Origin: a virus
Taxonomy: Duplodnaviria > Caudoviricetes
Length of the DNA: 24,446 nt
Direction: 5' to 3' (one strand)
Virus record (IMG/VR): IMGVR_UViG_3300005805_000475
Coordinates: 1 to 24,446 of that record
A program made the position numbers and the translations under genes. The notes beneath the pieces were generated by a model. The model saw only the letters and a program-made list of their open reading frames with translations. It searched no databases and was not told where the DNA came from. This document shows, piece after piece, positions 1 through 24,446 of the stretch (the stretch's first letter is position 1; each line of letters starts with the position of its first letter).

Positions 1-2
1 AA

Positions 3-236
3 AAAGATGGTGAAATATATGGATCTTCAGAAGATGGAAGAATGGCTTTTGCAACTATGCATGATAAAGACGAACACAAAAGCATCAAAAACGAAATTAG
101 GGTATTAGCTATTAATCTTGTAAAAAGTTTAGAAGATGAAAAATCAGAATCTATGTTCAGCATCAAACAAATGAAAAAAATAAAAGTTTTAGATAGAGAA
201 GAAGTTGAAAAAATACTTCACAAAAAAATAAAATGA
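3..236 (+). CDS. Hypothetical protein, 5'-truncated by the window edge
   Basis: The frame of track ORF 42..236 is open back to position 3 (KDGEIYGSSEDGR-MAFA...). Its stop overlaps the next ATG (ATGA, 233-236). Confidence 0.6.
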   Translation, partial: KDGEIYGSSEDGRMAFATMHDKDEHKSIKNEIRVLAINLVKSLEDEKSESMFSIKQMKKIKVLDREEVEKILHKKIK

Positions 237-904
237 CATTTCCATTTCAAAAAAATCAGCACATTAGAAAATATCAATGTTTTGTATGTGGTATGTCGTA
301 TACAGAGTATTCAGAATATTGTAGCCACATTAAAGCTGTTCACGAAATGGGTAGAGATTATGTTATTTGTCCCTTACAAAGATGTGGTTGTCCTGTAAGA
401 GATCTTAGATTGCACTTTAAATCAAAACATCCAAATGAAAAAAATATTCCTAAAATTGGACAGATGCGAGCAACCATATGGAAAGATATAGATAAAAAAA
501 ATGGAAAATTAACTTCAAGAAAACCCAAGTTTCGTGAAGGATATTTTATGTCTGCGAAAAACGGAAAAGAGATGCATTACAGGAGTGGATATGAAGTAGA
601 AGTATACGAATGCCTAGAAAACATAACAGAAATAATTAAATATGATGTAGAACCTTTCAAAATAGATTACATTTTTGAAGGTGAAAAACACGAATACAAT
701 CCAGATTTAAGTATTTATTTTATAGATGGTCATGTTGAAATATGGGAAATAAAACCAGCAAATCAAACACAATTACCAAAAAATCAAGCAAAATGGGCTG
801 CTTGTCAACATCATTGTCAAGCAAGAGGCTGGCAATTCATGGTAATGACAGAAGTTGGTATAGGAAAACTTAAAAATGCAGTAAGAGAAAACCATAAATA
901 CTAA
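233..904 (+). CDS. TnsA-N / T4 gp4-like (head completion) PD-(D/E)xK endonuclease with two N-terminal C2H2 zinc fingers
   Basis: YRSGYE, EPFKIDY, YNPDL, EIKP, NQAKW and GWQFMVMTE match the gp4/TnsA_N pattern. The N-terminus has CFVC-x12-HIKAVH and CPLQRC-x9-HFKSKH. Confidence 0.8.
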   Translation: MTFPFQKNQHIRKYQCFVCGMSYTEYSEYCSHIKAVHEMGRDYVICPLQRCGCPVRDLRLHFKSKHPNEKNIPKIGQMRATIWKDIDKKNGKLTSRKPKFREGYFMSAKNGKEMHYRSGYEVEVYECLENITEIIKYDVEPFKIDYIFEGEKHEYNPDLSIYFIDGHVEIWEIKPANQTQLPKNQAKWAACQHHCQARGWQFMVMTEVGIGKLKNAVRENHKY

Positions 905-1272
905 TCACCAGCTTCCAATCTTATGCTATCTGAATTTTCATGATGTGTAGAAAACTCAATAATTTTGGCCCCATGCTCGCCTGCAATCATTTGATGTACA
1001 CAATTTGTTTGAATGTGAAATGACATGCCTTTTTTCAATTCAATTTTATTTTTATTCTCTGAATTTAACCAATAATAAATTAATGTAATAGAACCTTCGT
1101 CAACATACAAAACTTCATCTTTCACTATGTGATAATGAACCGAACATTTTTTATTTGGATCAAATATTAAAAATTTACCACAATATTTATCATTATTGCA
1201 AATCCACTGTTCGTGTCCCCAACCTTTTTTTACAATCACATGAGGTTGTATTGTAGTATTTTCTAAGAACAT
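901..1272 (-). CDS. Cupin-fold protein (sugar isomerase / mannose-6-phosphate isomerase-like)
   Basis: VKKGWGHE, CSVHYHIVKDE and a downstream HQM metal-ligand pattern typical of small phage cupins. Confidence 0.75.
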   Translation of the reverse strand: MFLENTTIQPHVIVKKGWGHEQWICNNDKYCGKFLIFDPNKKCSVHYHIVKDEVLYVDEGSITLIYYWLNSENKNKIELKKGMSFHIQTNCVHQMIAGEHGAKIIEFSTHHENSDSIRLEAGD

Positions 1273-1892
1273 TTATAAACTCTCTCAATGTAGGGTACAA
1301 GTAAGTCTCTAATCTTAAAATGCAAATCACATATTTCTTTGTCGTTAATTAAAAAAAAGTCATAATACTTACTTCCCTCTGGAGCATTCGGATCATTGTG
1401 AATTATTTCACCTTCCTTTTGATTTTTTAGACACCACTCAATAATAGGTTTTATTTGTGCTTCCGATGGATTTTCATCATTGTTAAAATATCCGGGTCTA
1501 TAAATGATAACATTTACGCCCTCTTTTTCACGGATGTGTTTTGCTTCGTTAATGTAACGACAATCTGATATAACAAGTTGTTTAGAATTGTCCCGTAAAG
1601 CTATATCAATCCAAATATCACTTACAATTTTTCTAAATCCATCTCCAACAAATTGTAAAGATTTTCTTATATTCATGAGCATTCCGGGAGGTGGCTCATC
1701 TATTCTTTTCCACTTTTCCAAGAAATCTCTATCTACATTAAAAGCCCTGCAAAATGTATCTTTAACAGCATTTGCAAAAGCTCCTCGTTCCCAGTCACCA
1801 ACAGTTTGAACTCTGTTTAATTCTTGTGCCAAATAATCAGCAGCAGTATCTTTTCCCATAGCTAGTTGCGAAGCAAAGCCAACAATTTTCAT
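1263..1892 (-). CDS. Deoxynucleoside monophosphate kinase (T4 gp1-like)
   Basis: KIVGFASQLAMGKDTAA P-loop, AFANAVK, RKSLQFVG, WID, VISDCRYINE. Start moved from track 1922 to ATG 1892, which follows an AAGGGG SD. Confidence 0.85.
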   Translation of the reverse strand: MKIVGFASQLAMGKDTAADYLAQELNRVQTVGDWERGAFANAVKDTFCRAFNVDRDFLEKWKRIDEPPPGMLMNIRKSLQFVGDGFRKIVSDIWIDIALRDNSKQLVISDCRYINEAKHIREKEGVNVIIYRPGYFNNDENPSEAQIKPIIEWCLKNQKEGEIIHNDPNAPEGSKYYDFFLINDKEICDLHFKIRDLLVPYIERVYKCS

Positions 1893-1991
1893 AATTTTCC
1901 CCTTTAAGGTTTTATACATCATATTTTATTTGTAAAATAATATCAACTACCAAGTCTGTTTTTTAACCAGTAATATTGCTTATAATTGCAT

Positions 1992-2252
1992 ATGAAGAAT
2001 GTAGAACCAATTTGTAAAAATTGCTTGCTTTACAATCACGAAAAAAAAGAATGTAAAGTAGCAATTCTTGTTAATGGGGTTGAGTACCATCTTCCCGTAC
2101 AACAAAATGACCGATGTCATATGGACGAACTTGGAATTGAAGTGCAACAGGTAAGATGGTGGACCGAAGACGATCAAGGCAATCCAACCGATGGTAACGG
2201 CACAGTAAAAATAGAATATCCCAAAAATTTCTTTGGTAAAGAAAAGAATTAA
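1992..2252 (+). CDS. Small Cys-containing hypothetical protein, possibly Zn-binding
   Basis: CKNC...C...C pattern. ATG 1992 lies 5 nt after TATAAT (1981-1986). Track ORF 1986..2252. Confidence 0.65.
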   Translation: MKNVEPICKNCLLYNHEKKECKVAILVNGVEYHLPVQQNDRCHMDELGIEVQQVRWWTEDDQGNPTDGNGTVKIEYPKNFFGKEKN

Positions 2253-2257
2253 ATCCA

Positions 2258-3088
2258 ATGGCTTGTACGGGTCCTTTTGTAAATGGTGTTAGTGGAGGCT
2301 CAGTCTGTGGCTGTTCATGCCCAGATTCTAAATGTTGTCCACCACCGTGTTGCACTTCAATTACATTGACTTTTGAATTAGGACCAGCCTACAACGAAGA
2401 AACAAACCCAGAAGGATGTAAATGCGAAGATCCAACCCCATCTCCATCTCCATCTCCAACCCCATCTCCATCTCCATCTGCTCCGGGATATCGAGCAATT
2501 GATTTTGAAAATGCAGATTGGGACACTGCAGAGAAAGAAAATTGGGAAACAGTGAATATAGGAACACATTTAATTCCTTTTCCAAAATTCATGCATAAAA
2601 ACAAACAAAAAGCAAACGATGACAATTTTGTATTTGCTTTAAATGCCAGTTGCTCTCTGCCATGTGAACTAGTAGAGGTAACTTTAGAAACCGATGGTTG
2701 TTGTCTTGAAATAGTTGACGGAACTAATGGGCAAACAAATTTTGGACCAGATGTTGTCATAAGAATGGTGGGTGATGGTTTCTTGTTTCCAACGGCAGCA
2801 GTGGGAACTTGCAAATTTGATCTTGTAGTTAACGGAACAACAATTACTGAAGAAGTAGACAGTATTGAATTACTGGATGGAGAAGAAATTACAGTTGAAA
2901 TAATTCCTACTGGTGACGGTGCCGGTTGTTGTGATCCTTGTTGGGTGGATACGCAATGCACTCCAAAGAACCTACTGTCTTCAAAAATATTTTACAGAGC
3001 TAGGTCCGTAAAACGAGGTTCTAAAGGGTATTTAAATATTACAAAGTTAAAACAAAAAATTGAAAAATTAAAGCGCAGAAAGTCTTGA
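2258..3088 (+). CDS. Cys-rich protein with Pro-Ser/Thr linker and basic C-terminus, possibly virion-associated
   Basis: 276-aa ORF with CGCSCP, CCPPPCC and CCDPC clusters, a PTPSPSPS linker, an acidic beta-rich middle and a K/R-rich tail. Confidence 0.65.
   Translation: MACTGPFVNGVSGGSVCGCSCPDSKCCPPPCCTSITLTFELGPAYNEETNPEGCKCEDPTPSPSPSPTPSPSPSAPGYRAIDFENADWDTAEKENWETVNIGTHLIPFPKFMHKNKQKANDDNFVFALNASCSLPCELVEVTLETDGCCLEIVDGTNGQTNFGPDVVIRMVGDGFLFPTAAVGTCKFDLVVNGTTITEEVDSIELLDGEEITVEIIPTGDGAGCCDPCWVDTQCTPKNLLSSKIFYRARSVKRGSKGYLNITKLKQKIEKLKRRKS
2432..2479 (+). repeat. Perfect 2 x 24-bp tandem repeat built of hexamers
   Basis: (CCAACC CCATCT CCATCT CCATCT) x2, encoding (PTPSPSPS) x2. Confidence 0.95.
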
Positions 3089-5092
3089 TGCTACTTCTTT
3101 AATCTCTTTGATTAAATCTTCTTTCATATTTAAAATTTTCTTCAACTTGTCATGGTCTATCTCGTTTACAGCATCAACATTCTTGAAGCCCAAATCGTAA
3201 AGTTTTGTTGCCCTTACTTTTCCAATGTTTGGCAATCGACACAAATTTATAAGATGTGCAGGAACTCCATAACCAATCCTAGATGCAACTTCTTGAAAAA
3301 AAGCTTCCTGACCCCATTTACCACTCATAGAATCTAGTGCCAATAAAATTTGTTGAACTCTTTCAAAATCAGTTTGCAAGCCTCTTTGATATCCAGCAAG
3401 ACTGGTCACATGCGATCCATTTAACAAGTTGTAATAACAAAAAGCTGCTTTTTTTATACCCTCTGTAAAAAATTTATATTCAGAAAAACAATCTCTTTGT
3501 AGCTTTTTATCAAACAAGCTTAGTTCTTGTTTCTCCGCAGAATTGACAATATTAGCTTTGTTTGAATCTATATTAGCCAAACATAAAGCCACATGTAAAT
3601 CAGATTTTTGTTTATTGTCTTTAAATAAAAAATAAAAATTCTTACTGTAATCAGCAATATCAAAAGGAGAAAAATAAAAAATACTCGCTATTTTCCCTAT
3701 GCTTGAAACTTTTAGCATACCATCATTATCAAATACAATTTTTTTATCTATCATTTCTTTTAAAATTTGATTTACATATGTAGGATTTAAGTGCCTTGAT
3801 TGAAAATAAGCCAAAGATCTTTCAAACCAAGTGTTTATATCTTCGATTTTTTCAATATTCTCATGAAAAATTTCGCTAACCAAATGAAAGGCAAGATTTC
3901 TAGGTTTTTCTAAAAGTTTTGAAATAATTTGTTGAGGTGCGTTTAATCTATCTCTGTGTCTTTTTGCATCAGAGTTTGGCAATAAAATATATGCATCTCC
4001 ACGAGGATCAATGCCCAATCTTCCTGATCTGCCAACCATTTGAGTTACATTATAAGTTTCAACTTCGTCTTTGCCACGATGAACTCCAAGAATTATAACT
4101 CGTCTAGCTGGTGTGTTGACTCCCCAAGCCAAGGTTGGAGTCGCAACAATAATTCGCAGTCCGTCTTTTTTCTTAAATCTTTTTTCTAAATCTATTCTTT
4201 TTGATTTATCTAAATCAGCATTGTGAAATTCGCAATCAATTGAATTGGCTTTAAATGTTTTGGTGATCAATTCACCAGTTCTTTTTGTGTGGGCAAATAC
4301 TAAAAACTTATCATCTGGATAATCATTTACGATGTCTAAAGCTTTCTCTATTTTAGCTTTTTCTTCCATATCGTAACTGTAACAATTGTCATCATCATAA
4401 TTTTCATAATGAATTCCCAAAGGTACTGGTCTATATTCTGAATCTAAAATATAAGTTTTTTTATTGTTAAGTTTAGATAACCACTCTGCTATTTGTTTGA
4501 CATTTGGCATAGTTGCCGATAAAAAAACAACTCTACAATTTGGATTAATTTGCGTAAATTTCATTAATCCAACTTCCAAATGTTCACCTCGTCCCGGCAC
4601 TGTAAGTAAATGAGATTCATCAATAACTAATGTGCCTATATCTTTTAAATACAAACTTTTTTCAGAATTTATATTTCTAGCTCGATGATTCAACATTTCC
4701 GATGTCATAATGATAAGATCAGATTTTTTTAATTCATCTTGTCTCTTGTCTGTGATTCTGTAATCGCCTGTGCAAATAGAAATGTTTGCATCGAAGAAAT
4801 GATAAGATGCATCAGTCCACTGATCTATTTTTTCTTGAGCCAAAGCCTTAAGCGGAGCAAGAAACATACCCTTGCCACCTCTTTTTCTTATTTCATGTGC
4901 CAGAAACATTTCAGCAATCACTGTTTTACCAGCACTCGTTTTTGCAGCCACTAACACATTGGCATCTTCTTCAAATATTTCAAATATTCTACTTTGAACT
5001 GGGTTAAATTTTTCAAATTCCCATTTGGCAAAAGGATATTTTGAACAATCTACTAATTCGAATTGATCTTTTATTTCAACAATCTCTTCCAT
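3068..5092 (-). CDS. Ski2-like SF2 helicase of Hel308/Hjm type with C-terminal helix-hairpin-helix
   Basis: Q motif FNPVQ, AKTSAGKT, APLKALAQEK, DESH, LSATMPN, RPVPL, TPTLAWGVNTPA, QMVGRSGR and HhH LPNIGKVRATKL. Start moved from track 5128 to ATG 5092 (SD AAAGGG). Confidence 0.9.
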   Translation of the reverse strand: MEEIVEIKDQFELVDCSKYPFAKWEFEKFNPVQSRIFEIFEEDANVLVAAKTSAGKTVIAEMFLAHEIRKRGGKGMFLAPLKALAQEKIDQWTDASYHFFDANISICTGDYRITDKRQDELKKSDLIIMTSEMLNHRARNINSEKSLYLKDIGTLVIDESHLLTVPGRGEHLEVGLMKFTQINPNCRVVFLSATMPNVKQIAEWLSKLNNKKTYILDSEYRPVPLGIHYENYDDDNCYSYDMEEKAKIEKALDIVNDYPDDKFLVFAHTKRTGELITKTFKANSIDCEFHNADLDKSKRIDLEKRFKKKDGLRIIVATPTLAWGVNTPARRVIILGVHRGKDEVETYNVTQMVGRSGRLGIDPRGDAYILLPNSDAKRHRDRLNAPQQIISKLLEKPRNLAFHLVSEIFHENIEKIEDINTWFERSLAYFQSRHLNPTYVNQILKEMIDKKIVFDNDGMLKVSSIGKIASIFYFSPFDIADYSKNFYFLFKDNKQKSDLHVALCLANIDSNKANIVNSAEKQELSLFDKKLQRDCFSEYKFFTEGIKKAAFCYYNLLNGSHVTSLAGYQRGLQTDFERVQQILLALDSMSGKWGQEAFFQEVASRIGYGVPAHLINLCRLPNIGKVRATKLYDLGFKNVDAVNEIDHDKLKKILNMKEDLIKEIKEVASRLSAL

Positions 5093-5149
5093 AATAATGC
5101 CCTTTGTTTGAATTAGACATGATAACAAAAAGATAAAAATTTAAAAAGA

Positions 5150-5608
5150 CTAGAATGGCAAATAAGATTTTTTTCTGTTTTCCCAAATTTCAGAAATGAC
5201 TTTGCCAAGGGAAAACATTTCATCTTGCGAAAAACAATTGCTTTTCACTTTATTGCAAGCCAAACAACATAACGCAATGTTATCTAAAGTGTAATCTTTT
5301 TCGCTGTTAATTCGATCAACACCCAAAGATTCCACCAACAAACCAATTTGCGAATAAATAAAAAGTTTTGATAAATCTTCTTCACAAATACCACAATAAA
5401 AACAATTTCTTGGATTTGATTTTATCCAAGACAAAAATTCTTCCTGTGATATTAAATTTTGAGGAGACTTTTTTCTTTTTCTTTTTACGGAACAATTACC
5501 TTGTATATTTTTATATCTCTGGCAATCTTTACAAACCTTCATTCTGCCAGATTTATATTTTAAAGATATATCGTCAGTTTTACATATTGGACAATTCCAA
5601 ATAATCAT
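5150..5608 (-). CDS. HNH-fold (His-Me finger) endonuclease, probable free-standing homing endonuclease
   Basis: N-terminal CPIC/CKDC Zn ribbon, CFYCG, and GVDRINSEKDYTLDNIALCCLACNKVKS. GGAG SD. Confidence 0.8.
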   Translation of the reverse strand: MIIWNCPICKTDDISLKYKSGRMKVCKDCQRYKNIQGNCSVKRKRKKSPQNLISQEEFLSWIKSNPRNCFYCGICEEDLSKLFIYSQIGLLVESLGVDRINSEKDYTLDNIALCCLACNKVKSNCFSQDEMFSLGKVISEIWENRKKSYLPF

Positions 5609-5646
5609 ACAACTCCATAGAATGGAATATGATTATTTAGACTGTC
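5590..5646 (-). promoter_or_regulatory. Translation-blocking hairpin over the HNH SD and start codon, with a putative late promoter (TAAATA) in its 5' arm
   Basis: Minus strand CUAAAUAAUCAUA-UUCCAU-ucu-AUGGAG-uug-UAUGAUUAUUUGG forms a 13-bp plus a 6-bp stem with G-U wobbles that only work on this strand. TAAATA is at 5634-5639. Confidence 0.75.
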
Positions 5647-5657
5647 ATCTATGTATT

Positions 5658-5915
5658 TTATCGATGATGAACATCAAATCTTTTTTGATATTCACGATTT
5701 ACAACTTCGTGCATACTATCAACCATTTGATATAAATCAAAACAACCGTTGGCACCACCCAACCAACGATCAAAATCTTTGTTGTTTCCAACAAAATTTA
5801 ACACTTCTGCAATATCTCCCTGATATCGAAAATGAAGCCTGCTATGTAACACTTTCAAATTTTCATCGGAAAGTCTGTAAAAATACTCTTTTAAAAACTG
5901 ATCAATGTTTTTCAT
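5658..5915 (-). CDS. Hypothetical protein
   Basis: ATG 5915 (MKNIDQF) follows a GAGGT SD. Track ORF 5658..5927. Confidence 0.7.
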   Translation of the reverse strand: MKNIDQFLKEYFYRLSDENLKVLHSRLHFRYQGDIAEVLNFVGNNKDFDRWLGGANGCFDLYQMVDSMHEVVNREYQKRFDVHHR

Positions 5916-5929
5916 CAGAAACCTCAATT

Positions 5930-6268
5930 ATGGAAAATTTGTTTAACCGAAAAAAGTTTGAAGAATTACTCGTTTCCAAATGGGCAGATTTTTTAGATGC
6001 TCCAAAATTATTGAAAACAATCAACAAATTAGTTGATGAACACAAAAGTAATTTTGAGTTTATTCCAAACACATCATATAAAAAGAAAGGTACACAAATA
6101 ATGATATCCAGATTCCAATATGAAAATAATGGATTCATTATATGGGTTGATTTCTTAGTTCCTCTATCTGAAAACCAAATGGCTGTAGGAACTACCGAAT
6201 TGTTCCTACTATCTACAGGAATTATAAGTCATTCAAAAACATTAGGCAATATATACGGAAGTATTTAA
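5930..6268 (+). CDS. Hypothetical protein
   Basis: 3' part of track ORF 5651..6268, starting at MENLFNRKK. The upstream extension is the antisense shadow of 5658..5915. Confidence 0.6.
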   Translation: MENLFNRKKFEELLVSKWADFLDAPKLLKTINKLVDEHKSNFEFIPNTSYKKKGTQIMISRFQYENNGFIIWVDFLVPLSENQMAVGTTELFLLSTGIISHSKTLGNIYGSI

Positions 6269-6564
6269 ACTACATCCAATCGCCTTACCTGTTCTCCGTC
6301 TTGGTTTAAAAAACTATCTTCTAGAATCAATATGTTTTTATCATCTGCAAAACGCAATCCCAAATTAAAGGAATCTATACAAGCAGTGCGATCATTTTGA
6401 GATGCCATAACCCAGCAATAATCATCTTTTTTTACAAACTTACCACTTTGATTTTCTTGTGTTATACCTATTTCTAATGTAACATTATCAGGCAAAAGTA
6501 GTTGAATATGTCCGTGTTTCATAAGATGTTCAACAATCATAGATTGTATTTTTTTCTTGCACAT
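6265..6564 (-). CDS. Hypothetical protein
   Basis: 99-aa ORF with a GAGGTG SD upstream and protein-like composition. Confidence 0.7.
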   Translation of the reverse strand: MCKKKIQSMIVEHLMKHGHIQLLLPDNVTLEIGITQENQSGKFVKKDDYCWVMASQNDRTACIDSFNLGLRFADDKNILILEDSFLNQDGEQVRRLDVV

Positions 6565-6584
6565 GATTGCACCTCGAAAAAATT

Positions 6585-7055
6585 TTAAATAAAAAAAACT
6601 TTACTCGGAGGAATATAAAAGTATTTGAACCCGTCATAGAAACGATGAAAAAAATCACCTTCTTTACGAATCGGGGATTCAATCACCTTTTCCTCCTTGT
6701 TCAAATAAACAGTCCAACAATATATTTTTTTTTGCTGTTTATAAGTTTCTATAAGAGATAATTCTTTATCTCCAAGAAATAACTTTGCTAATTTGCAATT
6801 TACAGAAATTGGTAAAAATGTACTATAATCACCATAAAGTTGAATAACATCCATGTAGTAATCTCCATAATCACATCGTTGATAATGAGCAATCACAGAA
6901 TATCCATCGATGATGAATTTTCTGCTCTTAAAAATCAACAAATCTTCTTCAATTTCTTCTGAGTTTTGATGTGGATAATTATATGGAATTAAAATCTTAC
7001 CAAGATTTTTTAACTCTCGAATCGAACTTTCAATCTTTGTGATGTTGTCCGACAT
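6585..7055 (-). CDS. Hypothetical protein
   Basis: ATG 7055 (MSDNITK) follows AAGGTG. Track ORF 6585..7061. Confidence 0.7.
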   Translation of the reverse strand: MSDNITKIESSIRELKNLGKILIPYNYPHQNSEEIEEDLLIFKSRKFIIDGYSVIAHYQRCDYGDYYMDVIQLYGDYSTFLPISVNCKLAKLFLGDKELSLIETYKQQKKIYCWTVYLNKEEKVIESPIRKEGDFFHRFYDGFKYFYIPPSKVFFI

Positions 7056-7080
7056 ATTCACCTTCTGTAATGTATATATC

Positions 7081-8109
7081 CTATTCGGAGAACTTATCCT
7101 CCAAAAATTTATTGTTAAATAATGGCAAATTCAGACAATTTGTTAAAATTATTTTATCATATTCGTATTCTTTAAAAGATTTTCCAAATATTCCATCTAT
7201 GTCATACAAAGTGTTTTGTTTCATTCTCATGAAAAACCAGTTTTTTACCTCTAACATGCCAATGGATAGCGTTTTATCAGTATCAAATTCCAATAAATCT
7301 AATACATTGTTAAAATCCAACCACGAATAACCAGTCATTTGGTTGCCTTCTTCATAATGATTTGGCAAAGGCAATTTAGAAGTAATGTTTACAAAGTGCA
7401 GCAAAAACAAAATATAATTCTTAGCATCGAAATAATTACAACAAGAAGAAGAATCCATAATTCTAAATTCTATAGTTTTTCTTTTATTGTTAGACAAATG
7501 ATAAGTATTAACAGAAAAATACTTATGTCTCCCCAACGAAAAAATCAAAGATGAAGAACTCATCAATGGATACTTAACAGAATCAACAACATCTGAAAAC
7601 GATATAAGTTGACAATATTTATTTTTTTTTCTAGATAAAGGAACTATATTTGCAAAAATATATTCACATTTGATCCACCATGTCAACACCGATGCAATCT
7701 GATCTTTACTGAGATCATTTATATCTACATGCACATGAAACGAACATCTATCATCTGCTTTTATTTTTGATTCATTTCCAAATGCATCAACCACAGAACA
7801 CACTTCATGCACACCGTTCAAACCTTTTAAAACTGGTGTGCAAACTTCAATTCCACAACTACTATCAGGTTTTAAAATCCAAGAGTCATTATTGTGATTG
7901 TTTCCCCATTTTTGAATAAAAACTTTTTCTTTGACATTTTTCTGAACAATGTTGGCTACTTCATGAATGCCCTCTGGCATCGCTCCAAACTCTTGTCCCA
8001 CTGGTCTATTTCTACCGTCAAAAGCATTTATCTCTATTTCTACACCAAAACGCCTTTTAATATTGCAGTTATTCATAGCCACCTTGTTGTCAAGAACTTT
8101 AAATTCCAT
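7081..8109 (-). CDS. Putative amidoligase (COOH-NH2 ligase, Amidoligase_2-like)
   Basis: RRFGVEIE, WILKPDSS, IEVCTPVL, CSFHVHV, KYFSVN, KTIEFR. Confidence 0.85.
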   Translation of the reverse strand: MEFKVLDNKVAMNNCNIKRRFGVEIEINAFDGRNRPVGQEFGAMPEGIHEVANIVQKNVKEKVFIQKWGNNHNNDSWILKPDSSCGIEVCTPVLKGLNGVHEVCSVVDAFGNESKIKADDRCSFHVHVDINDLSKDQIASVLTWWIKCEYIFANIVPLSRKKNKYCQLISFSDVVDSVKYPLMSSSSLIFSLGRHKYFSVNTYHLSNNKRKTIEFRIMDSSSCCNYFDAKNYILFLLHFVNITSKLPLPNHYEEGNQMTGYSWLDFNNVLDLLEFDTDKTLSIGMLEVKNWFFMRMKQNTLYDIDGIFGKSFKEYEYDKIILTNCLNLPLFNNKFLEDKFSE

Positions 8110-8143
8110 TTATAATATAAAGACAACATTATAAGGAGTTTTT

Positions 8144-8584
8144 ATGAATTGTCTTATGATAAAATTAAAAGATAAAAGAAGGTTCATTACAAATAAAAAG
8201 TTTACAAAACATCTGATTGAATTTGCAAACACATTCAATGCAGAATTATCAATTGTTAACACAAATCACAAAATGATAAATAATATTGAAGAATTAGCAA
8301 ATCTAATATGTGATACAAATCACAAACAAGAAGATATTAAATGCAAAACAATCAAAGTTTTGAATAACAAAGAAGAAAATAATAACAATTTAATTTTTTC
8401 ACAAATAATTAAAACACTACAACAAAAAAAAATGATAGACACAAACAAACTTATTACAAAATATAAAAAAAAGGGAATAGATGAAAAAAACATCTATTCC
8501 CAAATTAAAAAAGCAAAAAACCATATTAAAAAAATCGGAATAACACTGAAAAAAATAAGCAAATCACAATTTACTGCTATTTAA
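8144..8584 (+). CDS. Basic hypothetical protein, possibly nucleic-acid binding
   Basis: Strong TAAGGAG SD before the ATG. K/I/N-rich 146 aa. Confidence 0.65.
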   Translation: MNCLMIKLKDKRRFITNKKFTKHLIEFANTFNAELSIVNTNHKMINNIEELANLICDTNHKQEDIKCKTIKVLNNKEENNNNLIFSQIIKTLQQKKMIDTNKLITKYKKKGIDEKNIYSQIKKAKNHIKKIGITLKKISKSQFTAI

Positions 8585-9789
8585 TCTTCTATTTCAGTGT
8601 CAATGACATCATCTGCGTTGTCCAAATTGGTGACATCTGTTTCTATAACATCTCCACCAATTTGGAAATTCATTGCATCCTTGAAAGGTTCCAAGTAGTC
8701 TGCAACTTCTTGTTCTGTTGCTGCATCTATCAAAGCTGGACACTTGAGCAAAATATCTAAAGGCATTTCGTTTTTATCTAAAGATGCTTTAAATTTTATT
8801 TCTTCGCCATTAGAAAATCCTTCTGCGACAATAAAATTACCAGCACTTTTTGCAACAATTCTATTTGCATCAAGCAGACAAGACAAAAGACCGCTAATTG
8901 GATTAATGCCGTGTTCAAAAAGCAATTGTATGTTTTCAGTAGAAATATAAGGTCTGTGCGTCTTGTTTTTAACATTCTTTACACGAATGTTAATTCCAAG
9001 TATCTTGGTTTTTTTAGCACTAAGCCTGTACTCTATTTTTTTCATAGTTGCTGTTTCTAGCCTACACGAAGCATAAAACGGCAATGCATTCCCACCACCA
9101 GCAGTTGTTGTTGGGTTACCATACAAAACTCCAATTTTAGATCGAGTCTGATTTAGAATTACCACTGTGGCATTGTTTTTTTCCATTACAGTGTTAAGTT
9201 TTCTAAATTCTCTTGAACAAATTTTTGCTCTTTCTCCCGGCTGCTCGTTAGCTCCGACTATCCTTTTAAAATCAGCCTTAGAAGCATTTTCGGGTAAATT
9301 TACTTCCCTTAATTCTCGTGCAGATGGACTCACCCCAATAGAATCGTAAACAATTGCTATTGGAGAATCTTTTTTCTTAGTTCTAATAAATTCAATCGAT
9401 TTATACATTTTAAGAAAAACATCTTCTAATGTTTGTGGGGTATGTCTAACTATCTTGGTCAGATCACAATGAGAAGCTCTTTGAATAAACTCTTTGTTTG
9501 CGGAATTTTCACAATCTTCCAAAATTGCTATGCCACCAGTTCGCTGACAACCAAACAAAACATTTGTGCCAATCAAAGACTTAGAACTTGATGAAGGTCC
9601 ATAAATTTCAGTAAGTTTGCCACCCGGAACACCACCGCCCATGAATTTGCCACTGCATATATAATTTATAGCTAAGTTTCCACTATCTACAAAATATTTT
9701 ACACTGTCAATTTCAGAAACAATATCCCCGCCAGTTTCATCTGCCAACAGTTGAAAGAATGAATCATCTTCGACTTTTTTACGAGCCAT
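8581..9789 (-). CDS. uvsX: UvsX/RecA-like recombinase
   Basis: GGGVPGGKLTEIYGPSSSSKS, DCEN, IVYDSIG, ILNQTRSKIGVLYGNPTTTAGGGNALPFYASCRL, VKNK. Start moved from track 9837 to ATG 9789 (SD AAGGAG). Confidence 0.93.
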   Translation of the reverse strand: MARKKVEDDSFFQLLADETGGDIVSEIDSVKYFVDSGNLAINYICSGKFMGGGVPGGKLTEIYGPSSSSKSLIGTNVLFGCQRTGGIAILEDCENSANKEFIQRASHCDLTKIVRHTPQTLEDVFLKMYKSIEFIRTKKKDSPIAIVYDSIGVSPSARELREVNLPENASKADFKRIVGANEQPGERAKICSREFRKLNTVMEKNNATVVILNQTRSKIGVLYGNPTTTAGGGNALPFYASCRLETATMKKIEYRLSAKKTKILGINIRVKNVKNKTHRPYISTENIQLLFEHGINPISGLLSCLLDANRIVAKSAGNFIVAEGFSNGEEIKFKASLDKNEMPLDILLKCPALIDAATEQEVADYLEPFKDAMNFQIGGDVIETDVTNLDNADDVIDTEIED

Positions 9790-9818
9790 AATATCTCCTT
9801 TGTATTTTATTTGAATTG

Positions 9819-9859
9819 AAAAAAAGCGTGAACGCACTTATTTTGTACGCCCACGCTTT
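9819..9859 (-). terminator. Rho-independent terminator between the SSB gene and uvsX
   Basis: Minus strand AAAGCGUGGGCGUAC-aaaauaa-GUGCGUUCACGCUUUUUUU, a stem with G-U wobbles followed by a U7 tract. Confidence 0.8.
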
Positions 9860-9869
9860 GTATTAGAAT

Positions 9870-10880
9870 TTAATTAATTTCGTCTAGCTGTTTTAAAAAA
9901 TCGTCATCAGCTAAAGATTCATCTTCGCTTATTACATTTTTTGCAGCTTGTTTTTGACTTAACACTTCTTCCCTAATCGTATCAGAACCAGAAACTACTG
10001 TCTCTATAGCTGATTTAGCAGAAGAATGTTGTACTGGCGATTTTTGATAGAACTCATCTAATTCTCCAGAAGATTCTCCTTCGACAATCATTCCGGTATG
10101 AACTCTTAAAGCGTGTTTAAGTTCATCTTGAGTTTTTGTTTTTCTCAAACTTGACAAATCGTTGAGAGTGTTGAACCACTTTTCCAACTCTTCTGAAGAG
10201 CCAGCAGATGATTCGTCTTCAAACTTAGAAAAGTCGTAATTTGGATATTCTCTGTTACCGCTTTTTACAACTTTCTTTACAAGTCTGAAATCTCTGCCAT
10301 TTTTTGGATGAGTAATATCACCCAAAGATTTTTCTCCTGCAGCTTCATCGCCTAAAATAGCACGAAGTATTTTGGCATGAACCTGCTTACCGCAAGAGTA
10401 GATTTTAGGTCCAACATTAGAGACTGTATTCTTCGTTTTTGGATCTGTCTCAGATCTAACTATGACATTGTAATAATATCTTTCGACAGGCTTAAGCTCT
10501 CTAGCTTTATTTTGTAGATTTTCCTGCTCTTTGCCTGACATTCCTTCTGATTTTTGCCACAAATCAGAATAATATTTACAAATAATGCAATCGCCACGCC
10601 ATTGCTTACCTTTTTCTGTATCGACCAAATTACGCAAACAATGATAGGTTTTTTTCTGATTGGTTGTAGGATTGGTCAGCGTATGAACTCGTGTAGCACA
10701 GAAAAGGTCTTGCCCCTTTTTCTTAGGAAGAAATCGCATCATGACGAATCCATCCCTATCTGGCATTCGAACAAATTTTTGCAGGTACTCGCTGTCAGCA
10801 CCGTTTGGACCTTCAGAGTTTACTCTTTTGGCCTCTTGTCTAATTTCGTTGATATCAAGTGGTTCGTAGTCAAATCCCAT
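9870..10880 (-). CDS. T4 gp32-like single-stranded DNA-binding protein
   Basis: MRFLP, Zn ligands H...C...CIIC, RYYYNVIVR, GRDFRLVK, YPNYDFSKF, acidic tail (ADDDFLKQLDEIN). Adjacent to uvsX. Confidence 0.88.
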   Translation of the reverse strand: MGFDYEPLDINEIRQEAKRVNSEGPNGADSEYLQKFVRMPDRDGFVMMRFLPKKKGQDLFCATRVHTLTNPTTNQKKTYHCLRNLVDTEKGKQWRGDCIICKYYSDLWQKSEGMSGKEQENLQNKARELKPVERYYYNVIVRSETDPKTKNTVSNVGPKIYSCGKQVHAKILRAILGDEAAGEKSLGDITHPKNGRDFRLVKKVVKSGNREYPNYDFSKFEDESSAGSSEELEKWFNTLNDLSSLRKTKTQDELKHALRVHTGMIVEGESSGELDEFYQKSPVQHSSAKSAIETVVSGSDTIREEVLSQKQAAKNVISEDESLADDDFLKQLDEIN

Positions 10881-10937
10881 AGTTCACCTCGTAGTGTAAA
10901 AGTTAAAAAGTTTGGGCCAAATGCCCTACTTCGTTAA

Positions 10938-10967
10938 ATAGTATCATATGTAGTGTTTTGCTTGCAA
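10938..10967 (-). promoter_or_regulatory. Putative sigma70-type promoter for the SSB gene
   Basis: TTGCAA-N18-TACTAT with an extended TGn on the minus strand of the intergenic gap. Confidence 0.45.
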
Positions 10968-11001
10968 GATTAATTTATAAAAAAAACTATTCTTTTAAAA
11001 A

Positions 11002-11415
11002 TTAAATGTTGATGGAAGATTCAGGGTTTTTCAATTTTTCTTCTGACTCAACAACTTTTTTGTGCATGGCGTTAAGTTTTTCTTGAAGCGATCCATGACC
11101 TTCAGATTCCAAATTTTCAGCCAAATCTTCTCGATTTTGTTGTTCTTTCAAGAACTCCTGTTCTAATGCCTTGAGAATTTCCTGATTCTTCAACAGTTGC
11201 TCTTTAATTTTTTCATCTTGATTGTTGATTGTAGCGTCAACTTTCTTCATGTTCACAATTGGGTTCTGTTTTGGTTGCACGGATTTTTCTAACATAATTT
11301 TTTTCATTTCTTCTTTACGATCTTTTCGAATAGCTTCACGCCTTCTCAGAACTTTTTCCTTTGATTTTTTTTGTCTTTCTTTTCTTTTCTTTGCAATTTT
11401 TTCTTCTTTTCGCAT
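11002..11415 (-). CDS. Charged coiled-coil hypothetical protein
   Basis: ATG 11415 (MRKEEK) follows AGGT just past the upstream stop. Basic N-half, E/Q/K helical C-half. Track ORF 11002..11481. Confidence 0.7.
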   Translation of the reverse strand: MRKEEKIAKKRKERQKKSKEKVLRRREAIRKDRKEEMKKIMLEKSVQPKQNPIVNMKKVDATINNQDEKIKEQLLKNQEILKALEQEFLKEQQNREDLAENLESEGHGSLQEKLNAMHKKVVESEEKLKNPESSINI

Positions 11416-11422
11416 GATATAC

Positions 11423-12157
11423 CTACTTTCTAATGTTTGGGACATTATCTGATACGGCTCCACCCCAATAGAGATTTCCACCTTCTCTTTGTTTTTGACT
11501 TTCTGAAAAATTTAATTCGTTATCAGCAAGCAAACTTATATTTGCTGGAACAAAAAATTTATCACTTATTTTAATTTCTTTATTTGCATCATCTACGATT
11601 GTCAAAACCTCTCCTTGAATAGAGCTAGTTTTACTGTAAACTGCATATTTTTTATCCATCGTTAACTTATAACCTTTGCTTTTCACTTCTGGTATCATTT
11701 GAGGCTCTGGAAAAAAAACCACATTATCTATTATTCTTCTGTTGCTAGAAGTTTGACAAGTAGCTGTTAGTTCTTGTTTTTGGATTTTTTCATGAGGATA
11801 TTGCGTTTGTTTTGGTACGAGTGTATTTTCGGTTTGTGTTAAAACTTGATTTTCAACCTCTATATCTTGCACACAAAAACCACCAGATGTTTGATCAAAA
11901 GAAAATTTTTTGTTCTTAATTACAACGCCATTATCAGTTTCTCTAAAACTTATTTTTTTCTTAGCCAATTCAAATATTTCAACACCAATAACAAAAATAT
12001 CTCGCCTAGCAAGTTGTCCCATGACACTACTTGCCAATTTTTCTAAAGGCACATCCTCAAATGGATCTCCAACCTTTTTCTTTAAGGTTTTTGTTTCTTC
12101 TTTATTATAAATCCCATCTTGTTTTTCATGATAGGAGTAAATTATTTCATATCCCAC
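11423..12157 (-). CDS. Hypothetical protein
   Basis: 244-aa ORF with a GTG start after a GGGGG SD-like run. Confidence 0.75.
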   Translation of the reverse strand: MGYEIIYSYHEKQDGIYNKEETKTLKKKVGDPFEDVPLEKLASSVMGQLARRDIFVIGVEIFELAKKKISFRETDNGVVIKNKKFSFDQTSGGFCVQDIEVENQVLTQTENTLVPKQTQYPHEKIQKQELTATCQTSSNRRIIDNVVFFPEPQMIPEVKSKGYKLTMDKKYAVYSKTSSIQGEVLTIVDDANKEIKISDKFFVPANISLLADNELNFSESQKQREGGNLYWGGAVSDNVPNIRK

Positions 12158-12185
12158 GCAATCCCCCAGTCTATTAACCTAGTAA

Positions 12186-12812
12186 CTACTTAAATAAAAT
12201 GCCTGTTCCATATCTAGTTTCAAATATATTTGGATTTCTTCCTATGCTATCTGCAAAAGCATAAAATGCTTGTTTGACCGCCTTTAAATCAATTGCATTC
12301 TCGATAATTATGCATCCACTTTCTGACAGATGTTCCCAAGATGTTTCTAACATATATAAAATATGATCAAAATTACTTTCTTCATTTATAAAAACAGCAT
12401 CCCACAAACGCTCTGAAACTCGTGTATGAAAATGATCGGTTTTGATGTCACAAGTAAAATAATCAAAATCATTCTTGTAAGATTTGCGAACATTATAAAA
12501 ACCCATTCTTGGAGAGAAATATATATTTTTATCTGTTTGATGAAAAGCTAGAAAATATTCTGTCTCAGAACAAGACATAAAAAAACACTTTTCTAGCAAA
12601 CCCAAATTAAAACTTAAGTTCAATACACTCTTGGGTTTTATAAATTTGCCCAAATGATAATAAAAAGGAACATAGGTCGGATCACTATACGCTGGACTTC
12701 TTCTAGAATTTTCATCTATAAGCTTACAATCTTGCAAAAGAATTTTTCCGCTTATAAGTTGTTTTCTTAACAACTCTTTGATTTCTTTTTGAATTGATTC
12801 AAAATTTTGCAT
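12186..12812 (-). CDS. Class I SAM-methyltransferase-fold protein (Methyltransf_24-like), motifs degenerate
   Basis: IKPKSVLNLSFNLG, WDAVFINEES, WEHLSESGCIIIEN and VKQAF follow the family layout. Confidence 0.55.
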   Translation of the reverse strand: MQNFESIQKEIKELLRKQLISGKILLQDCKLIDENSRRSPAYSDPTYVPFYYHLGKFIKPKSVLNLSFNLGLLEKCFFMSCSETEYFLAFHQTDKNIYFSPRMGFYNVRKSYKNDFDYFTCDIKTDHFHTRVSERLWDAVFINEESNFDHILYMLETSWEHLSESGCIIIENAIDLKAVKQAFYAFADSIGRNPNIFETRYGTGILFK

Positions 12813-12837
12813 AAAATATTATATGCTTTAACCACGG

Positions 12838-13959
12838 ATGAAAAAAATGTACGATTTTATAATTGTTGGTGCTGGTTTTTTCGGAGCAACATTTGCAAGA
12901 AAAATAACTAACTTTGGAAAAACCTGTCTAGTCCTAGATAAAAAACCACACATAGCTGGTGCTGCTCATGATATGCCACAAGATGATTACTATGTGTCAT
13001 CATATGGCGCACATGTGTTTCATACACATAGCCAAGAAATTTGGAATTTTGTGCAGGAGTTTTCAGAATTTTTGCCTTTTATCAACAGACCCAAAGTTTT
13101 AAGTCATGGGAAAATATACTCATTTCCCATTAATTTAATGACTCTTCAACAACTCTGGGGGGTTAAAACTCCAGAAGAAGCTAAAAATATTTTGGCCAAA
13201 AAAATAATACCACACCCAAACCCCAACAACTTTGAAGAATGGGCTTTGTCCATGGTCGGCCAAGAAATTTATGAAAAGTTTTTTTATGGATATACAAAAA
13301 AACAATACATGAGAGAGCCTAAAGAATTACCTATGTCAATAATTCAAAGATTGCCAATAAGACTTACTTATGATGAAAACTATTTTACAACAAAACACCA
13401 AGGAATCCCTAAACAAGGATACACCAATCTTGTCAAAAACATGTTAGATGGCATAGATGTAGAACTCGGAATTGACTTTTTAAAACAAAAAGAAAAATTA
13501 ATGCGTTTGGCAAAACATATTGTTTACACAGGACCAATTGATGAGTTTTTTGAATTTACTTACGGAAAATTAGAATACAACACACTTAAATTTGACAAAA
13601 AAGAATTTTTAGGTGATCAACAAGGTAACGCTGTTATAAATCATGTGGATGAAACAACTCCATACTTGAGAAGCATTGAACACAGACACTTTTACAATCA
13701 TGGAGAAAGCACAAAACATTATGAAGAAAACGAAAAACCATTTACCAGCATTATCACATATGATCTACCAGCTACCTATGAAGAAAATCCAGATCCATTT
13801 TATCCAATACGAAATAAAATAAATTCTGAAATTTACCAAAAATACGCTTCAATTAGACCAACAAATGTAACATTTGGGGGAAGACTTGGAGAATACAAAT
13901 ACCTTGATATGGATCAAAGCATTGCATCGGCAATCCAAAAATCAAAAGTTTTTGAATAA
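12838..13959 (+). CDS. glf: UDP-galactopyranose mutase
   Basis: YDFIIVGAGFFGA FAD motif, YGAHVFHT, YSFPIN, GYTKKQ, RLPIR, YTGPIDEFF, PFYP, GGRLGEYKYLDMD. Confidence 0.95.
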   Translation: MKKMYDFIIVGAGFFGATFARKITNFGKTCLVLDKKPHIAGAAHDMPQDDYYVSSYGAHVFHTHSQEIWNFVQEFSEFLPFINRPKVLSHGKIYSFPINLMTLQQLWGVKTPEEAKNILAKKIIPHPNPNNFEEWALSMVGQEIYEKFFYGYTKKQYMREPKELPMSIIQRLPIRLTYDENYFTTKHQGIPKQGYTNLVKNMLDGIDVELGIDFLKQKEKLMRLAKHIVYTGPIDEFFEFTYGKLEYNTLKFDKKEFLGDQQGNAVINHVDETTPYLRSIEHRHFYNHGESTKHYEENEKPFTSIITYDLPATYEENPDPFYPIRNKINSEIYQKYASIRPTNVTFGGRLGEYKYLDMDQSIASAIQKSKVFE

Positions 13960-13967
13960 ATTAATCT

Positions 13968-14405
13968 TTATTTATAATCAAATAAATTTAAAATAACATT
14001 TGCTTCATTAAACATTTGAACAGACAAATCACAAGAACTTTTCCATCTTTTTTCGAGTTCTTGGGGAATGGATGGAGCTATACATCTTTTTATTCCACTT
14101 TGAATTATCAAACTAGCACATGCAGAACATGGCATAAAAGGATAAGTTGCTATGCTGCATCCAGTCAAATCACGATGTGCAAACATGATGGCATTTGCTT
14201 CGGCATGAATAACCATTTTATATTTGATTTCTCTGTCAGCATATCTTTGCGTATCGTCTCTTACATTTTTAGCAAATCCATTATAACCTATTGAAACAAT
14301 TCTTTTTTGATCATCAAAAATAACTGCCCCAACTTTTGTTGATGGATCTCTGCTCCAAGAAGAAATATGCTTTGCTAATTCTATGAATCTGATGTCCCAT
14401 TTCAT
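13968..14405 (-). CDS. dCMP deaminase
   Basis: SRDPSTKVGAVI, GYNG, HAEANAI and PCSAC zinc-deaminase motifs. Confidence 0.93.
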   Translation of the reverse strand: MKWDIRFIELAKHISSWSRDPSTKVGAVIFDDQKRIVSIGYNGFAKNVRDDTQRYADREIKYKMVIHAEANAIMFAHRDLTGCSIATYPFMPCSACASLIIQSGIKRCIAPSIPQELEKRWKSSCDLSVQMFNEANVILNLFDYK

Positions 14406-14941
14406 TAAATACCTTCCAATTTCTCATCATGTGCAAAAGAATTAGCTGGGTAGTTAAATTGATCTTTAGGTTCTGATAGTTTGTACACAAAGTGATAAGC
14501 ATCAAAATATCCATCTTCGTCAGCAAAGAAGTTTTTTTCAACAGATATAGCTTTAAAATTCATGCTTTTAAAAAATAAATGAGCTTCATATTTATCTTCA
14601 GATATGAAAGCATTTACATAATATCTTTTACTATGATCGTTGTCGTCTGTAGAATGTTTTATTTTTTCAATTAATTGAGAAAGCAATGCTTTGCCATAAC
14701 CACATCTACGATAATCAGGATCAATAGCCACATTTATTACATAAAAACCTTTTTGTAATAATTCGTAAATTATAAAACCAATAATTTTATTGTTTTTTTC
14801 TAAAACTTTTCCAATTTTGCCTGTCACTTGTAAACAATCAACAAAGTCTTTTTTTCTCCAAGGTTTAGGAAATGATTTTTCTTCTATTTGAACAACTGAC
14901 TCCATGTCACTTTTAGTCATCCAACGAATCTTATAATTCAT
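14405..14941 (-). CDS. RimI-like GNAT N-acetyltransferase
   Basis: IEEKSFPKPW, acetyl-CoA motif A NVAIDPDYRRCGYGKALL, KNFF...DAY. Confidence 0.85.
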   Translation of the reverse strand: MNYKIRWMTKSDMESVVQIEEKSFPKPWRKKDFVDCLQVTGKIGKVLEKNNKIIGFIIYELLQKGFYVINVAIDPDYRRCGYGKALLSQLIEKIKHSTDDNDHSKRYYVNAFISEDKYEAHLFFKSMNFKAISVEKNFFADEDGYFDAYHFVYKLSEPKDQFNYPANSFAHDEKLEGI

Positions 14942-14950
14942 TTCGCCTCT

Positions 14951-15433
14951 CTATTTTAAAAGGTCCTCTGCATTACATAAGCCATCATCTTTTTGTTCAT
15001 AAATGTCTTTGTTAAGTTTATCTAGTTCTTTTCTTAGTGTGTGACCTCTATTTTGAGCGTTGTCATGATTTTTATCCCATGCTTTGAGATACATTTTTAA
15101 AAATCCTACCGCAGACCGCCTATCTATTACTTTTTCATACATAGAAACGCATTCGCCATTAGATTGGGCTTTTGCTTTACAATATGTATCTGAACCGCCA
15201 AGATCTTTTTGAGCTATGTATAATTCATTGTATTTGGTTTCATAATTTAACTCGGCAATAGCCAGTTCTTTATTTGCAATTTCTAATTGCTTTCCGTAAT
15301 AATCAATCCAAGCATACTCTTTGTCCATATATTCAGACAAAGTGAACTCATTAAATTTCATGTTGTCGGGATCTAAAATTACTTCTTTGTTATTGACAAA
15401 TATTTTAATTTTTTCGTTTGGTATTTCTGACAT
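14951..15433 (-). CDS. uvsY: UvsY-like recombination mediator
   Basis: All-helical 160-aa protein with UvsY-like heptad layout, directly downstream of the gp41-like helicase in a UvsX/gp32 cluster. Context-weighted call. Confidence 0.6.
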   Translation of the reverse strand: MSEIPNEKIKIFVNNKEVILDPDNMKFNEFTLSEYMDKEYAWIDYYGKQLEIANKELAIAELNYETKYNELYIAQKDLGGSDTYCKAKAQSNGECVSMYEKVIDRRSAVGFLKMYLKAWDKNHDNAQNRGHTLRKELDKLNKDIYEQKDDGLCNAEDLLK

Positions 15434-15435
15434 GA

Positions 15436-16956
15436 TTATTCCTCATCAGCGTCTATAACGCTATTTTTAGTGTGTTCTTTTTTCTTCTTTTTATCAACAG
15501 AGTAGGTATCGAATGCAATTTCTTCGCTCCTACGCATTTGCACCCTAGTCATTCTTTCTTTATATGTTTCAGCACTAATTTCATACATATCTAATGTACC
15601 CATAGAAAAATCAAAAGCTATTTTAAAAGGAAATCTTGATCTTCCATTTCTATGTTTAATCACAAAACCTCTACCGCACTCTGCATCTTTTTCGATTGTT
15701 TGCTGATTAATCGACCAAAAAGCATCAAGTGGCTTAAATTGATCAAATGATGTTCCAATGTTTGATTCATCAATATATTGTGAAATTTCTAATTTGGCAG
15801 CGGTTTGATTAGGCTGAACACATGTAAGAGTACAGTGCTGTTTTTCTACACCAAAACCTCTTAAATCTCTAAGTATTCTATAAGCACTTTCGTATTTTTT
15901 CACAGTGGGATCATCTTTCATTTCTCCAACATAATCAATAATCACAAGATTAGGTTTCCAACCCATAGATTCAAGTCTAGAGCAATATCCTCTAATGCCA
16001 TTAACATCAAGAGAACCACCCGGAAATTGTTTTAATATAAATAAATTTTGATCATCTTTGTCTTTGCCAAACTCTGCAATTGTTTTTTTAACTTGATCTT
16101 TACACTCTCGTAATAAATTAATATCAATTTTTGTAAATTGACTAGTGAATCTTTGTGCTATGCCTACTTCATCCATTTCCAATGTGATATATAAAACTTT
16201 ATGTCCAAGCAAAACATTGGCAACTGCAGCTTTTACCAATGCTAAACTCTTTCCAGTTCCCGGCAAACCTATCCATGCTCCTATTTGACCCGCAAACAAT
16301 CCTCCATTTGTCAAAGCGTCATCAATTGATGGGAAACCACTGGTGAATCTTTCTTTGCCCTCAAATTGATCATCCATTCTTCTAAACATTTCATCTACAT
16401 TTAAAAAATACTCCAAACCCGGTTCGTAATTTGTATCAACATTCATGGACTCTCGCATTTTTTCATATACGAAACTCCATGTCTTTTCATCTTCGGGAGC
16501 TTCTGCCATCTTCTTGGCACATTCTCCAAATGCAACCTTGACTGCCTGAACTCGTGCAAAATATGTAACTCGCTCTAACAAATATTCACGAGTATCAACA
16601 TTAGGAACATAATAATCGTATAGAGCTTCCAATTCAGTCACATAATATAATTGAACTGAACTTTCTTTTTCTTTGAGATGACTTAAAAGTTCTTGTTTCA
16701 TAACAGAAATATGTGGCAAAACTCTTTTTTGTTCAAAATATTTAAAAAGAATATTTACAATAGTTACATGCACTTCATTGCTGAAATAAAATGATTTTAA
16801 TTTATCTAAACTCTGAATAAGCATGGTTTGATCCATAAGAAGCATACCAAGTATGCGTCTTTGAAATGTATCATCCCATGCAAATCTAGTTTTTACTGCG
16901 TCTGGATCAGAATATGAATCTAATTTAGCTTGTTCTTCAGGTGTTAATTCTCTCAT
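15436..16956 (-). CDS. Replicative DnaB-family helicase (T4 gp41-like)
   Basis: FTSGFPSIDD, GLPGTGKS, VLYITLEMD, IIDYVGEM, CVQPN, IKHRNG. AGAGGG SD. Confidence 0.93.
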   Translation of the reverse strand: MRELTPEEQAKLDSYSDPDAVKTRFAWDDTFQRRILGMLLMDQTMLIQSLDKLKSFYFSNEVHVTIVNILFKYFEQKRVLPHISVMKQELLSHLKEKESSVQLYYVTELEALYDYYVPNVDTREYLLERVTYFARVQAVKVAFGECAKKMAEAPEDEKTWSFVYEKMRESMNVDTNYEPGLEYFLNVDEMFRRMDDQFEGKERFTSGFPSIDDALTNGGLFAGQIGAWIGLPGTGKSLALVKAAVANVLLGHKVLYITLEMDEVGIAQRFTSQFTKIDINLLRECKDQVKKTIAEFGKDKDDQNLFILKQFPGGSLDVNGIRGYCSRLESMGWKPNLVIIDYVGEMKDDPTVKKYESAYRILRDLRGFGVEKQHCTLTCVQPNQTAAKLEISQYIDESNIGTSFDQFKPLDAFWSINQQTIEKDAECGRGFVIKHRNGRSRFPFKIAFDFSMGTLDMYEISAETYKERMTRVQMRRSEEIAFDTYSVDKKKKKEHTKNSVIDADEE

Positions 16957-16998
16957 GGCTACCCTCTTATTTGAATAGCCTAAATTATCACAAAAAAT

Positions 16999-17850
16999 CT
17001 ATTGTGTAAAGTTTCTTTTAGGTTTTAAAAGCGTAAATTTAATTTTCTTCTGTTTGTTCTGCAAGCCTTCAATAACATCTTTGAATCTAAAGTAAGAATC
17101 CATCCAATTTTGTGTCAGAGTATGATAAATCAAACAATCCCCGTAATATGTGTTCGTTTGAACTTCTTGCTTTGAAAAATATTTATATTTTAAATTTTTA
17201 TCCAGAACAAAAATAGAACAAGCAAGCTCCTCCCTTCCTTGAGGAGGCTCGTTCTTGTTCATAGTTACTTGATACAACCATGAACTCAATTCGTGCTTTC
17301 CATCTTTTAAATCACAACACAAATCAAAAACTTTATCACCATATTCTCGCAGCAAACCTTTGTTCCACAAAACAACACCACTATTGAAAGGACGCATAGT
17401 TACGCCCTTGTATGTCATCGAGTATCTTTCTCCAAAACAATTTTTATCAGCCACAAAATCATACTCATTTAACAAATCAAAAAAAGGAGTAATGTCACCA
17501 AAAACAAAAGTATCAGCATCTAAAAGCAAAGTTTTTTCTTCAGATGCGTGTATCAAAAACTTTCTTTGAGCAGAGCAGTAACCTTTTTCATTACCCATAT
17601 CAATGTTGTCTATCACTTGTATTTTTACATCAATAGATTTGCAAAAATCAAAAAACTCTTGCGTAGATGTTTGTGGTATTTTACCAGCACAATGTAATAA
17701 ACCACCTACATTACGATTGTTTTCGTTATTATCTTTTATGTAAAAAATATCAATAGGAATTTTTGGATTGTGCCTACGCAAAGTAATTAAACTGCACTTT
17801 GCCATAGTGAGATAAAACCAAAATTCATTTAGAATGTATACTATACGCAT
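16999..17850 (-). CDS. GT-A fold glycosyltransferase (GT8-like)
   Basis: SLITLRRHNP, LLLDADTFV (DxD), PFNSGVVLW, IYH. Confidence 0.75.
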   Translation of the reverse strand: MRIVYILNEFWFYLTMAKCSLITLRRHNPKIPIDIFYIKDNNENNRNVGGLLHCAGKIPQTSTQEFFDFCKSIDVKIQVIDNIDMGNEKGYCSAQRKFLIHASEEKTLLLDADTFVFGDITPFFDLLNEYDFVADKNCFGERYSMTYKGVTMRPFNSGVVLWNKGLLREYGDKVFDLCCDLKDGKHELSSWLYQVTMNKNEPPQGREELACSIFVLDKNLKYKYFSKQEVQTNTYYGDCLIYHTLTQNWMDSYFRFKDVIEGLQNKQKKIKFTLLKPKRNFTQ

Positions 17851-17861
17851 AAATTTTAGAA

Positions 17862-17933
17862 GGAGTGGAGGATTGCAATACTGGGTTTGGAAAAAATTTA
17901 TAATTGTGACCCGGCAACCTATTGCTCCACTCC
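17862..17933 (-). promoter_or_regulatory. GC-rich intergenic stem-loop between the sigma-like and glycosyltransferase genes
   Basis: Perfect 9-bp GGAGTGGAG/CTCCACTCC outer stem, inner CAATA/TATTG and GGGT/ACCC pairings, AT-rich loop containing TATAAAT. Confidence 0.6.
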
Positions 17934-17948
17934 GTTAGTTTAAGATAG

Positions 17949-18506
17949 CTATTCGCCATTTAAATAATCATATTCTGACAAAGATACCTGCCCCGATCTT
18001 ATAGATTTTTCCCTTGTAATCTTTTTTCCCATACTTTTTTGACCATTCCAAATAATGGCTTTGCAGTATGTTGAAAATTTTGTATCTACTTTTAATTTTG
18101 CGTGTCTGTCAGGTCTTGCCTTTTTAGGAACTATTGATTTAACAATTATGTCCAACATATTTTCTTGCTTATAACCAAACTTTTGTCTGTTTGCTCCGTG
18201 CCTAGTTCTATTTGTCCATAAATCATTAAGTTTATTTATAATTTTTCCTATAAAGAAATCGCAATTAAATTGACCAACAATGGAAAGACATTTTTCAATA
18301 TAAATCTGTCTTTTGTAATAAGAACCAGCACGAATAATAGAAAGTTGTAATTCTTGATTTATATCTTCAAAATCATCAGTGTAGTTGTTTTTCGTGTTCT
18401 TCTTTTCAAGTTGATGAGCAGCGTAATAACACAATTTACCAAAACATTTTGTAAGATGATCATACTCGTCAGTTGTAATGGGAAAAGACTGGCATATGTT
18501 CTTCAT
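17949..18506 (-). CDS. Sigma70 region-2-only sigma factor (functionally T4 gp55-like) with an internal insertion
   Basis: DFEDINQELQLSIIRA resembles region 2.2 (DLIQEG..GL..A) and TKFSTYCKAIIWN resembles region 2.3 (KFSTYA.WWI). No region 4 HTH follows. Confidence 0.65.
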   Translation of the reverse strand: MKNICQSFPITTDEYDHLTKCFGKLCYYAAHQLEKKNTKNNYTDDFEDINQELQLSIIRAGSYYKRQIYIEKCLSIVGQFNCDFFIGKIINKLNDLWTNRTRHGANRQKFGYKQENMLDIIVKSIVPKKARPDRHAKLKVDTKFSTYCKAIIWNGQKSMGKKITREKSIRSGQVSLSEYDYLNGE

Positions 18507-19831
18507 GTTTTCCTACTTGGTAATTTTATAGTTTTCATCTCCGTTAATTTCCTTCCAACACTACATGACACACTCATGTTTAGATTTGGAAACAATTTAC
18601 ATTCAGAGATCAGCGATTTATGAGAATTTAATATAACTTCCTTAAGTTTATCTTTTCTCGAATAAATCATATATCCGTCATGTACATTATATGCTATTTT
18701 TGTCAAATCCTTCAAGGATTCATAAAGATCAACAAGCTTATATAAACAAAATATTGCTGCGGGAGATTGCACAGCAAAATTTCTTGCTCTATAAAATTTG
18801 TCAGGAAAATTTCTTATTTTTCCCAAAAAATCTTCCGCTTTTTTATCAGACTCTGCTTTTTTTTGATGGCTTTCAATCCATGCGTAAGATGTGCAAAATA
18901 TATTTTTAATTCTATCAACAATCGCTTCAGATGTTTTCATGGGCAAACCAATTTTTTCAGAAATACCATAAGCACTCATTCCATAAAACACAGGAAGTAG
19001 AAACTTTTTACATAATGATCTTTTTTCTTCAGTGTCGCAGGGAGTTTTTAAAATTTTCTCATAAGCACTTTTGTAAATGTCTTCACTTTGACAAAGCTCA
19101 TTTATTTCTTTATCTTTTGATAGCCAACCCAACATTTTAACTTCCATGCTTTTATAATCCATATAAACAAACACACTTTCAAAATCCAAAGGCTTTAATG
19201 TTTCTTTTTGTTCAGGAGTGATAACATGAGGCACATATGCTCTTGTAAAAGCCTTATAACACAACATTCTGCCGTTTTCTTGTCCAGTAATTTCATAATG
19301 AGCATGAAGCTTTTCAGTTGTAAGTATACCTACAGTTTCGAGGTCTGGAATTACATTTAGAACCAAAGGCAAATGCACGGTTTTATAAATGTGATTTATC
19401 TTTGACCAATTGCTTGAAAGCATAACTTGCTTCAAACGATTCATAAATGACAAAAAATTTACAGGCTTTTCGTTTTTAGTGTCGTTGTAACTTTCTAATA
19501 TTTTAAGATCAATTATTGTTCCATTTACTTGAATTTTAATTCCATACATACCAAGAAAAAAAGACACAATGGATTTCCAATCCCAAGCCAACAATTTTTT
19601 TCCAACTTCACAACAATTCATTAAGGCTTTGGCGAAAATTCTAGCAGACCAATCATCAGCAATCGGAATTTCATGATTGCCAGAGTTTGAGGACAATAAA
19701 ATTTTCACAGATTTAGCTTTTTCTCTATTTGTAAAATCCAAAACACCATCCACAGAAGCTATAAAAACAGCACCTGTTTGAAAATGATCTAGCAAAAGCT
19801 TAACAATTTGGCTTGGATGCATCAAACTCAT
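18503..19831 (-). CDS. polA: Family A DNA polymerase-like protein, short and apparently thumb-less
   Basis: Motif A MDYKSMEVKML, motif B RSLCKKFLLPVFYG, ARNFAVQSPAA, motif C NVHDG. Degenerate N-terminal exonuclease-like region (AWDWK, IIDLKILE). Confidence 0.88.
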   Translation of the reverse strand: MSLMHPSQIVKLLLDHFQTGAVFIASVDGVLDFTNREKAKSVKILLSSNSGNHEIPIADDWSARIFAKALMNCCEVGKKLLAWDWKSIVSFFLGMYGIKIQVNGTIIDLKILESYNDTKNEKPVNFLSFMNRLKQVMLSSNWSKINHIYKTVHLPLVLNVIPDLETVGILTTEKLHAHYEITGQENGRMLCYKAFTRAYVPHVITPEQKETLKPLDFESVFVYMDYKSMEVKMLGWLSKDKEINELCQSEDIYKSAYEKILKTPCDTEEKRSLCKKFLLPVFYGMSAYGISEKIGLPMKTSEAIVDRIKNIFCTSYAWIESHQKKAESDKKAEDFLGKIRNFPDKFYRARNFAVQSPAAIFCLYKLVDLYESLKDLTKIAYNVHDGYMIYSRKDKLKEVILNSHKSLISECKLFPNLNMSVSCSVGRKLTEMKTIKLPSRKT

Positions 19832-19837
19832 TCCTAA

Positions 19838-19865
19838 AGTCTACCACGACTTACACTTAAAACAA
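19838..19865 (-). promoter_or_regulatory. Putative sigma70-type promoter giving a leaderless polA mRNA
   Basis: TTGTTT-N16-TAGACT with extended TGn. The ATG is 6 nt downstream of the -10. Confidence 0.5.
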
Positions 19866-19918
19866 TACAAAAATTTTTTTTAGTTTATATTTCTACTACT
19901 TTTATATTAAATTGTTTT

Positions 19919-20345
19919 AAACCGAGTTGCCGACTTAGTTAAGCTGCTGTTACTATAAATGAATAATATTATTACTACTCATAATAGAATCGTTTGAACT
20001 ATTTCTGTGTTTAAACATAGCGTAATTCATTTGATCCAACAGTTAACTCACAGTTTGAATTCTTATGACAATCATAAGATTCTACTTACTAAAACATTTG
20101 ATACCAATGTAGCCTTATAACTCACAGATGTTCCCATTTCTTGTCTGCAAAATGAGAGTCGGCATTTTTTGACACATCTGCGGATGACTTGGCATTCGAG
20201 CATAACAATGGCTCTCGTTGCGCCATTCGTGTTTAACACTACAAAGACTTACCTGCGAAGGCTGCTCAAGTTTTTTACAGATGACTAAATGTTGGGGTAT
20301 CTCAACAAAAAATCAAAAGGGAAGAGTAAGCTTCCTTCTTAGTAA
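19919..20345 (+). ncRNA. Putative large structured non-coding RNA (~430 nt), family unrecognised
   Basis: The only long ORF-free gap in the window. More than ten nested stems, G-U wobbles and a GCGA tetraloop favouring the + strand, and a 9-bp long-range pairing (19928-36 with 20156-64). Ends are approximate. Confidence 0.65.
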
Positions 20346-20376
20346 TAAATAAAGTTTCTATGACAAGTTGAAAGTA

Positions 20377-21024
20377 TTATAATTTACAACCATTGATTTT
20401 CCAATACAAATTTTCCTCAAAATCTTTTCCAAGAGGACAACAAAGGTCAATCAACACTTTTTCATACATCGCATTGAATGATAACATTCTTGAATGAAAT
20501 GAATTTTTATGAAAGATTTCCTTCTTAAATGGAGGAATAGGACCAAAAAGTGTATTTATGTGAAAATAAAATTCTGAATAATATTGATTGTATTTTATAG
20601 GAATGATTTTTTTAAAATTTTCTAATTTTCCACATTTCAATAACATGTTTTGAGGCGAATGAGCAAACCAGTCAAATCCCTTCATGCTTGGGCCATACCG
20701 GTTATCAACACCATTATTTATCAATATAAAATCTTCAATATTCAGTAAATCGACTTTATTTTCAAAGTTCGTAGCATAATTGGAATAACACGATATTACC
20801 CAAGATGTTAAAGGTCTATATGGTAAAAAAATTACATAATCTTTAATATTCTCAACCCAATTATCTTGTAAAAGGGTATGATGATGATTAATTTTTTTAA
20901 GAGGCGTAGGTGTGTATTTTATTTTGAAATTATTTATATTGCTTAACAATGTGGCTTTTATAGACTCCGAGGCACATCTAGGTGGCAAAAGAACAATAAA
21001 TTTGTAAAAATGATTTAAAAGCAT
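20377..21024 (-). CDS. Sulfotransferase-like protein (Sulfotransfer_2-type)
   Basis: FIVLLPPRCASESI resembles the 5'-PSB motif (PKxAS), YRPLTSWVISCY the 3'-PB motif (RxP..R..S.Y), and SPQ follows. Confidence 0.55.
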   Translation of the reverse strand: MLLNHFYKFIVLLPPRCASESIKATLLSNINNFKIKYTPTPLKKINHHHTLLQDNWVENIKDYVIFLPYRPLTSWVISCYSNYATNFENKVDLLNIEDFILINNGVDNRYGPSMKGFDWFAHSPQNMLLKCGKLENFKKIIPIKYNQYYSEFYFHINTLFGPIPPFKKEIFHKNSFHSRMLSFNAMYEKVLIDLCCPLGKDFEENLYWKINGCKL

Positions 21025-21113
21025 TTGTAATATTTATCTTTATATAATTAAAAAACCAAAACATACCAAAATAAATTTTGGTTGATGAATTTTGAAAAAA
21101 AGAGTAAATTAAT

Positions 21114-21809
21114 ATGTTCGATTTAAATTTTTTAAACAAGAAACACAATATGAATGAATTGGAAATTAAAGCCTTAAAGGTTTGTAATATTTGGATGGAA
21201 CTTAGCAGGAAAATTTTTCCAAAATACAATCATGGAAAGGTAGCTAAAGGTGATCCAAGAAAAACTTTAATGTTTAAGGTTTGTTACAAATTAGTACGAG
21301 AGACAGAAGCTTTTATTGAGGATGATGATTATAAGCTGTATGTTAGAGCGCAATTGGATATATTAAAACATATTAGTTTAGATAAAGGACATCCGCTTAT
21401 AGATGTAAATTGTCTTATAGGCGATAAAGCATGGAAAAGATGGAAGTTATGGAAGAAAAAATATGACACTACTGTTCAAATTAGAAGTAAAGTTTCCACA
21501 ACAAAGAAAAACACCAGCAAAATAAATGATTTGCTTAAAAAAACTAGAGATTTTTTCAAAATAACTTATGGAGATGTTATAAATTTTGAGAAATTTATAG
21601 AAATAGAAAAAAACGGAGAATTATATCAACATATAAATCTTGGCAGAATATCACCCTACTATTTGGTGTTATCGCCCTTTTTTGAAAAAATTTCAAAAAA
21701 TTTACAGATGAAAAAAATTCATTTTGATTTGAACATTTATAAAAGTGGAATAGATGAATCAGTAATAAAATATTTTGAAAATCTTTTTGATTATGAATTT
21801 AACTTGTAA
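21114..21809 (+). CDS. Hypothetical helical protein, possibly a T4 gp59-like helicase loader
   Basis: Clear ORF. Size and the segments LIGDKAWKRWKLWKKK and LYQHINLGRISPYYLVL loosely echo gp59. Function is speculative. Confidence 0.4.
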   Translation: MFDLNFLNKKHNMNELEIKALKVCNIWMELSRKIFPKYNHGKVAKGDPRKTLMFKVCYKLVRETEAFIEDDDYKLYVRAQLDILKHISLDKGHPLIDVNCLIGDKAWKRWKLWKKKYDTTVQIRSKVSTTKKNTSKINDLLKKTRDFFKITYGDVINFEKFIEIEKNGELYQHINLGRISPYYLVLSPFFEKISKNLQMKKIHFDLNIYKSGIDESVIKYFENLFDYEFNL

Positions 21810-22245
21810 TCCAAGTTACAAATTCACGAATACTCATAAAACCAGTTTTTCTTTTTATTTCATTGCCGTTGACATCTACGATTATAGATGTTGGTAACAT
21901 TTTTATGTTGTATTTTTCAGATAGATTTTGATGTTTTTCCACATCTATTTTTATCAAAATTAAATTTTTGGAATCTAAAGCATTTTTACTGCGTATTGAA
22001 AACAATGTATCATGCTCCATTTTCTGGCATGGTACACACCAAGAGGCTCCAAAAAGAATCATAATGTTTTTATTTTCTTTTGTTGCTTGTTGCTTAATTT
22101 CATCAAAAAAATTCTGATTTTGATTTACAATATCTTTAGATGTTGGTTTTATAAATACTGTTTCTTTGTTGCTTGTGTTATTGATAACCGTAAAAACTAA
22201 AAACATACACAAACAAGCCAATAATATATTTGTTATGCTTTTCAT
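21799..22245 (-). CDS. Thioredoxin-fold protein with N-terminal signal/membrane anchor
   Basis: FGASWCVPCQKM active site, cis-Pro motif MLPT, hydrophobic N-terminus ILLACLCMFLVFTVI. Confidence 0.85.
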   Translation of the reverse strand: MKSITNILLACLCMFLVFTVINNTSNKETVFIKPTSKDIVNQNQNFFDEIKQQATKENKNIMILFGASWCVPCQKMEHDTLFSIRSKNALDSKNLILIKIDVEKHQNLSEKYNIKMLPTSIIVDVNGNEIKRKTGFMSIREFVTWITS

Positions 22246-22252
22246 TTAACAC

Positions 22253-23053
22253 CTAGTATGTCATGAATATTTTAGATATACAATCAATTATATCGTTTGC
22301 TTCTTGAGTAGGAGAAAACCATTCGTCCCATTCGGAAGGTTGAACTTTCCATGAATGTTGTCTGGTAGTAGAATCTATGTCATAACCCCAACAACGAATC
22401 AAACCTTTTTTTGGGTCCCATAATAAATCTATATTAAACTGTTCTGCTCTTAATCCTGAAGGTGCTTCTACTCCATGACCACGAAATTCAAATACATATT
22501 TGTGATAATTTTCATTTTTTTTATACATACCGACAGGAAACATACAATAAGAAGGATAAACTTTTCTTACATTTGAAAATATTTTCAAAGATAATTTATT
22601 GAAATCTTTATATTGAACATTAGGAGAGTCAATCATTTCTTCATTAAGTTCGACCAAAAAATTATGAATATTTGAAGCGTATATTTCTTCTTTTGTATTT
22701 ACATAGCCTTCGTCTAGAGGGAATACTTTTTTGCAAATCCAATTTTCTTCACCAGATGCGTCAAATAATTTTCTACGAGCAATTATTTTGTAAGATCCCA
22801 AAGGAGTTAAATGCAATTGTAAAGCACCAGCATCATTGCCCCATTCAATAAGATTTTCAAATTTAGGATTTGCAACATATTGCCCAATGTCTGAAGAAGA
22901 TAATATTTCAGCTAATATTTTACCAGAATGAATAATATCTATTGGCAAATGGCCCTCAATAGGTTTAGTGCCACCCATGGGTTTTTTTAGTCTAGATCCA
23001 AAACCAAAATCAGCCCATTCTTTCAAATTTATAAATTTTTTAAAATTATTCAT
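22253..23053 (-). CDS. Hypothetical protein with a capsid-targeting-like N-terminus
   Basis: Start set at ATG 23053 (MNNFKKFINLKE) or 23059. The track extension to 23191 overlaps the divergent gene. Confidence 0.7.
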   Translation of the reverse strand: MNNFKKFINLKEWADFGFGSRLKKPMGGTKPIEGHLPIDIIHSGKILAEILSSSDIGQYVANPKFENLIEWGNDAGALQLHLTPLGSYKIIARRKLFDASGEENWICKKVFPLDEGYVNTKEEIYASNIHNFLVELNEEMIDSPNVQYKDFNKLSLKIFSNVRKVYPSYCMFPVGMYKKNENYHKYVFEFRGHGVEAPSGLRAEQFNIDLLWDPKKGLIRCWGYDIDSTTRQHSWKVQPSEWDEWFSPTQEANDIIDCISKIFMTY

Positions 23054-23084
23054 TATCATATATAGATTAACAAAAGGATAAAAT

Positions 23085-23357
23085 ATGAAATCATTTAAGG
23101 TTTGGGTAGAAGCAAGACAAGAAAAATTAAGTGATTTTTTAGATATTGTTTTGAATGCTATGAATTTAGATGTAGATAAAGGTGCTTCCACCCCGATTGA
23201 GTCTTTAAATAAACAAAATTTTTTGTCTAAATTACAAAACTTAGATATTTATAAAAATTTGTCTACAAAAAAGAAAGAAACTATAAAATCTAAAATTAAT
23301 TCTGAAAAAAACGGAACAGTTTTAGATGTTATAAAGCTAATGGCTGGTTATGAATAA
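23085..23357 (+). CDS. Hypothetical protein with a capsid-targeting-like N-terminus
   Basis: AAGGA SD. Begins MKSFKVWVEARQE. Confidence 0.7.
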   Translation: MKSFKVWVEARQEKLSDFLDIVLNAMNLDVDKGASTPIESLNKQNFLSKLQNLDIYKNLSTKKKETIKSKINSEKNGTVLDVIKLMAGYE

Positions 23358-24097
23358 GCTTCTGTAATCATTTCTATAAGTTTTCTGTTTAGTAAAGTTC
23401 GTTTGGCTAAATTTTCTTGCATAGGTGTTTCAGTAGTTAAATACGGACAACCGATATCATGAACTCCATTTTCTAAAGAGCATTTGTGTTTTGGAGATGA
23501 GTGCAATCTTTTCGATTTAGGATGAGAAATCAAACCATTGATGCATTTGTCTCCATGAACATCACCGTTTATAATTGGAAAATAATTTGAAGCTTCTCTG
23601 GCAATTCTGTCCCATAATGGTTTTTTAGTCTCATCAGAATAGTAAGCATAAAAACCATTTTTGGAACCATCCTCATGAAGTGTCCAAAACAAATCTGGTT
23701 TTATTTTTTTTGCTAATTCTAAAATGCTTTGTATTTCTGGATTTTTAATATGCTGACACATATCTCTATTCAAATCTTTACCATCATCAGTAAATCTTGA
23801 GTTTGATATAAAACCTGTGGCGTTTAAAACAGGAAAAAATTCAAGAGTTATGTTTTTTGGAAAGTTTTGTTTTTCAAGATAATCTAAAATTCCTGTGATA
23901 CCGCCAATTTCATCTCCGTGAATACCACCAACTAAAAATATTGTTTTGTCTTTGTTAGGATTGATTGTTGCTCTGTAAATAGGATATTCGTTTGTACAAA
24001 GTGTTGAAATTGCAGTTTTTGGAGTGCATTTAATTAACTTTGAAACATAAGAATCATAGCGATTTGAATCAGAATTAAAAAAATTTTTAAACGACAT
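23348..24097 (-). CDS. M14-family zinc carboxypeptidase (MpaA / succinylglutamate desuccinylase-like)
   Basis: GGIHGDE (HxxE), PVLNATG, R...GKDLNRD, TLHE and catalytic TTETP. Confidence 0.85.
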   Translation of the reverse strand: MSFKNFFNSDSNRYDSYVSKLIKCTPKTAISTLCTNEYPIYRATINPNKDKTIFLVGGIHGDEIGGITGILDYLEKQNFPKNITLEFFPVLNATGFISNSRFTDDGKDLNRDMCQHIKNPEIQSILELAKKIKPDLFWTLHEDGSKNGFYAYYSDETKKPLWDRIAREASNYFPIINGDVHGDKCINGLISHPKSKRLHSSPKHKCSLENGVHDIGCPYLTTETPMQENLAKRTLLNRKLIEMITEAYS

Positions 24098-24132
24098 ATT
24101 TTATTTATGTTTATGTGTCTTTATAATTTTAT

Positions 24133-24408
24133 ATGCGTAGCAAAAAAAGCAAAAAACAAATCAAAAAACTGTGCGATAAAAAATGTTATTTTTGTACAGA
24201 ATCAGATTATAATTTGTTGGATGTTCACAGAATAATAGAGGGTAAAGATGGTGGGAAATATCAAGAAGCAAATATGGTTACTGTTTGTTGTAAATGTCAC
24301 AGAAAAATACATTCTGGTAAAATAAAAATATTTAGAAAATACACAACAAGCCTTGGAAAAATTGTTTTGCATTTTATTGATGAAAATGGTGTTGAGAAAT
24401 TTGAATAA
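24133..24408 (+). CDS. Small HNH endonuclease
   Basis: CYFC, LDVHRII, GGKY...NMVTVCCKCHRKIH. Confidence 0.85.
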   Translation: MRSKKSKKQIKKLCDKKCYFCTESDYNLLDVHRIIEGKDGGKYQEANMVTVCCKCHRKIHSGKIKIFRKYTTSLGKIVLHFIDENGVEKFE

Positions 24409-24446
24409 TTATATTTCAAAAGGATTTAATTCGGATATTTTTACAT

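Follow-up and report, generated by a model that had tools for sequence, protein, structure and literature searches.

A conserved structured RNA beside a thumb-less family A DNA polymerase gene, a candidate replication origin of jumbo phages

The stretch of DNA analysed here, referred to as the window, is a 24-kb virus record (24,446 nucleotides; IMGVR_UViG_3300005805_000475) carrying a T4-like replication block, in which UvsX/RecA, a gp32-like SSB, a DnaB-like helicase and others were recognised by profile matches. Its relatives are jumbo phages, with contigs of up to 436 kb at an estimated completeness of 85%, while among 50,697 GenBank phages the sole full-length homologue was found in the 595-kb record LR756511.1. 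A set of 220 loci (219 fetched plus the window) was compared, of which 218 had PolA, and these formed 71 clusters at 95% identity. The features of the locus are collected in Table 1. The polA gene and the 185-aa gene overlap by 4 nt, as the first-pass annotation had read them, and in 41 of 48 loci the DnaB gene follows polA at a distance of no more than 3 kb. On the other side, 43 of 54 loci have a divergent homologue of the 231-aa gene no farther than 2.6 kb from polA; the 231-aa gene showed an ESM feature match to the T4_Gp59_N cluster (0.92, 131 shared features), a lead to which no structural support for a gp59 identity was added. A search for repeats in the region returned repeats at chance level only.

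Table 1. Genes, RNA features and candidate sites at the locus (positions are those of the window).
Feature	Position	Strand	Basis or remark
DnaB/gp41-like replicative helicase	15436..16956	-	PF03796 9e-11, phrog_19 7e-52; same conserved block
185-aa all-helical conserved protein, weak sigma70 region-2 likeness, ~70-aa insert	17949..18506	-	ESM, hhalign
polA, 442-aa family A DNA polymerase without thumb	18503..19831	-	Pfam, AF2 model, alignment, Foldseek
AT-rich spacer, candidate unwinding element / RNA-to-DNA transition	19832..19920	.	AT content
Structured RNA element, ~450 nt	19921..20368	-	Covariation, covariance model; not in Rfam
Segment X', copy identical to X near RNA 3' end	19932..19937	-	Template strand here would be the DNA target of X
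Segment X, internal 6-mer, predicted single-stranded, proposed DNA anchor	20246..20251	-	Repeat covariation
RNA loop-to-3'-end pairing	loop of hairpin 20228-20207 with 19926-19923	-	Helix counting
RNA long-range pairing	20164-20157 with 19934-19927	-	Helix counting
RNA long-range pairing	20301-20296 with 20105-20100	-	Helix counting
RNA long-range pairing	20367-20362 with 20145-20140	-	Helix counting
5' H-type pseudoknot of RNA	20340-20320	-	Helix counting
Sigma70-type promoter-like site, predicted RNA driver	20376..20404	-	TTGGAA-17-TATAAT, 10/12 consensus
231-aa conserved gene, possibly T4 gp59-like helicase loader (lead only)	21114..21809	+	Divergent from RNA/polA

The loss of the thumb from PolA, which had been proposed from the sequence, was confirmed by profile coverage and by the structure model. 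The PF00476 (DNA_pol_A) match (4.5e-21) covers only profile positions 103-379 of 381, leaving positions 1-102 unmatched; the alignment with Taq begins at the first palm strand; and helix 142-167 of the AF2 model, which has a pLDDT of 95.7, joins directly to the first palm strand at residue 174, and the thumb is therefore regarded as absent. The linker at the thumb site spans 24-33 residues in 62 of 71 non-redundant loci, the other 9 being unparsed. Despite this loss, the catalytic residues of palm and fingers are kept, with R188, D225, E230, R271, K275, Q355 and D385 invariant in 46 aligned homologues, including those of motifs A (D225/E230), B (R271/K275) and C (D385). Compared with the Klenow-type Pol I fragment (Taq, Bst), PolA shares the fold (Foldseek E ~1e-19, TMq ~0.75) and the palm and finger motifs, but lacks about 100 thumb profile positions, has Leu-Pro in place of Phe-Gly in motif B, reads HDG in motif C and has degenerate exonuclease motifs. 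Its N-terminal domain folds like a 3'-5' exonuclease domain according to Foldseek, and the acidic motifs of such exonucleases were not found there in the alignment. The invariant steric-gate Glu points to DNA synthesis, and the conservation of PolA suggests that the polymerase may be active. Both profile and Foldseek searches returned family A matches only, with no match to a reverse transcriptase. Moreover, the long relatives carry a split DnaE in 5/5 cases and PolB in 0/5, which rules out PolA as the replicase and makes it accessory.

The 185-aa protein, which has 843 homologues and whose gene directly follows polA in 64 of 66 loci, had been described as an insertion-bearing sigma factor. 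The insert of about 70 aa is present, while the "sigma" label is kept here as a lead only: ESM related the protein (0.94, only 128 shared features) to a cluster that is 58% Sigma70_r2, one of 52 family members matched a Pfam sigma region (E 0.18), hhalign to sigma gave a probability of 8% (30% with the insert masked, 3% in a reversed control), and Foldseek returned no match. Because the DnaB and gp59-like neighbours are conserved as well, the adjacency of the sigma-like gene shows a replication block and not a complex. Nothing was found that links the RNA, polA and the sigma-like gene with a late-transcription switch.

The gap upstream of polA is 80% identical at 73% PolA protein identity and about 69% identical at 50%. 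Folding of the single sequence was weak (z -2.1 and -1.8), so that the structural case for the RNA rests on covariation. RNAalifold recovered no more than 9 pairs from the full alignment, which is gappy, and the helices were therefore delimited and tallied manually. In the RNA core 87% of cells are paired and 31 of 36 pairs show two-sided change, which was equalled in 0 of 500 shuffles (69% paired, 21 two-sided pairs; slid controls 37-44% paired), and in all five long-range or pseudoknot helices tested the cognate partners paired better than swapped ones (0 of 5000 permutations); these figures are not probabilities, because neither shuffles nor permutations take relatedness into account and the sequences tested are those from which the structure was derived. 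The RNA holds four pseudoknots, and the helix between the hairpin loop and the 3' end is 100% paired in 34/34 sequences. A hairpin at 20335-20320 that resembles a terminator fits better as a portion of the conserved H-type pseudoknot. The proposal of a structured noncoding RNA in this gap is thus upheld by covarying helices, with its 5' end moved to near 20368, outside the boundary of 20345 first drawn.

A covariance model (CM) of the RNA core, built from 31 sequences, matched at 36 of 70 polA loci, including 5 that had not contributed to it. Three loci without a match (L076, L077, L048) show by eye the same architecture as the RNA loci, and 36/70 is therefore a lower bound; an unfiltered run of the model on 10 RNA-negative loci gave nothing below E 0.4. 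The first-pass annotation had asked for a structured upstream gap and a downstream sigma-like gene at thumb-less polA loci generally, of which the second is nearly constant and the first is seen in these 36 at least. Each of 8/8 RNA-positive contigs has one copy at E <= 0.01, and presence of the RNA clusters on a quick tree of PolA (4 changes versus 22.8 in shuffles). A motif scan of IMG/VR for the RNA gave 37 matches, 36 of which are on polA contigs by comparison of contig names; the remaining one was a chance match inside a coding gene. No Rfam match was found in the window and 16 loci, and Rfam and ARAGORN gave no tmRNA, RNase P, group I/II, GOLLD, ROOL or OLE match. A search of largely open-access literature returned no description of the RNA-polA element or of its proposed priming route in these phages. 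The conserved structured RNA is a real element that was not found described there.

In the original reading the RNA and polA diverged from the spacer. This arrangement was not borne out, and promoter-like sites together with G-U bias, all of them indirect signs, make the strand of polA the most likely one for the RNA. Upstream of the RNA, 9 of 34 relatives have a site on the polA strand that scores 10/12 or more as a promoter, against 2 of 34 with such a site in the spacer on the opposite strand, and the site upstream of the RNA scores 12/12 in one relative (L047). Promoter-like sites are not enriched over shuffles in the region (17 found versus 18.3 expected), and the site in the window overlaps the stop of an unrelated 215-aa ORF (20377-21024). 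In the predicted RNA pairs G-U exceeds A-C (55:32 and 32:8), which favours the polA strand, a count that is biased because the structure was chosen on that strand. The spacer, put at under 90 bp beforehand, measures 89 nt; its AT content is 88% over the first 60 nt, compared with 70% for the locus, and is above the locus mean in 34/34 loci. It is probably also a weak polA promoter. Across relatives the RNA structure ends 64-230 nt before the polA start codon, and no clear terminator between RNA and polA was seen in the window.

The place directly upstream of polA is an exchangeable slot. Among the 34 loci without a CM match, many keep a gap of 500-800 nt with other structured-looking sequence, and in others a protein gene abuts polA. 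The slot of L139 carries an AEP-primase-like ORF (PF22548, 9e-5); by eye, the slot ORF of L166 resembles it. A 390-aa Rep-like ORF occupies the slot of L091, L092, L093, L173 and L214, and a Rep-like ORF about 10 nt from the gp59-like gene occupies that of LR756511, and in all of these the thumb-less PolA is kept and the slot has no room for the RNA. The Rep-like family has 181 homologues, is initiator-like by eye and has no match in Pfam, PHROG or PDB sequence searches. Its derivation from PolA, a likeness seen by eye only, was not supported by hhalign (probability 1.9%) or by the Pfam, PHROG and PDB sequence searches. In 9/9 protein-slot or other RNA-negative contigs, all fragments, the CM, which misses distant variants, found no RNA copy elsewhere. 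As a protein gene can fill the slot while PolA stays, the RNA is not obligatory for PolA, which weakens the idea of an obligate three-part, retron-like ribonucleoprotein. The exchange with primase-like or Rep-like genes argues for a role of the slot in initiation.

The position of the slot relative to replication strand bias was examined by a change-point test on T/A bias at four-fold sites, in which the coding strand was modelled and which was fitted blind to polA. In bacteria, the T-rich strand is the leading strand, and this rule was borrowed here. With one change point, the switch was significant in 7 of 12 contigs, 3 of which are RNA-positive, and all 7 support intervals (0.7-19% of each contig) include the slot, 4 optima being at the gene boundary nearest to it; the resolution is one of kilobases and not of the RNA itself. 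With two change points, 4 of 8 contigs placed the origin-type switch no more than 2 kb from the slot. When genes within 10 kb were excluded, T-richness was higher in genes directed away from the slot in 10 of 12 contigs (p < 0.01), and the T-bias flipped on both sides of the slot in 8 of 12. Several contigs do not follow this pattern. In LR756511.1 (150 kb of 595 kb; Rep-ORF type), the best switch is at 439 kb with an interval of 426-441 kb, excluding the slot at 396 kb, 43 kb away; in the RNA-positive G008 the optimum is 11 kb from the slot and the interval excludes it (p 0.075); and G001, G004, G014 and G015 showed no significant T/A switch. The window itself has T/A bias on its left side only (p 2e-7), the right 4 kb being without bias (p 0.5), and G/C bias switched at the slot in 0 of 12 contigs. 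In one survey, about 30% of huge-phage genomes were reported to show the skew of bidirectional replication (PMC7162821).

Two short segments of the RNA, X and X', are identical in sequence (5-6 nt) and co-vary across at least 7 sequence types in 28 of 34 RNAs, with a mean of 5.7 shared nt between cognate segments and 3.8 between non-cognate ones (n=28). The repeat is also present in 8 distant loci anchored by eye (4.9 versus 2.9 nt), and X is absent from six of the 34 RNAs (the L042 clade). No consistent complement of X/X' was found within the RNA even when wobble was allowed, the best column reaching 12/28. Identity of the two segments without a partner in the RNA implies a partner outside it, which would be either the template DNA strand at X' or a DNA copy of X; by analogy with ColE1, we infer that X may pair with template DNA near X'. 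A conserved hairpin immediately precedes X on its 5' side, and the pseudoknotted core lies between X and X'.

Taken together, the RNA probably, though by no means certainly, marks a bidirectional origin and would serve as a ColE1-type pre-primer that is extended by a dedicated, short-run, thumb-less PolA. The origin or primer role named in the first-pass annotation is the best fit to the skew at the slot and to the primase-like and Rep-like slot genes, while no link to late transcription, which had been part of that proposal, was found. In such an origin, the transcript would fold into the pseudoknotted core, and X would pair with the template DNA strand at X', holding an R-loop open, while the downstream RNA would remain paired with DNA along the AT-rich spacer. 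Once the RNA has been trimmed, its 3' end would be lengthened by the thumb-less PolA for a short run into a D-loop, at which the helicase could be loaded before DnaE takes over. Transcription, R-loop formation, priming, low processivity and hand-over are each steps that we infer. Against this reading, the 3' end of the RNA pairs within the RNA, so that the RNA cannot all be hybridised to DNA. Moreover, an RNase H was seen in only 1 of 5 contigs, below the cut-off, and a host enzyme could serve instead.

The closest functional parallel is the RNA II origin of ColE1, for whose rG-dC pairing Masukata and Tomizawa 1990 is reportedly the primary paper. A stable ColE1 R-loop depends on pairing between a run of rG in the RNA and a run of dC in the template strand (PMC4412123); transcription of RNA II begins 550 bp upstream, and Pol I then extends it (PMC5043065). 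The likeness comprises a promoter about 450-550 nt upstream of the origin, a candidate one in the phages, a folded RNA, an internal RNA segment that could pair with downstream template DNA, and a family A polymerase as the putative extender, the activity of the phage PolA being suggested by conservation. Homology to ColE1 RNA II or RNA I was not detected (no Rfam match; no plasmid blastn match). In contrast to ColE1, the phage RNA has a multi-pseudoknot fold and a variable 5-6-mer instead of a G stretch, the phage encodes its own thumb-less PolA instead of using host Pol I, and its genome of 400-500 kb is apparently replicated bidirectionally. The locus is, on the favoured reading, an RNA-primed, ColE1-like origin class by function and not a ColE1 member by homology.

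The MRB (marine RNA-based) plasmid origins of Vibrionaceae are protein-free, have an RNA II of at least 465 nt and are convergent with ColE1 (PMC3035462); unlike the phage locus, they belong to plasmids, have a 68-nt antisense RNA I and have no dedicated polymerase. No homology of the phage RNA to them was detected. In T4, oriF/oriG combine a promoter with a downstream unwinding element and use a persistent RNA-DNA hybrid as primer (PMC4412123). The likeness to T4 includes gp59-like, gp41-like, gp32-like and UvsX-like genes near the phage RNA. T4 uses a family B replicase and its origin is not known to have a conserved structured RNA, whereas the phage relatives use DnaE and a separate thumb-less PolA.

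Retrons, DRT2 and telomerase, in which a polymerase works with a template RNA, resemble the locus in that a structured RNA with short direct repeats immediately precedes the polymerase gene on its strand. The phage enzyme differs in being of family A and not a reverse transcriptase, the locus is a core replication block and not a defence island, and, unlike in retrons and DRTs, the RNA is not an obligatory neighbour of the polymerase, as protein genes fill the slot in several relatives. These systems suggest another reading, which we consider unlikely, in which the RNA is a template for PolA: the bases ending in X would be copied, and the DNA would jump to X' on the RNA or on the displaced strand, where annealing would prime the opposite fork, with the RNA standing in for the missing thumb. 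Telomerase, DRT2 and hepadnavirus are the models for such template realignment, of which identical co-varying repeats are equally a signature; the conserved hairpin just 5' of X could be a template boundary, the clustering of the RNA on the PolA tree fits, and the location at an origin is compatible. Against a template stand the relatives in which a protein gene occupies the slot and PolA, equally thumb-less, has kept its motifs, the lack of a CM match elsewhere in the fragments of these or other RNA-negative contigs, the six RNAs without X, and the pseudoknotted core between X and X', which would be a poor template. The form of this idea in which PolA and the RNA make up a ribonucleoprotein primase, reverse-transcribing the bases ending in X into a product that anneals at displaced-strand X', is likewise given a low probability.

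It is also rather improbable that the RNA acts as an origin or helicase-loading RNA without PolA, the latter being a distributive gap filler in the block (Okazaki fragments or repair). DnaE replisomes require gap filling, the whole replication block is syntenic, and PolA is kept whatever fills the slot, all of which would suit a gap filler. A 5'-3' exonuclease family match was, however, found in 0 of 5 contigs (fragments), and PolA is located directly behind three slot types, two of which recall the Pol I-dependent replicons, namely the ColE1 RNA primer and the ColE2 primase Rep. Least probable of all, the RNA might be a cis-regulatory leader, a ribozyme or an independent noncoding RNA of the polA operon, with the skew following from divergent gene layout, as its place 5' of polA on the same strand without a clear terminator, the multi-pseudoknot folds typical of ribozymes and a skew that disagrees or is silent in 6 of 13 contigs would allow, but the skew result takes the coding strand into account and persists when local genes are left out, replacement by primase-like genes and X/X' identity would go unexplained, and the structure ends well before the start codon.

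Under the favoured reading of an RNA-primed origin, the locus brings together a new pseudoknotted RNA of large size, a family A polymerase that naturally has no thumb, and an initiation slot with interchangeable contents, which, by carrying an RNA, a primase-like gene or a Rep-like gene, mirrors the replicon classes of plasmids. The thumb-less PolA offers a natural probe of what the thumb contributes, and the co-varying X/X' repeat is a precise target for mutate-and-rescue experiments. Should the ribonucleoprotein primase prove true instead, it would mean telomerase-like priming of a phage origin by a family A polymerase. For a widespread clade of phages with genomes of 400-600 kb, the locus is a concrete candidate origin that lends itself to testing.

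The structured RNA that fills the slot upstream of the thumb-less polA in the window varies among the polA loci of relatives (L-numbers). In one clade (L042, L027, L194, L028, L022 and L198), the internal 6-mer X, which elsewhere recurs identically near the RNA 3' end, is absent together with its adjacent hairpin, and the 5' pseudoknot bears a conserved insertion in their place. The 5' pseudoknot is missing from the RNAs of L047, L035, L040 and L031, which appear to start later, downstream of a near-consensus promoter. In addition, a tandem duplication of roughly 45 nt, possibly an assembly artefact, lies in the RNA's variable 3' portion in L187 (2365-2939).

Moreover, several loci carry other sequence in the slot. 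L023 and L029 are placed within the RNA-positive clade, yet of the core helix they retain no more than a collapsed remnant; their gap (about 3200-3950), like that of L168, holds a different conserved, structured-looking sequence. The upstream gaps of L057, L073, L072, L065, L161 and L172 are 650-800 nt long, with short motifs common to some, and represent candidate additional RNA families; an Rfam search of these gaps matched no family. In L058/L059, by eye, a transposase/TnpB-like fragment takes the slot, and their genome, the long contig G001, has no skew switch there. As well, DnaE is split between two genes, 5-22 kb apart, in five of five long relative contigs (G001-G005).

Within the window, the 215-aa ORF matched no known family, and its stop codon lies in the predicted -10 box of the promoter-like site. 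The terminator-like hairpin gave a weak L20-leader match, and the position of the Cys-rich ORF is conserved in G002.

Coordinates of features in the window and in related loci
Feature	Location	Strand	Remarks
Cys-rich ORF with Pro-Ser/Thr repeat	window 2258-3088	+	
Strong terminator-like hairpin	window 9814-9869	-	between gp32-like and UvsX-like genes
215-aa ORF	window 20377-21024	-	between gp59-like gene and RNA
390-aa ORF	L091:2499-3662; LR756511.1 395203-396366		also L092, L093, L173, L214
AEP primase-like ORF	L139:1362-2645		PF22548, 9e-5; also L166, L120

The slot can also be occupied by coding sequence. At L091, L092, L093, L173, L214 and in the 595-kb GenBank phage record LR756511.1, the RNA is absent and members of a 390-aa ORF family overlap or abut the polA start. 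Pfam and PHROG searches returned no match for this family, it has homologues named as coming from Planctomycetota, and by eye its motifs recall a second thumb-less family A palm. IRC is invariant inside a hydrophobic linker, where a DNA signal may be hidden. In L139, L166 and L120, the occupant is an AEP primase-like ORF, resembling ColE2 Rep in logic.

Follow-up and report, generated by a model that had tools for sequence, protein, structure and literature searches.

The window analyzed here (the whole 24,446-base virus record, which carries a replication block of PolA, DnaB, RecA, a gp32-like SSB and a DEAD helicase) holds a large structured element in the gene-free gap between polA (minus strand, start at 19831) on one side and an ORF ending at 20377 on the other. 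The element is very likely an RNA, and we propose, at a probability of roughly 45%, that this four-pseudoknot RNA, directed toward polA at the likely replication origin of ~0.5-Mb phages, is an initiator or pre-primer transcript. What speaks for a pre-primer is a structure upheld by covariation, present in a single copy, at a fixed place beside polA and with a skew switch there in relatives. Little is known of how replication begins in half-megabase phages, and only a few large structured RNAs have been given a function; here the role of the RNA is testable, as its address is the inferred origin, its neighbor is an unusual polymerase and, in sister lineages, a primase-like gene or RNase H occupies this very position.

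All 11 helices listed in the original prediction are complementary at the coordinates given there, and the structured element that it placed at 19919..20345 (~430 nt) is real, but the true end lies at ~20369, because 20362-20367 pairs with 20140-20145. The one probable pseudoknot that had been proposed (19929-35/20157-63, here called C) holds, and three more exist, namely 19923-26/20214-17 (A), 20100-05/20296-301 (B) and 20140-45/20362-67 (D), giving four in total. By contrast, a proposed closing helix of AAAC/GUUU plus GAGUUG/UAACUC is poorly kept in five other lineages, which pair 1-4 of its 4 and 2-6 of its 6 columns (scored in the variable domain, where MAFFT columns are unreliable), and its CGAG is paired with the loop of a hairpin instead. 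Read 5' to 3' on the minus strand, the RNA runs from the D arm through P9, P8, the four-way junction, the P4/P5 domain and the AU-rich domain to the C and A arms (Table 1); the partner of the P8 loop in pseudoknot B lies 190 nt downstream, the P6a loop (20214-20217) reaches the 3' end (19923-19926) in pseudoknot A, and the last 15 nt of the RNA are occupied by two pseudoknots.

Table 1. Features of the element and its surroundings in the window.
Feature	Position	Strand	Remarks
Structured RNA, ~450 nt	19919..20369	- (inferred)	directed toward polA
Sigma70-like promoter, TTGGAA-17-TATAAT	20376..20404	-	p=0.017 versus shuffles; consensus match
Pseudoknot D, 5'-terminal arm	20362..20367	-	pairs with P5a loop 20140-20145
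Hairpin P9, 5 bp	20320..20335	-	3 pairs changed on both sides
Hairpin P8	20282..20315	-	loop 20296-20301 pairs with 20100-20105 (pseudoknot B)
Four-way junction P6, P7, P6b, P6a	20196..20269	-	most conserved core
P4/P5/P5a domain	20111..20194	-	internal strand 20157-20163 pairs with 19929-19935 (pseudoknot C)
Variable AU-rich helical domain	19937..20099	-	~110 nt longer in L016/L017
3'-terminal arms of pseudoknots C and A	19919..19936	-	
AT-rich spacer	19832..19918	-	87% AT in 60 nt past last arm; candidate unwinding element
Weak candidate polA promoter, TTGTTT-16-TAGACT	19838..19865	-	6 nt before ATG; p=0.27, not significant
Family A DNA polymerase, 442 aa	18503..19831	-	apparently without thumb subdomain
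Conserved 185-aa gene after polA	17949..18506	-	sigma-region-2-like by eye only
DnaB-like helicase	15436..16956	-	
Inserted lineage-specific ORF	20377..21024	-	final codons overlap RNA promoter
Conserved divergent gene	21114..21809	+	tentative resemblance to T4 gp59 helicase loader, unconfirmed

Taken as a single sequence, the element folds only modestly better than its shuffles (z -2.13 on the plus and -2.10 on the minus strand), by the measure which the original prediction had suggested as a check; the covariation that it proposed to look for across homologues upstream of polA is there. In 11 close sequences from about five lineages, compared against a structure that we specified ourselves and with P8, P5a and the variable domain excluded because MAFFT misregisters them, 96.0% of 624 cells are paired versus 88.0% in shuffles, and 21 of 58 pairs have changed on both sides, a count reached by 0 of 500 shuffles (slid controls, 35-46%). 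As covariation in the homologues exceeds that of every shuffle and every slid control, the fold is not chance. Three of the six pairs of pseudoknot B have changed on both sides; A, C and D are nearly invariant among the close sequences, and distant members, read by eye, carry compensatory forms of D with three arm types (CUUGU/ACAAG, CUCGU/ACGAG, AUCGC/GCGAU) and of A (CGAG/CUCG or CAAGC/GCUUG), C not being evident in L243, L247 and L249. The out-of-sample locus L394 retains all four pseudoknots, its 3' end matching the arms predicted from its loops, with ACGAG/CUCG of pseudoknot A replaced by ACAGGA/UCCUGU.

The element, 348-563 nt long in its members, is present at the same position in 18 of 19 polA loci of viral contigs, the 19th having no upstream DNA; the PolAs of the phage lineages that carry it share 37-73% identity. 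When 18 records were searched, it was found once per contig and always at the polA site in 6/6 contigs; G012 has two additional weak off-site matches. A covariance model (R1) built on the 275-nt conserved part finds L240, L243, L247 and L249 (E 2e-21 to 7e-10), each of them in the polA sense, and a second covariance model (R2) finds L394 (E 1e-39), which is in neither model and has two genes between the element and the divergent gene and none between the element and polA. Model R2 with default filters matched one of 16 further loci, and R1 run unfiltered on the gaps of L229, L241, L246, L250-254 and L395 gave only a weak partial match in L246 (E 0.003). Scans with two core patterns returned 19 and 20 stretches, all within the clade save one chance match, whereas pattern matches in metagenomes were genuine in 10 of 18 cases and due to chance in 8; L192 was discarded as a chance match, and a scan by the pseudoknot arms alone gave 120 stretches and no homologue. 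A search with the divergent neighbor retrieved 39 loci.

No tRNA, tmRNA or RNase P hallmarks had been seen originally, and this agrees with ARAGORN, which called no tRNA or tmRNA gene in the window, and with a scan of the window against Rfam 15, which gave no hit at the gathering threshold (best E 6.7); eight related loci, five of them members, likewise gave no Rfam hit at E<=1. Resemblances to tmRNA, RNase P, SRP and group I introns, drawn by eye, were rejected, as the helix order is wrong and neither Rfam nor ARAGORN supports them. Against GenBank phages, blastn returned chance matches of 27-40 nt only. A literature search, with most subscription papers outside its scope, found no description of the RNA; 10.64898/2026.10.21.760802 (supplements apart) and PMC10641170, in the parts covered, contain nothing relevant to it, and in PMC10690425, likewise in part, the candidates are <=151 nt and six motifs of the element are absent from six supplementary files, so that a fragment could be in the other three. 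The element very likely represents a real, uncatalogued RNA class matching no Rfam family: with covariation and one site across distant phages, the original call of a novel large phage noncoding RNA with a pseudoknot is supported, its plus strand excepted.

The functional strand is probably minus (polA sense), and the earlier placement on the plus strand is probably wrong, as the plus strand has an A.C excess, folding favors the polA sense and a sigma70-like promoter lies on the minus strand. Over 15 helices, the plus strand has 49 A.C cells versus 27 G.U cells, with arms chosen by a strand-blind score, helix ends included and some short arms misregistered; with the strand-blind arms, 12/12 sequences are more stable on the minus strand. 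Full-length folding favors the polA sense in 9/10 members by energy and in 7/10 by z (15 shuffles each), as it does in L394, the plus-strand z being better in L240 and L247. One-sided changes that keep a pair number 7 cells in 5 pairs for the minus strand versus 2 cells in 1 pair for the plus strand, and unpaired positions on the minus strand are A-rich (728 A, 530 U, 305 G, 299 C). In the window, 8 nt separate the end of the -10 box of the minus-strand promoter from the first paired arm; sigma70-like promoters matching the consensus reach p<0.05 on this strand in 7/11 members versus 2/10 on the plus strand. Among the 11, the -10 box precedes the first arm by 7-9 nt in 6 members and by 26-30 nt in 3, whereas no good minus-strand promoter is seen in L018 and L149.

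The original argument for the plus strand, from repeated G-U pairs and a GNRA loop, holds insofar as some near-invariant plus-strand G-U pairs (in the AAAGACUU/AAGUUUUU and CUGUGU helices) and GNRA-like loops exist, and the A.C to G.U ratio speaks against it; a blind wobble count gave G.U versus A.C as 6 versus 6, at shuffle level. In five other lineages, 7-8 of the 8 columns of the AAAGACUU/AAGUUUUU helix are paired, with plus-strand G-U, and plus-strand promoter-like sites occur in L011 (p 0.017) and L018 (p 0.003). These features, together with the z values of L240 and L247, are what one would expect if the plus strand were functional or if both strands were made as a sense-antisense pair like RNA I/RNA II, a reading that can be combined with any of the others; we hold it to be somewhat unlikely in view of the A.C excess, the minus promoters, the A-rich unpaired minus positions, the polA-sense folding and the 7 versus 2 one-sided changes.

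The original prediction had drawn no link between the element and a replication origin. Raw and third-position GC skews are confounded by gene strand and were replaced by corrected tests, in which the G+T versus A+C (keto) skew at four-fold sites was regressed on gene orientation and then scanned for a switch. A significant upward switch is present in 10 of 15 contigs and, in 5 of these 10 informative ones, falls within about 2 kb of the polA-upstream site (G006, 0.16 kb; G012, 0.24; G009, 0.30; G011, 0.66; G004, 2.0). The remaining significant switches lie at 3.8 kb (G008), 7.2 kb (G007) and 16 kb (W01, LR756511), or elsewhere, at 55 kb in G005 (site rank 8/115) and 202 kb in G010 (rank 6/255). 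Switches that are not significant lie at 0.6, 1.5 and 2.7 kb in G001, G003 and G002, the window's three closest contigs, where the site is <=10 kb from a contig end, at 22 kb in the AEP-bearing G015, and at 60 kb in G013, with the opposite sign at the site. Drawing one random divergent gene junction per contig gives ~0.5 on-site switches expected versus 5 observed. The permutation takes no account of correlation between neighbors, and the contigs are not independent (G011 is related to G012, and G007 to G008).

In the 546-kb contig G018:C90, whose gap does not belong to this RNA family, the segment that best fits as leading extends from 104.8-107.3 kb to near 334 kb, with the site at 106.3 kb; the raw GC-skew minimum is at 106,027 and the residual cumulative minimum at 96.6 kb, 10 kb off. 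In G006, the T-A skew has opposite signs on the two sides of the site, for genes of either orientation. Because a significant switch on site is present in only two of the six family-bearing contigs, G004 and G006, the origin call depends on synteny throughout the group. Since the site coincides with the gene-strand-corrected skew switch in 5/10 contigs and in the 546-kb relative, it is likely the replication origin. CheckV completeness estimates for relatives (136 kb at 28%), together with contigs 546 and 595 kb long in which this gene pair recurs, indicate that the genomes of these phages are near 0.5 Mb. Two matches are located in bacterial genome bins and were not taken as host evidence.

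An RNA at an origin need not act in initiation, and every step of the following scheme after folding is one that we infer. RNA polymerase would start at the sigma70-like promoter, and the transcript would fold into a compact, end-locked body; sequence past this body would stay hybridized in the AT-rich spacer as an R-loop, a 3'-OH would come from RNase H trimming or from the transcript end, the adjacent low-processivity PolA would extend it, and DnaB would then be loaded before the phage DnaE takes over. As the RNA's last 15 nt sit in two pseudoknots, the primer end would have to lie beyond the folded body, in the spacer. The 60 nt past the last arm are 68-87% AT in 11 members, a weak signal as the window overall is ~70% AT; the spacer is not consistently purine-rich (0.38-0.67), and no conserved G-tract is seen in it. 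AT-rich inverted repeats, which could be a terminator or a protein-binding site, stand 15-50 nt beyond the last arm in L243 (3430-3450), L247, L249, L011 and L018.

Some of what is said here of ColE1 RNA II is general background. In its working, the element would resemble ColE1 RNA II and the T4 R-loop origins while being unrelated to them. Like the RNA II pre-primer, it would be a structured RNA of similar size, made from a promoter at an origin where a family A polymerase is at hand to extend it (PMC7157519, in part); it differs in having no match in sequence or in Rfam, four long-range pseudoknots and a different topology, a PolA that is phage-encoded, adjacent and short, no G-tract seen and a skew that indicates two replichores, and an RNA I-like antisense is suggested, by an opposite-strand promoter, in only 2/10 members. 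T4 origins consist of a promoter and an AT-rich unwinding element, and oriF/oriG share with the present site a promoter followed by an AT-rich stretch, with RNase H, a helicase and possibly a gp59-like loader nearby, in a lytic large phage, but need ~100 bp and no specific RNA sequence, as against a covarying structure of 350-560 nt here (PMC3016281, in part); the polymerases here are PolA and DnaE, not gp43. Mycobacteriophage origins use either RepA or a noncoding RNA, so that one genomic slot holds a Rep protein or an RNA, as in the present group; the non-RepA origins, compared by description, maintain small prophage plasmids beside parABS and have no similar structure described (PMC7157519, in part). 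If true, the pre-primer reading would add giant genomes to the small plasmids and T4 as users of RNA-primed origins, here by way of a highly structured RNA, and would supply an origin marker for this phage group and a new four-pseudoknot fold for structural work.

The neighboring PolA, at 442 residues, matches Klenow-type folds of ~580 residues and aligns to Pol I only from the palm strand onward, with the motif A and C aspartates present. From the pre-thumb helix to the palm strand, the gap is 3-8 residues in the 4 homologues, of 13, that were caught by a pattern; in Pol I the same gap is ~100 residues. The enzyme thus apparently has no thumb subdomain, although the AlphaFold model has pLDDT <50 at residues 166-217 and so does not settle the thumb. 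A separate DnaE is encoded in 11 of 18 records, and in 5 of the 6 that bear the family, and PolA therefore need not be the replicase. In eight contigs (G001, G002, G005, G006, G009, G012, G014 and G015), the DnaE catalytic domain is split into two ORFs kilobases apart. RNase HI was found in 1/15 contigs. DnaG-like primases are present in four relatives, where the RNA consequently does not replace the lagging-strand primase, and none is seen in the six family-bearing contigs, which are only 16-39% complete; the idea that the RNA replaces DnaG was dropped on account of those four.

Such a short thumb raises the possibility, which we judge unlikely, that the RNA is a bound subunit of PolA, forming with it a ribonucleoprotein primase or initiator and gripping DNA or supplying the primer, in the way that MP serves CcPol. 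A compact four-pseudoknot fold with both ends buried would suit a stable particle, the element stays beside polA (the gene insertions in L394 are on the other side), and A-family polymerases with a short thumb serve as primases together with a partner (10.1101/2022.12.02.518924, in part). CcPol-MP and TV-Pol are likewise truncated and encoded near a helicase, but their partner is a small OB-fold protein and no RNA is involved, and priming by the present PolA is putative (10.1101/2022.12.02.518924 and PMC10201439, both in part). Against a bound subunit, the same short PolA occurs in phages that lack the RNA, namely LR756511 and L255, where a protein gene takes its place, and lineages with unrelated gaps, and the thumb is left unsettled by the AlphaFold model.

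The position of the element, on the polA strand and 79-229 nt upstream of polA in 10 members, together with a promoter of its own and the lack of a strong terminator (one weak terminator-like match lies inside, at P9), would also fit a cis-regulatory 5' leader of the replication operon, be it an attenuator, a riboswitch or an autoregulatory operator like the T4 gp32 pseudoknot. No helix sequestering the start site and no riboswitch-type expression platform overlapping a terminator or start site were found in the element, the spacer that follows is AT-rich and unconserved, a candidate polA promoter stands 6-8 nt before the ATG in 5/9 members (significant in 1/9), and other lineages have whole genes at the site, all of which makes a leader quite unlikely.

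With its own promoter, end-locking pseudoknots and typical size and complexity, the RNA might instead be a free-standing ornate RNA of the ROOL, GOLLD or raiA type, unrelated to replication and merely placed at a point of divergent transcription; there is no conserved reading frame in it (longest stop-free stretch 33-100 codons, with variable indels), and no guide-like targets were found elsewhere in three contigs beyond scattered AT-rich 13-mers. ROOL, GOLLD, OLE, raiA and HEARO share its hundreds of nucleotides and many pseudoknots and are partly phage-borne, but they have another gene context and none gave an Rfam hit in the window or the eight related loci. We find this reading quite unlikely, as the site is fixed in 6/6 contigs despite gene insertions on the other side and is the place of the skew switch. 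Lastly, it is very improbable that the fold works as single-stranded DNA at an opened origin, as a primosome assembly or single-strand-origin signal: the position would suit this, covariation is blind to RNA versus DNA and the strand evidence is mixed, but there is a promoter at the 5' edge, the unpaired minus positions are A-rich, and both the wobble-preserving changes and the presence of four pseudoknots would be commoner in RNA than in DNA.

Returning to the pre-primer reading, sister lineages carry other things at the site. In L255/L256 (one protein), a 427-aa ORF (L255:2613-3896, minus strand) stands directly upstream of the short PolA and has an AEP-TOTE match below the cut-off (E 9e-5) and AEP-like neighbors in Atlas; in LR756511, a 387-aa ORF (L257:3841-5004, plus strand) without a Pfam hit has by eye what we take to be polymerase-palm-like motifs. 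RNase HI lies between the gap and polA in L245 and beyond the gap in L248, where polA is outside the locus. In the gaps of non-member lineages, 7 of 11 stretches have z <=-2 on the polA sense (10 shuffles, no intergenic control). One might speculate that a folded RNA marks the origin, partners the thumb-less PolA and replaces a protein initiator or primase of other lineages, several unrelated RNAs having independently taken up this role, but we consider so broad a scheme improbable.

Several further features of these loci were observed. The ORFs of L255 and L257 have a low-complexity or distinctive stretch near the middle or end, which might be an internal origin. A second conserved gap element, apparently unrelated, occupies the same site in L250, L251, L252 and L254 (~3440-3880; z -5.1 on the polA sense in L251), and a third, of ~700 nt with a long self-complementary domain beside polA (z -7.7), is present in L226, L229 and L236 (L229:1580-2290); additional gap types are seen in L241, L245, L246, L248, L253 and L395. 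Around the element, the divergent gene at 21114..21809 scored 0.92 against the T4 gp59 helicase loader, with 131 shared features, and follow-up comparisons gave no support for the likeness; the 185-aa neighbor protein has no match in Pfam, PHROG or PDB. The inserts upstream of the RNA differ by lineage (window 20377-21024, minus strand; L211:903-1541; L206:2111-2791), those of the window and L211 being similar and that of L206 matching Sulfotransfer_2. At window 2258-3088 (plus strand) there is a Cys-rich ORF with a PSPSPT repeat, raised GC and neighbors on the opposite strand. Finally, a GCGC-centered motif is found at one edge of the gap elements of L240, L241, L246, L251, L253, L254 and L229, and inside the L257 ORF.
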